Source: Tetramitus jugosus (lineage: Eukaryota; Protista; Heterolobosea). From it: DNA of 64,000 bases. The DNA is taken from NCBI GenBank assembly GCA_937625935.1, contig OW569378.1:248001-312000 (forward strand). The letters are read 5' to 3'. Below the pieces are notes generated by a model. It was not told the DNA's origin. It saw nothing but the letters and a program-made list of their open reading frames with translations, and did not search any database. Within the stretch, counting starts at the first letter, position 1. Every line of letters begins with the position of its first letter. Shown here piece after piece: positions 1 through 64,000 of this stretch. The translations under genes and the position numbers were made by a program.

Positions 1-810
1 TCCAACACCAATAGCACCAATAGCAATAGCAACATTTCACATGCCATTAAGCCTCTATTTCCCGTCATTCGCAACTGTATCATTGGTTTCGCATCTGTCA
101 CTCTCTTTACGGAACATGTGGCCTCATGGGGAACAGTCAGTGGTCGGTCCATGCAACCCACATTCAATCATCACTCCCCACCCAATACATCATCATCATC
201 ATCATCAAATGCATCATCATCTAACCATCATCATTCATCAACAACAACAACACTCAATGCATCATCATCATCGCCCAACAAAAAATCAAACAACAACAAG
301 CAGAATCAACAACAACATTACAATACTTTCTACTATGATTCCTCTCAAGAGGACATTGTCATTTATCATCGTTTCACAAGTCGTGTCCAACGTGGTGACG
401 TTGTCATTTTTCATTCACCACTCGACAAGAACAAAATGTTGATTAAGCGAGTGATTGGTATGCCTGGTGATTCTATTAAAAATTTGGAAAATTCATTGGT
501 GAACGTTCCGAGTGGTTATTGTTGGTTAGAAGGTGACAATAGTCATCATTCGAGGGACAGTAATTGGTATGGTCCGATTCCAATGGATAGTCTATGTGGT
601 GTGGTGACGCATCGTGTCTATCCATCGATGAATCGAGTGGAGAGTGTGATACCAGAGGGTGTGAGAAGCAGAGTGCTGTCGTTGTCGTCGTCGTCATCGT
701 CGTCTTTGTCAGCGTCGCCGCCATTGTTGTCTCCAATTCCTAGTGCGACAGTGTTGGATGCACCGAGTGGGTTCATGTCAGCAGAAGAACCAACAGAGGT
801 CATTGTATGA
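1..810 (+). CDS. Mitochondrial inner membrane peptidase (IMP1/IMP2-like, peptidase S26), 5'-truncated by the window
   Basis: Frame is open from base 1. Motifs GRSMQPTF (catalytic Ser), RGDVVIFHSP, LIKRVIGMPGD (catalytic Lys) and WLEGDNSHHSRDSNWYGPIP. Confidence 0.9.
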   Translation, partial: SNTNSTNSNSNISHAIKPLFPVIRNCIIGFASVTLFTEHVASWGTVSGRSMQPTFNHHSPPNTSSSSSSNASSSNHHHSSTTTTLNASSSSPNKKSNNNKQNQQQHYNTFYYDSSQEDIVIYHRFTSRVQRGDVVIFHSPLDKNKMLIKRVIGMPGDSIKNLENSLVNVPSGYCWLEGDNSHHSRDSNWYGPIPMDSLCGVVTHRVYPSMNRVESVIPEGVRSRVLSLSSSSSSSLSASPPLLSPIPSATVLDAPSGFMSAEEPTEVIV

Positions 811-1155
811 AGAGTTTTGTTGATTTTTTGTTCAATAAATTTTCAAGGAGTTATCTCGTGTATTGTAAAGTGTGAAGCAATTTGTGTTGGTTGGTGTCAG
901 GAAGTCAGTGGAAGCTTCGAATAGTCCTAAGCCAAGAAGGAATCAATTATTAACATCCCAAGAACTTGAGTTGTCTCGATGCTACGATGGTCCATTGGAG
1001 ATTGTCACAAAATATTGACCAAAAAGATTGAGCAATGCTCCATGTTTATTATGTCTCCGCCACAAAACTGGAATGGAACTGTTGTGATGCCGGAGAAGTA
1101 ACACAGGAGTTTGATATTCAATAAATTATTTACATGAGTTTTTTACACACAATGC

Positions 1156-2502
1156 TTAAGCACCCGATCCTAGCAGATAACGATGCGGACGATGGTCTTC
1201 CTCATACCTCGATCTACTCACATCTTCTTGCATTTCTTTCTCCATTCTGCCTTCGTCGACACTTGGTTTCTTTCGTTGTCTATCGTTGACTGGTCCATTC
1301 ACAATTAATAGAATCGTAAGGAGAACACATTGAGCCAGGATTAAGGAATGGAAGGACCATGCTTCATTAACTTCTGAGTTAATAATGTATCTTTGCTTCA
1401 TATCCATTCCCATCTTGCTGAACACAACCACGAGCCGAAACACCATATATGACACAAAGCTCATGACCATGACAAACAATTGAATCAACGGTTTCCTTGT
1501 CTGTGTATAAGAGGAAGAGCTCTTCCATTGTTTCACAGTGTACCACAATGTGACAACAAACAACACAAACGTGTTAATGGCAAGCACAACATCAAAATAT
1601 CGATCAAATACTTGTTTTGCCACAAAGAGAGCTGAACTGGCAGGCATGATATGATGTTTTGAATAGTAAATGATATCAACGATCAATTTGGGCACGAGTG
1701 CACTGAGTGAGAGCAACACTTGAATCACGTACAGCGAAATTTCAAGCTTTGTCGTTATGGAGACACCTCGGAACGACAGAGCGTCCCCAACCCTTATCAA
1801 ACCACTCTTCTTGTGCAGTGATTCCTTCTTTCTTGAGTGCTCTTCCATGTGCTCATTGTCGTGCAGTGCATCAATGCCATCCTCAGAATCACTGTCTTCC
1901 AGAGTGGACTCACCACCGATGGAGTCATCAAATTCATCAGCATCGACGTGAATATTCTGAAAATCCGTCACTAACCTTGTCACTTGAACTTTTTTACTCC
2001 TTTTTATAATCGCTCTTGACTTGACCATTCTCAGAATTTCAACACAATGAATTCTTGCAAGGAACAACAAGAGAAGGTTGTTGAGCAAAGTTCCACCAAT
2101 TTCTCCAATGAGATTGATGGCAATTGCAGAGGATGATTTAAGTGAGACTTCACCCCAGAAATTGAGGATATAGTTTGAGATGACGACTGTCATGAGCACT
2201 GCCCCTACAATATCACTGATCAAAATTGTGGTTATGCGTGTCGAAAGAGGGAGCTTAGCTCCAATCTTGTGAACTTCATTGTTCGTGGCAAGTGTTCCAT
2301 TCATGCTTTTCTCACTATTGGAAATTGAAGTTTGTTTTCGACGTGTCAGCATGATAGTTAACACAAGCGCAGTGTTGCCAATGAGTACGAGACTAAGAGA
2401 AAAAAGATCGATCGCAAAGAAAAGCCCAGTGATGATTTTGAACAGAGATGATTGTTGTGGTGAGTTGTGTTCATCATGAAGAGAGAAAAAGGATCCTATC
2501 AT
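1156..2502 (-). CDS. Multi-pass membrane protein (about 7 hydrophobic segments, GPCR-like topology)
   Basis: 448-aa intact ORF with about 7 hydrophobic stretches and a long acidic loop; family not recognised. Confidence 0.6.
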   Translation of the reverse strand: MIGSFFSLHDEHNSPQQSSLFKIITGLFFAIDLFSLSLVLIGNTALVLTIMLTRRKQTSISNSEKSMNGTLATNNEVHKIGAKLPLSTRITTILISDIVGAVLMTVVISNYILNFWGEVSLKSSSAIAINLIGEIGGTLLNNLLLLFLARIHCVEILRMVKSRAIIKRSKKVQVTRLVTDFQNIHVDADEFDDSIGGESTLEDSDSEDGIDALHDNEHMEEHSRKKESLHKKSGLIRVGDALSFRGVSITTKLEISLYVIQVLLSLSALVPKLIVDIIYYSKHHIMPASSALFVAKQVFDRYFDVVLAINTFVLFVVTLWYTVKQWKSSSSYTQTRKPLIQLFVMVMSFVSYMVFRLVVVFSKMGMDMKQRYIINSEVNEAWSFHSLILAQCVLLTILLIVNGPVNDRQRKKPSVDEGRMEKEMQEDVSRSRYEEDHRPHRYLLGSGA

Positions 2503-2792
2503 GATTGATTTCCTTGCTCAATGTTGAATTTTCTTTCTTTCCAAAACCACAACATTGAATGTAATACAAAGGAGAAAGTATTTTTGTATTCCGTTTGGTT
2601 GACCGTTCGTTATTTTAGTCTCTTCAAAATTCAAAAGCCTACATTACTGAGGGTTCTCGAGTAGTCTCCTATCTCAATACTAACTCAGCCAGATGGTGCT
2701 TAACTTCTCTATTCGAAATGGGAAGAGGTGGTTCCACCATTGTATGAACGTAGACACTCTGTTGTCGAAAATGAGCTATTTCCACGCTTTTG

Positions 2793-3645
2793 TGACACTG
2801 CTTTCGTGGTCATGGGTGACGAAACCTTTGCACAAGCAGTGCTCAGCTGAGAGCAAAAGGTCAAGGCCACGGTCACTCGATACGTTGAGCGGCCACACGA
2901 TCCCCTCAAGTCTGTCAACAAGAGGTTGACGAAGATGTACGAGGAGCTGCTGACGGTGGTTGACGCACTGCGTCGACAGGTCACAGAACTCACCAAGGAC
3001 TTGGCAAAGACAAAGGGTCAAGAGAGCAACAAACCGGTTCCGATACCGGAACTAGAAGTTGCACAAAGAACTGTTCCAGATCTAATGGAAGCAGAAGAAC
3101 AAAGGAGTACAACACCACTGCCAACAGTGCCTGTTGTACAGCTCAGCGCTGAAAATCAGCAAATACTGGAGCAAGTGAATGCCACTTCTCCAGTGTTTGC
3201 CAGAGTGAAGAAGGAAATTGCTGCATTGGCACTAGCCAGTGCACGCAAAAGGTATGGTTTGACTGAGGACGAACCAGTCATTGTGGATGTGGATGATGAC
3301 TCCGAAAAGGAGATTCAGAGTCCACAACTCAATGACAACAAGAAAAGGAGTGCTAGGATCACACTGGGTGATCTGAGGAGCAACAAGGCCCAAGACAAGA
3401 AAAAACAACAGATGGCTCTGTGTCCATCGACGGTCCTACTACAAGGTTACGCTCTTTGATGAAGGGCATCAATCAAAACACTCACCAGAGTGATTCTTCC
3501 AACCTGTAGGTGCACCGTCGGGGACAACAAGAGAAGAAGAGTGAATGACGCCCTACGGGTCGTCACTCACAAAACAAGTCAATAAATGAGCAATCGTGTG
3601 CTTGCGCACACTTGGTTGTGTGGAAAAAAAAAAAAAAAAAAAAAA
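2793..3645 (+). mobile_element. 5'-truncated non-autonomous non-LTR retroposon (copy A) with 15-bp TSD and A22 tail
   Basis: ATTTCCACGCTTTTG at 2778-2792 and 3645-3659. Poly(A) at 3624-3645, AATAAA upstream of it, hairpin at 3539-3568. Homologous to 32554-33324. Confidence 0.9.
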
Positions 3646-3869
3646 TTTCCACGCTTTTGGGTCGCGACGTTTTCATGGTTTTTGGGTGAAATCGACGTAC
3701 CGTTTGCAAGTGACCATTCAAAGACTGTAGAGCCACCAACAGAAACAAAGAGCAATATCTTGGCTGATGTTTCCAGTTGTTCTCTCGTGATGTATTCATT
3801 GAAATTGAAACTTTGTGCTATCAGAGTGGAAATGATTCTTTAATCGATACATGGTTGACTTGATCTACG

Positions 3870-5660
3870 TCACTTCAGATGAGATCCTGGTTGTATCTTG
3901 GCTAGTTCAAACAGATTCATTGGATTTCCATTCGAGGAAACATACTTTCCATTCTGAGTGGCATTTGATACAGGTAAGTATGAACGACTGGAGTAATACG
4001 AGAGATTTGTTGCGTTCATTGGCTGAGGTGCAGGATACTGAATAGAACTATTGAGGGAGGAATTTAGTATCATGGATCCATGTAGGTTAGGAGATAGGAA
4101 GCTCGTATTCAAACTGTTCATTTGGACTGGCTGTGTCTTACTTAAACTTTTGTTAATAGAATGATATCCAGTATCCGAAATAATACTGGTATTGCATGAA
4201 CTCAAAAAAGAATTCTCCTTGTTTTCAATCATACTCGTATCAGGGCAGTTGGAGTCATTTAAGACCTCCAATTGTTTTTGTTTAGTCGTTATACTCTTCA
4301 AGATTTTTCTTTTGGATTTTGCAATTTGTCGAGCTCTCTGTAGGGTTGACAATGATTCCTTCAAGTTGGTTATTTCCTCGTTCAATGATACAATTTGAGA
4401 GTTCAGTTGTTCTATTGTTTGATCCCTTTCCTTCACAACCTTACGCTCAGAATTCAATTGATCCATCAAAGTTTGCTGCATCAGTTTTTTGCTCTCATCA
4501 ATCTTTTTGTACTTTTCATGAAGGTTTTGATGATCACTCTCCACTGTTTGGAACATTTCTGATAATTCCTTCATCTTCTTTTCTAACTCTCTATTCTTTT
4601 GGGAATACTCAGAGTTCTGAGACTTAGATTCTTCTAAATCAACTAGAGCACGATCTAAGTCACCTCGAATATCACTTTCTATGATGTCTCTTCTACTCTC
4701 AATGTGATCCAATTCCTCTCTCAAAGAGTTGGTTAGTTTGTTCGATTTTTCAACTTCTTCATTCATCATCTCCTTCTCTGCTTCTAGTTCTGATATCTTT
4801 TCTTGTAGCTCAAAATTAAGCTTGTTAAAAACATCCAGTTGTTGGAATACTTCTGAATATCTTGTTTCAGCAAATTGAAGTCTTGTCTTCAAATCTCCCT
4901 CCATTTGTTGATAAAATATTCTGGCATTCATCTCCTCGCTCAATTGACCATCTTTCGAAGAAAGAACTTGAGCAATGTTATTGTATCTCTCTGTAGTGAT
5001 CATTAAATCGGAATTGGATTTTGTCAACTGTTGTTTAAGTTGTTGAATTTCCTCCTTCGATTGAGAGCTATCTTCCTTTAACCTCTGATTCTCTCCTCTT
5101 AGGCTATTCAAATCTTGAGTTCTTTCTTCGATTACTTGAAGCAACGTTTCTCGTTCTTGGACTGCATCATTTCTCTCAGATTCGACGAGTTGATACTTTT
5201 CTTCTAGCTCAACTACCTAAGCCAATAATTAGTAAATAAGCCAATGGCAAGCGATAGAAAACAATGTTGCTGATACCTTTGCTAGTTTCTCTTCAAGTTT
5301 TCTGTCCATAATGTTATTCCTATTCTCTAGTTCTTTGTTTGTCTCCAGTGTTTCTGTTAGAACTCGTTCTACAGATGCTAGCTTCTCTGATTGACTCTGG
5401 AAGGCCATTGCTATATCATCACTTTCGATTCGAAGAGTATTAACCTCATAGACCAATCTTTCAGTGTCTTCGTCACCATCAAAGTGTTCCTCCAAAGCTC
5501 GATTCAAAACTTCAATCTCTTTTGCTTGTCTTTTCTGGATGTCTTCTAATTCTGCAATGTGCTTCCTTTGTTGTTGGTTCTTCTCCTTCATCTTGTTAAG
5601 GGCGGCCTCCATTTTGGCCATACTACCTTTTGTAGTTCCGGTGGTTCTCTTTGATTCCAT
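3870..5660 (-). CDS. Long coiled-coil protein, 2 exons (5660-5277, 5216-3870)
   Basis: A 60-nt GT...CTAAT...AG intron at 5217-5276 joins the two ORFs in frame; heptad-rich E/K/L sequence. Confidence 0.75.
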
Positions 5661-5919
5661 TTTCTAATGCTACAATTGGTTTAGTTGCTCGGAGTTTCGA
5701 AGACTTGTTGTCGAAACATCATCTTTGTAGCCTAGTCAACGGTTTTTCGAGGCGCGAAAACGATAAATCGATCATGAAAGTGTCTTATGGAGCTCCGTAA
5801 ATCATCTGAAGAATTTCGTGTTTCGTGCACACGACGGACTCAACAACTTCCATTCCAGCAACCAAAAAAATTTCTGTCGGAGAAAACCGCCAGAAATAGA
5901 AAAATAAAGAAGAACATAA

Positions 5920-5993
5920 GCGGTTGTAGATCAGTTGGTTAGATCGTGAGCTTAACACGCTCAAGGTCGCCGGTTCGATCCCGGTCAATCGTA
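5920..5993 (+). tRNA. tRNA-Val(AAC)
   Basis: Cloverleaf: acceptor GCGGTTG/CAATCGT, anticodon arm TGAGC-TTAACAC-GCTCA, GGTTCGATCC T-loop, downstream T-run. Confidence 0.95.
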
Positions 5994-6076
5994 AATCATT
6001 TTTATGTTACGGAACTTTTGTAAGCGAACCAAACCAAGAGATCAGTGTATTTTCAATTTCAATCACAGTCCCAACA

Positions 6077-6391
6077 ATGCCATCCTTACAGGATATGCCC
6101 AGTAACCGTTCCAGCGCCATGCTGTGGATAGAAGAAATATCTTTGGAGGACAGAGAAGAACTGATCGATGAATTAATCAACATGTACGACGAGATTGGAG
6201 ATCCTTTCGGTAGGAATTATCTCAGAAAACACAAGTACACCCTATCAGACAGAGAATTGTATCAATACTACTCTGACGTAAAGATGGTTGAAGGAGTGAG
6301 TAAGTCCATAGGAATGGCAAGAGGTGCTCTCTCTCGTTTTTGGAGCACATTACCCACCGGGTCCTCAGACAATAAATACAACAACTTGTAA
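6077..6391 (+). CDS. Small hypothetical protein (104 aa) between two convergent tRNA genes
   Basis: ATG in an A/C-rich context like other genes here; fills most of the inter-tRNA gap; no domain recognised. Confidence 0.5.
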   Translation: MPSLQDMPSNRSSAMLWIEEISLEDREELIDELINMYDEIGDPFGRNYLRKHKYTLSDRELYQYYSDVKMVEGVSKSIGMARGALSRFWSTLPTGSSDNKYNNL

Positions 6392-6421
6392 ATACACAAA
6401 AACCCTTTGCAAAACCCAAAA

Positions 6422-6492
6422 TGCATCTGCCGGGATTCGAACCCGGGTCGCAGCGATGGCAACGCTGCATGATACCCCTACACTACAGATGC
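6422..6492 (-). tRNA. tRNA-Gly(GCC)
   Basis: Reverse complement reads GCATCTG...GCAGCG-TTGCCAT-CGCTGC...GGTTCGAATCC...CAGATGCA. Confidence 0.95.
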
Positions 6493-6791
6493 TTGGTGAC
6501 AAAAGCTTTTGCTTACAAAACGCCCCACATAGCGGGCGCTCAACGATCGTAAATGGGTTCATTTCCTAGCCTTTCTGCTGTGGTCGTCATCTATGAACTT
6601 GTTGATATTTTCGCCAGAGAGGAGCACTGGCAACAAACATGGGTCAATAATGTTGGGCAATCATGTGCTTTAGAGCCCATGATGCAGATAAGTTTCAAAA
6701 GAGTTTGATTGACAGGAAGAACGAGCTGGTACCAACAAGATGGCATCGTACTTTATTGTTCACAAACATGTATGTGACATGCATCAATAAT

Positions 6792-7598
6792 TTACAATGG
6801 TCTATAGATGGTTGTATATCTGAATCCACTCAAAGAACGGAGACGAACACCATTCTTTTCATTCTCAGCATTGACAACTTCACCGTTACCGACATAGATA
6901 CCAACATGGCCATCTCTGTGCAAAATATCACCAGTCTTAATCTCAGACAAGGACACCTTTCTAGTGTTACCAGGGTAAGCACCAGTCCAAGTAGCACCAA
7001 TATTGACACCAGCATTCTTCCATGCCATGTAAACCAATCCGGAGCAGTCAAAGCAAGTTGGTCCATATCTCAAATTACCTGCTTGGCTATAGCACTTTCC
7101 AACTTGTTGTCTAGCAAACTTGGCAGCAATATCTCCCTTGCCACTACCACCGCCACCGCCACCAATGACGTTGACATAGTTGCTAGCGACCCAACCACCA
7201 CTAATAGAGTACCAAGTGTAACCACAACCAGAAGAAGTTTGACCAGTGTATGTGGCAGTTTGACCGTTGGTCAATTGCTTGACAACAGAGTTGGTGGTGC
7301 ATGGACCAGAACGAACATTGAGAGTCGTAGTTGCTTGGAGAGTAGCTCCATTGGAGATCATGGATTGAGAGTCAGCAGAAACTTGTTGTTGTTGTTCGAC
7401 GGCAGCTGCCTTCTTCTTCTTGAGTGAGCGAACAGGGCGGTGAGTAAGCTTCTTTTCGTTTGTGAATCTTGGCTGCTTGTTGAGAGCTGCTGCTGCAGAT
7501 GAGTGACGTGGGTGCTTCTTGGCTTCAGCAGTGGAGATGGTGAGAGCCAACAAGGCAACTACCACAAGGGCAAAGAGGACAATGACAGAGAATCTCAT
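6792..7598 (-). CDS. Secreted SH3b + NlpC/P60 peptidoglycan endopeptidase
   Basis: Signal peptide; SH3b (LNVRSGP...WY...GWVASNYV); NlpC/P60 motifs FDCSGLV, GDIL and GHVGIYVGNGEVVNA. Confidence 0.92.
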   Translation of the reverse strand: MRFSVIVLFALVVVALLALTISTAEAKKHPRHSSAAAALNKQPRFTNEKKLTHRPVRSLKKKKAAAVEQQQQVSADSQSMISNGATLQATTTLNVRSGPCTTNSVVKQLTNGQTATYTGQTSSGCGYTWYSISGGWVASNYVNVIGGGGGGSGKGDIAAKFARQQVGKCYSQAGNLRYGPTCFDCSGLVYMAWKNAGVNIGATWTGAYPGNTRKVSLSEIKTGDILHRDGHVGIYVGNGEVVNAENEKNGVRLRSLSGFRYTTIYRPL

Positions 7599-7894
7599 GT
7601 GTGTCAGTTTAGTTGTTTGTTTTTTTGTGGATGATGTTTTTTGTATGTGGTGTTGGATATTGGAGAAGACGTTTGAGTGTAGGTTGGAGTTCCTTCATGG
7701 AGTGGACCCTTGAATGTCTATGCCCATAGAAGAATCCTCCGCTCTCATGGTTGAAATTTGATTTTTTCGTCAATACCTGGCAAGGGACTTCGCGACATTG
7801 ACCTGGTCACTCATTATCCCTACAGTGGATCAAGATGTTTGACGAATTTAGTTTACTTTGGGATACAATCTTTCACTCATTGCAATCCAGGTTC

Positions 7895-8944
7895 TCATTG
7901 ATTCGACAAGATCTGGACGCGTGCAGTGATAAATTCATCATGTCTGTCCACTAGTTCCCTCACAATCTTTGCTTCGAGCCGTTCGTTCTTGGTTGGATCA
8001 ATTTGAATCAGCTTTCCATGCGATGGTTCTCTGTTTTCAATGTAGTCATTGTAGTGAATGTGGACATTGGTTACATAGGTAGATAGCAGATTGGATAGCA
8101 CGACATCAATCTTGTATTTCGTGATAGCGTCATTCACCTTTTCATTAATGATACTTGGATCAGTTTCTAGCTTGAATGAAACAAGGAACGCATTCGGACA
8201 CCAATCGAATCTCAATGCCTTCAAGCACTTTGGAGTTTGATGTAATTTCAACTGCAAGCAATTATCGGGCATATCTCTGGATTGAATCTTATGTTGACTC
8301 ATGTCTTGATATGGTACATAAAAATCAGCCACCGCAGCAGCAGAGAAAATCATGGCTCTGTGCTTTAACACATCCAACAATTTGGAGCACTCGCTCAACA
8401 ATACCAAATATTCATACAGTGTATCATATTGTACTTCCAATAATCTATTTTCTCTCTTTACTTTGTGATAGAGCTCAATGTCATCTCTTAACTTTGCAAG
8501 CTGCTTACGGTGTTGTTCACTTGAACTGCTTGAATCATCACTTGCTGCAATAGTGACACTCGTACAATCATTGGTCACGTGAATATCGTGCATCTTAACT
8601 GAAAACTTACTATTCAAGTCAAATGGCCTCACAGCACTCTGATGATGCAAGTAAATCACTGAGTAATTATCATATTTCAAGAACTCTTCCGTAGAGTACG
8701 CACCTCGACCACCAGAACTAAAATTGGCAATATATCTCACCATATTTCTCTCCAGTGGTACATTCATTCGACCAGATGTTACCAAGACGACTCTGCGATC
8801 CTGAGTGCTCTGCTCTTTAATAAACTGTCGAATGCTAGGCAACAGCTTCGCTTCCAATTGCAAACTTTCATTTACGATAAAGTCCTTGTGATACTTGATC
8901 CAACTATTGATCGATTCTAGGTCTGTTTCTCCCTTGTGCTGCAT
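7895..8944 (-). CDS. PPCS: Phosphopantothenate-cysteine ligase
   Basis: VVLVTSG..VPLERNMVRYIANFSSGGRG, AAAVADFY, HKIQS and SFKLETD motifs. Confidence 0.92.
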   Translation of the reverse strand: MQHKGETDLESINSWIKYHKDFIVNESLQLEAKLLPSIRQFIKEQSTQDRRVVLVTSGRMNVPLERNMVRYIANFSSGGRGAYSTEEFLKYDNYSVIYLHHQSAVRPFDLNSKFSVKMHDIHVTNDCTSVTIAASDDSSSSSEQHRKQLAKLRDDIELYHKVKRENRLLEVQYDTLYEYLVLLSECSKLLDVLKHRAMIFSAAAVADFYVPYQDMSQHKIQSRDMPDNCLQLKLHQTPKCLKALRFDWCPNAFLVSFKLETDPSIINEKVNDAITKYKIDVVLSNLLSTYVTNVHIHYNDYIENREPSHGKLIQIDPTKNERLEAKIVRELVDRHDEFITARVQILSNQ

Positions 8945-9194
8945 TTCTTATGTTCGACTGGTTTAGCTTGATCTTGTTTGTTTTTTGTGTTGGTGCGATA
9001 CCATTCTTGTCGGGTTCCGAGCGGAGGAACAAAATGAGAGCGGCCAAATCGCAAGTTCAGATTATAGTGGGCGCGAAAAAATCGCACCGTAAGCACTCTT
9101 GAAGCTTCATGCTTTCTCAAAGACCAAAATCAAAGTCAGAATACACTTCCATCAAAAAACTACTTCCAAAATCAAGTCATCAAGCTTCAATTCA

Positions 9195-12133
9195 ATGGTC
9201 AAACAAAAGTTGATTTTTCATAATACCACAAACAACAACAATAATACCAACACCACAAGCAACAACAATGGAAAAACTCAAAAGAAAAAATCACAACCAG
9301 TAAAACAACCAGAAAATCCAGAGCAAACTCCAGTTGCACCAGCCGTCACATCATCCACAACAACAAATGTACAGGAAAACATCAAAACAGTCGTAAGTGA
9401 TGCACCAGTGATGACAGAATACGAAGAAGATGAGAATGATGTCACCACAGTCAATGAACAAACAGCAATGAAACAGTTGAATCAATTGCGAAAGAAAATG
9501 AAAAAATTCAGTAAACTAGAGGAAGAGGTATGGTATTGATGTGTAGTAGTGTTTCGTTAGTTGCGTTCTCATTTATGTTTGGATCATATCAAAATATTTA
9601 CACCACCACCACATCTTCTTTGACACCATGAATCAACAATACGCAGATACAAACTGATTTGGATATCATGCAAGTCAAACTAAAGAGTATGAAGAATAAG
9701 AAGAAGAAGGGTGGCGCAGATGAGCAGAATGCGTTTTTGGAGAAGAAGCTACAATTGAAACAAACAAAGTACAATCAAAGACTAAAGCAAATGCAAGATA
9801 TGGTTGATTTCATAAAGACTACTCATTTGGGAGTTGAATCATTGGATTCAGTGATGGCTGATGTTGTTAAAATGGCTCAGAAGAAGGATGTTCAAATCAA
9901 GGCAAGTTTGGATCAACTCAAAGGATTAGAAAAGCAAATGAACAAGAAAGACAAGCAATTGTCCGAGCAGGAAAAGTTCATTTCTGAATTTGATATGCAT
10001 TCTAGTTTGCATGTATGTATTGATCCCATCACCATTGTGCTTTGCTTTCATGCTCGTTGATGATTAACACCACTATATCTCGTATAGGACACTGAATTGA
10101 GCACCATGAGGAAAAACTTGCAATTGGAAGAAGAAAAAAGTTCGACTCTGCAACGCCAGGTCAATCAACTGAAGGAACAGTTGGCAACAGTGGAGCAGAG
10201 AGCAAGCAGTGAGAAGGAGAAGAGTGGAAATTCAACACAACAACACGAACAACTTGTACAGAAGCTACGACAGGAATTGAAAGAGAAGGAAGCGATTATT
10301 GAACAGCGCATTGGTGTTGAAAATCAAAAAGCAGCATTGATTACGAATCATGTGAGTGATCTCAGACAAAAGGCTGCAAGAATCTTGGAGCTCGAAAGTA
10401 AGTTGCAAGAGCAATCCATTTCATTGAAGAATGTGAGAGAAGAGGCTCTACGTGCTCAATCCATGTTGAAAATGAGTGAGGACAAGTTTGAGGACTTAAG
10501 TGTAAAGTATAACGCTCAAACCGATGAACTGAACAAACGAAAATCTGTCCAAGAAATTTTGAATACTGACTTGCATAACTTCCGAACCAAATATGCTCAA
10601 TTGCAACACAACTTCAAAATGGTTGATCGAGATGCGAGAACATACTTTGCTCAAGTGCAGGATTTAGAACACAAGTTGCGAGAGCAACCACCCATTTTTG
10701 TGCCAGTGAAGTTCGAAGAAGACATTCTGGATGAAGTAGCCAGACAACGTGAGATCTCCACTCATGCGCTGGTGCTGAAGGATGTTGTGAAGCTAATTCA
10801 GGTTGTCGACTACTTTGATATCTCAAAGCCTGATGGAATGGATGTCAGACATATGTTTATCTCGGACCAAATCGGGCTCAGAAGAGATGGAAAATTCACA
10901 ATGTTTAATTCATTGCATGATTTTGATGCGTTTGATCACATGTGTAGAGTTTTGCGAGGAAGTCAGCAATCAACTCAATCTCGAGAGTCCGCAGTTTCAG
11001 ATGCTGTTACTATGATTCAAAAGCTATTGGCCAGACATCACGATGAAATTACTCCTGGAACGACATTCAAACAATTAGATGGACAAATTGTTGAGCTTCT
11101 TACATCTAATATCTACTTGACTGGTAGAACATTGTATCCATACAATGGTCCTGATTCTGGATCCGATGTTTCATTCAGCTACTCGGCATCAAGTCGCGAC
11201 TCAACACGCAACAGACCTGATTTATTCACGAATGGATTTGACTATAACAACAAACTAGATACTGCCAAAGTTTCAACAAATCAATCGAAACATTCAGTCG
11301 AAGAGAATCAAGGCAGTACACCGCTATACGTGATAAGCAGTAATACGACGGCTACAACCGAACAATCACCTCCGATCGATATACCTACGACCCATACTGA
11401 TGGCTTCCGTTTCGATTCAATTGGTGTGAAGCTTGTTAGAGATCAGGAAGAGGACATGCACTCCACTCCTGATTCCACACCAAAGAAGCAAAAGCAAAAG
11501 AAACAACCAAAGAATCGATCAGCATCACCACCCTCAGAGGTTGAAGCACAAAAGCAAAAACCTGGTAAACAAAAGAAGCTGAAGAAAGTTAAGCCAGATA
11601 GATCTACACCGTTGACTGACTCATCGAGTCAAGAGACTCTGATCCTTCCAGCTGCCACTGCACCTGTGCTTCCTTCAGGTGATGAAGCGAAGAATGAACT
11701 GAACATACAGGCCCAGAAGGTTCATACAAAGAAGAAACCACTTCTGGTTTCAGTAATTCCTGTAGCACCTGAGGCTCCCTTGTCTGAACCAACCAAAGAG
11801 AATCAACCAGTGCGTCACAAATCAGCTCCCAAGAAGGTCAAGAAGTTTATACCCGTGCAAGAACAACCGGACACAAAGCAGCAACCAATTGCTGTTTCAA
11901 CCACTGCCAAAGCTAGTCCACCAGTTCCAACAACACATCAAGTGAGAACAAAATCTGCAAAACCAGATGTCCATACAACTGCTGAGTCATCAGCTCAACC
12001 CGTGACCAAGAAACAAACCACTCCTGAGGCCAACACTGAAGTTGAAGTGAAGAAAGGCAAGGATGCCGTGCACCGAGGCAACCAAAAGCCTCACAGACGC
12101 AAGGTATTTGTGAAAGCAAAGCCCGATTCATGA
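9195..12133 (+). CDS. Large coiled-coil protein with a Caprin-1 dimerisation-like domain, 3 exons (9195-9527, 9647-10012, 10088-12133)
   Basis: Two GT-AG introns join three ORFs in frame. LLARHHDEITPGTTFKQLDGQIVELLTSNIY resembles the Caprin-1 dimerisation C-terminal motif. Confidence 0.7.
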
Positions 12134-12269
12134 AGCTTACACTTTCCTTTATAAATAACGCTGAGAATATTCCGTCGCGTTATTTTCTTGAACAAGCAAA
12201 AAAATGTTTCTTTTCAAACAAGTAAAACGAAGTTAAGACAATCATTCACACAACAACAGACCATTGATT

Positions 12270-14906
12270 ATGAGTGATCACAACAACATCGTTACCACAA
12301 ATGATACCATCAATGAACAAAACAAAAACACCAATGATGATCCCATAGTTGTTGACGACGACGAAGCAGTAGCAACCGCCACCACAACGACAACAGCGAC
12401 AACAACAACAACAAGAAAAAGATCAAGAAAGAGCAAGGAAGGAATCGAAGGTGCAGAAGCAGACAATGCAACAACTTCAACTTTAGACACTACAAAAAAA
12501 CGAAAGAAAAAAAAGAGCTCTTCCAAAAACACTGAAGCAGCAGCAACAACCACAACGTCAACAAGCGTTGCATCCTCATCAGAAAATATCGTTTTACAAA
12601 ATGAAGTCAAATCACAAGTCGATGAATACATGAGATACACCAAAGCTCAAGACTATAGTCAACTCATTTTGAAGCCTGATCATGCTGTGAGACCCATTTG
12701 GGTCACACCTGACAAGCACATTTTTTTGGAGACGTTTTCACCCATTTATCAACAAGCATATGATTTTTTGGTTGCGATTGCTGAGCCGTTGAGTAGACCA
12801 GAGAATTTGCACGAGTATATGCTCACAGAGTATTCACTGTATGCTGCGGTGAGTATTGGTCTCGGAACGGAACAAATTTTGAAAATTTTGGAAAAGTTGT
12901 CAAAGATTCATTTGAGCACAGAGACCAAGGACTTTATCACAAATTGTACAAAGAGTTATGGTAAGGTGAAACTTGTGATTCAACAAAACAAGTTTCATGT
13001 GGAGAGTCCAAATCGTGAAGTCATTCTTCAATTGTTGACTCAGAGTGAAATTGCTAATGCAGCTGTGAGACCAGAGAAGAATGGTATACCGAAAGCAACG
13101 ATTGATCCATCTGGAAAATTCTATGTTGTGAAGAGGGACTCCAAAGACAATGAAGTTGAACGTTTTCAAGTACAGAGTGCAACCAATAAGAATGTGGCAG
13201 CATTAGACGGTTCTTCATCAGGTGTTAATGGCAGTGGCAATGATCAATTGACAGAGTTGACAAAGGCTGTACAGGAGTTGAATGAGGATGGAGATGAGGA
13301 TGATGATGAATTGGGAAGATCTCACATCAAGGAGCTCTATTCATTCCAAATCGATGCCAGCAAAGTGGAAAATGTCAAAAAGTGTTGCATGAAGAATGAT
13401 TTTCCAATGTTGGAGGAGTATGATTTCAAGAATGATACAGTGAACGAGAATTTGGGTATTGATTTGAAACCTACAACTACCATTCGTTCCTATCAAGAGA
13501 AATCATTGAGCAAAATGTTCAGTAATGGTAGAGCTAGATCAGGTATTATTGTGCTGCCTTGTGGTGCTGGTAAAACACTTGTCGGTATCACTGCTGCATG
13601 TACGGTCAAGAAGAGCACTCTGGTCCTCTGTATCAATCAAGTGTCTGTAGAACAGTGGAGAAATCAGTTTAGATTGTGGACCACCGTCGCAGATGATCGT
13701 ATTGTTACCTTTACATCTACCAATAAGACACCGATGCCAAAGGATGGTCCTGTCGTTGTTATTACAACTTACAATATGATTACTATGCCAAGAAATCGTA
13801 ATGCTGATGGTAGATTGGTCATGGAACAAATGCAAAACAGAGAGTGGGGTCTCATGGTGCTTGATGAGGTGCATGTGGCACCTGCTGACATGTTCAGAAA
13901 GGTGATCTCTGTTGTGAAGGCTCATTGTAAATTAGGTTTGACTGCTACTCTTTTGAGAGAGGATGATAGGATTGATGATTTGTACTTTTTGGTAGGATCA
14001 AAGTTGTATGAGGCCAATTGGTTAGATTTGCAAAGAAATGGATTCTTGGCTGTTGTTCAGTGTGTGGAAGTTTGGTGTCCAATGACTCCCGAGTTTTATG
14101 CGAAGTACTTGGAGCATGACACGAATAATGCCAAGAAGAAATTCTTGTACATTATGAATCCAAACAAGGTTCGAGCATGTGAGTACCTGATTCGTGTTCA
14201 CGAGAAGAGAGGAGACAAAACAATTGTGTTTTCCGATAATGTTTGTGCACTTGAATACTATGCCCGAGAGTTGATGCGACCATACATTTTCGGTGACACT
14301 TCTCAGAATGAACGTATTGAAATTCTGGAGCGATTCCGACAATCAACCACTCCGGAACACAACACAGTGTTCATCAGTAAGGTTGGTGATACTGCTATCG
14401 ATATTCCTGAAGCCACAGTCATTATCCAGATTTCTTCTCACTTTGGTTCGAGAAGACAAGAGGCGCAACGTCTGGGTAGAATTTTGAGACCAAAGGGTTT
14501 GGGTGCAAGAAATCAACAAGCATTCTTCTACTCATTGGTTTCTCAAGACACGATGGAAATGTTCTATTCTTCCAAGAGACAAAAGTTTTTGGTGGATCAA
14601 GGTTACAGTTTCCGAGTATGGGAAAACATCCATGAAAGTTTTAACAAACACCCTCAGGAACTGACGCTCATGAAATCGAAACAGGAAGAAATTGCTCTCC
14701 TGCAAAATATTTTTGCTATGGATGACAGCAGAGCAGCAACCGAAAAGGTGGACAAAGAAGGAAGAACCAGAAAGAATGCTTCTGCCAAAGACAAGTCCGG
14801 AGCATCAGGTAGTATCTATGATGAAAAGAAGAGCAAGGATGACAAACCATCTCATCCGCTCTTCAGAAACAGAGACAGAGGTAGAATCAGTAAGCTGAAC
14901 CTTTAA
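12270..14906 (+). CDS. XPB: TFIIH DNA helicase XPB
   Basis: ARSGIIVLPCGAGKT, DEVH, GLTATLLREDD and QISSHFGSRRQEAQRLGRILR. Confidence 0.98.
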   Translation: MSDHNNIVTTNDTINEQNKNTNDDPIVVDDDEAVATATTTTTATTTTTRKRSRKSKEGIEGAEADNATTSTLDTTKKRKKKKSSSKNTEAAATTTTSTSVASSSENIVLQNEVKSQVDEYMRYTKAQDYSQLILKPDHAVRPIWVTPDKHIFLETFSPIYQQAYDFLVAIAEPLSRPENLHEYMLTEYSLYAAVSIGLGTEQILKILEKLSKIHLSTETKDFITNCTKSYGKVKLVIQQNKFHVESPNREVILQLLTQSEIANAAVRPEKNGIPKATIDPSGKFYVVKRDSKDNEVERFQVQSATNKNVAALDGSSSGVNGSGNDQLTELTKAVQELNEDGDEDDDELGRSHIKELYSFQIDASKVENVKKCCMKNDFPMLEEYDFKNDTVNENLGIDLKPTTTIRSYQEKSLSKMFSNGRARSGIIVLPCGAGKTLVGITAACTVKKSTLVLCINQVSVEQWRNQFRLWTTVADDRIVTFTSTNKTPMPKDGPVVVITTYNMITMPRNRNADGRLVMEQMQNREWGLMVLDEVHVAPADMFRKVISVVKAHCKLGLTATLLREDDRIDDLYFLVGSKLYEANWLDLQRNGFLAVVQCVEVWCPMTPEFYAKYLEHDTNNAKKKFLYIMNPNKVRACEYLIRVHEKRGDKTIVFSDNVCALEYYARELMRPYIFGDTSQNERIEILERFRQSTTPEHNTVFISKVGDTAIDIPEATVIIQISSHFGSRRQEAQRLGRILRPKGLGARNQQAFFYSLVSQDTMEMFYSSKRQKFLVDQGYSFRVWENIHESFNKHPQELTLMKSKQEEIALLQNIFAMDDSRAATEKVDKEGRTRKNASAKDKSGASGSIYDEKKSKDDKPSHPLFRNRDRGRISKLNL

Positions 14907-15001
14907 AGGATTAATCATTAAAATATCATTAAAGATGATTGTTCTTACCTTAGAGTTCCAATGTTCGACAACAAATCCAAACAAAAAGCAATCGACAGAA
15001 A

Positions 15002-15988
15002 ATGATTGTTGTTGGTTGGGATCTGGCTGAGGATGAAATAATACAGATTTTTCACTTTCTAACCGTATCAGATGTTTGCAAGTGTTGTCAAGTTGACTCT
15101 ACTACTCTTAAACTCATCAGGTCGAGCAACTCTCTGTGGTCTTTGTTCATGAAACGTGATTTTCTGAAGTATCAGCTGTTTCAGGGTGGGTCAAGAAATC
15201 ACAGAGGGCAACAAGCAATTGGTTTCAACAGTTGTGATCAGATGAAAGACTACGTGTATTATCATGTGCGATACCATCAGTTTCCTTTTGACAGGATAAC
15301 CCACACCGCTGAGTTGGGAGAGAATATGGTGACAGCAAAGGTATTCTTCGGAGTGTCACGAAGCTCACTAAACCTTGTTGTGCTCTTTGCACTGATGAGA
15401 AAACAATTTTTGAAAGGGAACGAAGAATTGGAGAGTGCAGTTCATATGGACAACTCGATTATGTATTTGGCGTCCAGACGACCACAACTGATTCCTCATC
15501 TTCGTCTTTTAATTTGGATGTCCACTGGATTAGGACCATTCAGAGGCAGTGAATTCTCTCGCTCCCTTGCTTGTGTATTGATCTCCTTAGACTCTGATGA
15601 TGCTTGGAAAGAAGATAGCTATGTGAACGACGATATTCCTCATAATTCATTGTCAAAGGCTTTGTATTCACTGAAAGAGGTTCAACCCACTCTGAATCTG
15701 GAACCTCCCCATGCTTGCAAGGGTGTTCTAATCGTTGGTCTAGGTACTTGGTCCCCTGACGCACCTATATCTAAACAGAGATTTCTAAAGGATTGCACTG
15801 ATGTATTCCACTCACTACCGATGGAATACATAGAGTTGACGGCAGACAATGTGAAAGAGACGTCAGATGCAATATTGTCCCTGTTTTTCTCATGCTACCA
15901 AGAGGCAACAATGGAGAACGAACCTCACACAGACGAAGTCATGACTTTGCCTGAAAAGTCTAAGCAGACAAGGTGCATCATTACCTAA
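15002..15988 (+). CDS. F-box protein with degenerate Ras-like domain and CaaX box
   Basis: N-terminal F-box (LAEDEIIQIFHFL...QV....W); Ras-like spacing LLIWMSTG / LIVG / YIELTADNV; ends in CIIT. Confidence 0.7.
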   Translation: MIVVGWDLAEDEIIQIFHFLTVSDVCKCCQVDSTTLKLIRSSNSLWSLFMKRDFLKYQLFQGGSRNHRGQQAIGFNSCDQMKDYVYYHVRYHQFPFDRITHTAELGENMVTAKVFFGVSRSSLNLVVLFALMRKQFLKGNEELESAVHMDNSIMYLASRRPQLIPHLRLLIWMSTGLGPFRGSEFSRSLACVLISLDSDDAWKEDSYVNDDIPHNSLSKALYSLKEVQPTLNLEPPHACKGVLIVGLGTWSPDAPISKQRFLKDCTDVFHSLPMEYIELTADNVKETSDAILSLFFSCYQEATMENEPHTDEVMTLPEKSKQTRCIIT

Positions 15989-16251
15989 CATACTTTTCTC
16001 CGATCTGAAACTTCGTTTCGGCTGGCAACCAGAACAGAGATTGGTTCAAATTAAATGATTGCGGGTGCGGTAACCATGTTTGGATCAAACGTGCGCAGCG
16101 CAAAATGATTTTTTGATTGAATTTGTAAACTCTAATAAAGAAACCATGACAACAACATCAAACAAAGCAAACGTCAGTCAAGCAACAAAAAACAAAACAA
16201 GCAAAACTGCAAAGTTCTTCTTATTATTATTATTAATATAATTAAAAAAAA

Positions 16252-17478
16252 ATGATGAAAAAAGTCTATGTTCTCGGTGGACACACCTCAAAATTCATTG
16301 GAAAGAATCATCCAGACTTCATCTGGAAGAAGCATCCATTGTTTGGTCAAAAGGAGAACCCAAAACTGAAAGAGTACATTGTTGAGACTGTTCAAAAGAC
16401 GTTGAGCATGAACGGAACAGATGCAAAGTTGGTTGATAAGGCCTACGTGTCCAATTTTGCTGGTGAATTGTTCAGTTCTCAAGGTCACTTGGGATCGACT
16501 CTTGCTGAAGCAAGTGATAAGCTCATGTTTGTTCCTTCAATGAGAGTCGAAGGTGCTTGTGCATCCGGTGGTTTGGCTTTTAATGCCGCTGTAGACTCTG
16601 TTTTGGCGGGAAATGATATTTGCTTGGTGCTTGGCGCCGAAGTGCAAAACACGGTTTCTGCTCGCGAGGGTGGAGATTTTTTGGCAAGAGCGGCAGATTA
16701 TGAGAGACAGAGACCATTGGATGATTTTACGTTCCCTGCTCTGTTTGCTCTCAGAAAGCAAAAGTATTTGGCAAGGTATGGTATTAAGCAAGAGGATGTG
16801 GATGCTGTTGTGCTCAAGTGTTATCAAAATGGTCACAAGAATCCATTGGCTCACATGCATGCTACGCCAATGACTGAGAAGGATGTTGCAGAGTCGGCCA
16901 CCTTTTTGAGCAATGCTGAATTGAAGCCATACTTGAAGTTGGCAGAGTGCTCTCAAGTGTCTGATGGTGCCAGTGGATTGATTGTTGTGAGTGAAGAAGG
17001 TTTGAAGAAGATTGGTTTGGACAAGAGCCACGCTATTGAACTCATGTCTTCTCAGATCTGTACTGGTAACTTGTATCAGGACACTGATGAGACTTTGACC
17101 GATATGCTGACCAGTGCCGAAGCTGCCAAGAGAGCTTATGCCAAGGCTGGCATTAAGCACACGGATGTTAATGTTGCTGAAGTTCATGATTGCTTTGCCA
17201 TTGCTGAGGTCTGTATGATGGATGCTCTCGGATTCTCAAAGAAGGGTGAGGGTGCCTTTGTTCACAAGGAGAGACCAATTGTCAACTGTGGCGGTGGTTT
17301 GTTGAGTTATGGACATCCTGTCGGTACTACTGGAGTCAAGCAAATTAATGAGATCTTTAAGCAAATGAAGGGCAAGGCTGGTGACTATCAATTGTCTGGC
17401 CCTGTTGACATTGGCTTGGCAGCAAATATGGGAGGAAACGACAAGACAACTGTCGTCAGTATTTTCAAGAACACATAG
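16252..17478 (+). CDS. SCP2-type thiolase
   Basis: VEGACASGG, EVHDCF (diagnostic of SCP2-thiolases) and GHPVGTTG. Confidence 0.92.
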   Translation: MMKKVYVLGGHTSKFIGKNHPDFIWKKHPLFGQKENPKLKEYIVETVQKTLSMNGTDAKLVDKAYVSNFAGELFSSQGHLGSTLAEASDKLMFVPSMRVEGACASGGLAFNAAVDSVLAGNDICLVLGAEVQNTVSAREGGDFLARAADYERQRPLDDFTFPALFALRKQKYLARYGIKQEDVDAVVLKCYQNGHKNPLAHMHATPMTEKDVAESATFLSNAELKPYLKLAECSQVSDGASGLIVVSEEGLKKIGLDKSHAIELMSSQICTGNLYQDTDETLTDMLTSAEAAKRAYAKAGIKHTDVNVAEVHDCFAIAEVCMMDALGFSKKGEGAFVHKERPIVNCGGGLLSYGHPVGTTGVKQINEIFKQMKGKAGDYQLSGPVDIGLAANMGGNDKTTVVSIFKNT

Positions 17479-18899
17479 ATAAACCATTGCGACCCTATTG
17501 GCCATTAAAAAATTTTCCAAGTTTTTGCAATTTCAAGACAAAATTGTTTTATTTTCTGAAATTTTTTAATGGCCAGCTTGATCAATCAAAAGGAATACGT
17601 TCCGAAATAGCATGTTTTCGACCGCACAGGTTCTCCACACAGCGCCCCTTTACCTTATCCTTGGTGAATTTTGCAATAATATGCATCGTAGAAAGGTTTC
17701 TTAACCCCAACCCCAATGACCAACGACTGGAATCCTAGATGAGTAGACCACTGATCCAAAACCTTCTCCATAAACTCCCTCAGATTTTTAAATATATAAG
17801 AAGATATCAATCGACCATTGCCATCTTTATAAAGGCTAAAAATGCTGCTCTATTCCAGATAGACGTTTCCATAGAGTTCAGAGTTGTTATTAAAGTGGGT
17901 TATCAGAATACACTTTCAGAAATCGAGCTCCGAAAGTAATTTCACAATTCTTAGGGATTTTAGTCTTCCTTACTCGAGAGAAGAATTGGAACGATCAAAC
18001 ATTTTGAGAACGTCATCACATGACTCAACAACTCCATCCATATCACCTCAAAGTGATCAATGAATTTTTGAAAACTAACACAGGAAAAGTGACCTACTCC
18101 AGTGGCATGAGGTGCATTAGAATACAGAATATAAACAACGCCTCTATACTGCATATACTTCTCAACCTCATTTTTCTCGAATTGACGGAGAATGCCTTCA
18201 AGAGAGTTGTATATATTTGTCCGCATTGTTGTTTCACCACCATTCTCAACATCAATCAGAGACACATCATGAGCTCGATGTATTTGATTAGTTGTATGAT
18301 GATTGACACTCAAAAATTTACATAAAAATCTCTTTGAGTGCATATAGGGTCCCAAAAATTGGATATAATACTAGTAACTGCGTGTTCAATAAACCTTGGG
18401 CTACAGTGAATTTAACATCCAATTCACTGTTAAATTGGACAATTGATTGCTCATCTTTTAAGATGGAATTTTCAATGTAGTTTTACTCTTCCATCACCTC
18501 AACTTCAGTATAATAATGTTCCCTCGTTATTATTTCAAATCAATAAAGCTTTCCCCAATTAAATGTGAATATAGTCTCTGTTGCAATTTCACCGAGAACA
18601 AAATCCAATCTCAAAAAGATACAAAGTACAAGTTGGTGCTGACGAAGAATGGAATTTAAACACTCATTACTATCGTACCTAACCCTTCAGTACATCCATC
18701 TGAACTCTCAAACACAATGGCACATCTTCTTTCTGAAGTTCTCATCGACATTTTATGGTCCATAAGTGAACAAATCCTACCCAAATTGCAACACCAGGTG
18801 TTATCCTTCATCAGTTTCTGAGTACACTCATATGATTTCTTCAACCATTGTTCACTGTCAATGGAGGCAACTAGTTTGAATTGGTGCATCATCTCCGTC

Positions 18900-19486
18900 T
18901 ATCCAAAATGTGGAACGCATTGCCGTAAAACTTCATGGTTTGCTTCGGAGCTTTGCCTGGTTTGAAGACTGCCGTTTCATTTGCACAAATGAACTGCAAG
19001 TATCGTGTCTTGTTCGTGTCAACTGAGATTTGCAGCACGCACATTGAACCAGAGCCTACAACTGAGAACTTTGTCAGTTTGGACAAGATGTATTGGAAGG
19101 TGACTGATGCTGGATGGAGACTTGGTCTCAAAGGACATTCCTGATTTGATCTTCAATAACGTTGAAACATTTTTAAAGGAGATGCTCGGCGCAAGACATG
19201 GAAGTGTTGCCAATATTCCAAAGCTGGATGCCGACTGGGCAGTACATCCAAGAGGAAAGTTGATTGCTGTCGAAAAAGCCCTGGGGCTAAAAAAAGAGCA
19301 AACAAAGCACAGTTGGAGCATTATGAAAGACAGAGGAAACATGTCCAGCAGCACAATTCTGCATATCTTGCAAAATTATGATCAAGATTCTCTCATATGA
19401 AACAGAAGGCATTGGAATGCTGTATGGTGTTCGGACAGGGACCTACGATGGAAAGTTGTTCTCTTAGAAGATTGAACAATAATTAA
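18900..19486 (+). pseudogene. Type III polyketide synthase (chalcone synthase-like) pseudogene
   Basis: Frameshifted pieces: MVCFGALPGLKTA...RVLFVSTEICSTH; SKDIP...WAVHPRGK...GNMSSSTILHIL; FGQGPTME. The Cys-His-Asn triad positions are still recognisable. Confidence 0.85.
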
Positions 19487-20499
19487 TATATCAATTTGCA
19501 TTCACACCTATTCCTGCGTTGTCAGTAAACGAGAGTATACCTGCACTGGGAGGTGTGAACCGTCGAAGGGTCGGGTAGTAAAATCCGTAAAGACTGAGGT
19601 GCCGATACAGTCCAAGATACCTTGCCCATTGTCATCTGATGTGAAAAAACAATTACCATAACAAGATCTCATTCACCAGCAGGACCCGGATGATTAACAT
19701 TCGTATTTCAAACGCAGCGGACTCGAATGATACCAAGTGGTTGTTTCCTAGGCAAACATTTTTTTGTCCACAATGATCTGCCGTAGTGGAAGTATATCTG
19801 ATCATGATCGATTCAACCTAATACTCCCCCGCATGACTATTTTTCGTTTTCATTTTAGTCTGAATGAATCTGACAACTTACCACATTTTCAAATCTGATA
19901 TCACCCCTGAAGAAAGACAAATCGTCTTACAATTTGACGCCCAGAAAATGTATGAACGTTTATGTGTTCGTCAGCTGAGATACATTTTGAATGTTGTTGG
20001 GGCAAGTATCGATGGTATGCAGATCACACCTGCCAGAAAAAAGATCGAGTATGCAAGAAATATTGTCAAGTTCCAACAATTGTTTGAACCAGTTTTAAGG
20101 GCTTTGCTTCGTCCATCATCGCAGCCTCCATCACCATTCGACCACCTCCTCGAACTAATTGTACTGATAACACTCTTGTTCGTCTTCTCGTTCACGATGA
20201 AGAGCTCTTCGGTCAGGGTTTGATTCAATCATCGAGAACTAATGTCGATGGTGTTTTTGTAAATGTTAAAGTTAAGTTACTCAGCTGTAAGATTCTCAGG
20301 ATACTCCAGCTACCGTTGGAGTCATCATTCCGTGGAACAAGAATGATATCATTGATGAATCTGTCTATCAATCTATCTTAAACAAGGACAATCGGGTGAT
20401 TATTTAGTACCGTCGACGAAATATTGGATCTAAGGAGCAGAACACATCAAGAGTCAACGAATGTTGATCAAACATCTACCAACAATGGTCAAGCTTGGT

Positions 20500-20660
20500 T
20501 CAAGCTACAAGATTCCATTGCGAAATACTGTAACTCATGTACCATCTGCCAAATGAAAAATGAAACAAAAAGGCCAATTGTTCCATTTCGAATTGTGGTT
20601 GCAGAAAGGCCACTCCAACATCTATATATCGACCTTTCATTCATGATGGTCGACAGCAGC
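20500..20660 (+). mobile_element. Retroviral-type (rve) integrase remnant
   Basis: IAKYCNSCTICQMK...PIVP...ERPLQHLYIDL gives the CxxC of the HHCC finger plus the first catalytic Asp strand. Confidence 0.7.
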
Positions 20661-21344
20661 CAAATTGGGATGGTTCTTCCAGGCATGGAATCCAGAAGAT
20701 AGAGGTGCTCCTTATGCGCCATGGGTTCAAGGTGATCCATGTTCTTTATGGTCTTGTCTTGTTAATTCTGCCTTCACAGCTCCAACAACACCTTGTGCGC
20801 CAGAATATCACGAGAATGACTATGAAGATGGCGTACTCTCCCCTCATACAAATATGCCATCTCTTGGTCATGTTGGAGAGGAAAGAAATGTTGCAGTTGG
20901 TGCTGGTGATAGTGTTGCCAGAAAGCGAGACAGAGAACCTTGAGCACTGCTGGAATGTGTCGGCGAATCACCGAAATTTCCAGTAAAAAGTCGAAAAAAT
21001 AGGAAGAGGAGAAAACTGGAAAATTGCAACCCGCCACCATCATTTCCGCTACAGTGAGAAGCGTATGCAAATATTCAAGAAACCGTTGTGAGGGACATGG
21101 GTGGCGTGGGTTTTCAGGCTCCTTGGACCATTTTTATTAGGGCACGTCGTTACACGCAACTCACAGTGTCCTGAATAAATTGTTCTTGCAAAGACGACCC
21201 ACAGCATGCAAGGAAAATTGAGCAATTGTAATAAATTTTTTTATTGTTTAATAAAATTATGGGTCTGTAGTAGCTTCCAGTCATCTACAAAATTTTGTAG
21301 ATGAAAAAAAAAACTTGAGCATCTACACATGTAGATACCACAGA

Positions 21345-21800
21345 AGTCAATACTCCCAAATTGAGTCCATTTCCAGTACGTAAGTTTAGAGAAGACACTC
21401 TTTTTGACTCTTTCTATTGATTCCCATCACTGGAAATTTCAAACCTTCATCCACTTCTCTAATTCGATCATAATGCTTGTAAATCCTAAGAATATCATCC
21501 TCCGATCTCACCGAATGATTGAGCTTCTCAATTTGAAAGTTTTTGACCTAAGGGATAACAAAATCGAGTGTTGATTTTGCAACCTTGATTATTACAGAAA
21601 TTACAAGCTCCTTTTCCACCATGTTGTTGTTGTTAAAAGAGGGAAGCTTTAGAGGGCAAATCACAACAGGAATTAATACACAGAGCTCTTACTAAAACCT
21701 GCCGACCATATGGATCCAGCGAGGAGATTCCTTTTTCAATTTCTTGCAGCTCTTCGATCAAGACTGAAAACAAGATATTTGATTCAGTCTTTTCTTGTCC
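21345..21800 (-). mobile_element. CACTA/EnSpm(CMC)-like transposase remnant
   Basis: Manual minus-strand translation with frameshifts: LFSVLIEELQEIEKG...VRALCINSCCDLPSKA...HGGKGACNFC...SVFSKLTYW. Confidence 0.6.
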
Positions 21801-22249
21801 GGATCAGATTGACTACTTGATTCGGATTCTATTCTTTCTCTCTGGCGATTACCTGGCATACAATAGCCCTTTGTGTGAAGCAGAGATTGGTGATCCTCAG
21901 AAACGTGTGATCAAGATGTGAAACAAGATGTGCCCTTGGTTTCCACGAGTCATTGTAATATTCTCTTCCTCACTAATCTCGTAGAACTTGTTGTCTAACG
22001 TAAAACTGTAGTTTTACCTTTCAATTAGATCTTCATTTCTCACGATTTTCTTGTACATGGAAGACAAATCCAGCATTGTATGCACACAATGTGCGACATA
22101 TTGTTCAAGCTTCTGTGATTTGGTACGATACGAGTTAAGTTGTTCTTGACTCGTATCGTACTTAACCTTCAATGTGTCATACTTTTTCTCCCAATCGATA
22201 CGATCATTCCTTTGATTGCTTGGAACTTGATCAATGTTGATTGCTCTTT

Positions 22250-22343
22250 GTTTGTGGAATTCATGGCGCATTGAATTATCACCAAGATGATTCTCAGTGT
22301 GAATTTCACACAGTATCCTGTTCCTTTCGGAATAGTAAACCAC
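22250..22343 (-). mobile_element. Integrase Zn-binding (H2C2) N-terminal remnant
   Basis: ERNRILCEIHTENHLGDN matches the R..IL...H...HLG pattern. Confidence 0.4.
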
Positions 22344-22699
22344 AATGGAGTTGAAGAGTGTTGTACTTCACAGTACTTTTCGAATTCCTTTCCATTAGCC
22401 TGCTTTGCCTTTTCCTTTTCTTCTAGAGTCAGGTCCTGGCGTAATATGAATGACAAATCTTTCTTGATTACTCGAAACTGCACATCGTCAACAATCCTGA
22501 AATTTTCTTGTTGACGTCTTCCGTTACTTGAAACTACATTCTTGTAGTTTTCTACCATAGTGTCGCTGGGAGCACGGACACACCATCTACCAGCCTTTCT
22601 GGAAGATTTTTTGGTCGTGTTGCAGTTCAGTTGTTGGTTATTCATTGTTTTTTTTGTAAAAAGAGGATATTAATTAATCCTCTTTTTCCCATTAACCCA

Positions 22700-23400
22700 G
22701 CTAAGATTTCTTCAGTGGAACGACTTGGACGTAGTGGTACCAATTTCCCGTCATCGTAGACCACAACATCGAACACTATCTTTAACTTGGTCCCATAAAC
22801 TCCAGCTTGTCCAATTTGGCCTCGAATTCCTCTAGACCTTCTCTGACATTTGTGTTGCTCAACGCTTTATCACCTATCAACACTTCATTCGTTGTTCTCC
22901 GCTTTTTCCATCTCTTTTCGCATGGCTTGCCAAGAATTTCCAGGTAAGCCCTTATCCTTGAGTATCATGGTTTTCAACTTGAACTTCCTTTTTGCTTCCT
23001 CTAACGACACCATTATCCCATCATCATCGAAGAGTTGGGAGTTTTTAGTAATGCCACTTTGAACGAGTAATAGTTACCTCTCGACAAAGGCAGAGATCTT
23101 TGCCGTTTGAATCACTTTGAATTCATTGAGTCCAATGCCACCATTGTCCTCTACTGACAGCAGCAAAGAGGGAAACCTTTCATGGCACTCGATCCATGTT
23201 TCACTGCCTTGCGTCCAACCCCCCCCAATTTCGTTTAGCCACTTGGCCAATGGGTTAACTATACCTGAGAGGTAGAGTTTTTTGAGGATGGTGGATGGGA
23301 CGACTCTGCGTAGTTGCACCTGTACAGTTAATCTCATGTGCGTACATCCTGATGGCACACCACTTGTGGTAAGTTGACACGACATTCTCGAGTCTGTTGC
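22700..23400 (-). mobile_element. Non-LTR retrotransposon RT remnant, internally deleted
   Basis: TSGVPSGC (GVxQGC motif), IVNPLAKWL...GG and LLLSVEDNGGIGL (thumb GGLGL motif). Confidence 0.55.
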
Positions 23401-23477
23401 TTTACTGAAATACATCCTGCGTTTTTTATTGATAGCAGAGCCCTATTTTTGACTGAGATCCGTTTTTTCTCCACAGT

Positions 23478-23550
23478 TCCTCCATGGCTCAGTTGGTAGA
23501 GCGTCAGGCTGTTAACCTGCAGGTCGTTGGTTCGAGCCCAACTGGAGGAG
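23478..23550 (+). tRNA. tRNA-Asn(GTT)
   Basis: Acceptor TCCTCCA/TGGAGGA, anticodon loop CTGTTAA, GGTTCGAGCC T-loop. Confidence 0.95.
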
Positions 23551-23981
23551 ACCACTTTTGTTGTTTGCCCTGTTATCGTGAAAGCCCAGCTCAGGAAAGT
23601 AATGATGCTCGTGTAACGGTAAAATTTTGGCGCGTTTGTTTAACAATCATTGATTCCGTTGACATTGTACCATACTACGAGGAGACTCATAAGTTTGTAT
23701 AATGAGAGAGTTGTGTGACACAATTGCTTCACAAGAATGCAGGTTCATAAGTTGAAAATTGGTATCAATATTGTACTCTACTATTCAGTTCTGAAGAACA
23801 GAGGAGTTGTCTCAACAACAATAGTGAATGAACAGTTCACTGGTGTGTCAGGTTTGATAAACAACGATCCATGTTCATCGAATTACCATGGAGTCCATTT
23901 GATTTCTTTCCTGCTATTTTTTTTGAAGTTTTTGGACAGTGAACATAAACAATTCATTAATTCACTCAATATTTTTTAACA

Positions 23982-24046
23982 CACTGGATCGTCCACCACA
24001 GTCAGAAATTCTTGATACATCTTGGTCAGCCTCTGTCTGTTGAGTG
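23982..24046 (-). repeat. Third fragment related to the ORF of the 2793-3645 retroposon family
   Basis: Encodes QRLTKMYQEFLTVVD versus KRLTKMYEELLTVVD in copy A (about 2920-2965). Confidence 0.7.
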
Positions 24047-24139
24047 CTTTGTCACAATTCTTCACCCGGCAGGTTAACGCCCGCGTGTCCAAAGCTGCTG
24101 AGGCAGAATTGCTGTTCTCAAACTCAGGGTAGCGGCTGT

Positions 24140-24265
24140 AAATTGAGGGACATCAGAGAAAAACTGTCAATCATGAGAGGAGTCATTGATCATGCTAACA
24201 GGAATGATGATCAATTGTACCTACTCCTGACTGATATCGCAAAGGCTTTCGACTCTGTGCCAATG
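24140..24265 (+). mobile_element. Non-LTR RT remnant
   Basis: LSIMRGVIDHA...LYLLLTDIAKAFDSVP (DxxKAFDSV motif). Confidence 0.8.
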
Positions 24266-24473
24266 CAAAACCCTCTTGGTCGTTTCCCTTTATTACTACT
24301 TCACGGCAGTTGACTGCACCACCTTTTGGTCACACTGCATGTTTGTTTTTGACATACTCACGCACCTCCATTGGAGAGGATGGAATATTTCCGTTTGCAT
24401 TCGTTTCGTTTTTTATTTTTTATTGTTTTTTCATACTAATTCGGACAATTTATGAGATTTCTCGAATATGCAA

Positions 24474-24546
24474 GCCCGTCTAGCTCAGTCGGTAGAGCGC
24501 AAGGCTCTTAACCTTGTGGTCGAGGGTTCGAGCCCCTCGGTGGGCG
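24474..24546 (+). tRNA. tRNA-Lys(CTT), copy 1
   Basis: GCCCGTC...CAAGG-CTCTTAA-CCTTG...GGTTCGAGCC...GGTGGGCG. Confidence 0.95.
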
Positions 24547-26039
24547 ATGTCCTTTTACCTTCGTGGCTCACCACAAATAATCCATTCGTCACTCATCTAG
24601 TGTAGAACCGTTCCGTGACATTGTAGTGATTCATATCTTAGTTTGTAAAAATGGTTGGTTTTTTCTCCTCATCTGTTTTTTCCTTTGCAAATGCATCAGT
24701 GGTTAAATTTAGATCATAAATAGTTATTTCACAACATAATTTTTTACTATTTATTATTTGCGTTAATTTCAGGTTCTCTCGTTAAAGCTCGAGTACTTGA
24801 TAAGATAGGTTCTTTCCGACCAATTTTTTTAATCTGACCGATCTTTATTTGTTTTGTTTCGATCCGGTTGAATTACGAAAAGATTCGTGCATCCAGTAGC
24901 CATGCAGGACAAGTTCTGTCTCTTCAATGATTTCATTATAGAGCAAACCAACTAGTCGGTCTCCGGATTGGCACGAAACAGTTGAAAGCCTCATGCAAGG
25001 TCGGGCCCTACTTTAGGTAGGTGTTTGGCCACTGATGAAACTCAACGCTCTCTTTGCCTGACGTTGCACCATTCCTGCTGTTCATTGCTCAGAGTTAAAC
25101 AAATACATTACTAGTACTGAAGTAGAAGGTGTTGTGTGACTGACTTTATTCGAAGTGTAGAAAATGAAACACATCGTGAATCACAGAGAGCTGAGCTGAC
25201 AGGTTATTCAAGATCGCTGGCTATGTTCCCAATAATATATGTCCCCATGGCTTGTCATGACAAGATCTCCGACAAGCACTAACGACTTGCTTTGATGACA
25301 AAATTGATTTAGAGTAATGACTGTGTATCGAAACTGTCTATGCGCAAATGGATCGAAGCAATGAAAAGTCATCGCCCAAATGAATATAGAACGCTATAAC
25401 TTAAATGACGAAATACCTAAACAAATCTTGACGGTACAACGATGGCTCCCTTTTGAACGGTACAGAAGAATTTCAAGATTTAATGGATGAAGACACATTT
25501 CGGATAATGTGGTCCTACTCCAGGTGTTGTCTAAATTTGATGTTCGATGTGAAGCACACAAGAACTATGATAGAACTCATAGTGAGTCTCTGACAACGAC
25601 AAGAGTCAAGAGGCTCAGTCAGAGATTCGTTAAGAATAATGTATTACAGTGCTAGTTGTTTGATCAGGGTATAGTTGAACAACTGAATTCTCAAGTTTCT
25701 AATCTCCAACATTGCATTAGGTCTGAAATTCGAGATGAGCAGATGGAGGATACATATCAGGTTGAGTAAGATAGAGCTGACCTTGTCGAGAATGTTGGGC
25801 ATCGTTATTCTATTTGTTGGATTCTTTTCTCGTGTTCTTCAAGCTAATGCTTTCACCAGCCTTGTTGCTACCGTAGTTTAGTATAGGTCGTCCATGGCAA
25901 TCCTTAATGAAGAGTCGAAACTTCAAACGCAATCCCAAACTCCATTCATACCATTGTGAAAGTAAATATATTGTGGAGTACGGGAAGTACTATTGGTTCT
26001 ATCCTTCCAAGTGCACAGGTAATTCTGTCCAAAACAACA

Positions 26040-26357
26040 GTGAAACACTTGATAATTGGAGACTCTCAGTCTTTCATGTCCGATCAAACTATTTTGTAAA
26101 ATACCTCGACGTAAATGTCCAACCAAGGGGTCGAACACTTGCTTTGTCATCGGTACAGTGATAGTGGTGACAAAGTCGTCATAGGGATGAGCTTTCCTCA
26201 TTGTGGATTTGAACATACTTGCACCAGGTCTCTGAAGAAACTATCTCTTTCGTTGGTATCTGCTTGTAATTTTGAAGGAAAGAGTCTATTTTTCGGATGC
26301 TGCACGGACTTTGTCTTGGAAATTCTACTAGAATACCTCCACGTATTCTTCAACTCG
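26040..26357 (-). mobile_element. DIRS-like element relic: ~50-bp RT fragment plus possible collapsed tyrosine-recombinase C-terminus
   Basis: 26311-26360 is nearly identical to 30720-30775 within the RT ORF. The adjacent ORF reads FKST...TVP...DPLVGHLRRGILQNSLIGHERLRVSNY (HxxR-, LGH- and Y-like). The recombinase call is tentative. Confidence 0.45.
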
Positions 26358-27028
26358 AGTTGTGCTATTACAAGCAATGGAGAGAATCAAATTTCTAAAA
26401 ATGATCTTCGTGAGATACTGTTGTCATCGCGCGAGGTTCGTGGTGCTAATAGGTGCCCAAGAACAGATATGTACAATAGACTGAGAAAGTTGTTGACCAA
26501 GGTACCGGTCTTGGATGTGGTCTTGGATGTGTTTGTTGTAAACAATTGTGTTGCTTGGGAACGTTTCATTCACAGTTGGCTGCGTAACAGGCTTATTGCT
26601 GGGGAGGTGTTTGATACCAATAGAGAGGAGGCAATCTGGTGCTTAAAACATTGCTTTGGAATGCAGTTGGATAGCAATGCTTTTGTACCTGTTCGATCGA
26701 GGTTTTTTTCCATTTTCGTGAATCAAGTGCCCCAGGTATCATTGCCACATCCTCATGTTATGGTAATCTCGGTTCCTGGTATTGATAGAGTGTTGTTGTA
26801 CTTTACAGAGTCTCCGCGATCGTGGTTCGAAGAGTTCCTCGCCAGCAGTCTCACACTCATTGTATACTTGACGCATACAACGTGGGTCTTCTGTTGAAGG
26901 ATACTACAGTAGAATCAGTGAAGGAGGATCTCGGAGCTACAACATGTTGGTTGGGTCATTAATAAAACGAGGGCTCAGGTAGTTGACTTAACTCCATGAT
27001 GTTGAGGTAGGCAGTATACAATGAGTAT
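26358..27028 (+). pseudogene. T5orf172/MUG113 (GIY-YIG superfamily) nuclease, copy 1
   Basis: RL..L...WERFIHSWLRNRLIAGEVF. The N-terminal YV...KIG motif is damaged by a deletion relative to copy 2. Confidence 0.7.
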
Positions 27029-27394
27029 TTAATATAATATCATTTTTAGAGATTTGATTCCCTCCATTGATGCTCCTGTTCTTCTATAACCTATGCCATC
27101 AACAACATTCGTTGTGAGTTCTCTACAGCGATTTCGTTGTTGAGGGCTTCTGAATTTCTTTGGTGTTGGTGCTTTTGGTGGTGTATCCACTGTACTAGGT
27201 CGAGTTCGCTTGTTCCTACTTCCTGGAGGTCTACCACGACCCTTTTTTGGTGTTGGCTGTGTGTTGCCTTGATCGCTCTCTGGTTGTGTGTTGTCCGGAT
27301 GTGAACCTCTGTCTGTACACTGTGATCCATCTCGTTGAGTGTTGTCAGTACTCTGCGTATTGTCTTGTGTTCCAGCCGTTGTCACACCATTCAC
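27029..27394 (-). CDS. Small basic AT-hook protein
   Basis: PKKGRGRPPGSRNK AT-hook; start codon uncertain. Confidence 0.5.
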   Translation of the reverse strand: MNGVTTAGTQDNTQSTDNTQRDGSQCTDRGSHPDNTQPESDQGNTQPTPKKGRGRPPGSRNKRTRPSTVDTPPKAPTPKKFRSPQQRNRCRELTTNVVDGIGYRRTGASMEGIKSLKMILY

Positions 27395-27415
27395 TTGAAC
27401 AGTGTAAATTTCAAA

Positions 27416-28462
27416 TTACGCATCTATAGCAGTGTGTGAACTACGGTTCTGAGTGAATATGCTTCGTTTCGTTCTTATGAATGTAGGAACAAGGTGATCC
27501 CTTACGCCAAATGCCTTTCCAATGTTAGATTTGTATCTTTGATCTTCAACCTGAGGACAAAGCATAGCACGTTGGTAATCCCATATCTCACTGAGTGTGT
27601 CTGGCATGCCATTGTATATCTCTGCTTGTGCTTCTGCTGATCTTAGGTGTTCTTTTAGTTCTGTCAATACCTCTTCCTCTCTACGGTATAGATAGTCTCC
27701 ATCTTGAATCGTTTCAACTACTGAGTTAAATATACGCATCAATAGATAGTTACTCAGTTTCTTCGTAGAGAATATACTATTAAGAAATGACACCATCTTA
27801 TCCATATTTACCTCCAGATCCTTATCTGCAACATCTGATCCAGATAAATTGCATAATGAAGTTTTGCAACCAGACAGCACCTCTAATGCTTCAACAAATT
27901 GCTCTTTATTCTTACGCGCTGCACTTTCTCTAGATCGATCTGTTTTAGCTTGATCTGGGTCTTTGAACTTGATTGTCTGGAAGTTGTGCCTAATATGTAT
28001 ATTCTGACCTTTCTTCAATACTATCTTCATCATCAATACATATAGTTTCGATTCCTTCTCGTTCTTCAGCATCTTATTCTTCATCTTATATGCTGCAGTT
28101 ATGATACCTATGATATCTAAAAGTGCCTGTTTCGGATGGTGTATCGTCTCATCACTTTTGCCTTTGAGACAGCTCAAATATTTATGACTGCTGTTGACAG
28201 TTCTGCCATCAATAAGGTGAAATTTGTTCTCTGCATGTATCTTCTTGAATTGGTCCTTTGTCAATACGTATCGTTCAGTCATTTCTGTTGCTCTTGATTT
28301 TCTACCTCTTCGACCACTACTAGCTTTGAATTCTTCCACATATTGCGATAGATCGAATACGTTTCTTCGTATTCTCTTATCTGATTCATCTCGTGTGGAG
28401 TATGTAACTATTCCTAACTCAGTGAATCCACGTTCAAAATCATCATCATCAATATGTGGCAT
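27416..28462 (-). CDS. Intact intronless hypothetical protein (348 aa) within the mobile island
   Basis: Long ORF with A-rich leader; no domain recognised. Confidence 0.7.
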   Translation of the reverse strand: MPHIDDDDFERGFTELGIVTYSTRDESDKRIRRNVFDLSQYVEEFKASSGRRGRKSRATEMTERYVLTKDQFKKIHAENKFHLIDGRTVNSSHKYLSCLKGKSDETIHHPKQALLDIIGIITAAYKMKNKMLKNEKESKLYVLMMKIVLKKGQNIHIRHNFQTIKFKDPDQAKTDRSRESAARKNKEQFVEALEVLSGCKTSLCNLSGSDVADKDLEVNMDKMVSFLNSIFSTKKLSNYLLMRIFNSVVETIQDGDYLYRREEEVLTELKEHLRSAEAQAEIYNGMPDTLSEIWDYQRAMLCPQVEDQRYKSNIGKAFGVRDHLVPTFIRTKRSIFTQNRSSHTAIDA

Positions 28463-28723
28463 TTTTTTTTGTTTATTTGTGTGAAAAAAAGTTTTGTGTC
28501 ACTTGTTGTCAGATACTATGTTCAAACAAATCGTGCATAAAATACGTTTATTACTTCGTGAATGATGAATACATTGTTCTACACTTCTTGAATTCATCAG
28601 CATCAATGTCTGTTGTTTCTTTGTTGCTTCTTCTCTGCGAGAGACTGTCGCGGAAAGTGACACTCACATAAACAGTGATGAGAACAACAAATAAACAAAT
28701 TAACTGATCAAGTGAGTAATGTA

Positions 28724-29429
28724 TTAATCAAGAAAGTGAATAGATCTTCTGACTGGAACAGTGTCAGCATTACAAGTACTTCTGAAGAGTTGTGGTGGTG
28801 GGTTAGTAGTGTTATGTGACAGCTCATTCAAAGCCTTGAAGATACCTCTGTCATCAGCACCTCGGGTAGTTCTCTCTCTACTGTATCCAGATCCAGTTCC
28901 ACCAACATTCCTCACTATCCAATGCATATGGACACGAAGAACATCATTGACATGATCAAACATAAATACCATAGTGGATACTGTAACACACAAACTCCTC
29001 CTTTCACTATCTTCGTATCTGGAACTTCACCAATGGTTTGCAATAGAGAGAATCCATGTTGAATCATACGGATATTGAATAGTTCTACATTTCTTGGCTT
29101 TCTCAGAACCTTCTTGATTCTTTTTCGAATGAACAACTGTCTAAATACACCATAGTCGCAGTCTATATCGCTTGATCGTGTGAACTTGGTCAGTGTCTCC
29201 CAGATAGGGTGTGTTTGATGCAATTCACAATCTTCTTCTTGACCATGGCAACAGTGGCGTTCGACGGTTTCTCCCAACCAATACCCTTTCTACTTCTCAC
29301 TCTCTGAACACGTCTTAAATCTACGGTTGGTACATAATCATCGTCGTATTGGGTGTTCTTAACTCTCGCTCTTTGTGTGAATGATCTCTCATTAATCTCT
29401 TGTTGGATGTGTTCAGTTGATGATGTCAT
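28724..29429 (-). pseudogene. Frameshifted hypothetical gene (three overlapping ORFs)
   Basis: ORFs 29190-29429, 28915-29277 and 28724-28993 tile in successive frames. Confidence 0.5.
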
Positions 29430-29815
29430 TTTTTATTCGATGTATGGTGATGTGTGAAATCGTTTTGTGTGTTTTGATGATTTTGCCCTGGTTGAGTAAA
29501 ATGTCGTTGTTATATTCCTCGTCATCATGATCTCTGTTGTGTGCTTTTGTTTGCTGTGATTTTGGTTTTTGGTAGGCAAAAAAACTTTTTTCCTTGTTGT
29601 GATCAGACAATGCAACACTGTTTCTTGTTCTTTCTGTTTAGCTGAGCAGCCCTCAAATTGGTGAAAAGTCCCAGTGCCCTCCACCCTGTCTCGTTCCCTT
29701 TCCGATCTGGAAGCGTCTTGACAACTTGCCTGTTATTACTCTTGCCGAGTTATGGAAGCGATTGCGACTTGATTTTTACTAATTCGTACAGTTTATGAGA
29801 TTTCTTGATATGCAA

Positions 29816-29888
29816 GCCCGTCTAGCTCAGTCGGTAGAGCGCAAGGCTCTTAACCTTGTGGTCGAGGGTTCGAGCCCCTCGGTGGGCG
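29816..29888 (+). tRNA. tRNA-Lys(CTT), copy 2
   Basis: Identical to copy 1; about 40 bp of 5' flank (TACTAATTCG...ATGCAA) and the GTCCTTTT 3' flank are also conserved. Confidence 0.95.
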
Positions 29889-30029
29889 TGTCCTTTTGTC
29901 TCCCCTGAGTTTTTGACGGACTTTTTATTTACAACGAGTTTTACAATGTATTTACAATAAACACACTATAAAATACAATCAAAAATCAAAAGAAAGAGAA
30001 CATCTTGCTACCATATTGCTGAGCATTGC

Positions 30030-31138
30030 TCTAGAGCATGATGTGATTGGTCTCATTGTCGCGTTCTCTACACCAATTGTACTTACCAAGAAATCGTTGC
30101 CAGGTCTTGAGATCAATGTGCTCGCTCAATTTGACAGAGTCTTATGAGCAATGACAAATCCATCAGATGCTTGTCAGTAGTATACACACCTCTTTGCTCT
30201 GAACCAAAACATATTCTGTAACCACAGAACTCAATTTCTTGTCGCGGCTTCAACATAGACTTTGTGAGACTGATGGGGAAGCCATTCTTTTCGAGAGCAA
30301 CCTTTTGTTCCTCTACAAGGGCTAGGACACGCTCCTCTGACTCACCCAATAGCAAGAAGTCATCCAGATACACCAGAGTAGTCTTATGTGCGAGATGGGA
30401 CGTGACCACTTGACAACATGCAGGGGCACATTTGATACCAAATGGCACGCGAGTAAATTTGTATACCTTTCCTTTCCATCCGACACAGCAATAGGCTTGA
30501 AATGATTCATTTAACATGATGTTTGTGTAACAGGATTTGACATCAATTGAGGCTGCATAGGAATATTGGTCAGTGAGTCCGACGAGATTCTTTCGGGTTG
30601 GCAACTTACAGTCTGAATCAAGGATGAATTTGTTCAGTTCAGTAAAGTCGAGAACCTCTCTTGGACGGTTTGGATCTGATGCTCGTGGAACTACAGCAAT
30701 GGATGCAATGAATAATGCCTTGTCTCTTGGAATTTCTACTAGAATACCCTCCTTCACGTATTCTTCAACTCGAGTATCAATCAACTGAATATTTGAGCCT
30801 TTGACCCTATTGAGGATCATTGGTTGACGAAGCTTACTGCGAACAATGGCTTCTGGCTTGTAAAATCGAATTGTCATTCCTTCCTGCAAGATTTCTTGTG
30901 GTGTTTGCCAATATGGTCGACTCAGTTTCTCTGCCTTCGCTGGAACTTTGTTGTTCTTTTCATTGCCCATAGTCGGCACAGGACCAGTAGTTAACTTGAA
31001 ACGCTTTGGAGGCTCATAATTGATGAGTACGCTTTCCCCCACTACCGACGGCTCTCCATTATTCTCTGTGTGGGTTTGTAAAACCGCTTGTAGTGCCTTC
31101 ATTAAATGCATGGCTGCCTCTTTCCATTGGTCACTCAT
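30030..31138 (-). mobile_element. DIRS/tyrosine-recombinase-retroelement-type reverse transcriptase, 3'-truncated
   Basis: R.VLDFTELNKFI, SIDVKSCY, YKFTRVPFGIKCAP, LVYLDDFLLLG and KSMLKPRQEIEFCGY; frameshifted continuation WQRFLGKYNW; no RNase H left. Confidence 0.85.
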
Positions 31139-31351
31139 CTAGGGTAGTATATGTTGTGATTGCTTTTTGAGATCCTTGTTCTAGTCCAAAATGTTCCACG
31201 TTATTAACCCATCTAACACCCATCAACCTTATTACAATCTATTACAATCCATCAACAGCCATCATACAAACAATAAATAAACACACAAAAATCTCATGCA
31301 ATCCCAAACGCTCAAACTTAACCACTTCTTTCTTTGTTGTTTTTTCGTTTT

Positions 31352-31934
31352 ATGATTAGTTGTGCTATTACAATCAATGGAGAGAATCAAATCTCTAAAA
31401 ATGATCTTCGTGAAATTGGACAGTGTATCTATGTGTTGTCATCCCGCGAGGTTCGTGGTGCTAAAATAGGTCAAAGTACAGATATGTACAATAGGCTGAG
31501 GAAGTTGTTGACCAAGGTGCTGGTCTTGGATGTGTTTGTTGAAAAATAATTGTGTTGCTTGGGAACGTTTCATTCACAGTTGGCTGCGTAACAGGCTTAT
31601 TGCAGGGGAAGTGTTTGACACCAATAGAGAGGAGGCAATCTGGTGCTTGAAACATTGCTTTGGAATGCAATTGGATAGCAATGCTTTGGTACCTGTTCGA
31701 TCGAGGTACTTCTCCATTTTTGTGAATCAAGTGCCACAGGTCTCATTGCCACAACATCCTCATGTTATGGTTGACGCATACAATGTGGGTCTTCTTGAAG
31801 GATACAACAGTAGAATAAGTGAAGGAGGATCTCAAAGCTACAACATTATATGGTTGGGTCATTAATAAAACGAGGGCTCAGGTAGTTGACTTCCTTAACT
31901 CCATGATGTTGAGGTAGACAAGTACAATGAGTAT
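31352..31934 (+). pseudogene. T5orf172/MUG113 nuclease, copy 2 (one frameshift near 31545)
   Basis: CIYVLSS...AKIGQSTDMYNRL...ERFIH..L.NR..GEVF; close duplicate of 26358-27028. Confidence 0.75.
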
Positions 31935-32130
31935 ACAACGAGATTGTTGCTTGTCGGATTGTCTCCAAAATGTAGGAGGATAGAGGATATATAATTACCA
32001 CAAAAACCACTCAGCAATTATAAAAATTTACAATTTTGTGAAGGAGTTGTACTAGAGATTGTTTTTTCTCTAAAAAAAAAGAAGATAGAAACTGTAAAAC
32101 AATTAACGCTTTAGTTGGCGGCTAAATAAA

Positions 32131-32158
32131 CCTCGGTGGGCGACGTCCTTTTTGCCTC
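32131..32158 (+). repeat. Duplicated 3' end of tRNA-Lys(CTT) plus terminator flank (att-like)
   Basis: CCTCGGTGGGCG equals the last 12 nt of tRNA-Lys. It is followed by ACGTCCTTTTTGCCTC, similar to the flanks ATGTCCTTTTACCTTC and TGTCCTTTTGTCTC. Confidence 0.85.
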
Positions 32159-32414
32159 CGCCTGTTGGCCCTTGGTATGTTGGGAGTAGAATCACGAGCT
32201 ACGAAGCAAGTAACGAGAGGACTAACGAAGAATGGAATGACGAAGGACGTAATAGAGAGAAAAGCCAAACTATTTGTACAGAACACCAAGAGGAGATGTC
32301 TTGAGGTGATGAATGTCATCAAGAGGAAATGCTAGCAACGCTTTGTTGTATGGGTGACGGTCAAGAGTTACTGCATCTACGAGTTTGTTGAGTTATTTAA
32401 CAAACAGAGGATGA

Positions 32415-33324
32415 TTGGTAACAGCACTGCTGCCTCCAAGAGCCGTGTTGATTGCACAAGAACGGGGGGTCGTCCATGGCATGAAGAACATGTCAGTGGA
32501 CGACATCAAGAAGCTACTGGGACCTGATATTGTTGCAAGTGTGCTCAAAAAGCGTGACACTGCTTTCGTGGTCATGGATGATGAAACCTATGCACGAGTA
32601 GTGCTCAGCGGAGAGAACAATGTCAAGGTCACGGTCGCTCGATACGTCGAGAGATTATATGATATACCGGAACAAGAAATTGTAAAAAGAACTTCTCCAA
32701 GTGTCATGTCATATCACGTGCACAACTCAAGAAGCACATTGCAAGTACACTGTTGCACTGTCATCACGTACTGCAACAAACCGTTGACTGTTTCAATCAT
32801 GACTTGAATAAGAGCAACAATAATAATGATCTAATGGAGTCAGACGAACAAAGGAGTGCAACACCACTGCAAATAGTGCCTGTTGCACAGCTCAGCACTG
32901 AAATCGGCTAATCCTGCTCAACAAGGCCCTAAACAAACTCCTCTGTGTCCATCGACGGTCCTAGTACAAGGTTACGCTCTTTGATGAAGGGTTTGGGTTC
33001 ATGTTGGAGTCGTTTGTCCTTCACATTCGAACACATCGTACCTCAAAGAACGGCCAGAACCAATAGTTACAAATGCACCTTTGAGGATTCAATTGGAAAT
33101 CGTGAGGAAAGGGTTGTTGATGTCGCTCTCGAGTACTACGAATTTCAAGCGAGATAAGACCGATAGATCACAGCACCACAACCTAAACACTCACCAACCT
33201 ACAATAGAAACAACAACAACAAGAGAAGAAGAGTGAATGACGCCCACGGGTCGTCACTCACAAAACAAGTCAATAAATGAGCAATCTGGGCACAGCAAGT
33301 ACACATGGTTGTATGGAAAAAAAA
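32415..33324 (+). mobile_element. Retroposon family copy B (different internal deletions)
   Basis: Several blocks homologous to copy A, same 3' hairpin (33231-33259), AATAAA and A8 tail; 5' boundary uncertain. Confidence 0.8.
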
Positions 33325-33664
33325 CCGAATTAGTAAAAACCGAAAAGGGAGCTTAGGAAGAGTGGAATAAAGGAGGTGGCCAAGCTGTAGCAGTTTGTGG
33401 ACAACAAGTGATGCCTCGTCTCTTCACAAGCACATACATAAACTTTTTAAGTCTAGTGAAATGACCAACGAGCTGCACAACTTCCTTCTAGGTGTGGCGT
33501 TGTCGAGACACCCAACCCGGAATGCAAAAAGTCGAGCAAAATTGCGAACCTTTTTTGACGAACATCCAACTCCAAGTGCCTTTCGTCAACAGCTCAAAAA
33601 CCAAACAACAACACAATTCCCTTTTGTCGACCACAAAACGCAACAACATAACACACACAAAAGC

Positions 33665-34816
33665 ATGTCGAATAACACCTCTGCCTCGATCACAAGAAAC
33701 ACTTGTGATATCCTGTACAGTAAGATCCAAGATGAGTCCAGCATGTACGAGTTGCTCAAATATCCCTATGATGCCACGCTGTGGTCCAAATGGTACAAGA
33801 TTTACAAGAATAAGAACAATATGGATGCTGTGAAATGTTTGAGACGTCTAGTCATCAGAGATACACTCAAAGCTTGTGAGTTGAGCTGTTTGAGATACAA
33901 TCGGTTCGATCCGGTCAAGAACAAAGTAGAGAAGATTGCGCTCGTTCCCTCTGTTGATGCCATTCGGGACTGTGCTAAAAATACGCGCATGTATTATGAC
34001 GGAACAACTTTACAATGGAAAAGAACCAGCGAGATGACGGCAAACAAGACAGAGTTGACTGTTGTAAACGAAGATTGTTTGAGTGCTGCCCTGAGATTGA
34101 AGAGCCAAGGATTGAATCCCGTTGTGCTTAACAATGCCTCCATGAGAAGACCAGGAGGTGGTTACATGAATGGAGCTGGTGCTCAGGAGGAGAACCTGTT
34201 CCGTAGATCCACCTATTCTCTATCATTGGTTGATGGAGAACGGTTGGATGATTCAAGGGATTGGAGTTATCCCATTCCTGAGTTTGGAGGTATTTATTCG
34301 CCAGATGTCATGGTTTTCCGAGACACTGAGGACAATGGCTATGCCCATCTCCCAGAACCCATTCCAATGAGTTTTATTGCTGTTGCAGCCTATGTAAGGC
34401 CTCAATTGACTTTGATGGACAAGAAAAAGAAGATTTATCACTTAACGCACAAGTTTGCATCGAAAACAAAGGATAAGATTCGAACAATTCTGCGTATTGC
34501 GCTTCTACATGGTCACGATTCTGTAATATTGGGTGCATTTGGATGTGGTGCCTTCTGTAATCCTCCAGAGCATGTTAGTATGTTGTTCGATCAAGTTTTG
34601 TTTGAAGAAGAAGAATTCATTGGAGTGTTCAAGCACGTTTGCTTTGCTATCATTGAGGATGCGAACTCAAAGGGAAAGGTACATAATCCAAATGGAAACT
34701 TTGCACCATTCGAGAAGGTGTTTCGCCAACGATCAGCGCAACTAGAGGAAGGAGATGACTATCAAAACGAGAATGATGAACTTTTAGATGAAGATGAGCT
34801 CGAAGATCACATATAA
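33665..34816 (+). CDS. Bacterial-type poly(ADP-ribose) glycohydrolase (DUF2263/TIGR02452 macrodomain)
   Basis: VLNNAS...PGGGY..GAGAQEENLFRRS, IYSPDV.VFR and ILGAFGCGAF.NPP; start could be upstream at 33461. Confidence 0.9.
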   Translation: MSNNTSASITRNTCDILYSKIQDESSMYELLKYPYDATLWSKWYKIYKNKNNMDAVKCLRRLVIRDTLKACELSCLRYNRFDPVKNKVEKIALVPSVDAIRDCAKNTRMYYDGTTLQWKRTSEMTANKTELTVVNEDCLSAALRLKSQGLNPVVLNNASMRRPGGGYMNGAGAQEENLFRRSTYSLSLVDGERLDDSRDWSYPIPEFGGIYSPDVMVFRDTEDNGYAHLPEPIPMSFIAVAAYVRPQLTLMDKKKKIYHLTHKFASKTKDKIRTILRIALLHGHDSVILGAFGCGAFCNPPEHVSMLFDQVLFEEEEFIGVFKHVCFAIIEDANSKGKVHNPNGNFAPFEKVFRQRSAQLEEGDDYQNENDELLDEDELEDHI

Positions 34817-34855
34817 ATTAAGCATACCAATGGATTGTTTGCCAAAAGTTACAGT

Positions 34856-37128
34856 TTATTGTGTGGCCTTATTCAACATGTTGTCCAAGTTGAATGCGGC
34901 AGAGATCAGCTGAATATGAGTGAATGCTTGAGGGAAATTTCCGAGTGCAATACCACTGAAGGAGATCTCCTCAGAATAAAGTCCCAAGTGATTGCTGTAT
35001 GTCAGCATTTGTTCAAACATCAAATGAGCTTCATGCAATTTGTTCGGATCTGAGATACTTGCTCTTGTCAATGCTTCAATCAAAAAGAATGTACACATGC
35101 TGAATGTGCCCTCTTGACTTCCCGCAAATCCATCATCTGTCTTTGATGCGTCATATCTGTACACAAGAGAACTGGAGACTAATCCATTCTGCTCAGGTGG
35201 TCTATTGATAGCATCAATTGTACCGAGCATCATTGGATCATTTGGTGCGATAAATTTGACCAATGGCAAGATAAGAGTAGAGGCATCCAATGTGTCGGAG
35301 CCATAATACTGTGTAAATGCCTTGAGGTCTTTGTTGTAACCGTGCTCCATAATGTCCTCATAAATTGTGTCTCTGACCTGGATCCACTTACTCTGTTCAC
35401 AAGGGAAGGATCTGAGTTGTGCAATACGAACACCTCTGTCAATTGCTACCCAGCACATGACCTTGGAATAAATAAAGTGTTGCTTACCACCACGCACCTC
35501 CCAGATGCCCTCGTCTCTTGTCTTCCAATTATCGCACACCCAGTTGACAATATTTCTCAGATAGACCCAAACATCATAAGAAATAGGTGCTCCGTGCTTG
35601 TCGTAAATATACATTGAATCCATCAACTCACCATAAATATCCAACTGCAATTGATCATAAGCACCGTTACCAATTCTAACAGGCTTAGAGTTCATGTAGC
35701 CTGATAAATGATCCAAGGTCTCTTCAGTGAGAACATGAGATCCATCGATGCCATACATGACCTGAAGTGGTGGAGGTCGAGTCAACACTTCTCCATTGCT
35801 CAACTTGACTTCAGAAGAGCCAACTTGCTTGGCTTGCTCTGCAAATTTGGCCTGCATCTCCTTACATCTCTCCTCCAAGAACCTGATAAAGTTGGCTGCT
35901 TCTTCCTTGAATCCAATTCTCAAGAAAATGTAAAGAGTGAAGGAAGCATCACGGATCCAAGTGTATCGATAATCCCAATTTCTTACTCCACCGATATCTT
36001 CGGGCAATGAACACGTAGGACTAGCAATAATAGCACCTGTTGGTTCAAAAGTCATCAACTTCAATGCCAAGACACTTCTGCGCACCATTTCTCTCCATCG
36101 ACCATGATAGGTACACTTTTCTAACCAAGTGTGCCAATAGCTAATCGTTTTATCAAACAATTGTCCAACAACCTCATTCATCCTTGTTTGAGACGAAAAT
36201 GGATTAATGCTGAGATCCTCAGAAGCATCAATCTTCTCATCATAGGCTTTCAGGACAAAAGTGACCGAGTGTCCCTCAGTGATACAGAATTGAACATCGA
36301 CTGATTTTCCAGACTCTTGATCCAATGCCAAATCAATATCAGACGAATGAAGAACCAAACTGAGATCCTTGCTCTTAAATACAACACTGCTCGTATCGAC
36401 ACTGTCCGATCTTTGAATCACTTGAGCCGTATGCTCATCACGAGCAAAATTGAAGCTTGGACTGCATCGGACACGGAAGCACATGGAACCGTGCACACAC
36501 TCCAACTTTCTCACGATCCAATTCACTCTCTGAGTACCACCAGCGATATTAGGCATAGCAGGAGTCGTAGAGCTACTGTTAATGACACAAGAGGATGAAG
36601 ATCTTGAGAGACCACTGGTCAATGATTGATTGCCCTGAACAACTGGCATAAAATCAACCACTTGACCAATACCTTCCTCTGATAGGAAACGTGTGACCAA
36701 GACATTGGTGTCTGGCCAGTAATGTTGCTTGGATGTGGCATCAGATGCCTCTGCTTGAATCTGGAATTGACCTCCCTTTTCTTCATCCAACACCTTGGCT
36801 GTTTGTTTGACATGACAACCATTGGTTCATCAAACCATTGATCAACAAGTGTAAGTTTGGAATGTTTGATTTTTGAAAGAAGAATCGGATTGATCGACAA
36901 TGATTGTAAAAAGCTTACAAAAAAAAATTTGAGGTTTGTATGTGATCAATGTGTGTGTGACTACCACCACCTGGTTGGGAACTTACCAAAAATACTGGGA
37001 CTGTTAAAGTAAGGGAAACAGCACCAATCAAGAGATCCGTTGACACCGATCAACGCTGCTGTTTGCATGTTACCAATGAGCCCATAGCTATCAATTGGTA
37101 GATAAGGTCCCTTTTCTGTGTTCTTCAT
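34856..37128 (-). CDS. Glycoside hydrolase family 15 (trehalase/glucoamylase-like), 2 exons (37128-36987, 36798-34856)
   Basis: [54 protein letters not shown] and GNFPQAFTH; the intron joins in phase. Confidence 0.93.
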
Positions 37129-37591
37129 TTTTATTGTTATTATTCTATTATACCTTCAAAAACAAATACTGTTGTTGATTGTTGAATATTGTTTTGTCGG
37201 ACACACAAGAGTTGGGATCGTTTTTTTGACAGGGATCTCAACAGGCTGTTGTTTCCAAGGAAACATTGAGTGAAAATTCGGTTTCTGGATCTCTATTTTT
37301 GCCTTTTACAATGATTTGTCGTGGCTGAGCCTTGTATGGATGACGGCCACGGAGACAGCACGTTCATCATCCATATCGCTAGAAACACCCAAAAGTGCGA
37401 TAGAAACACACAAAGGCACAAATTCGTTCAACGTTGATTGAGAGTTCTGGTCAAGGCAGGCAGACGGAGGAAAAATGCACTACATTCCTTCGAAAACTCC
37501 GTCAAAGGGCACAAAAAAAATAGCCAAAGGAATCACAAAAACCAACACACGAAAACACAATCACCTCCCAACCACAACATAAACGATTATC

Positions 37592-40482
37592 ATGACTGAT
37601 ACGACTGTATCGACAACAGAAGCACCAGTAATCGCTGATGCTCCCACCACAGATACTGATCATCCATCATCATTATCATCATCACCATCAGCAACAACAA
37701 AAATGATGACTGATAGCAATAACGGCTCAACATCAACGAACATTATCACCAACAACAACAACAATGGTGATAACGAAACTGCAGTCAATGAATCAGCAGT
37801 CGGTGATCTAACCAATAACAACACCAATAAGCGCACACACTCTCAAAGTATGTTTTTTTCATCAAAAGCTTTTTCATCAACAAATTTTTTTGTCATCAAT
37901 CATCGTTAAAAGCAAACAAACTAACAAGATTCTTTTTCTCGAAAATCAATCATACAGTGATGCAACACTCTAGTGAAAGTCACGATGATCATGACGATGA
38001 CTCCAAGAGTCATGAAACAACAACGACGACTCATCAAAACAAGAGTGCTAAAATGAAGCACAATGAGGAAGAAGAGGAAGACGATGAAATGACGATTGAC
38101 GATGGAGAAGAAGAGTCATCATCCTCTACATTGACTTCTGTTTCCAGTCGTAATCATCAAAATAACAACAATACCACAACAACAACTCCAACGAATACGA
38201 CACCAGCAGTTCCCCCAATGAGTCATCCATCATCATCAACTTCATCTCCCACAATCACTTCTACTTCCAACGATACAACTAACCTCTCCACTACACAAAA
38301 TGATTCTGAAAAACAACAGGAACAACAACATGAATCATCAACAACAAAACCAACAATGATATCTCATCAAAATGATCAACAACAACAACAACAACAACCC
38401 ATTGCATCTACTCCATCCTTGTCAACAACTACTCCAACAGATGCATCTACTACTACAGCAGTTCCATCATCAACAACAACAACAACAACAACAGCATCAT
38501 CTGCTGATGCACCAACAACCACTTCATCAGCTACAACAGTACCTGCGTCGGATTCATCAGCAATGACTGACACAGTAGATCCAGAATCAGTCTCCAATAT
38601 TGACACTGTACAACAACAAAAGAGATTCCCATCTTCAATCAATTACACTGTACTCACACCTGAAAAAATGATTGAGAATCCTATTATCCTTCGTGGATGT
38701 GATGCCAGCACGGTATGTGTATTATGCCTTTTTTCTGTATTTTGTGTTTATTTACAACATTTGCTGACAGTGTATGTGTTTTTGTGTGCTTGTTTTTTTG
38801 ACTATGAAAGATGTGGGACATGAAAGAATTGGTACAATTGAGAGAGAATTTGAAGCAAATGTATGAAAAATCAAAGAGAATCATTCGTATTTACAAGAAG
38901 GATCTACGAAAGATTGATTTTGAGATTGAAAGCAAGCACTTTTTGCCAAAGAGCAAGAGGAGGAGAGACAGCGATAATGCAAGTGACCCAACATCCAATC
39001 ATAACGCAAATGGAACTTCTCCTGAGAAGCAAATGGGCAGAACAACTATTCACTCGATTGACGATTGGAGTGGAGGAGATTCCTGTGATGACGAAGACGA
39101 ATTCTTTGCTCAAGCGAAAAAAGTGAGGCTGTGCGGTTATGTGGACGCAAAGGGTCACACATGCAAGAGAAAGGGATTCTGTCCCTTCCATCACAAGTCA
39201 TACGTTGATCAACAATCGAGTGATATTAGCAGGAGACAAAATTATTATTATAGGCCAATGAGTCGATATGAATTCTTTCATGATTCTGCATATGATGTAA
39301 ATCGAACAATGCTTGCCGCCAACAAGAAAGAAAAGGTATGATGATCAACACTTTATTTTCTTGTGTGTTGGAATGTTTCAGACGATATTAACTCAAATTT
39401 GTTTTTTTTGATTGACTTGTTGTCCATAGCTTGCGTCATTAAAGGTGTCAACTTTGCTTGTTGCTGCTGCTGCTCTTGAGCGTAATTCGATAGAGGAGCA
39501 ACCAGAGCGAAAGGTACAAGAACAAACGGCACAAGTGGATGCGCAACAGTATGAAGGTGATGCACAACATGTTGTTCAACCATTATCTTCACATGATACG
39601 TACACCAATCAACCATTGTCATCCACGTATCAACAACAGCCACATTATGGACCGACTGACACAAACGTGAGTCAACAAACTGCTGTCAATGGTTCTGCTG
39701 CTGTGTCTGGCAATCAGCAACAATCAGCCTACACATCACATCAACAACAGCCTGCATTCCAAGCACATTCAAGATCACAGCAACAACAACCAATGTATGA
39801 GCAACCAAAGTCATCATATTACGAGCACAATGGTAGTCATAATCTACCATGGATCAATTCATCAAATCCTCCCGAGCGTAGCGCGTATCAGTCATCACAT
39901 GCACCAGCGCACCATTATGCCCACCAACAACAACAACAGCAGCCAGCGCAACATCATCACCATCATCATCAACCTGTACCACCAGCCTCCATGTCATCTC
40001 AGAATCGACGGACACATGAAGAATCCTATGGCTTACCTCACACTTTTTATCCATCCGAGTCTTCTCATTCGGCACCTACTGCAGCACCACCTGCTTCGGC
40101 GCCATTGTCTGCATTCCATTCAGCCCTTCATCCCATGCAAGACATGCCTGCAATGAGCAACAGTTATCAATCAAGCACAAGTGCTCCCGCTGCTGATTCC
40201 TCTGGTAATAGGCCATTCAATCTTCCATCATTGCTCTCCTTTGCGCCATCTCAACCCTCTTCCTCTGCAGGCAGAGGTCTCCCAAGCTTCCTCAGTGGCC
40301 CTCCTTCTTCCTCACCAGGACACATTCCATCGTTAAAAGAACTAGGATCGGTACCTCTGGGTAATTTACCATTTGGCCTACCACCTCCAATTGCCTCTTC
40401 CAATCAGAACCAAGAAACGCAAGCAAGACCCACGCAACAACAAGGTGCCTGGGACATGAGCCACGCAAGATACCACGAATAA
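37592..40482 (+). CDS. Low-complexity protein with a Cys/His knuckle, 4 exons (37592-37847, 37958-38712, 38811-39335, 39430-40482)
   Basis: Three GTATG...AG introns preserve frame; CGYVDAKGHTCKRKGFCPFH motif; T/S/Q/H-rich. Confidence 0.7.
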
Positions 40483-40563
40483 AAATTGATCAAACAAAAG
40501 AATAAGTTTTTGCTCGAACACAAAATCACAAAACGGCAACAAAATGATCTGGGCGATGAGAAG

Positions 40564-43500
40564 ATGATTGACGACGATAGAGATTATGAATTTACTGACA
40601 CGAGCAGTAGTGGCAGTGACGAAGAAAGTGAAATGATGGATCAACAGATTATTCCAACACTTGACAAACAGAAGAGTGATGGTCGAGTGATTGCCCACAC
40701 GGATGGCAACCATAGTGAAACAATGGATGACGACATTCAAAGCGCGCATCACAATTGGAGACAACTATTCACACAACAAAAACTGTTTCGAGCGACACAA
40801 GCAAGAAAAACCATTTCTTCGTCGCTCGTCGAGAAGAACGGGGAGAATGAGAAAATTCAAGTCGGCGCCAAATCTACCAAGGATGACCTCTACAGTAAAG
40901 AGAAGAGAGATCTTGTGCAGTTGATACGACAACTGAATGATTTTGCAGTGGATGTTCGCGCAACACAAAAACAATTTGACGAACAGAAAGTGCAACCTGA
41001 AGAAGCTGAAAAGCTTTCTGGTGAAGGAATAGAGGAGGAAGAAGAAGAGTCTGTTTCATGGTCAGAGTGGCTGCAGTCGAACATTGAGATTAGGCAGTTG
41101 AATCAGGAGATGGAACAGTTGGATGAACTGGAGAGGTTTGTCAAGAGCAAAGAACAGGATTTGCTACGTCGTATTGTGTCCATTTCTTCTCCAATGGTCG
41201 CCGATCGATTATTTCCGGAACAAGATAAGCATGCGAGCGGTTCGAATAATGCGGATGACACGTATACAGGTGAAGAGGATGAGTTGCAGACGACTAGGTA
41301 TGCATATACATTTTTACAACGATGATTGTATATATTTGTTTGTGTTCTATTTTGTATTGGAATCATCTAATGAATTAAACATTAAGTTCGATGGCTAATA
41401 ATTGAACAGACGTTATGATACAACATACACGAGTCACTTGAACCGCGCTGCAGAGCTACTATTGAAAGGTGCGTTGCGTTTGCTAAGGCTGAATACTTCA
41501 ATTGATTCGATGGGCATTGAGTGGAGTTCTTCGAGGAGCGACAATGTAGCAGGGACGTCATGTCACAACACATGTAACCAAAGAGATGCAGTGTCAATAT
41601 CGGCCATCCATTTAGAAGATGACTGTTATGGATCAGATTCATCCGCCTCAGATGAAGAAGACTTGTTCTATTCACGTCATCCATTGAAAGATGTGCAAAA
41701 CAATCTCCTGATTCCGTGTCCTACTTCTGCTACGAATTCAGTAGCAAACACAACATCTGATCGTGAGACCTTATTGAAGAAGAGTAAGAGAGATTCAAGA
41801 GTACCTGTCAAACAAAAATCGAACGAAGGAGAAACGAGCTCTATTCAGCCATTAGTAATTACACAGACGATCGAACCAGTGGATCGACAAGTGTTCAACA
41901 AGCAAGGAAAGTTAGTGTACAGAACAGATCAGTTTTTGGATAAGTATCACGAAGGACATCATTTCTATGCTCATTTACCCGATATTAGTATTGGTTCAGA
42001 GTTGCCAGATGGTGGAGTATCTGAAGCAATACGCATTATAGAAGATGAGACAAATGAAGACACAATGCATTCTATATATGGTGTGGAAATGAGTCGAGCT
42101 AGTTGGTTGCACTTCAAAAATTTTGTTCGAAAATTAGTATTTGCTGATTCTGAAAAGGATCAAAACTCAGATGCATGGATCTCTGATCTCTACGATACGA
42201 GAAGTGGGAGCGAACAGATAGATGAATCACAGAAACCAAGAAAAGATACTTTGCCCTGGTATCATAGCGAGACAGAGAAGAATCAGGTCACACACAAAAA
42301 ACCATCACTTGAAGCGCAGGTTAAAGTTTACAAATTGTTATATGGTGTTATTGGGTACGCAGAAACGCTACTGTCAGATTCCTTCCCACCTCTCTATACA
42401 TTGAGTTCATCCAAAGATCTTTATATCCCAGATGGAAAGAATGAGAAAGCGCGAGATTCATTGGAGAATTTGATTAGAGAGATAGAGCTCATGATTGTTA
42501 AAGCACGGACGACAAAGGATAGAGAATGGCTAAGCAAATTGATTAAGTACTTTCAAGATAATTATCACGAAATTTATACGTCGGCTAGAAGCGACATACC
42601 TTCATTATCGTTTGATGAATCTCATTGGAACGATTTGTACGAATTGTCAGAGGACATTGGACAGTATTTTGAAAGATATGGGCCAATTCATAAGCGTGTT
42701 GTCCCATCTCAAACCAATGAGACTGACAGTGTAGCGGGAAGTAGATTGGAAAATCACTATCGAAACTTTACTTTCCCAAAACAATTGGAATCATGGCAAA
42801 GAGTATTGTCTCAGGAGAGTGATTATACTACTTCTCCGATAGTTGAAGAAATTAACAGTATTAAGCAGAGCGATTCGACCGGAGATATCAGAAGCGCCAA
42901 ACATATTGTGGACATAACCCGAGTTGACTCAACATGGACAGGTAATACGCTAGGTGATCTACCAGTACCAATATCGTCAAATTTCAAGACGGATGTAAGC
43001 ATTCCAAAACACAGCCAGCCGTATGATGTTAACCATATCGATTGGGGTAACGCCACAATGTTGACATACAATCCGTATCCACAAAAAGATCATAGCAGGT
43101 CAGATACTAGTATTGCTCGTAGATTCTCACAGTTTTATGATTATGTAGTACTTCAGAGTCATTTGGCCACTAAAAAGGCTCTGTTGTCTGCAAAAAACTT
43201 GACTACATCCCTGATGTTCAGTAACATATCTCAGTCTAAAGGGAAGTTGTCAGCTTCAATGTTGTCCGAGTCGATTTCAGATCCACAACAACGATTTAAA
43301 TTATTACGTCGATTATATCATCAACTATCGGTAGCGTCATCTAATTCTGAACAAGTTGTACCGTTAAATTCAATTCCGTCAATCGATGACCAAGGTAACG
43401 AGATTCCATCAGCTATGGCGCATAAAACACCAGATAATTCTTTCCAATTGAATCAATCAGAGTGGCCTGCTGCTTCTCTTGCTGAGTTTTCATTAGGGAC

Positions 43501-45694
43501 AGATCCGAAATTAATAATGGAAGATATCAGTCAAAGTGCTCACAAAGTAGTGCTCGAGGTCCTAAAACAACACGGATTTCCAGTACCTAATACTCCAAAT
43601 CTGTCCGAGTCATGGATAGATGAGAACACTGAATTGACTAACGACCCCTCTGGCGCAAACGATCAAGAGATATCAATTCACGAGCCTTCTTTCTTATTTC
43701 CAAGAGCGAATGAAATTCGAAAGGAGAGAGAGAAAAAACTCGAGCTTGATTCATTGAAAAAAGAATATGCTCGATTGGAGGCAGATATTCAAAATCGAAC
43801 TTTAAAGTCTGAAGTAGTGCTTGAAACAGAGAAAAAACAATTGCAAGATATGAAAGAAAAAATTAATGCCCAGGAAGAGCAGTTAGGAAAAGTAATCTTT
43901 GAAATATCTCCACTGGAGCAAGCAAAGTTGGAGAGTTGGGGTATATTTGATCAATACTACAACTCCTTACAACACAACAACGGAAGAAGGGAGCGAATGA
44001 CACACCAGGACGATATCCAGGATGATTTTGAGAAACAGTATGAATTTGAGAGGGAGTTGCGACAGCTGGATCAGCTTTTGGACCAGATGAATCGTGATAC
44101 ACGCAAGCAGCTATTAAGTGGTAAAAGCGGTTCTGGTGTCCCTCAGCTGACAAAGGAACAGAGAGAGGCTATCAGAAACTACTCTCAGTTGCGAAACTAT
44201 TATCAACAACAAGTTCGAAGAGATAGCTCTTTGAAGGAATGGCAATCCATGTCTCTATCTGAGAAGATTCAAGTTGAAAAAGAGTATTATCGTTCGAAAT
44301 CTGGTGGACAACCACTCAGAACTGTTGAAGCTAGTGACCAGATTGGTAGCTCATTGATCGTAGGAGGTATACTCGATCGGTTACAAAGTGCTCAGTTTGC
44401 CGAAACACTCATACACATCGCAGGGCAGATGAACTCGGATTCTGATCAAGAGCGAAAAGCCAAACAGCAAATATGGGATAATTTGCAGTTGGAGAAGCAC
44501 AGGATAGAGCAGGTAACCATGGACTTTATATTCTCCCACAACTTGTATTCGAGGGCCAGAGCCTCACAACAGAAGCTCTTTTCCCAACTATCGAGTGAGG
44601 AAAAGATGCTGCGGGAGAAATTTAACTTTAAGAATCACTCAGAATCTATTGACTTGAAGCCAATGCGAAAGCCTCAGGTGGCAAAGGATGCGACTCTTGC
44701 CCAACAATTCGAATTTCCTTCATCTAGCACGCTTGCATTACTCATGAACGAGCTCACAGATGACGAGCTAATCGAACTTTGCCAGATGCAAGTTACTGTC
44801 CAAAATGAATACAAGACATCTCGGTTCACATATGCGCAACGAATATTATACAAGAGATTGTATGTGAGAGAGTTTCAGAAGAAGATGGACGAGTGGACAA
44901 AGAATGCGGAGCAGAAGACTCGATTAACACCCTCACCACGGATGCTCAATAAGTTAGAACCAAACAAGGAGAACAATTCGGAATCTGATTCATTCCTTGG
45001 TAAGTTTTCAATGTTGCCTAATATGACAACAGATGAATGGATGCTCTATATAAAGGGCGAGCGCGAAACCACCAGTAATTCTGACGATGCAATTGTACGA
45101 ATTAATGACACTCTCTTCCCAGAGGTAAGTTGGTCTGGTAAAGATTACTCTGTCTTACAGATGGTCTACTTGAGAGAGCAGCTCAAACGTTCGCACCTTC
45201 CTCAATACACTATATATGCTGCCAATTTTAACGATGAGGAACAATTCTTAACAAGATCATTCTGGAGAGGGGCTTGGATGCTACCTGAAGGTTTATCCAA
45301 CTTTGTTCAGGTGAGGGAGCCTCCTAAACCAATTGTACGTGAGTTGGAGGCACCTCCTCCACCACCTCCAAAGCAGGAGAAGCCAAAGCCTCCTCCTCCA
45401 CCACAGAGAGTGCCCGTGATAACACCAATCATTCAACCAACTGCACCAGTGCAACCCATCCAGCCTGTTCCTCCTCCAATGCCTCCAACACTCCCACCTA
45501 TTAGAACTCCACCTTTACCTCCGATCCGAGTACCTGTTGCTCCTCCTCCTCCCCCTCCTCCTCGTACTCCACCTCTACAGCCTCCTGCTCCTCCTCAACG
45601 CATTCCTGGCAGAGACAGAGTTGTACTTCCAGATTCAACATATCAACAAGCAATATTCCAAGATATACAACGAAGACTCTTTGGAGGACAATGA
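40564..45694 (+). CDS. Large hypothetical protein with Pro-rich C-terminus, 2 exons (40564-41297, 41410-45694)
   Basis: The GTATGC...CTAAT...CAG intron at 41298-41409 joins the 279-aa and 1430-aa ORFs in phase. Confidence 0.7.
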
Positions 45695-45706
45695 TACATG
45701 ATACAT

Positions 45707-46376
45707 TTACTGGAATAACAGATTTCTACCGACGAATTCCTTTAGTTTCTCATCCTTCATCAGTTCTTCCGATACTCCCTTTTCATCTCCCTTTTGAGCT
45801 TCAGTGATTGTATTTCCCATCTTGGACAGTGTCTCTTTAAGCATATGTTCAAATTCAACGACCATATCTTCCATTTTTTGTTTCAGTGATTCAATTTCTT
45901 TGCTCTTCATTTCAATTACATGATCCTTCTCTTTCTTGGTCTCATCGAGCGCATGTTTTGCCAGAGCTAACATTCGAAGGGAAAACAGTGAATAAGGAGA
46001 GAACCAATTCGAACACATAACTTAATAACATACCGAGTTGATCCTTTAGGTTTGCTCTTTTTCTTTCGGAATCATTCACTCTTCCAATCATGGTTTCTTG
46101 CATTGACTTGTACTGACGTATCATATCTGAAGCAATGTTAAATCGTTCCACCTTTTCCTTCTCAAAATCCTCGTCCAATTGACGTAATTTGTCTCTCATT
46201 TCACTCTGATCCGATTTGGCTCTCTGAGTTTGTTCTGAGCGTAGCACTAGCAACCGTTCGAGGGTTTCAATCCTTAACTTGGCCTGTCTTAACTCATCTT
46301 GCAATCCAACAATAATCTCTGCTTCTGTTTTCTCATTTTTCTTTCCTTTACCACCTGTTGTCTTTTTGGAGGACAT
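45707..46376 (-). CDS. DRC12: Dynein regulatory complex subunit 12 (CCDC153-like), 2 exons (46376-46034, 45966-45707)
   Basis: DMIRQYKSMQ and KMEDM..EFEHMLKETL..M motifs; in-phase intron. Confidence 0.8.
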
Positions 46377-46496
46377 TCCTTTCACACTTTGCACTCTCGA
46401 TATGTAGGCCTAAAGTCAAGCGTTGTCGGTAAAAATATTTGGCGCCCAAGACTTTACTGGTCAAGTTTATAACAAGGAAGTCACAACAGTGAAAAG

Positions 46497-49400
46497 ATGA
46501 TTGCAACAGGAACTTCTTCTATGAGAAGATCATCCAGTTTTCAACAATGTTCTGACTTAGAGTGCCCTACTGAGATATCATGGGTAAAATGGTCAATTGG
46601 TTCGGAGCATGCGAAGAAATTGACAGTGAAGAACATTTCTAAGAGAACAATTCGGTTTTCCTGTCGACTTCGGAAGCAAGACGGGACATTTGAGCTTGAA
46701 AATGCCATGAACGAAGTAAAGCTAAGTCCTGGTTTGACCATAACATTTGATGTTGTTTTTCGGCCGACAGAGTTTGTGGACTATGACGACATGGTGATTG
46801 TCAAGAGCCAATCTAGCGAATGCACTGTAAGGATCTCTGCTGTTAGGCCTGTGGTCTCCATTTTACTTCCAGATAAGTTCGACATGGGATATTGTCCTGT
46901 GAAAGAAATATCTTGTCGATCATTCTTCATTGAGAACGATGGAGGAATACAGTATGATTTTCAATGTCAGTTTCAATCTCCTTTTGAAATCAAGCCATCT
47001 CAAGGCACCATGATGCCTGGTCAGAAGCAAGAAATGTTTATTTATTTTCAACCAGAGGAAGCCTGCGTACTGGTATCTCAAGTCGTGGTTCGGTTGTCAA
47101 CTGGCCAGAACCATTTGATCAAGTTGGGTGGAATTGGAAAGTTTCCCTATTTAGCAGTTTCAAATCCTTATGTTGTCTTCGAGGGAAAGGAGCCAGCAAA
47201 CACAATGGATTACAAAGAACTATTGGTGGAGAATAGATCACTTGTTCCAGCTCAATTTGCAATATCTAGGCATGACGAATTTAGTGGGAATTCACCCTCT
47301 CTCTTTTCTTTTTCTCCAACTTGGGGAGTAGTACTACCCCACAAATCGGTATCAATCGAAGTATGTCGTCTCCCTACTCAAAATACGGTATTCAGTAAGG
47401 AAACTTTTGAAATGAAAACGCCTGGAGGCAACAGATTGAGTATCACATGTTCTTGGAAAAACACCGAGTCACATATCGAACATCCCTTACATCAGAGCAA
47501 AATAGAAACGATACAGGTGGAGGAAGATCATAGCGAGTTAAGAAATGTGAATCTATATGGCGAGTATGATTCTACTCAGATTTCCCTCAGTCAAAAGATG
47601 ATAGATTTTGATGAAGTTCTAATAGGAGAGAGCGAAACTCAGACCCTTATTTTGTTCAATCACTCTGAAAAGCCTATTCCCTTCAGAATGTTAATTATTG
47701 GAAAAGATGGAGAGTTCCCAAATGATCGAACTTTATGTTTTGAAGAGGATAGAGGAGTGTTGGAAGGGAGATCGAGCAAAGTTCTTACTCTACGATATCA
47801 CCCGCTTGAGAGAAGAAAAGATCATTTTGTTTCATTTTGCGTAGTTCCTACGTCTGATTCATTATCGAACCTTCTTTTTCCTCTCGACGATAAGGACGTA
47901 TCACTTCAAATCTACCCTCTAATATCAAAATTGGTCACCAAACACAACTCAGGATCTATTTCTCTTCCTTTTTGTGAAGTCAGAGCTGTAGGAAATTATC
48001 CCACACTAGGTATAACAGATATCTTTGGGTTCAGTCAGAGGAAGGCAGATATGTGGAAAAATTTCTCTGTCGATTCCATTAATTCAGAGTTACTGCTTCC
48101 AAAACGAAAAGATAGTTTGGATAATCTATCTTTCAAAGAAAAGCTTTTAAGTTTGAAAAGAGTCATGCTAGATTTTGGAGCCAGTTTAATTGAGAGTTCT
48201 GATTCTGTTGTGTACGTGCATTTTACAAACCTTTCGAGACTACCAGCGACATTGAAGCTCTCTTTTGCACAAGATACTGTGGCCAACATGGATCGATGGG
48301 CCCAAAATTTGGTCCCTAAGAACGAAGCAGATGAGAGAGAACTAGATATAATCTTTAATGATCTCTATCAAATACAACCGAGAAGGTTGGACTTAAATTC
48401 GGGGGAATCTGGAATTATCCGCTTTAAATACCGTCACCACCTTGTGGGTTCTCATTCGATTCCAGTGCTACTAGAGGTCAACAATGGAGTCTCTATCGCT
48501 TTGGATTTAACAGGGCAAACCTTAGATGAAGAGCAACCCTATATTCATCTTTCGTCTTTCGAACACGAGTTTGAGAGTGTGGACATCTCGATGATGGAAC
48601 AAGCTCCGATTCAATATTTTATGGTCCATAACCCAAGTAGGCTCAATGTTCAGTTTTCTGTGGACTTAGAACAACTAGAGAGACTGAAGTTTGAGAATTA
48701 TGACTACCCTGTTATAGAACTCCTCAACCCCACTGGCTGCATACCCTCACAGGGGTCTGCTCTCTTGCAATTCATTTTTAAACCCCTCGAGGAAAAGTAC
48801 TATGAAGTCGAGCTCCCTCTTCACATTATCCCGGAAAGAGGAACTTTGGATAGCATAGATCGAGAGGGTCTTAGCTACTACATAACCTTCGGAGGGAGAG
48901 GAACTAGTAATGTACCAAAAGGAAGATCTCAAGATACCCTACCCGATCTGGAAAAGGATACTTCGGGGATAATCTCACCTGTACCGAGCGAGGTTCCTCC
49001 AGTGCAGAGTATTTGTGGTATTGAAGATCAACTGGCATCCTTATCCTTACAAGTCTTAGACCTAGGTCAAGTACCGTGTCATTCCTTAAACAAAAGGTTG
49101 GTTATCATACAGAATAGATGCACAGACGTAATTCGGTACGATTGGGACACAGATATGCCCAAGGCAGATCATGGATCTTGCATGGAAGTGTCTGTGGAAC
49201 CAGTATCCGGGATTTTAGGACCAGGAGAATCAAAAGCAGTCGTATTAGCATTTTCAACTGGTAGTTTATCACAAGTTTTAAACAATGATATTTGCTGTAC
49301 TATTACGAATGAAACAATGAAGAAGATAAAAGAAACCCTGAAGAAAGAAATGGAATCTACACTCCATAATATCAGAGAGGATGAAATCTTGGGTTCCGAT

Positions 49401-50000
49401 TCAACAATTCGTTCTTCTCTAAGAAGTGCAAGGAGAGTTCACCGTCCTCCAGTGACTGGTGAGCGGAAGGTCCTAACAAAAGTAATTAAGAATAGCCTCC
49501 ATAACCAAAGCGGAACTATATCGGAAGATAAGTTGGAAAACCAGAAATTGTTCATCCGAATACATGGACACATTGTTTCTCTGAGTACCTATCGCATGAC
49601 TGTGCAAGATCCTATCAAGAATTGCTATATTCCAAAAGTCCCATACTTGGCTGCGCGCTATTTCTCTTCACCTTCAGCAATGGAACCATCTGAAATATCT
49701 GAATTACCAGAATCTTTTCAAGATCTCTGTTCCAATGTTATTGGACACATGTTGCAAGATATTGTACATGACAAGGATGTAATTCAGGCTTACGAGACAG
49801 ATAGCCAACTAGATGAGACCTACTTCTTTGATATATCTTCAAAAGAACTGTTACCACCCCCTAATCGATCAAATCTCAAACCCCAAACTCTTTTGGAAGA
49901 TCCAGAGTTTCAAGCATTGGCTGAGTGGATCTTAAGTGAGACTATACTTAATATTGTGGATGAAATGATTGAGGATCGAAACTTAGGAGAACAAGATTAA
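46497..50000 (+). CDS. CFAP65: Cilia/flagella-associated protein 65-like (ASH/MSP repeats)
   Basis: W..GSEHAKKLTVKNIS, LSPGL...V.FRP...DY.D and GIGKFPYL; repeated ASH-type domains. Confidence 0.8.
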   Translation: MIATGTSSMRRSSSFQQCSDLECPTEISWVKWSIGSEHAKKLTVKNISKRTIRFSCRLRKQDGTFELENAMNEVKLSPGLTITFDVVFRPTEFVDYDDMVIVKSQSSECTVRISAVRPVVSILLPDKFDMGYCPVKEISCRSFFIENDGGIQYDFQCQFQSPFEIKPSQGTMMPGQKQEMFIYFQPEEACVLVSQVVVRLSTGQNHLIKLGGIGKFPYLAVSNPYVVFEGKEPANTMDYKELLVENRSLVPAQFAISRHDEFSGNSPSLFSFSPTWGVVLPHKSVSIEVCRLPTQNTVFSKETFEMKTPGGNRLSITCSWKNTESHIEHPLHQSKIETIQVEEDHSELRNVNLYGEYDSTQISLSQKMIDFDEVLIGESETQTLILFNHSEKPIPFRMLIIGKDGEFPNDRTLCFEEDRGVLEGRSSKVLTLRYHPLERRKDHFVSFCVVPTSDSLSNLLFPLDDKDVSLQIYPLISKLVTKHNSGSISLPFCEVRAVGNYPTLGITDIFGFSQRKADMWKNFSVDSINSELLLPKRKDSLDNLSFKEKLLSLKRVMLDFGASLIESSDSVVYVHFTNLSRLPATLKLSFAQDTVANMDRWAQNLVPKNEADERELDIIFNDLYQIQPRRLDLNSGESGIIRFKYRHHLVGSHSIPVLLEVNNGVSIALDLTGQTLDEEQPYIHLSSFEHEFESVDISMMEQAPIQYFMVHNPSRLNVQFSVDLEQLERLKFENYDYPVIELLNPTGCIPSQGSALLQFIFKPLEEKYYEVELPLHIIPERGTLDSIDREGLSYYITFGGRGTSNVPKGRSQDTLPDLEKDTSGIISPVPSEVPPVQSICGIEDQLASLSLQVLDLGQVPCHSLNKRLVIIQNRCTDVIRYDWDTDMPKADHGSCMEVSVEPVSGILGPGESKAVVLAFSTGSLSQVLNNDICCTITNETMKKIKETLKKEMESTLHNIREDEILGSDSTIRSSLRSARRVHRPPVTGERKVLTKVIKNSLHNQSGTISEDKLENQKLFIRIHGHIVSLSTYRMTVQDPIKNCYIPKVPYLAARYFSSPSAMEPSEISELPESFQDLCSNVIGHMLQDIVHDKDVIQAYETDSQLDETYFFDISSKELLPPPNRSNLKPQTLLEDPEFQALAEWILSETILNIVDEMIEDRNLGEQD

Positions 50001-50201
50001 CGGATGATGTTGATCGTGATCTCGAGTGTATTGAAAAAACCGCTCTGGATGATGGGTCCAAATTCGGTCAACGTTTTGACTCGAATGGGACAAACGGGGA
50101 AAAAGTTTTTGATGTGTTGATGTGCTTCACACTATAAAACTGTTGATGATTGTATTCGATATTGAGGATACAACCCAAACCCACCAATCGGTACAAATAA
50201 C

Positions 50202-50762
50202 ATGAGATCAACAATCCTAATCATTGTCCTACTTCTTCTTTATGCCTATACTTGCACTGGTACTTGTACGAACTGCGGGGCTAACGAAGGTTGCTGCAAT
50301 GACTTGAATAACAATGGAGGACGTCCTACTTGTTACAGCAAAGCTACTCACCAATGTAACAATGGAAACAGGCTCTGCCCTTTGAATCACCTGTCCTGTG
50401 GAGCTGCATGCTATCCACCTGCTCAGTATCAATGTAACAGCGGAGATAAATTGTGTCCTCTAGGTTTTCTATCATGTGGAGATGCCTGTTACAGCGAGTT
50501 CCAGTATGCTTGCGTTAATGGACGTTTGGTCAACAACTGCGTTCCTGGGGCTTGTATCAACTTAGCTTGCTGTCCAGTAAATGCTGGATGTTACAATCCA
50601 AATCACTTTGCTTGCACCAATGAAGGTCTCTTTGTGAGATGCTTCGGTATTGCATCAAATGAGCCTTCCGTGTGTAACGGCCATGGAACATGCGATGGTT
50701 TGGACCACTGTGTTTGTCGAGATGGATTCACTGGTCCTAACTGCTTTACTCCACCTCCTTAA
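50202..50762 (+). CDS. Secreted Cys-rich protein (CBM52-like repeats + EGF-like)
   Basis: Signal peptide; CG.ACY....Y.C....LCP repeats; CFG...VCNGHGTC...D.CVC..GFTGPNC. Confidence 0.8.
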   Translation: MRSTILIIVLLLLYAYTCTGTCTNCGANEGCCNDLNNNGGRPTCYSKATHQCNNGNRLCPLNHLSCGAACYPPAQYQCNSGDKLCPLGFLSCGDACYSEFQYACVNGRLVNNCVPGACINLACCPVNAGCYNPNHFACTNEGLFVRCFGIASNEPSVCNGHGTCDGLDHCVCRDGFTGPNCFTPPP

Positions 50763-50982
50763 GACAGAGTATTTGACATTCAGAAATATAATTGTAAATA
50801 CATAATGGAGTTTGTTAAAATCTACAGCATGTCGATGACAAAGCTACCCTTCACTTCCAAGTTCCATTTCGTTATTTGAATGTCAATCTAAAAAAAAACA
50901 TCAGATTCTGCAGGAAATCAACTGGACAAAACTCAACCAAAAAACACTCTCGCCGCAAAACAACAAAGAACATAAAACTCAC

Positions 50983-52920
50983 ATGAATCTAACAAAGTAC
51001 CTAATCATCCACAAAAACTCTGGAAAGGCTCTGGATTGGAATTTGGGTGCCCCAAATCATCACAGTCTGTTTCTGTGGTCTCCCACTTACAATGCTCCCA
51101 ATCATCAGTGGATCATTTGTCAAGAAGGTTCCTCGCCAGAACAGGTCAAGATTAAATCTCCGCCTCGTTCTCCGACTGAAAAATCCGACATTGTGCTCAG
51201 TGAAGCCTACATTTGGAAACACAAGGACGATAGTAGTAGCTACTATACGCTTGACGAGAAACAAAAGCTCCATGAGACGTGGGTGTTGGAACCAGTGAGA
51301 TCAAGCGGTGCCAATGTGTTTCGATTGAAATATGTTGACAATGGTTGTTACTTGGTTTTTCAAGCGCGCAGTAGCTCTTGTGCGAGCAGTAAGCCACAAC
51401 CTGACAGCGTTCATTTGGCTCCTTATTTGATGCCTAGCGAGCTAATAGGTACGAGTGGCAGTTGTGGTGATGATGAATGGGTGTTGTACGAGCTACAAGA
51501 TCATTCTTCTCGTTCCACTCAGAGCGGCTCTGCAGTTGATGTTGACTCTCAGTCATCGTACATGATTGTAAACAAGATGACAGGATTGGCATTGGATGGT
51601 AATTGTTCTGCTGCGAATCAAGTGTGTCAAACGCACAAGAGACCATTTGTGTGGCCAGTGAGCTCAACTGATGCGAAACAAGCACCCGTCAATCACCAAT
51701 TCCAATTTTCGTTGGTCAATGGGAACTCTGGTGCACCCATCAACGAATACATGATTGTTTCGTTGAACAGTAGAATGGCACTGGATGGCAATGAGAATGT
51801 GCCTCAGCACGATGCACAGTATCCTGCTCCGTTCATGTGGGCGCCTCATCCCAATGCGCCCAATCATCGCTGGAGACTGATCAATGAAAGTGGTGGATAT
51901 TATAGTATTGAGAATGTGGCGAATGGAAAAGTGTTGGACGGTAATGTAACTGCATCGAATCAGCTCGATTCAAAGCATAGAGCTCCATTCTTGAATTGGA
52001 AAACAAGCAACAATGATGGACAGTTGTGGGAATTGAGAAAGGTGAACACCAATGTTGCATCAATCATGCAGCAGCAACAACAACCACAACAGAGAAAGCT
52101 TGCATTCCCAATCTTACCCCCACAGAAGAATGAAGTAGATTGTGCTCCTATTGATCCGTACATGCTTCAAAATGCACCTGTTTTCGAACAAGCAGACAAA
52201 CAAGGCATTAAAAAGCACTTTGACGAGCAAGGATTTGTGATCATTCGAGGTGTGCTCAACGAGAACGAAGTACAGGAAACAAGAAACTATTTCGATGAAG
52301 TTAACAAGTCCATCAACTGGGGAACAAGTTATCCAAGAATCATGATGCCTCACAGAAATCACAAACGTGCTGAGCAATTGCTCCGACATCCCAACATTGT
52401 TCCGTTTGTGGAGCTCGTCATGGGAGAGGAATGCAGAGGTGCTCAAACCATGTACTACTTCAAGCCACCGGGATCAAGGGGACAATCACTGCATCAAGAT
52501 AACTTTTATCTGAAATCGCAGCCAGGTACTTGTGTGGCCTCTTGGACTGCCATTGATGATGCTGATCCCTACAATGGTGGCATGTACTTGGCTCCAGACA
52601 CAAGCAATTATGATATCCAGTGCCCAGGATTAGCAGACATGAGTCGTTCTGCCTTCCCAGCCTACGTTCCTATTCCACATGACAAGAAACCATTGCTTGC
52701 TGGAATGAAGGCAGGAGATGTTTTGATCTTCAATGGCAATGTGTTGCATGGCAGTGGACCCAACAATACCTCGGATCGTTTCAGAAGAAGCTTCATTGGT
52801 CATTACATACCTGCGTCGTCCCAGATGATATCAGAGTTTTATCTACCTCTGGTCGATCTCAAAACAGGAGAGACCATGTCACTCACGCACAACGCTGGTG
52901 GCGGTCCTTGCGGTGGATGA
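50983..52920 (+). CDS. Ricin-B (beta-trefoil) lectin fused to PhyH-family 2OG-Fe(II) dioxygenase
   Basis: Repeats Y.I.N..SG.ALD...NHQW; C-terminal FDEQGFVII, HQD, and AGDVLIFNGNVLHGS..N.SDR.R. Confidence 0.85.
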   Translation: MNLTKYLIIHKNSGKALDWNLGAPNHHSLFLWSPTYNAPNHQWIICQEGSSPEQVKIKSPPRSPTEKSDIVLSEAYIWKHKDDSSSYYTLDEKQKLHETWVLEPVRSSGANVFRLKYVDNGCYLVFQARSSSCASSKPQPDSVHLAPYLMPSELIGTSGSCGDDEWVLYELQDHSSRSTQSGSAVDVDSQSSYMIVNKMTGLALDGNCSAANQVCQTHKRPFVWPVSSTDAKQAPVNHQFQFSLVNGNSGAPINEYMIVSLNSRMALDGNENVPQHDAQYPAPFMWAPHPNAPNHRWRLINESGGYYSIENVANGKVLDGNVTASNQLDSKHRAPFLNWKTSNNDGQLWELRKVNTNVASIMQQQQQPQQRKLAFPILPPQKNEVDCAPIDPYMLQNAPVFEQADKQGIKKHFDEQGFVIIRGVLNENEVQETRNYFDEVNKSINWGTSYPRIMMPHRNHKRAEQLLRHPNIVPFVELVMGEECRGAQTMYYFKPPGSRGQSLHQDNFYLKSQPGTCVASWTAIDDADPYNGGMYLAPDTSNYDIQCPGLADMSRSAFPAYVPIPHDKKPLLAGMKAGDVLIFNGNVLHGSGPNNTSDRFRRSFIGHYIPASSQMISEFYLPLVDLKTGETMSLTHNAGGGPCGG

Positions 52921-52946
52921 ATGTTATTGATTCGTATTGATTGTAT

Positions 52947-55127
52947 TTATAAAATGTAAAAGTTAGCACACACAATCTTGCGCAAGTAGTCCCTAATCTT
53001 CTTTGTTGGTGCATCGATTTGAGTCTCCTCTGCTGAAAAGGTAACAATCGAATTAAGTGCTGGCAAAGAAATCTTATAGAGACCAAAACTCTCCATATCT
53101 ACTCGAACATCTAGTCCCTCACTTTGCAGTGAGTGAATTATTCTCTCCACAGTTACATCACCGAAAAGCATTTGCTGCCGGGTAGGCCGCTTTTCCTCTG
53201 TCGTGGCAGAGCTTGCACTCGCACTAGGAACTTTGTGATCTGGAAGAAGCAGATAGGCACCATCTTTGGCGTGAACTCTAGCACTAATTCGAGCCACATT
53301 CATACCCTTCATCTGCTTAGGGAAAATTTCATTGGCCAACTCATCACTCACCTTTGCTTGTTCATATTTCCTCGTTAAACTTCGTATCAGGGTGCGCTCC
53401 ATCGAACCAATCGTGTATATCGTTCCTGGAACGATTCCCTGAAGAATTTTGATATTCAAATGTTGAGCCACACTCAATGGCAACAACAAATTTTCTGGCT
53501 CGATTGTTTTGATGAGTTGATGCACCTCGTTCGCCTTTAACTTCACATCGATCGGGCAATGGATGATATTGATATGCAAATCATTCTTTTTCGAACCATT
53601 ATGCATGTCAAATGGCGCAGTTAGATTATTCACTGGGAAATCTGGCTCAATACACAGCATCGCACTCCTAGGGTTTCCTCCAAGCAACTTGATCAGTGGC
53701 AACACATCTCCCAAGCGACAACTTGGATGACCGGTGAATATGATACAGGGATTCGATCTATTCTGATGATAAACCTGGGCAAACTCTGCATTCATCGCAG
53801 GAAACACTTGCAGTTGCTTGTTGGCCAACAAGTTGTGATGAATGAACGGAGGTTCTGCCACAAAAGCCTTCTCCTGCTTCTGAGAGCACAACCACTCTGA
53901 AGAAATGTTTGAATAGGCTAATGAATGCTTTGCAGAAGGTGATACGAAAAACATGTTCACGTTCAACAGATTCAACGAATTGAGATACGACCGAATTACT
54001 TCAATCAAATCATACACGATACCACTGGAATACGTCGGTATGAGCACATCACCTCCACTGCTCACAGTGAGACCAATGCTGCGACACAAGTCATTCATAC
54101 TCATCTCCAGTGTTCTCGCATCCTGCGTTACAACAGATGACTGAGAAGAAACATCGGCAATCAACACCAGATCTGCATTCTTCAACTCCTTGATGGCCAA
54201 TGGTTCCGGATGCCTTGCCGTCGCACTCGAAGAACACGACAAGTACACCATTTTTTCATACTCGGTCTGAATGATCCAATTCGCACTACCCAGACAAAAT
54301 CCACTACTCACCGGAGTGACCACAAACGATCCAAACACTGATATTCTCTCCTGGAACGACACTGGTCTCACAAACTTCATGCACTGTTCAATATCATGCA
54401 ATGTATAAATAGATTTCCACTCATCCATGAACTGATGATACAATTGTCGAATAAATGAATCCTCATCATTGTCATCATCATCATCTCCCATACTCGCATC
54501 ATCATTCTCGAGAGTTCTCTTTTTGGATCCTTTTGCAATTGGAATGGTCAAATTCGGAGTATTAATCATGGATTGAAGTTCTCTGTGATGAGCTCGATGA
54601 ACACAATTGACCAATTCTTCCATGTGCTGCCGACCAATCTGCACTGTAGGTTCAGTCGCATAGATTCTACCATGAAACAAGGATTTTGCTCTCTCATTCT
54701 GAAACAAGTATGGCAGAGCAAGCATATGATGAATGTTACTAATGAGAATCACATCGATATTCGATAGATCAATCATTGCTAAACCTCCACTACTACTATC
54801 ACTACTACTACTATTTTCATTTTCATTAGTAGTAGTTTTAGTGGTAGTAGTAGTTCGAAGAGCTTTTGGAATGTTGAATCGAAGTTGTTGGACTTGAAGC
54901 ATACCATTGATAGTATTGATATTGTTCTGTTGATGTTGATGTTGGTGGTGGTTCGTGTGAATGTTGATTTTGTTGTTATTGTTGTGAATTTTGGTGGTCA
55001 TGGTGGGTAGAGGATGCAAGTGTAATAGAGATTCCAAGTGAATGGGACAATCGATCAAAATGTTGGTGTTCTTGAATGTGATCAAGTAACACGATGATCC
55101 ATTGTCTGTCAAGCTCTGCACTCTCAT
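52947..55127 (-). CDS. INTS9: Integrator complex subunit 9
   Basis: IDVILISN..MLALPY, YATEPT.QIGR..MEEL, SSGFCLGSANW and FTGHPS.R.GD. Confidence 0.92.
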   Translation of the reverse strand: MRVQSLTDNGSSCYLITFKNTNILIDCPIHLESLLHLHPLPTMTTKIHNNNNKINIHTNHHQHQHQQNNINTINGMLQVQQLRFNIPKALRTTTTTKTTTNENENSSSSDSSSGGLAMIDLSNIDVILISNIHHMLALPYLFQNERAKSLFHGRIYATEPTVQIGRQHMEELVNCVHRAHHRELQSMINTPNLTIPIAKGSKKRTLENDDASMGDDDDDNDEDSFIRQLYHQFMDEWKSIYTLHDIEQCMKFVRPVSFQERISVFGSFVVTPVSSGFCLGSANWIIQTEYEKMVYLSCSSSATARHPEPLAIKELKNADLVLIADVSSQSSVVTQDARTLEMSMNDLCRSIGLTVSSGGDVLIPTYSSGIVYDLIEVIRSYLNSLNLLNVNMFFVSPSAKHSLAYSNISSEWLCSQKQEKAFVAEPPFIHHNLLANKQLQVFPAMNAEFAQVYHQNRSNPCIIFTGHPSCRLGDVLPLIKLLGGNPRSAMLCIEPDFPVNNLTAPFDMHNGSKKNDLHINIIHCPIDVKLKANEVHQLIKTIEPENLLLPLSVAQHLNIKILQGIVPGTIYTIGSMERTLIRSLTRKYEQAKVSDELANEIFPKQMKGMNVARISARVHAKDGAYLLLPDHKVPSASASSATTEEKRPTRQQMLFGDVTVERIIHSLQSEGLDVRVDMESFGLYKISLPALNSIVTFSAEETQIDAPTKKIRDYLRKIVCANFYIL

Positions 55128-55296
55128 TTTCTTCTTGTTGGTTTTTTGGCGCCCTTTTTTCTTACTCACTTGTATTTTTAGCAAAGACAGATATTCCTCC
55201 TCGAAGGTTCAAACAAAGAACTACAGCCGAACCAAGAGAATCACAAAAGAACAACGACTCACACAACAAGCAATAGAACAACAACAAAAAACAATC

Positions 55297-56052
55297 ATGG
55301 GTAATCAAATAGCATACATTACGTCCATCTATGATCACACCAACAGTCAACAAGAAGAAATCAAATACAAGCGTCAACTACTCCAATGCTCTCGTGAACA
55401 ATTACAAGTCGAAGTTCAAACTCAGGAACACTTGGAACAAATGATACTCGAAGCACAACAACACTTGCAATGTCTAGAACAACGAAAACAAACTTTGGAA
55501 TCAGAGAGAAACAAAGTATTGGAGGATATAGCCGCACAGAAACAAGCATATGATGAAAAATCAGTGGAGGAAAAGAATGAGGAGTTTGAGAGAAAGTACA
55601 ATAATACGTATCGATTTTTGAATGAAGATATGGTGAAGATGATTGATTCGATTACTGAGAAAATGTTCATTTATCAGAGCAAGATTTATAATTTGCAGTT
55701 GAAGGTGGATGAAATGGCTGATATTCGAGAGCAGACAGCGTACAATACGGATATAGTGGAAGAAGAGTTGGATGCGTTGGAACAGAGAGTGTCAGGTGTT
55801 AATATTGGATCGAGTACTACGAATCAAGATAGAGAGAGCGATATTGGTGCTGATTCGCAGAACATGTTGTTGCATTTGGAAGGTGGAACAGCACCGGCAC
55901 TGGATGATGATGATGATGAAGACGCACAATCTTCTTCCTCTGCTGCTAAAGATGGCGATTTTGTGGTGTACTATGAATCAGCAAAGCCGTCAACTAGTTT
56001 CTTCTCATTGACAAATAGTTCGGCAATACGGATGCCTGACGACCAAGTCTAA
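55297..56052 (+). CDS. Coiled-coil protein with possible N-myristoylation (MGNQ)
   Basis: Intact ORF divergent from INTS9; heptad-rich. Confidence 0.65.
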   Translation: MGNQIAYITSIYDHTNSQQEEIKYKRQLLQCSREQLQVEVQTQEHLEQMILEAQQHLQCLEQRKQTLESERNKVLEDIAAQKQAYDEKSVEEKNEEFERKYNNTYRFLNEDMVKMIDSITEKMFIYQSKIYNLQLKVDEMADIREQTAYNTDIVEEELDALEQRVSGVNIGSSTTNQDRESDIGADSQNMLLHLEGGTAPALDDDDDEDAQSSSSAAKDGDFVVYYESAKPSTSFFSLTNSSAIRMPDDQV

Positions 56053-56113
56053 GAAGAACAATATTGTAAATAACAAAAACTTTTTCAAAAAACGACTATA
56101 CACACTTTACATT

Positions 56114-58654
56114 TTATTGATAACGATAATTGTTGTTTGGTGGTTGTTGTTGGTACTGTGGAGGTTGTTGTGGGTTATAGTATGGCTGCTGTTGTTGAGG
56201 ATATGGTTGTTGTTGTGGTTGTGGTTGTTGATATTGAGGAGGTTGGCCATACTGTGGTTGTCGCTGCTGTTGCTGTTGCTGTTGTGGAGCATGTGGCAAC
56301 TGACGACTATGTTGCTGTTGTTGTGGTGGTGGTTGTTGATATTGTGGTTGAGACTGCTGTTGTGGCTGTTGTTGTGGCATAATGTAGGAAGGGGACACTG
56401 GTTGTCTGGACAAATTTTCAATAATGTCCTGCTTGTTCGTCTCTCTAGCAAATGCAAAGTCTTCTGCCTTCTGCTTCAACTTTTCCAAAATGTCTTGCAT
56501 TGCTTGATAGAAGGTCTTTCCTTCCTTGATGTTGGCCATCACTTCATTGTATCTATTGATGGAATCATACACACTCTGGATCACAGCTTCTCTCTCTTGA
56601 AGAACATTGCTCTGATTCTTTGACTGTACAAATACATTGTTCGCTCCAGTGATTTGCTGCATGAGCTTGTCTTCTTCGGCCAATAATGGAGCAATTCTTT
56701 GAATCTCCCTGTCTGCTTCTGCCAATTTCTCCTGAACGGCAGCATCGACACGACTTTGTTCCTTCAACAAATATTCCTGAACAGCTGCAATGTCAGCAGT
56801 CTTTCCTCTCACATCTTCCTCGATTTGGATTTCTTGTCCAAAGAGAACTTCCAATTGATCATAGAACTTCTTCAAGTCTGTCACTACTTGCTGCACAGAC
56901 ACATTGCTGGTCAAGTTTGGCAGAAGGGAGTTCAGCTCACTTGGTGTCTTGTCAAAATGTGCGAATCCATCCTTCCATTTTGCAATCTTGTTGTCAATCA
57001 ACTTATCGGCATTGGAAGCAATATTTACCTTAGAGTAGTGATCATTCAATGCCTTGTACATGCCCTGAGTCAGGGAAGAAGATGGTAATCTGGCCCATCT
57101 GTTACCATACTGTTCGCGACATGATTGATCATCTGCTGCTTCCTTCTCCAGTGTTCGCTTGATAGAATTGCACAGTTCTCTTGTGATATCAGCCAACTGA
57201 TTCAACAATACTCTCTCCTCTTGCAAGCCAACGACTCCACCCAATTTGTTGATTGCTTGAATCTTTGTGTGTACCTCTTGTGGGAATCCAGACTTTGAAT
57301 CCACAGCCAAAATACTTCCAGGCAATCCCATACTGGCCAAATGAGTCTTCAACTGGTCTCTGTGTTCTCTTGCATTCTTAAATGCGGCATCTTCCTTGGA
57401 GCGGACACTCTCCAAGAATTGCTTTGCGGCTTCAATCACAGGTATTGGATACAAATCACTAAACATGTCTGCCACATTCGAATATTTGATCAAGTCTTCA
57501 ATAATGACAGCATTTGCCATCTTCTTTCCTTGAACTTCAGGAAGATCCTCAAACTTTGGAACCTTGTAATGATACACCTTTTGATTATCGACTTGCGCAG
57601 TATTGTATTGAGTGACCAATGTTTGTTCAAATGCCTTGAGTGATTTGGACAAGTTGTCAGATACCTTGAATTGCAATGCGGTATTTACAATGTTGATTGC
57701 ACGTTCCAAACGAGCCAACTCTCTGCCAACTTCATCCTCCTCTCTATCGGCAACAGCCAACTGATGAACACTGAATGCTTCAAAGTACATTCTTGCAAAA
57801 TTAACATAGCTCTCCCATGCTTTTCCAAACACAGTCTTCAATGATCCAGATGTCATCTGTGAATAGACAACAGAGAATTGGCGTGCGGTATCATGAGCAA
57901 TCTTTGAAACGGCTTCAGGCTTCATTCGCTTCTTGAATGCCTTTTCTACTACACACTGTTGTGCATTGGCAACAGAAAGATTGACCAAACAGTCCAATGC
58001 TTCTCCAGTGATATCAGATGTGATTTTTTCTGTAATCTTGGGAGAGATTCTGTCCTTGATGTATTGGAAGAGACCTGCAGCTGTTTGGAAGTGCTTGATT
58101 GAAGCGTTGATTCCTTCGTCTGATTGTCTGTTTTGAGAAGCTCCCAATTGATGTTCAATCACAGCAGCATTGAACAAGGCAGAAGCCTGTTCATAAAAAC
58201 AATTGCCCTGAGCTATATATGAACAACAGAGTAAGCACACCACACACTTTGTTCAACACAACAACAATAACACCTCACAAAAAGACAAAACAGATTTTGA
58301 CAAAAAAAACATCATCACAACAATGAGCTACGTACAAACTTTGGTTCCACTGAATGAGTCATACCAAGAAAATGTCAATTGAACTCTATTGGTTCCAGAA
58401 TTGATTGGAAAATGAGCAGAGAGGTGCTCCATCTCAGCTGCATACTTGAGACACAAGTCTCTTGATCCCTCACTTCGATCCTGCAAATTTCTCATTTCAT
58501 TTCTGTGTTGTTGTATACTGTTCAAGTGTTCTTGATGTTGTTTCAACTTTTGAGAACCGTCTTGATGTGATGTCAGATACTTGGACAGTGGTTTCATCAG
58601 ATCCAAGGCATCTGTTTTTTTTTGGCCAAGTGTTTTGACGTCTAGTGCGATCAT
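56114..58654 (-). CDS. ALIX: ALIX/BRO1 ESCRT accessory protein, 2 exons (58654-58336, 58212-56114)
   Basis: BRO1 domain (F.WYDSF, FQTAAG.F, DN..VYH..VP), V domain (EG..FY) and Q/P-rich tail. Confidence 0.92.
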
Positions 58655-58785
58655 TTTTATCAAATTTTAGTGAAGGTGAGTGATAGGATGATATATATAT
58701 GGGATCGATGGATGAAAGAGTGTTTTTTGTTTTGCTGATGTTGTTGTGTACACGCGTCAAATAAGCTTTTCTTTTTTTTGGTTGG

Positions 58786-58997
58786 AACAGGAGAACTAAA
58801 ATTGGATGGGCAGACAAACTTCCTTCCTGTAGGTGATCGATGTCCGTCCAGTTTGCTGTTGGAAGAGTCGAATACCCCGACAGTGGGATTTTCTGCAAAA
58901 CTTGGCACTAGGGCTTTTATTCTGGATTTTGTTTGCCGAGATTTTGGGCACCCAAAATCTTCCAAGCTGTTGGGGATGGTTATGCAGATCTTATTCG
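58786..58997 (+). ncRNA. Candidate structured RNA (unassigned)
   Basis: Multiple nested helices whose non-Watson-Crick pairs are all G-U on the + strand; see findings. Confidence 0.45.
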
Positions 58998-59023
58998 TTG
59001 TAAAATAAAGTGGAAGGTTCTAT

Positions 59024-60037
59024 TCAATTTATTGTTTCTTCGTTATCCAAGTGTTGCAACAAGCGGTCCATCAACTGCCTGATAGCAACAACATCTCTTT
59101 GAGTGTCCTTGTGGGCTTGCTCAATCCTTGAAAGCCTGGACGAAAATTCATCTTCTGTGGTGGTCGCTTGACCACCTTCAAGAATTCTCATACATGAAGC
59201 CATGACCATGGTCTTCATCTCTTCCATTCTGTCGCGAGATTCCTCTTGGCGCCTGATCTTGTTTGACAGAGAAATTTTCTCGCCTCGTTTCTCGGAGATC
59301 GCTTCATTCCTAATTTGGGTGTTCGATTTCTCCTGTCGAGAGAACTCCAAGAAATTATCTGCTGTTCGGATCGTTTCACTGTCAACGGATGACGACGCAT
59401 GATCATCCTCTCCATCTTCGAGCATTTGCTCAAGATCACTCAGGGGTCGAACCACATCGGGCACAATATCAACCTCGTCCTCGGAGGTATCTTCATTCAA
59501 TCCGGCAATGACAGCGCTTCGTTTCTTCGTTCCCAACCTGTTCCCCTGTTTCTCATTTCTGGCTGTGTTCTTTGAATAGATGTGATTTTGAATCTTCAAT
59601 TTCACGGTCTCTTCGTTGACAGGCTGTTTTGTCTTCTCCTCCATAGCCTTCTTTATTTGGGCCATGACGGTTCGAACGCGATTTTCTCGGAACAGCGAAT
59701 CCATTTTCAGATCGCACATGACATATGCGGAACAAAGAATGCGCGACCATTTTTTATTGATCCGAACGACCGGTTGACGAGGAGATTTAGAACTTCTGAG
59801 TGTAACGGGAGAAATAGCCTTATCAAGTAAATCCTCATCATCTGAAGGGAATCCAAGAGCATCAGATACTCGAGAATCCTGTGACTGATTTGATGATGAC
59901 TGGTCTAATTGACTGGAACCGTTTGATGGTGCTGATGGTGGTGATGGTGGTGATGGTGAGATACCAGGTAATGATTGTTGTGATGATGTTGTCGATCGTA
60001 CACTAAGTAGTGCAGCGCTGATATCGGTTGTGAACAT
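59024..60037 (-). CDS. Putative Myb/SANT/trihelix-like partner protein of the transposase
   Basis: Intact 337-aa ORF head-to-head with the transposase; helix pattern IKKAMEE...EETVKLKIQN; C-terminal coiled coil. Confidence 0.55.
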   Translation of the reverse strand: MFTTDISAALLSVRSTTSSQQSLPGISPSPPSPPSAPSNGSSQLDQSSSNQSQDSRVSDALGFPSDDEDLLDKAISPVTLRSSKSPRQPVVRINKKWSRILCSAYVMCDLKMDSLFRENRVRTVMAQIKKAMEEKTKQPVNEETVKLKIQNHIYSKNTARNEKQGNRLGTKKRSAVIAGLNEDTSEDEVDIVPDVVRPLSDLEQMLEDGEDDHASSSVDSETIRTADNFLEFSRQEKSNTQIRNEAISEKRGEKISLSNKIRRQEESRDRMEEMKTMVMASCMRILEGGQATTTEDEFSSRLSRIEQAHKDTQRDVVAIRQLMDRLLQHLDNEETIN

Positions 60038-60106
60038 GTCGAGATGTTTTTTCTTGGTTTGGTTTTCAAAGCTTTTGTTGAAGTCAACCTCGTCTTCAAC
60101 AAAACA

Positions 60107-61108
60107 ATGAACAGCAACAAAAAGGTGAAGGCGGCAACAATCTTACTTCTCCTTTCATGCTTGAGTGAAGAGTCGATTGATTATGGGCGATCAGCCATGA
60201 GAAGAGCCCAAACAAATCATGGCCTTGGACGCGGTGTGGTCAAGAACAAGAGGAGACAGTCGTACAAGGGAAACGATGTTTACAATAGATGGTCTTCTGG
60301 CTCCGATCGCCAGTTCAAGCAGCTACTCCACATTACTCAGAATGAGTTTGACAAGATTGTTGGAGCAATGCGAAGATTTGAACTCATTATGAGTGATGAA
60401 TCCAAATGCCTCACATTTGAAAACCAGATCCTATTGACAATGTACTGGATCGTTCAGTACCCGAGATATTCTATTCTATCATCCGAGTTTGGCATCTCGG
60501 AATATGTTGTTTCCAAATGTATCAACGCAACAATCCCTTATATGGTTGAACACTTTATACAATATATTCCGAACAAAAAGCTAAGTGACTTATCTTCGTC
60601 TGTCAGTCAGCGCATCATATTTGTTATTGATGGGACTGCACATATGATTCAGAAACCGTCTGCTGCACAACACAGATGGTATCGCAACGATAAGAATGGT
60701 CACTGGATTCAAACGTTGTTGCTTGTGGATTTCGATGGCAACATCATTGCTTTTAGCACTAATTATCCAGGAAGATTGTCGGATTCGGCATGTGCGAGGC
60801 GATGTGGCTTGTTTCAACGTATTTGCAATGAAGAAGGACAAAACTTTGCTTTGGGTGATCCCGGCTTCCAGAATGTGGACTATGTCGTTGCAGGGTTGAA
60901 AAGCAACATGATTCACGGTGACGGTTGTCGTGAATTTTTGAGGGTGACAAGGTCTGAGCAGATAGTAGTTGAACACGTGAATTGCTTTATTAAAACATGC
61001 AGGTCACTGAGCACCGAGTTTAGACACAATCATGCCCTACTGACTGGTTGTGTGTTTGTGGCATGTGGGATGTTTATGTGGAAAAAAGGTTTGGGTCATT
61101 ACTGCTGA
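60107..61108 (+). CDS. Harbinger/IS5(ISL2)-type DDE transposase (HTH_Tnp_4 + DDE_Tnp_4)
   Basis: HTH (QILLTMYW...FGISE..VSK.I); catalytic IDGT, GDPGF and VEH all intact; PGRLSD motif; alternative start at 60044. Confidence 0.9.
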   Translation: MNSNKKVKAATILLLLSCLSEESIDYGRSAMRRAQTNHGLGRGVVKNKRRQSYKGNDVYNRWSSGSDRQFKQLLHITQNEFDKIVGAMRRFELIMSDESKCLTFENQILLTMYWIVQYPRYSILSSEFGISEYVVSKCINATIPYMVEHFIQYIPNKKLSDLSSSVSQRIIFVIDGTAHMIQKPSAAQHRWYRNDKNGHWIQTLLLVDFDGNIIAFSTNYPGRLSDSACARRCGLFQRICNEEGQNFALGDPGFQNVDYVVAGLKSNMIHGDGCREFLRVTRSEQIVVEHVNCFIKTCRSLSTEFRHNHALLTGCVFVACGMFMWKKGLGHYC

Positions 61109-61111
61109 CCT

Positions 61112-61340
61112 TGAGGTTTTTGTGGTGCACTGTACAGATGACACTGGATGATTGAATGTGCATTTGTGAATCGGCTGTGCTGGATCTACGAGTAAGTGCA
61201 AGGGTCGATATTTAAGCCGTGCCAGAGCCCGCTCCTACGGTCACTCACTAGTTCCAGCACAGCACAGTCGGGACATTTGCGTCATACAATCATATTGGTC
61301 ATGAGAGAGTACTCACCACTGTGGCTGATATTCCACCTCA
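61112..61340. other. ~230-nt imperfect fold-back directly after the transposase stop
   Basis: Nested complementary blocks including an 11-bp GCTGTGCTGGA/TCCAGCACAGC; followed by A16. Confidence 0.7.
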
Positions 61341-61526
61341 CCATTCTGATCCTCATCATAGTAAAAAAAAAAAAAAAATACAATGTGGTTTTTGAACCTT
61401 CAAAAATAAATTGTTGAGCGAATAAGATACTTTTTTTTCATTTCTTTGTGGGGATTCCAACAAAAGGAAGACCAAGGAAGAGCAAGCATTCTCGCGAATA
61501 AAGGACCTACTCACGGCCGTTCAGGC

Positions 61527-62492
61527 TCAATCCCATTCTGGCTTCAGGGTTCGAATTGCAAGCTTTGATTGAGACGATAGCGTCACGAATCGATCTTGGG
61601 AGTACTGACCTCTCAAGTACGCTCCTTCACCTTCAAGATCCCATTGGGCTATCATTTGTTTATGTTCAAGTTCATAAATCATTACTCTGTTTTCGTACAC
61701 TATGCTCATGTTATACCTGCTGTGGTTAAAACCTAGACTGACAACACCACACGGCTTGTCATCTGGTGATTCCAAAACCAAGATTTCCTTCATATTTGTA
61801 ATGTCAAACAGAAATGTCACACCTGATTGTGTGCCAATTGCAAGAAGAGAAGCATCAGGTGATAATGCAGCACAACAAATATCGCTGTGCGTACCAATGG
61901 GCACACTCCTAGTATAACCACTTCTTGTGATGAACTTTAACATTCCATTGTCTCCAAACAGAATCAACAAAAGATCTTTGGATTCTATCGCGCTCCAATT
62001 ATAATTCACAAAACAAATGCCTCTGATATTGCAATGTTTTGGCTCTTTGAATGAAAACTTGACTGTTCCGTCCAAGTTATAAATGGTAATCATATTGTTC
62101 GAAGTGACTGTGGCCACTAATGTTTCATCCGCCACTCCTATTGACGCTTCCGCCACTGCGACATGCTTCAAAGGCTTCGAATGACTCACAAACTGTTGAA
62201 CAATTTGACCTTCAAACACATTCCAAAGAACGGCAGTCTTGTCCTCAGATCCAGAAATAACATAGGATCTTGAAGAATGCAGACAAGTCAATGGTTTAGA
62301 ATGCCCTGACAGCTTGAATTGCTCTTCAGTAACGGAATACGTGTCAGCAAATGCATGGATGACCACAGAAGGGATGTCATCGTCAAGTCCGATTGCACAA
62401 AAATGGCCTTCAAAACATGACGTCAAGAATTTGGCTCTGTGATACTTTTTGTCAAGGGGTAGAACCTCCCAAGTTTGTTGTACTGCAGTCAT
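61527..62492 (-). CDS. WD40-repeat protein
   Basis: GHSKPLTCL...SGSEDKTAVLWN and SPDASLLAIGTQSG repeats. Confidence 0.85.
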   Translation of the reverse strand: MTAVQQTWEVLPLDKKYHRAKFLTSCFEGHFCAIGLDDDIPSVVIHAFADTYSVTEEQFKLSGHSKPLTCLHSSRSYVISGSEDKTAVLWNVFEGQIVQQFVSHSKPLKHVAVAEASIGVADETLVATVTSNNMITIYNLDGTVKFSFKEPKHCNIRGICFVNYNWSAIESKDLLLILFGDNGMLKFITRSGYTRSVPIGTHSDICCAALSPDASLLAIGTQSGVTFLFDITNMKEILVLESPDDKPCGVVSLGFNHSRYNMSIVYENRVMIYELEHKQMIAQWDLEGEGAYLRGQYSQDRFVTLSSQSKLAIRTLKPEWD

Positions 62493-63101
62493 GCTTGATT
62501 CCTTTTTTTTCGTGTCTTGACTTTTTGTTCTTTCAACAGCGGAACTTCATCAAAAATTTTCTGTTGAAGGCAAGGATGTCTACAAGGGAGAACCCAACAG
62601 ATACTGGTAGATGCATCACAAAACCTCAGGTTCACATTTTTTTCGGACAACAGTGAGCTCATCTACGACATGATTTTGAATTGGTTCGTTGTTCATCATG
62701 GATCACTCCACTTGGAGCAGCTGAGAAGTGATGTCTGACGATGAAAGAAGTTGCAGCTTGTCCTTTGTGACTGCAGGTTTCTCTTTGGGGCAGTTTCTGA
62801 ATCGTTTTTATCAACGTTCAGATGGTTTCGCGTCCCTCCAGAAACGAAGAAGGGTTGTTCCTTGTTTTAGGGTCCCTCCGAAGAGTCCGAATTGCTTGTC
62901 ATCTGTCGATTTCTCTCTGTAAATTACCATCACATTCGACCTAAATTCACAGAAGTGCTCAACAGGCATTGATTAGTTTTCACCACACACCAAGCGAGGT
63001 CCGATCTTGGAGTGAGTTCATCAAGACCCCCTTGCCCACAAACCAACCAAGAAAGAAAAACAACAAGAACAATCAAGAATAGTCGTAGTACAGTTGTAAA
63101 T

Positions 63102-64000
63102 ATGCGTGAATCTGTTGCAGTTGACACTGTTGAAACACCAACAAACTCCAACAAAACAGCACCAACCAGTGCTACACCTGCTATCCTTTCACCTGGTTGC
63201 AAGAACTTGAATCTCCAAACGGCACCTCACATTGAAATTGAACTGGTCAAGTGCAATAACCTCGCTGCCAAAGACCGTAATGGATTTTCTGATCCATATG
63301 TCAAGTTCAAGATTGGAGAGGAGAAGGTCAAGAGTTCTGTTCATAAAAAGACGCTCAACCCAGTGTACAATGAAAAGTTTTGCATCTATTTTGATAGCAA
63401 ACGAGTGAATGATGGTCTGACTCCTGATGGCAACATTATTCGTGCTCTGAGGATTGAAGTATTTGATTGGGATCGTTTGCTAAGCAATCGTATTATTGGT
63501 GCTGGTGGTGTGAATGTTAGTTCGTTGAAACCAGGAATCCGTATGCCTCTGACACTGTCTCTCGCTCCAGCCAATTCTGGAACTGTAGAATTGTTTTTGA
63601 CCGCCAGAAACACGGACTGGACGACACCAGTGTTGAAAGCAGAGAATGGAGAACCAATTGTCTTGACCATGCCAAACCCTTTGACAGAGAAGAGACAGGT
63701 GTTCTTGGGTACGGATACAGAGAGAAGACGAAGTGCTGCAGAGACCAATTCTCTCGAGAAGAGAAATATTGACAACAAGTCCTTGATTGCTGCTCAGGCT
63801 AGTTTTGAAGAGAGCAACATATCTGCAATCGGAAGTCACCAAGATATTGCATTGCGTGTCGCTTCTGCTAAAACAGCACGTGTGTGGAAGCATGCAGGAG
63901 ATCGTGAAGGACTAGAAATTTGGCGTATAGAGAACTTTAATGTTGTTTCCTGGCCAAAATCACTGTATGGCAAGTTTTATGATGGTGATTCATACATTAT
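63102..64000 (+). CDS. C2 domain + gelsolin/severin-family protein, runs off the window (absent from the ORF track)
   Basis: Manual translation: NLAAKDRNGFSDPYVK...KKTLNPVYNE...VFDWD (C2), then GLEIWRIENFNVVSWPKSLYGKFYDGDSYI (gelsolin repeat 1). Confidence 0.9.
   Translation, partial: MRESVAVDTVETPTNSNKTAPTSATPAILSPGCKNLNLQTAPHIEIELVKCNNLAAKDRNGFSDPYVKFKIGEEKVKSSVHKKTLNPVYNEKFCIYFDSKRVNDGLTPDGNIIRALRIEVFDWDRLLSNRIIGAGGVNVSSLKPGIRMPLTLSLAPANSGTVELFLTARNTDWTTPVLKAENGEPIVLTMPNPLTEKRQVFLGTDTERRRSAAETNSLEKRNIDNKSLIAAQASFEESNISAIGSHQDIALRVASAKTARVWKHAGDREGLEIWRIENFNVVSWPKSLYGKFYDGDSYI

Follow-up and report, generated by a model that had tools for sequence, protein, structure and literature searches.

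Retrotransposons of the DIRS order (DIRS-1, Ngaro, PAT and VIPER) are 4-6 kb long and are characterized by a tyrosine recombinase (YR), RNase H and methyltransferase domains, a gag-like ORF, inverted or split terminal repeats and an internal complementary region. Penelope-like elements possess a telomerase-like reverse transcriptase (RT) fused to a canonical GIY-YIG endonuclease in one ORF, and their partial tandem and inverted arrangements have been ascribed to the cleavage properties of the endonuclease (PMC8557442). In compact genomes, multicopy tRNA genes offer safe landing sites to the Dictyostelium retrotransposons TRE5, TRE3 and DGLT-A and to yeast Ty1 and Ty3, which Pol III factors direct to positions tens of bases from the tRNA and outside the gene (PMC5006619). 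Dada DNA transposons, which also use such genes, do enter their target gene, generating 6-7-bp duplications and no rebuilding (PMC8869645). In prokaryotes, phages and islands rely on a DNA circle and an integrase of the tyrosine or serine type to insert at tRNA 3' ends, where the element completes the gene, giving an intact tRNA, the element and a displaced 3' fragment.

The element described here was found in a window of 64,000 nt from Tetramitus jugosus, and its copies were followed through the 26-Mb genome. It is 2.6 kb long and consists of an RT gene and a T5orf172 (GIY-YIG superfamily) gene on opposite strands. Like TRE, DGLT-A, Ty and Dada elements it makes use of multicopy tRNA genes; unlike any of these, it inserts into the tRNA coding sequence, always at one fixed base, and the gene is whole afterwards. 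Its RT is closest to those of the DIRS order, whereas the YR, the RNase H and methyltransferase domains, the gag-like ORF, the inverted or split terminal repeats and the internal complementary region are all absent from the element, its second gene codes for a T5orf172 nuclease and insertion is strictly at the tRNA edge. Membership of the DIRS order by YR, by RNase H/methyltransferase or by terminal repeats and internal complementary region was therefore rejected. With Penelope-like elements it shares an RT accompanied by a GIY-YIG-superfamily nuclease, the lack of RNase H, and partial tandem and inverted copies (arrays on C30, C15 and C23, inverted units on C14 and an inverted end on C40). 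However, it has an RT of the LTR/DIRS type, its divergent nuclease is encoded by a gene of its own on the opposite strand, it has one target sequence and no 5'-truncation pattern, and no hammerhead ribozyme was found (Rfam at E values up to 1 on positions 23000-33500 of the window, L061 and L043 gave tRNAs only); given the type of RT, the unfused nuclease and the missing ribozyme, a Penelope-like assignment was discarded. The element also shows the layout of a phage-type island, with an intact tRNA and a direct repeat of the tRNA 3' end, but in a eukaryote, with an RT and with no recombinase gene. By its integrase it is not such an island, as tyrosine recombinase searches, the type covered in the element, were empty and open copies contain no third ORF. 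No description of the combination, and no pairing of an LTR/DIRS-type RT with a GIY-YIG-superfamily nuclease, was found in the literature, in line with the first-pass annotation, which knew of no such element; the family has apparently not been described so far.

Two decayed copies in the window

Two intact tRNA-Lys(CTT) genes of the same sequence were identified in the window by ARAGORN and Rfam, at 24474-24546 (+) and 29816-29888 (+; 100% identical in repeat family D2). The element copy at the second gene, copy 2, retains both ends. The last 12 nt of this tRNA form the repeated core, and the left end of the element (29889-29981) brings a tRNA trailer of its own, with T-runs (TGTCCTTTTG... 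and two T5 runs after it). This end also serves the oppositely oriented RT gene as its 3' UTR and shares 96.5% identity with the corresponding end of the C30 copy. The RT gene (29982-31138, -) belongs to the C40 lineage and is broken. Its 341-aa ORF (30113-31138, -) matches Pfam RVT_1 with an E value of 3.7e-18 and retains the YLDD motif; alignment with the 410-aa C40 protein gives 96% identity over residues 1-340 and fragments thereafter, and a frameshift near 30126-30131 and a 3'-end deletion of ~92 nt have cost it the last ~70 residues. A spacer of ~210 nt (31139-31351), presumably a two-way promoter region, lies between the RT gene and the divergent T5orf172 gene (31352-31917, +), a head-to-head order that is kept in all copies. 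By tblastn with the C40 protein, the T5orf172 gene is found in three pieces with 95-97% protein identity to the open 227-aa C40 gene, and its disruptions are a premature stop (31547-31549) and the loss of ~105 nt after 31772. The right terminal region (31918-32130), a T-run/A-run palindrome of variable length that ends in GGCTAAATAAA, is conserved among the copies on C15, C30, C23 and C8, and C40 has it in inverted form. The right boundary is an exact 12-nt copy of the tRNA-Lys 3' end, CCTCGGTGGGCG (32131-32142, +; repeat family D7), directly followed by the trailer-like ACGTCCTTTTTG (32143-32154), in which the 10 nt from 32143 agree at 9 positions with the trailer of tRNA copy 1. The intact tRNA, the RT, the T5orf172 gene and the exact 12-nt copy at 32131 had all been noted in the first-pass annotation, and each of them was confirmed.

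The first tRNA (Rfam tRNA 66.7 bits), which has the same sequence as the other 24 genes of the genome, is directly followed by the trailer ATGTCCTTTT (24547-24556). In element copy 1, the RT gene is reduced to ~50 nt (26314-26360, -; repeat families D11 and D16) with a 96% match to 30725-30775; repeat analysis shows that it abuts, and is fused to, a T5orf172 relic (26358-27007, +; in ORF 26115-26897; repeat families D1-D10). By tblastn, this relic is 76% identical over 217 aa to the C40 T5orf172 protein and lacks the GIY and KIG motifs. The right-hand 12-mer is absent from copy 1, and none of the T5orf172 pieces of either copy has a Pfam match. Both copies are decayed, as had been claimed, with disruptions now mapped in both genes; they are dead relics, and copy 1 has been scrambled by other repeats. 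The first 36 nt of the T5orf172 gene recur in inverted form at 27036-27071 (-; inverted repeats I1 and I2), where an unrelated 2.5-kb repeat has its edge; this piece matches C40:275866-275901.

Insertion at the 3' end of tRNA-Lys genes

At least 8 of the 25 tRNA-Lys(CTT) genes of the genome, all of which are identical, are occupied by the 2.6-kb unit with its two genes or by remains of this unit, with constant position and orientation. One further copy is located at a tRNA-Lys(TTT) gene, which is 82% similar to the tRNA-Lys(CTT) target. The right boundary is marked by the 12-mer in at least six copies, and the 12-mer occurs in 34 places genome-wide (3 for the reversed control), namely 25 tRNA-Lys genes, one 5'-truncated tRNA, seven element junctions and one mismatched chance site. 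Hence, the succession of intact tRNA, element and 3' fragment that was proposed from the window alone recurs elsewhere, and with this number of occupied genes and 12-mer boundaries the copies are tRNA-associated and the 12-mer belongs to the element, the two points on which the proposal was said to depend.

Occupied tRNA-Lys genes share a constant trailer on the tRNA side (ATGTCCTTTTGTCTCCG.CTGAG), which differs from those of empty genes; the trailers past the right 12-mer vary in the same manner as at empty genes. In tandem arrays, the units are divided by the 12-mer only, without whole tRNAs between them, and the least decayed unit is the one adjoining the intact tRNA. The sole terminal repeat consists of the 12-23-nt tRNA core plus trailer, and no internal copy of the joined ends was found within any single unit. 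Upstream of the other occupied tRNAs, the flanks show no relationship past ~10-17 nt; the two tRNA-Lys genes of the window have 32 nt of upstream flank in common (repeat family D9), indicating at least one local duplication in the window; since all tRNA-Lys copies are identical, the tRNA sequence is of no use for dating these events. A derivative of ~600 nt with both ends is present at two tRNA-Lys genes whose flanks on the upstream side are unrelated, and the element has spread to several tRNA loci, including in the form of a non-autonomous deletion derivative. Defective copies are internal deletions with both ends kept, and neither a poly(A) tail at the element end nor a 5'-truncation series was seen, the A-run being located 45 nt inside the right end. 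Based on these two features and the LTR/DIRS-type RT, the class of site-specific non-LTR (target-primed, R2-like) elements was rejected.

Gene content, selection and affinity

All nine T5orf172 domains in the genome (PF10544) lie beside an RT of the element family in such units, and no T5orf172-only unit was found. As had been suggested from the window, the two genes belong to one element, their head-to-head linkage being present in every copy. Copies with both frames open contain just these two ORFs in 2.6 kb. The intact RT-only protein has 410-436 aa, carries YLDD, lacks RNase H and ends ~95 aa past the RT domain, with Pfam finding RVT_1 only; the T5orf172 protein has 227-245 aa. PF10544 scores of 24.8-28.9 bits for open copies (25 for the 227-aa C40 gene) and of 26-35 bits in the genome search exceed the curated cut-off of 20 bits and by this profile place the protein in the T5orf172 family and GIY-YIG superfamily. 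The motifs IY.LSS, K(I/L)G.S, RL.KL, WERFIHSWLR and AGEVF are invariant across 50% divergence, and the retained GIY/KIG/R/H/E residues, like YLDD in the RT, are conserved; those of T5orf172 are putative catalytic residues. No solved structural relative of T5orf172 was found by sequence search, and structure models reached pLDDT values of only 36-39, too low for use.

Three RT lineages with 56-65% protein identity are present in the genome, each with the head-to-head pair. For both genes dN/dS is 0.1-0.3, which indicates purifying selection, the RT dS being saturated between lineages. The C15 and C30 RT genes differ by a dS of 0.004; between the C30 and C40 copies, the T5orf172 gene and the ends are ~95% identical (dS 0.26) and the RT is saturated.

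In the RT tree, the element family (support 100) groups with methyltransferase-bearing DIRS-like RTs, split from rve-bearing Ty3-like RTs with support 100, and falls outside the DIRS-like group proper (support 88); as the tree contains no distant outgroup or named references, a sister of DIRS and a third lineage are indistinguishable in it. The best single-domain RT matches are RT-RNase H-methyltransferase proteins with 30-35% identity, and the best matches include P0109, with a YR in the same chain, and P0004, with an adjacent YR gene. A methyltransferase-like domain is present in 44 RT database matches, and among RTs of solved structure, the CaMV, foamy virus and Ty3 enzymes are nearest. The earlier designation as a DIRS-type RT agrees with the tree and the database matches, which point to an RT nearest to DIRS-like RTs and apart from integrase-bearing Ty3-like ones.

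The first-pass annotation went further and proposed a YR retrotransposon that integrates circles, a claim that found no support. PF00589 was without match in the whole genome (controls positive), as was a DIRS-type YR protein query, and nothing was found when three YR queries were run by tblastn against the window and ten element loci. RNase H and methyltransferase queries likewise gave nothing by tblastn on the window and element loci. As none of the three enzymes was found in any copy or in the genome, the YR retrotransposon label is unsupported. Because the YR searches were empty and the element has two ORFs only, T5orf172 is not a passenger of a YR element, as which it had been regarded, but the only candidate integration enzyme; judging from sequence, it is most likely the integration enzyme and a putative nuclease. 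None of the RNA runs contains the element.

Relatives at other tRNA genes

A sister subfamily targets the first 14 nt of tRNA-Trp. At three of the seven tRNA-Trp genes the native ...ATGGAA leader is replaced by that of the element, and the fragment junctions also carry the leader of the element and not the native one, so that one simple insertion does not account for the Trp type. A distant environmental relative has an equivalent layout at tRNA-Asn, with a 24-nt copy of the last 24 nt of the tRNA, and the metagenome contigs L061 and L067 encode the same head-to-head pair of RT and T5orf172. The terminal repeats thus measure 12 (Lys), 14 (Trp) and 24 nt (Asn), which argues for homology and not for a fixed stagger.

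Proposed mechanism and alternatives

We consider it probable that the unit is a small, autonomous, site-specific retroelement of ~2.6 kb, in which the T5orf172 nuclease replaces a recombinase or integrase and the DNA copy is joined at the tRNA edge. Each subfamily targets the edge of one tRNA gene (Lys(CTT), Trp or Asn). For its movement, we infer an RNA intermediate and the following cutting mechanism: the T5orf172 nuclease would cut inside this gene, and the RT-made DNA copy would be joined at the break through its short tRNA-identical termini, whether in a homology-assisted, 'retrohoming-like' repair or in target-primed synthesis. Once the element is in place, target bases flank it on both sides. 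It brings the tRNA gene a fresh trailer containing Pol III terminator T-runs or, in the Trp type, a fresh leader, so that a complete tRNA gene survives. The same junctions are expected from a 12-nt staggered cut, a homology-assisted join or a recombination core, and against an RNA intermediate count the two genes on opposite strands, awkward for a single genomic RNA, the missing terminal poly(A) tail and 5'-truncation series, and RNA runs free of the element. More tentatively, and with somewhat less than even confidence, the family may constitute a separate eukaryotic retroelement lineage, in which an LTR/DIRS-type RT, after loss of recombinase, RNase H and gag, is partnered with a stand-alone T5orf172 homing-type nuclease that opens the tRNA gene at its edge, and a cDNA with a built-in copy of the tRNA edge and a Pol III terminator or leader is joined by short homology. 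If so, the host would never lose a tRNA gene, and subfamilies would switch targets between Lys, Trp and Asn by exchanging the terminal tRNA mimic.

GIY-YIG enzymes are classic homing endonucleases, and the best of the alternatives is homing at the DNA level, in which T5orf172 cuts empty tRNA genes, repair copies the occupied paralogue and the RT, unneeded for movement, serves another purpose. The two homology arms would be the tRNA body and the 12-23-nt core plus trailer. The junctions are those expected from synthesis-dependent repair off an occupied donor, and the internal-deletion derivatives with both ends, the insertion at the 82%-similar tRNA-Lys(TTT) and the C30/C40 mosaic, which resembles gene conversion between DNA copies, all fit. 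However, an RT is tied to every T5orf172 gene, both in the genome and in the distant environmental relatives, T5orf172 has not been found on its own, and the RT is under purifying selection and keeps its catalytic YLDD motif, as would not be expected to persist in a gene useless for spread. Hence, we regard homing without the RT as unlikely.

A DIRS-order retrotransposon that carries T5orf172 as an extra gene and whose circle enters a tRNA att site by means of a tyrosine recombinase is far less probable still and close to refuted: although the RT groups with DIRS-like RTs, the layout resembles prokaryotic island integration and the tandem junctions look attP-type, no YR was detected by profile, protein or tblastn searches, open copies have two ORFs only, and RNase H, methyltransferase, inverted terminal repeats and internal complementary region are lacking. 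Segmental duplication of a tRNA-Lys locus carrying the RT/T5orf172 pair by chance, never mobile as a unit, is hardly credible, as the common flank of the two window genes and the undatable, identical tRNAs that favour it are set against unrelated flanks at the other occupied genes, array units divided by the 12-mer in place of whole tRNAs, and the same layout at tRNA-Lys(TTT) and tRNA-Trp and, outside this organism, at tRNA-Asn.

Relics of non-LTR retrotransposons are also located beside tRNA genes in the same genome.

The two copies in the window and open copies elsewhere

The tRNA-Lys(CTT) genes at 24474-24546 and 29816-29888 have the same sequence (ARAGORN, Rfam), and each is followed by a decayed copy of an element of about 2.6 kb, in which a gene for a DIRS-like reverse transcriptase (RT) and a gene for a T5orf172 protein of the GIY-YIG superfamily lie head-to-head. 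The arrangement described in the first-pass annotation, namely the tRNA-Lys genes, the RT, the T5orf172 gene and a copy of the tRNA 3′ end at 32131, proved correct throughout, as did the decay of both copies. In copy 2, a left end of 93 nt that opens with a tRNA-like trailer lies directly 3′ of the tRNA and is followed by the RT gene on the minus strand (open part 30113-31138; RVT_1 match, E 3.7e-18), a spacer of about 210 nt, the T5orf172 gene, which runs on the plus strand at 31352-31917, and roughly 210 nt of terminal sequence. At 32131-32142 the final 12 nt of the tRNA recur exactly (CCTCGGTGGGCG, the 12-mer), with the trailer-like ACGTCCTTTTTG behind them. Neither gene is intact: the RT matches the 410-aa open frame of the copy on C40, another contig of the assembly, with 96% identity over residues 1-340, beyond which its frame shifts and about 92 nt are deleted, while the T5orf172 gene is interrupted by a stop at 31547-31549 and lacks about 105 nt. 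Copy 1 consists only of scraps 3′ of the first tRNA-Lys, flanked left and right by unrelated repeats. An RT scrap of about 50 nt (26314-26360) is joined to a T5orf172 relic (26358-27007) from which the GIY and KIG motifs are gone, and a 36-nt piece of the start of the T5orf172 gene lies inverted at 27036-27071. The approximately 820 nt at 25386-26208, between the tRNA and the RT scrap, are 85-86% identical to C2:70242-71105 and C6:14412-15269 and belong to another repeat family, which contributed to the scrambling of this copy. The upstream flanks of the two tRNA genes (24434-24465 and 29777-29808) have 32 nt in common at 91% identity, so the tRNA pair represents a local duplication and not two independent loci. 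The copies in the window are relics, and since both are dead the biological weight of the window alone is small; it is the element family that is of real interest.

When the 26.35-Mb assembly (56 contigs), in which the window is C35:248001-312000, was searched with the RT protein and with T5orf172 DNA, the gene pair was located on C40, C15, C30 and C23, head-to-head every time and adjoining tRNA-Lys(CTT), with the 3′ end of the RT gene facing the 3′ end of the tRNA. All T5orf172 profile matches in the genome (9/9) fall within such units, which bears out the earlier proposal that the two genes belong to one element. Copies with both frames open contain exactly two ORFs, encoding an RT-only protein of 410-436 aa with a YLDD motif and a protein of 227-245 aa that scores above the Pfam cut-off for T5orf172; dN/dS is 0.1-0.3 for each gene. 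Two AlphaFold models of the T5orf172 protein had a pLDDT of 36-39, and a profile search of PDB sequences with this protein returned nothing meaningful. Alignment of five copies with their flanks set the left edge directly after the tRNA, where a constant trailer (ATGTCCTTTTGTCTCCG.CTGAG) is followed by two T5 runs, and the right edge at ...GGCTAAATAAA, after which CCTCGGTGGGCG follows. In the C40 copy the terminal 208 nt are inverted (C40:275028-275237, positions 5028-5237 of the studied stretch L049); one breakpoint lies within the 12-mer (CCTCGGTG/GGCG) and the inverted segment is followed by a native-type trailer, ATGTCGTTTTGCC. This breakpoint, a single case, may mark the site of DNA cleavage. 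Between the C30 and C40 copies, the T5orf172 genes differ with a dS of 0.26 and both ends are about 95% identical, whereas the RT genes have 61% protein identity and a saturated dS. The T5orf172 gene and the ends being far more alike than the RT, the element is a mosaic, which implies recombination or gene conversion between lineages.

Specificity for tRNA-Lys genes

The genome has 25 tRNA-Lys(CTT) genes, all identical, eight of which (8/25) are occupied by the element or a relic of it. In a census that listed every occurrence of the 12-mer with the following 22 nt, it was found at 34 places, compared with three for the reversed control: the 25 tRNA genes, one 5′-truncated tRNA, seven element junctions and one mismatched chance site. 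The suggested association with the 3′ end of tRNA-Lys is upheld by the eight occupied genes and by these seven junctions. For empty tRNA-Lys and tRNA-Trp loci, the flanking sequence was taken from pattern searches. Empty tRNA-Lys genes have about 11 nt of their trailer in common (ATGTNNTTTTG) and diverge beyond; all occupied genes carry the trailer of the element, and the trailers that follow right-end 12-mers are variable, like native ones. On C30, three consecutive units form an array, with only the 12-mer and the element's trailer between them and a native-type trailer after the final 12-mer. In each array the best-preserved unit is the one adjoining the whole tRNA, which fits repeated insertion into a complete tRNA gene. 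One copy lies at the same position of tRNA-Lys(TTT), where the tRNA keeps its own 3′ end. A derivative of about 600 nt, in which the left end has kept 136 nt and the right end 300 nt, is present at two tRNA-Lys genes on C8 with unrelated upstream flanks; its spread was thus non-autonomous, and the two ends are important in cis. That the tRNA is cargo of the element is ruled out by the arrays, where only the 12-mer lies between units, by the unrelated upstream flanks and by the copy at tRNA-Lys(TTT). A role of the 12-mer as primer-binding site for mature tRNA-Lys is likewise ruled out, as the sequence alongside lacks the complement of CCA.

Affinity of the reverse transcriptase

Close relatives of the RT are almost absent among 5.8 billion proteins. 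The next matches in an exhaustive search, at 30-35% identity, are RT-RNase H proteins, 44 of them with a DIRS-type methyltransferase-like domain. One methyltransferase-bearing DIRS-like RT (database protein P0109) carries a tyrosine recombinase on the same polypeptide, and another DIRS-like match has a weak Phage_integrase gene next door. Ty3-like polyproteins with rve reach 24-26% identity and score only through several copies, and look-alikes in the ESM Atlas belong to generic RVT_1 clusters only. In a tree of 69 RT cores the element RTs form one clade (support 100). The first-pass annotation had called the RT DIRS-type, and this holds in part: the clade falls on the DIRS-like side of the split from the rve group (support 100) but branches outside the DIRS-like group (support 88), and as the tree has no farther outgroup, "DIRS-like" denotes an affinity, not a placement. 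The tyrosine recombinase envisaged for integration was not recovered; profile, protein and tblastn searches found no similarity to tyrosine recombinases, RNase H or methyltransferases in the window or in ten element loci, and none to tyrosine recombinases in the whole genome. The same searches were negative at 26040-26220, where a collapsed tyrosine recombinase C-terminus had been considered. No hammerhead or HDV ribozyme was detected with Rfam at E up to 1, nor was the hammerhead-like motif proposed at 24980-25107 recovered.

Relatives at other tRNA genes

A sister subfamily (RT identity 56-58%) is located at tRNA-Trp. Here, the T5orf172 side bears a repeat of the initial 14 nt of the tRNA (GGGGGGTTAGCTCA), and the whole tRNA follows the RT side; at three of the seven tRNA-Trp genes the element's leader replaces the native ...ATGGAA leader. 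The junctions of Trp-type fragments also carry the element's leader and are not accounted for by one simple insertion. In the metagenome scaffold L061 (RT identity 51%, T5orf172 identity 55%), tRNA-Asn(GTT) is followed by T5orf172 (-), RT (+) and, over 24 nt, the tRNA-Asn 3′ end once more, complete with a proper trailer; relative to the repeat, the two genes are turned round. That the target repeats measure 12, 14 and 24 nt speaks for ends that copy the target rather than for a cut of fixed stagger. At 2357-2840, the RT 3′ region of L061 also contains a long imperfect inverted repeat of about 140 nt (GAGGGTTGCAACAGACTGG ... CCAGTCTTGCAAC ... CAACCCTC), which may be a structured RNA and is absent from the Lys-type element. 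More distant RTs (41-43% identity), at L064 890-2119 and L067 2178-3785, have an N-terminal GRF-type zinc finger. The partner in L067, a metagenome scaffold with an RT identity of 41%, is a divergent 557-aa protein with a T5orf172-like domain, and in L064 (43%) no T5orf172 was found in the part of the contig examined. One of these two RTs has FLDD instead of YLDD and ordinary eukaryotic genes as neighbours (IML1/DEPDC5), and may be a domesticated or differently organised relative.

Logan contigs from four runs, compared with the C30 array, revealed near-identical copies not only in the source organism but also in metagenomes from soil and freshwater, and one environmental contig spans the head-to-head gene pair without a break. 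Many short-sided joints were also seen, indistinguishable from cross-mapping between copies. Contigs 95-99% identical to the element (2700-8600 of L051, the C30 stretch; read runs X4 and X5) come from soil, freshwater, groundwater and hot-spring metagenomes, indicating that the host or its close relatives are widespread free-living organisms.

Proposed mechanism

The element is mobile and site-specific, its movement needs both ends, it retains both genes under selection and it leaves a whole tRNA gene with its own terminator. GIY-YIG enzymes are known as homing and Penelope endonucleases, and the T5orf172 protein is the sole nuclease or recombinase candidate; hence, we hypothesize that it breaks the tRNA gene. 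The RT would make the DNA that is joined in, and the short target-identical ends would allow the cDNA to be joined at the break through homology-assisted repair. Alternatively, a staggered cut with target-primed synthesis could yield the same junctions. The main rival is homing at the DNA level, in which the RT has no role. Such homing accounts for the junctions and for the mosaic but leaves the constant retention of the RT unexplained. Weak points of the RT-based mechanism are that the two genes lie on opposite strands and that no RNA run contains the element. Since the element is small, has a single-sequence target and carries a target mimic that seems to be swappable, its mechanism can be tested directly; for the same reasons, the T5orf172 protein is a candidate sequence-specific nuclease for tRNA genes.

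Relation to known elements

Retrotransposon orders are told apart by the RT clade and the integration enzyme with which it is paired. The pairings given in PMC8557442 are LTR/DIRS RTs with an integrase or tyrosine recombinase, LINE RTs with an AP or restriction-like nuclease and Penelope RTs with GIY-YIG; an LTR/DIRS-type RT with a GIY-YIG-superfamily nuclease is not among them. The latter would be a new pairing and a second, independent recruitment of the GIY-YIG-superfamily fold by retroelements. Full-text literature searches found no paper joining T5orf172 or MUG113 with a retroelement RT and no DIRS-like element at tRNA genes, and a survey of the tRNA-targeting retrotransposons of dictyostelids includes no such element (PMC5006619). 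The family thus appears to be undescribed, as had been suspected of this combination. Dada transposons also enter tRNA genes, but with 6-7-bp duplications and without rebuilding the gene (PMC8869645), in contrast to the present element, which leaves the tRNA gene whole. In this respect it is a eukaryotic counterpart, without the recombinase, of the prokaryotic strategy of integrating into a tRNA and rebuilding it. Yeast YPL034W, of the MUG113 family, interacts genetically with TFC6, there called an RNA polymerase III subunit (PMC12719033), which is taken as a lead only.

Neighbouring features of the window

Between the two tRNA-Lys genes, a 2.5-kb unit at 27068-29601 recurs at C9:303155-305690 with 99% identity, and C18:521120-521576 matches its first 457 nt perfectly (100%). 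Its ORFs encode 348 aa and 121 aa, the latter with an AT-hook-like GRGRPPGSRNKR, and neither has a Pfam match; the unit is a recently copied repeat, separate from the RT/T5orf172 element. Just right of the element, an ORF at 32415-32807 (+) is homologous to a 370-404-aa protein that adjoins tRNA genes at other loci (L050 837-1385, L052 1639-2853 and L056 3179-4291). The repeat encoding this protein abuts the Trp-type element with its terminal A-run in L054 and L056, pointing to a family of tRNA-associated non-LTR retrotransposons in this genome. Further along, at 33395-34816 (+), a 473-aa ORF contains a microbial-type poly(ADP-ribose) glycohydrolase domain (PF10021, E 9e-30).
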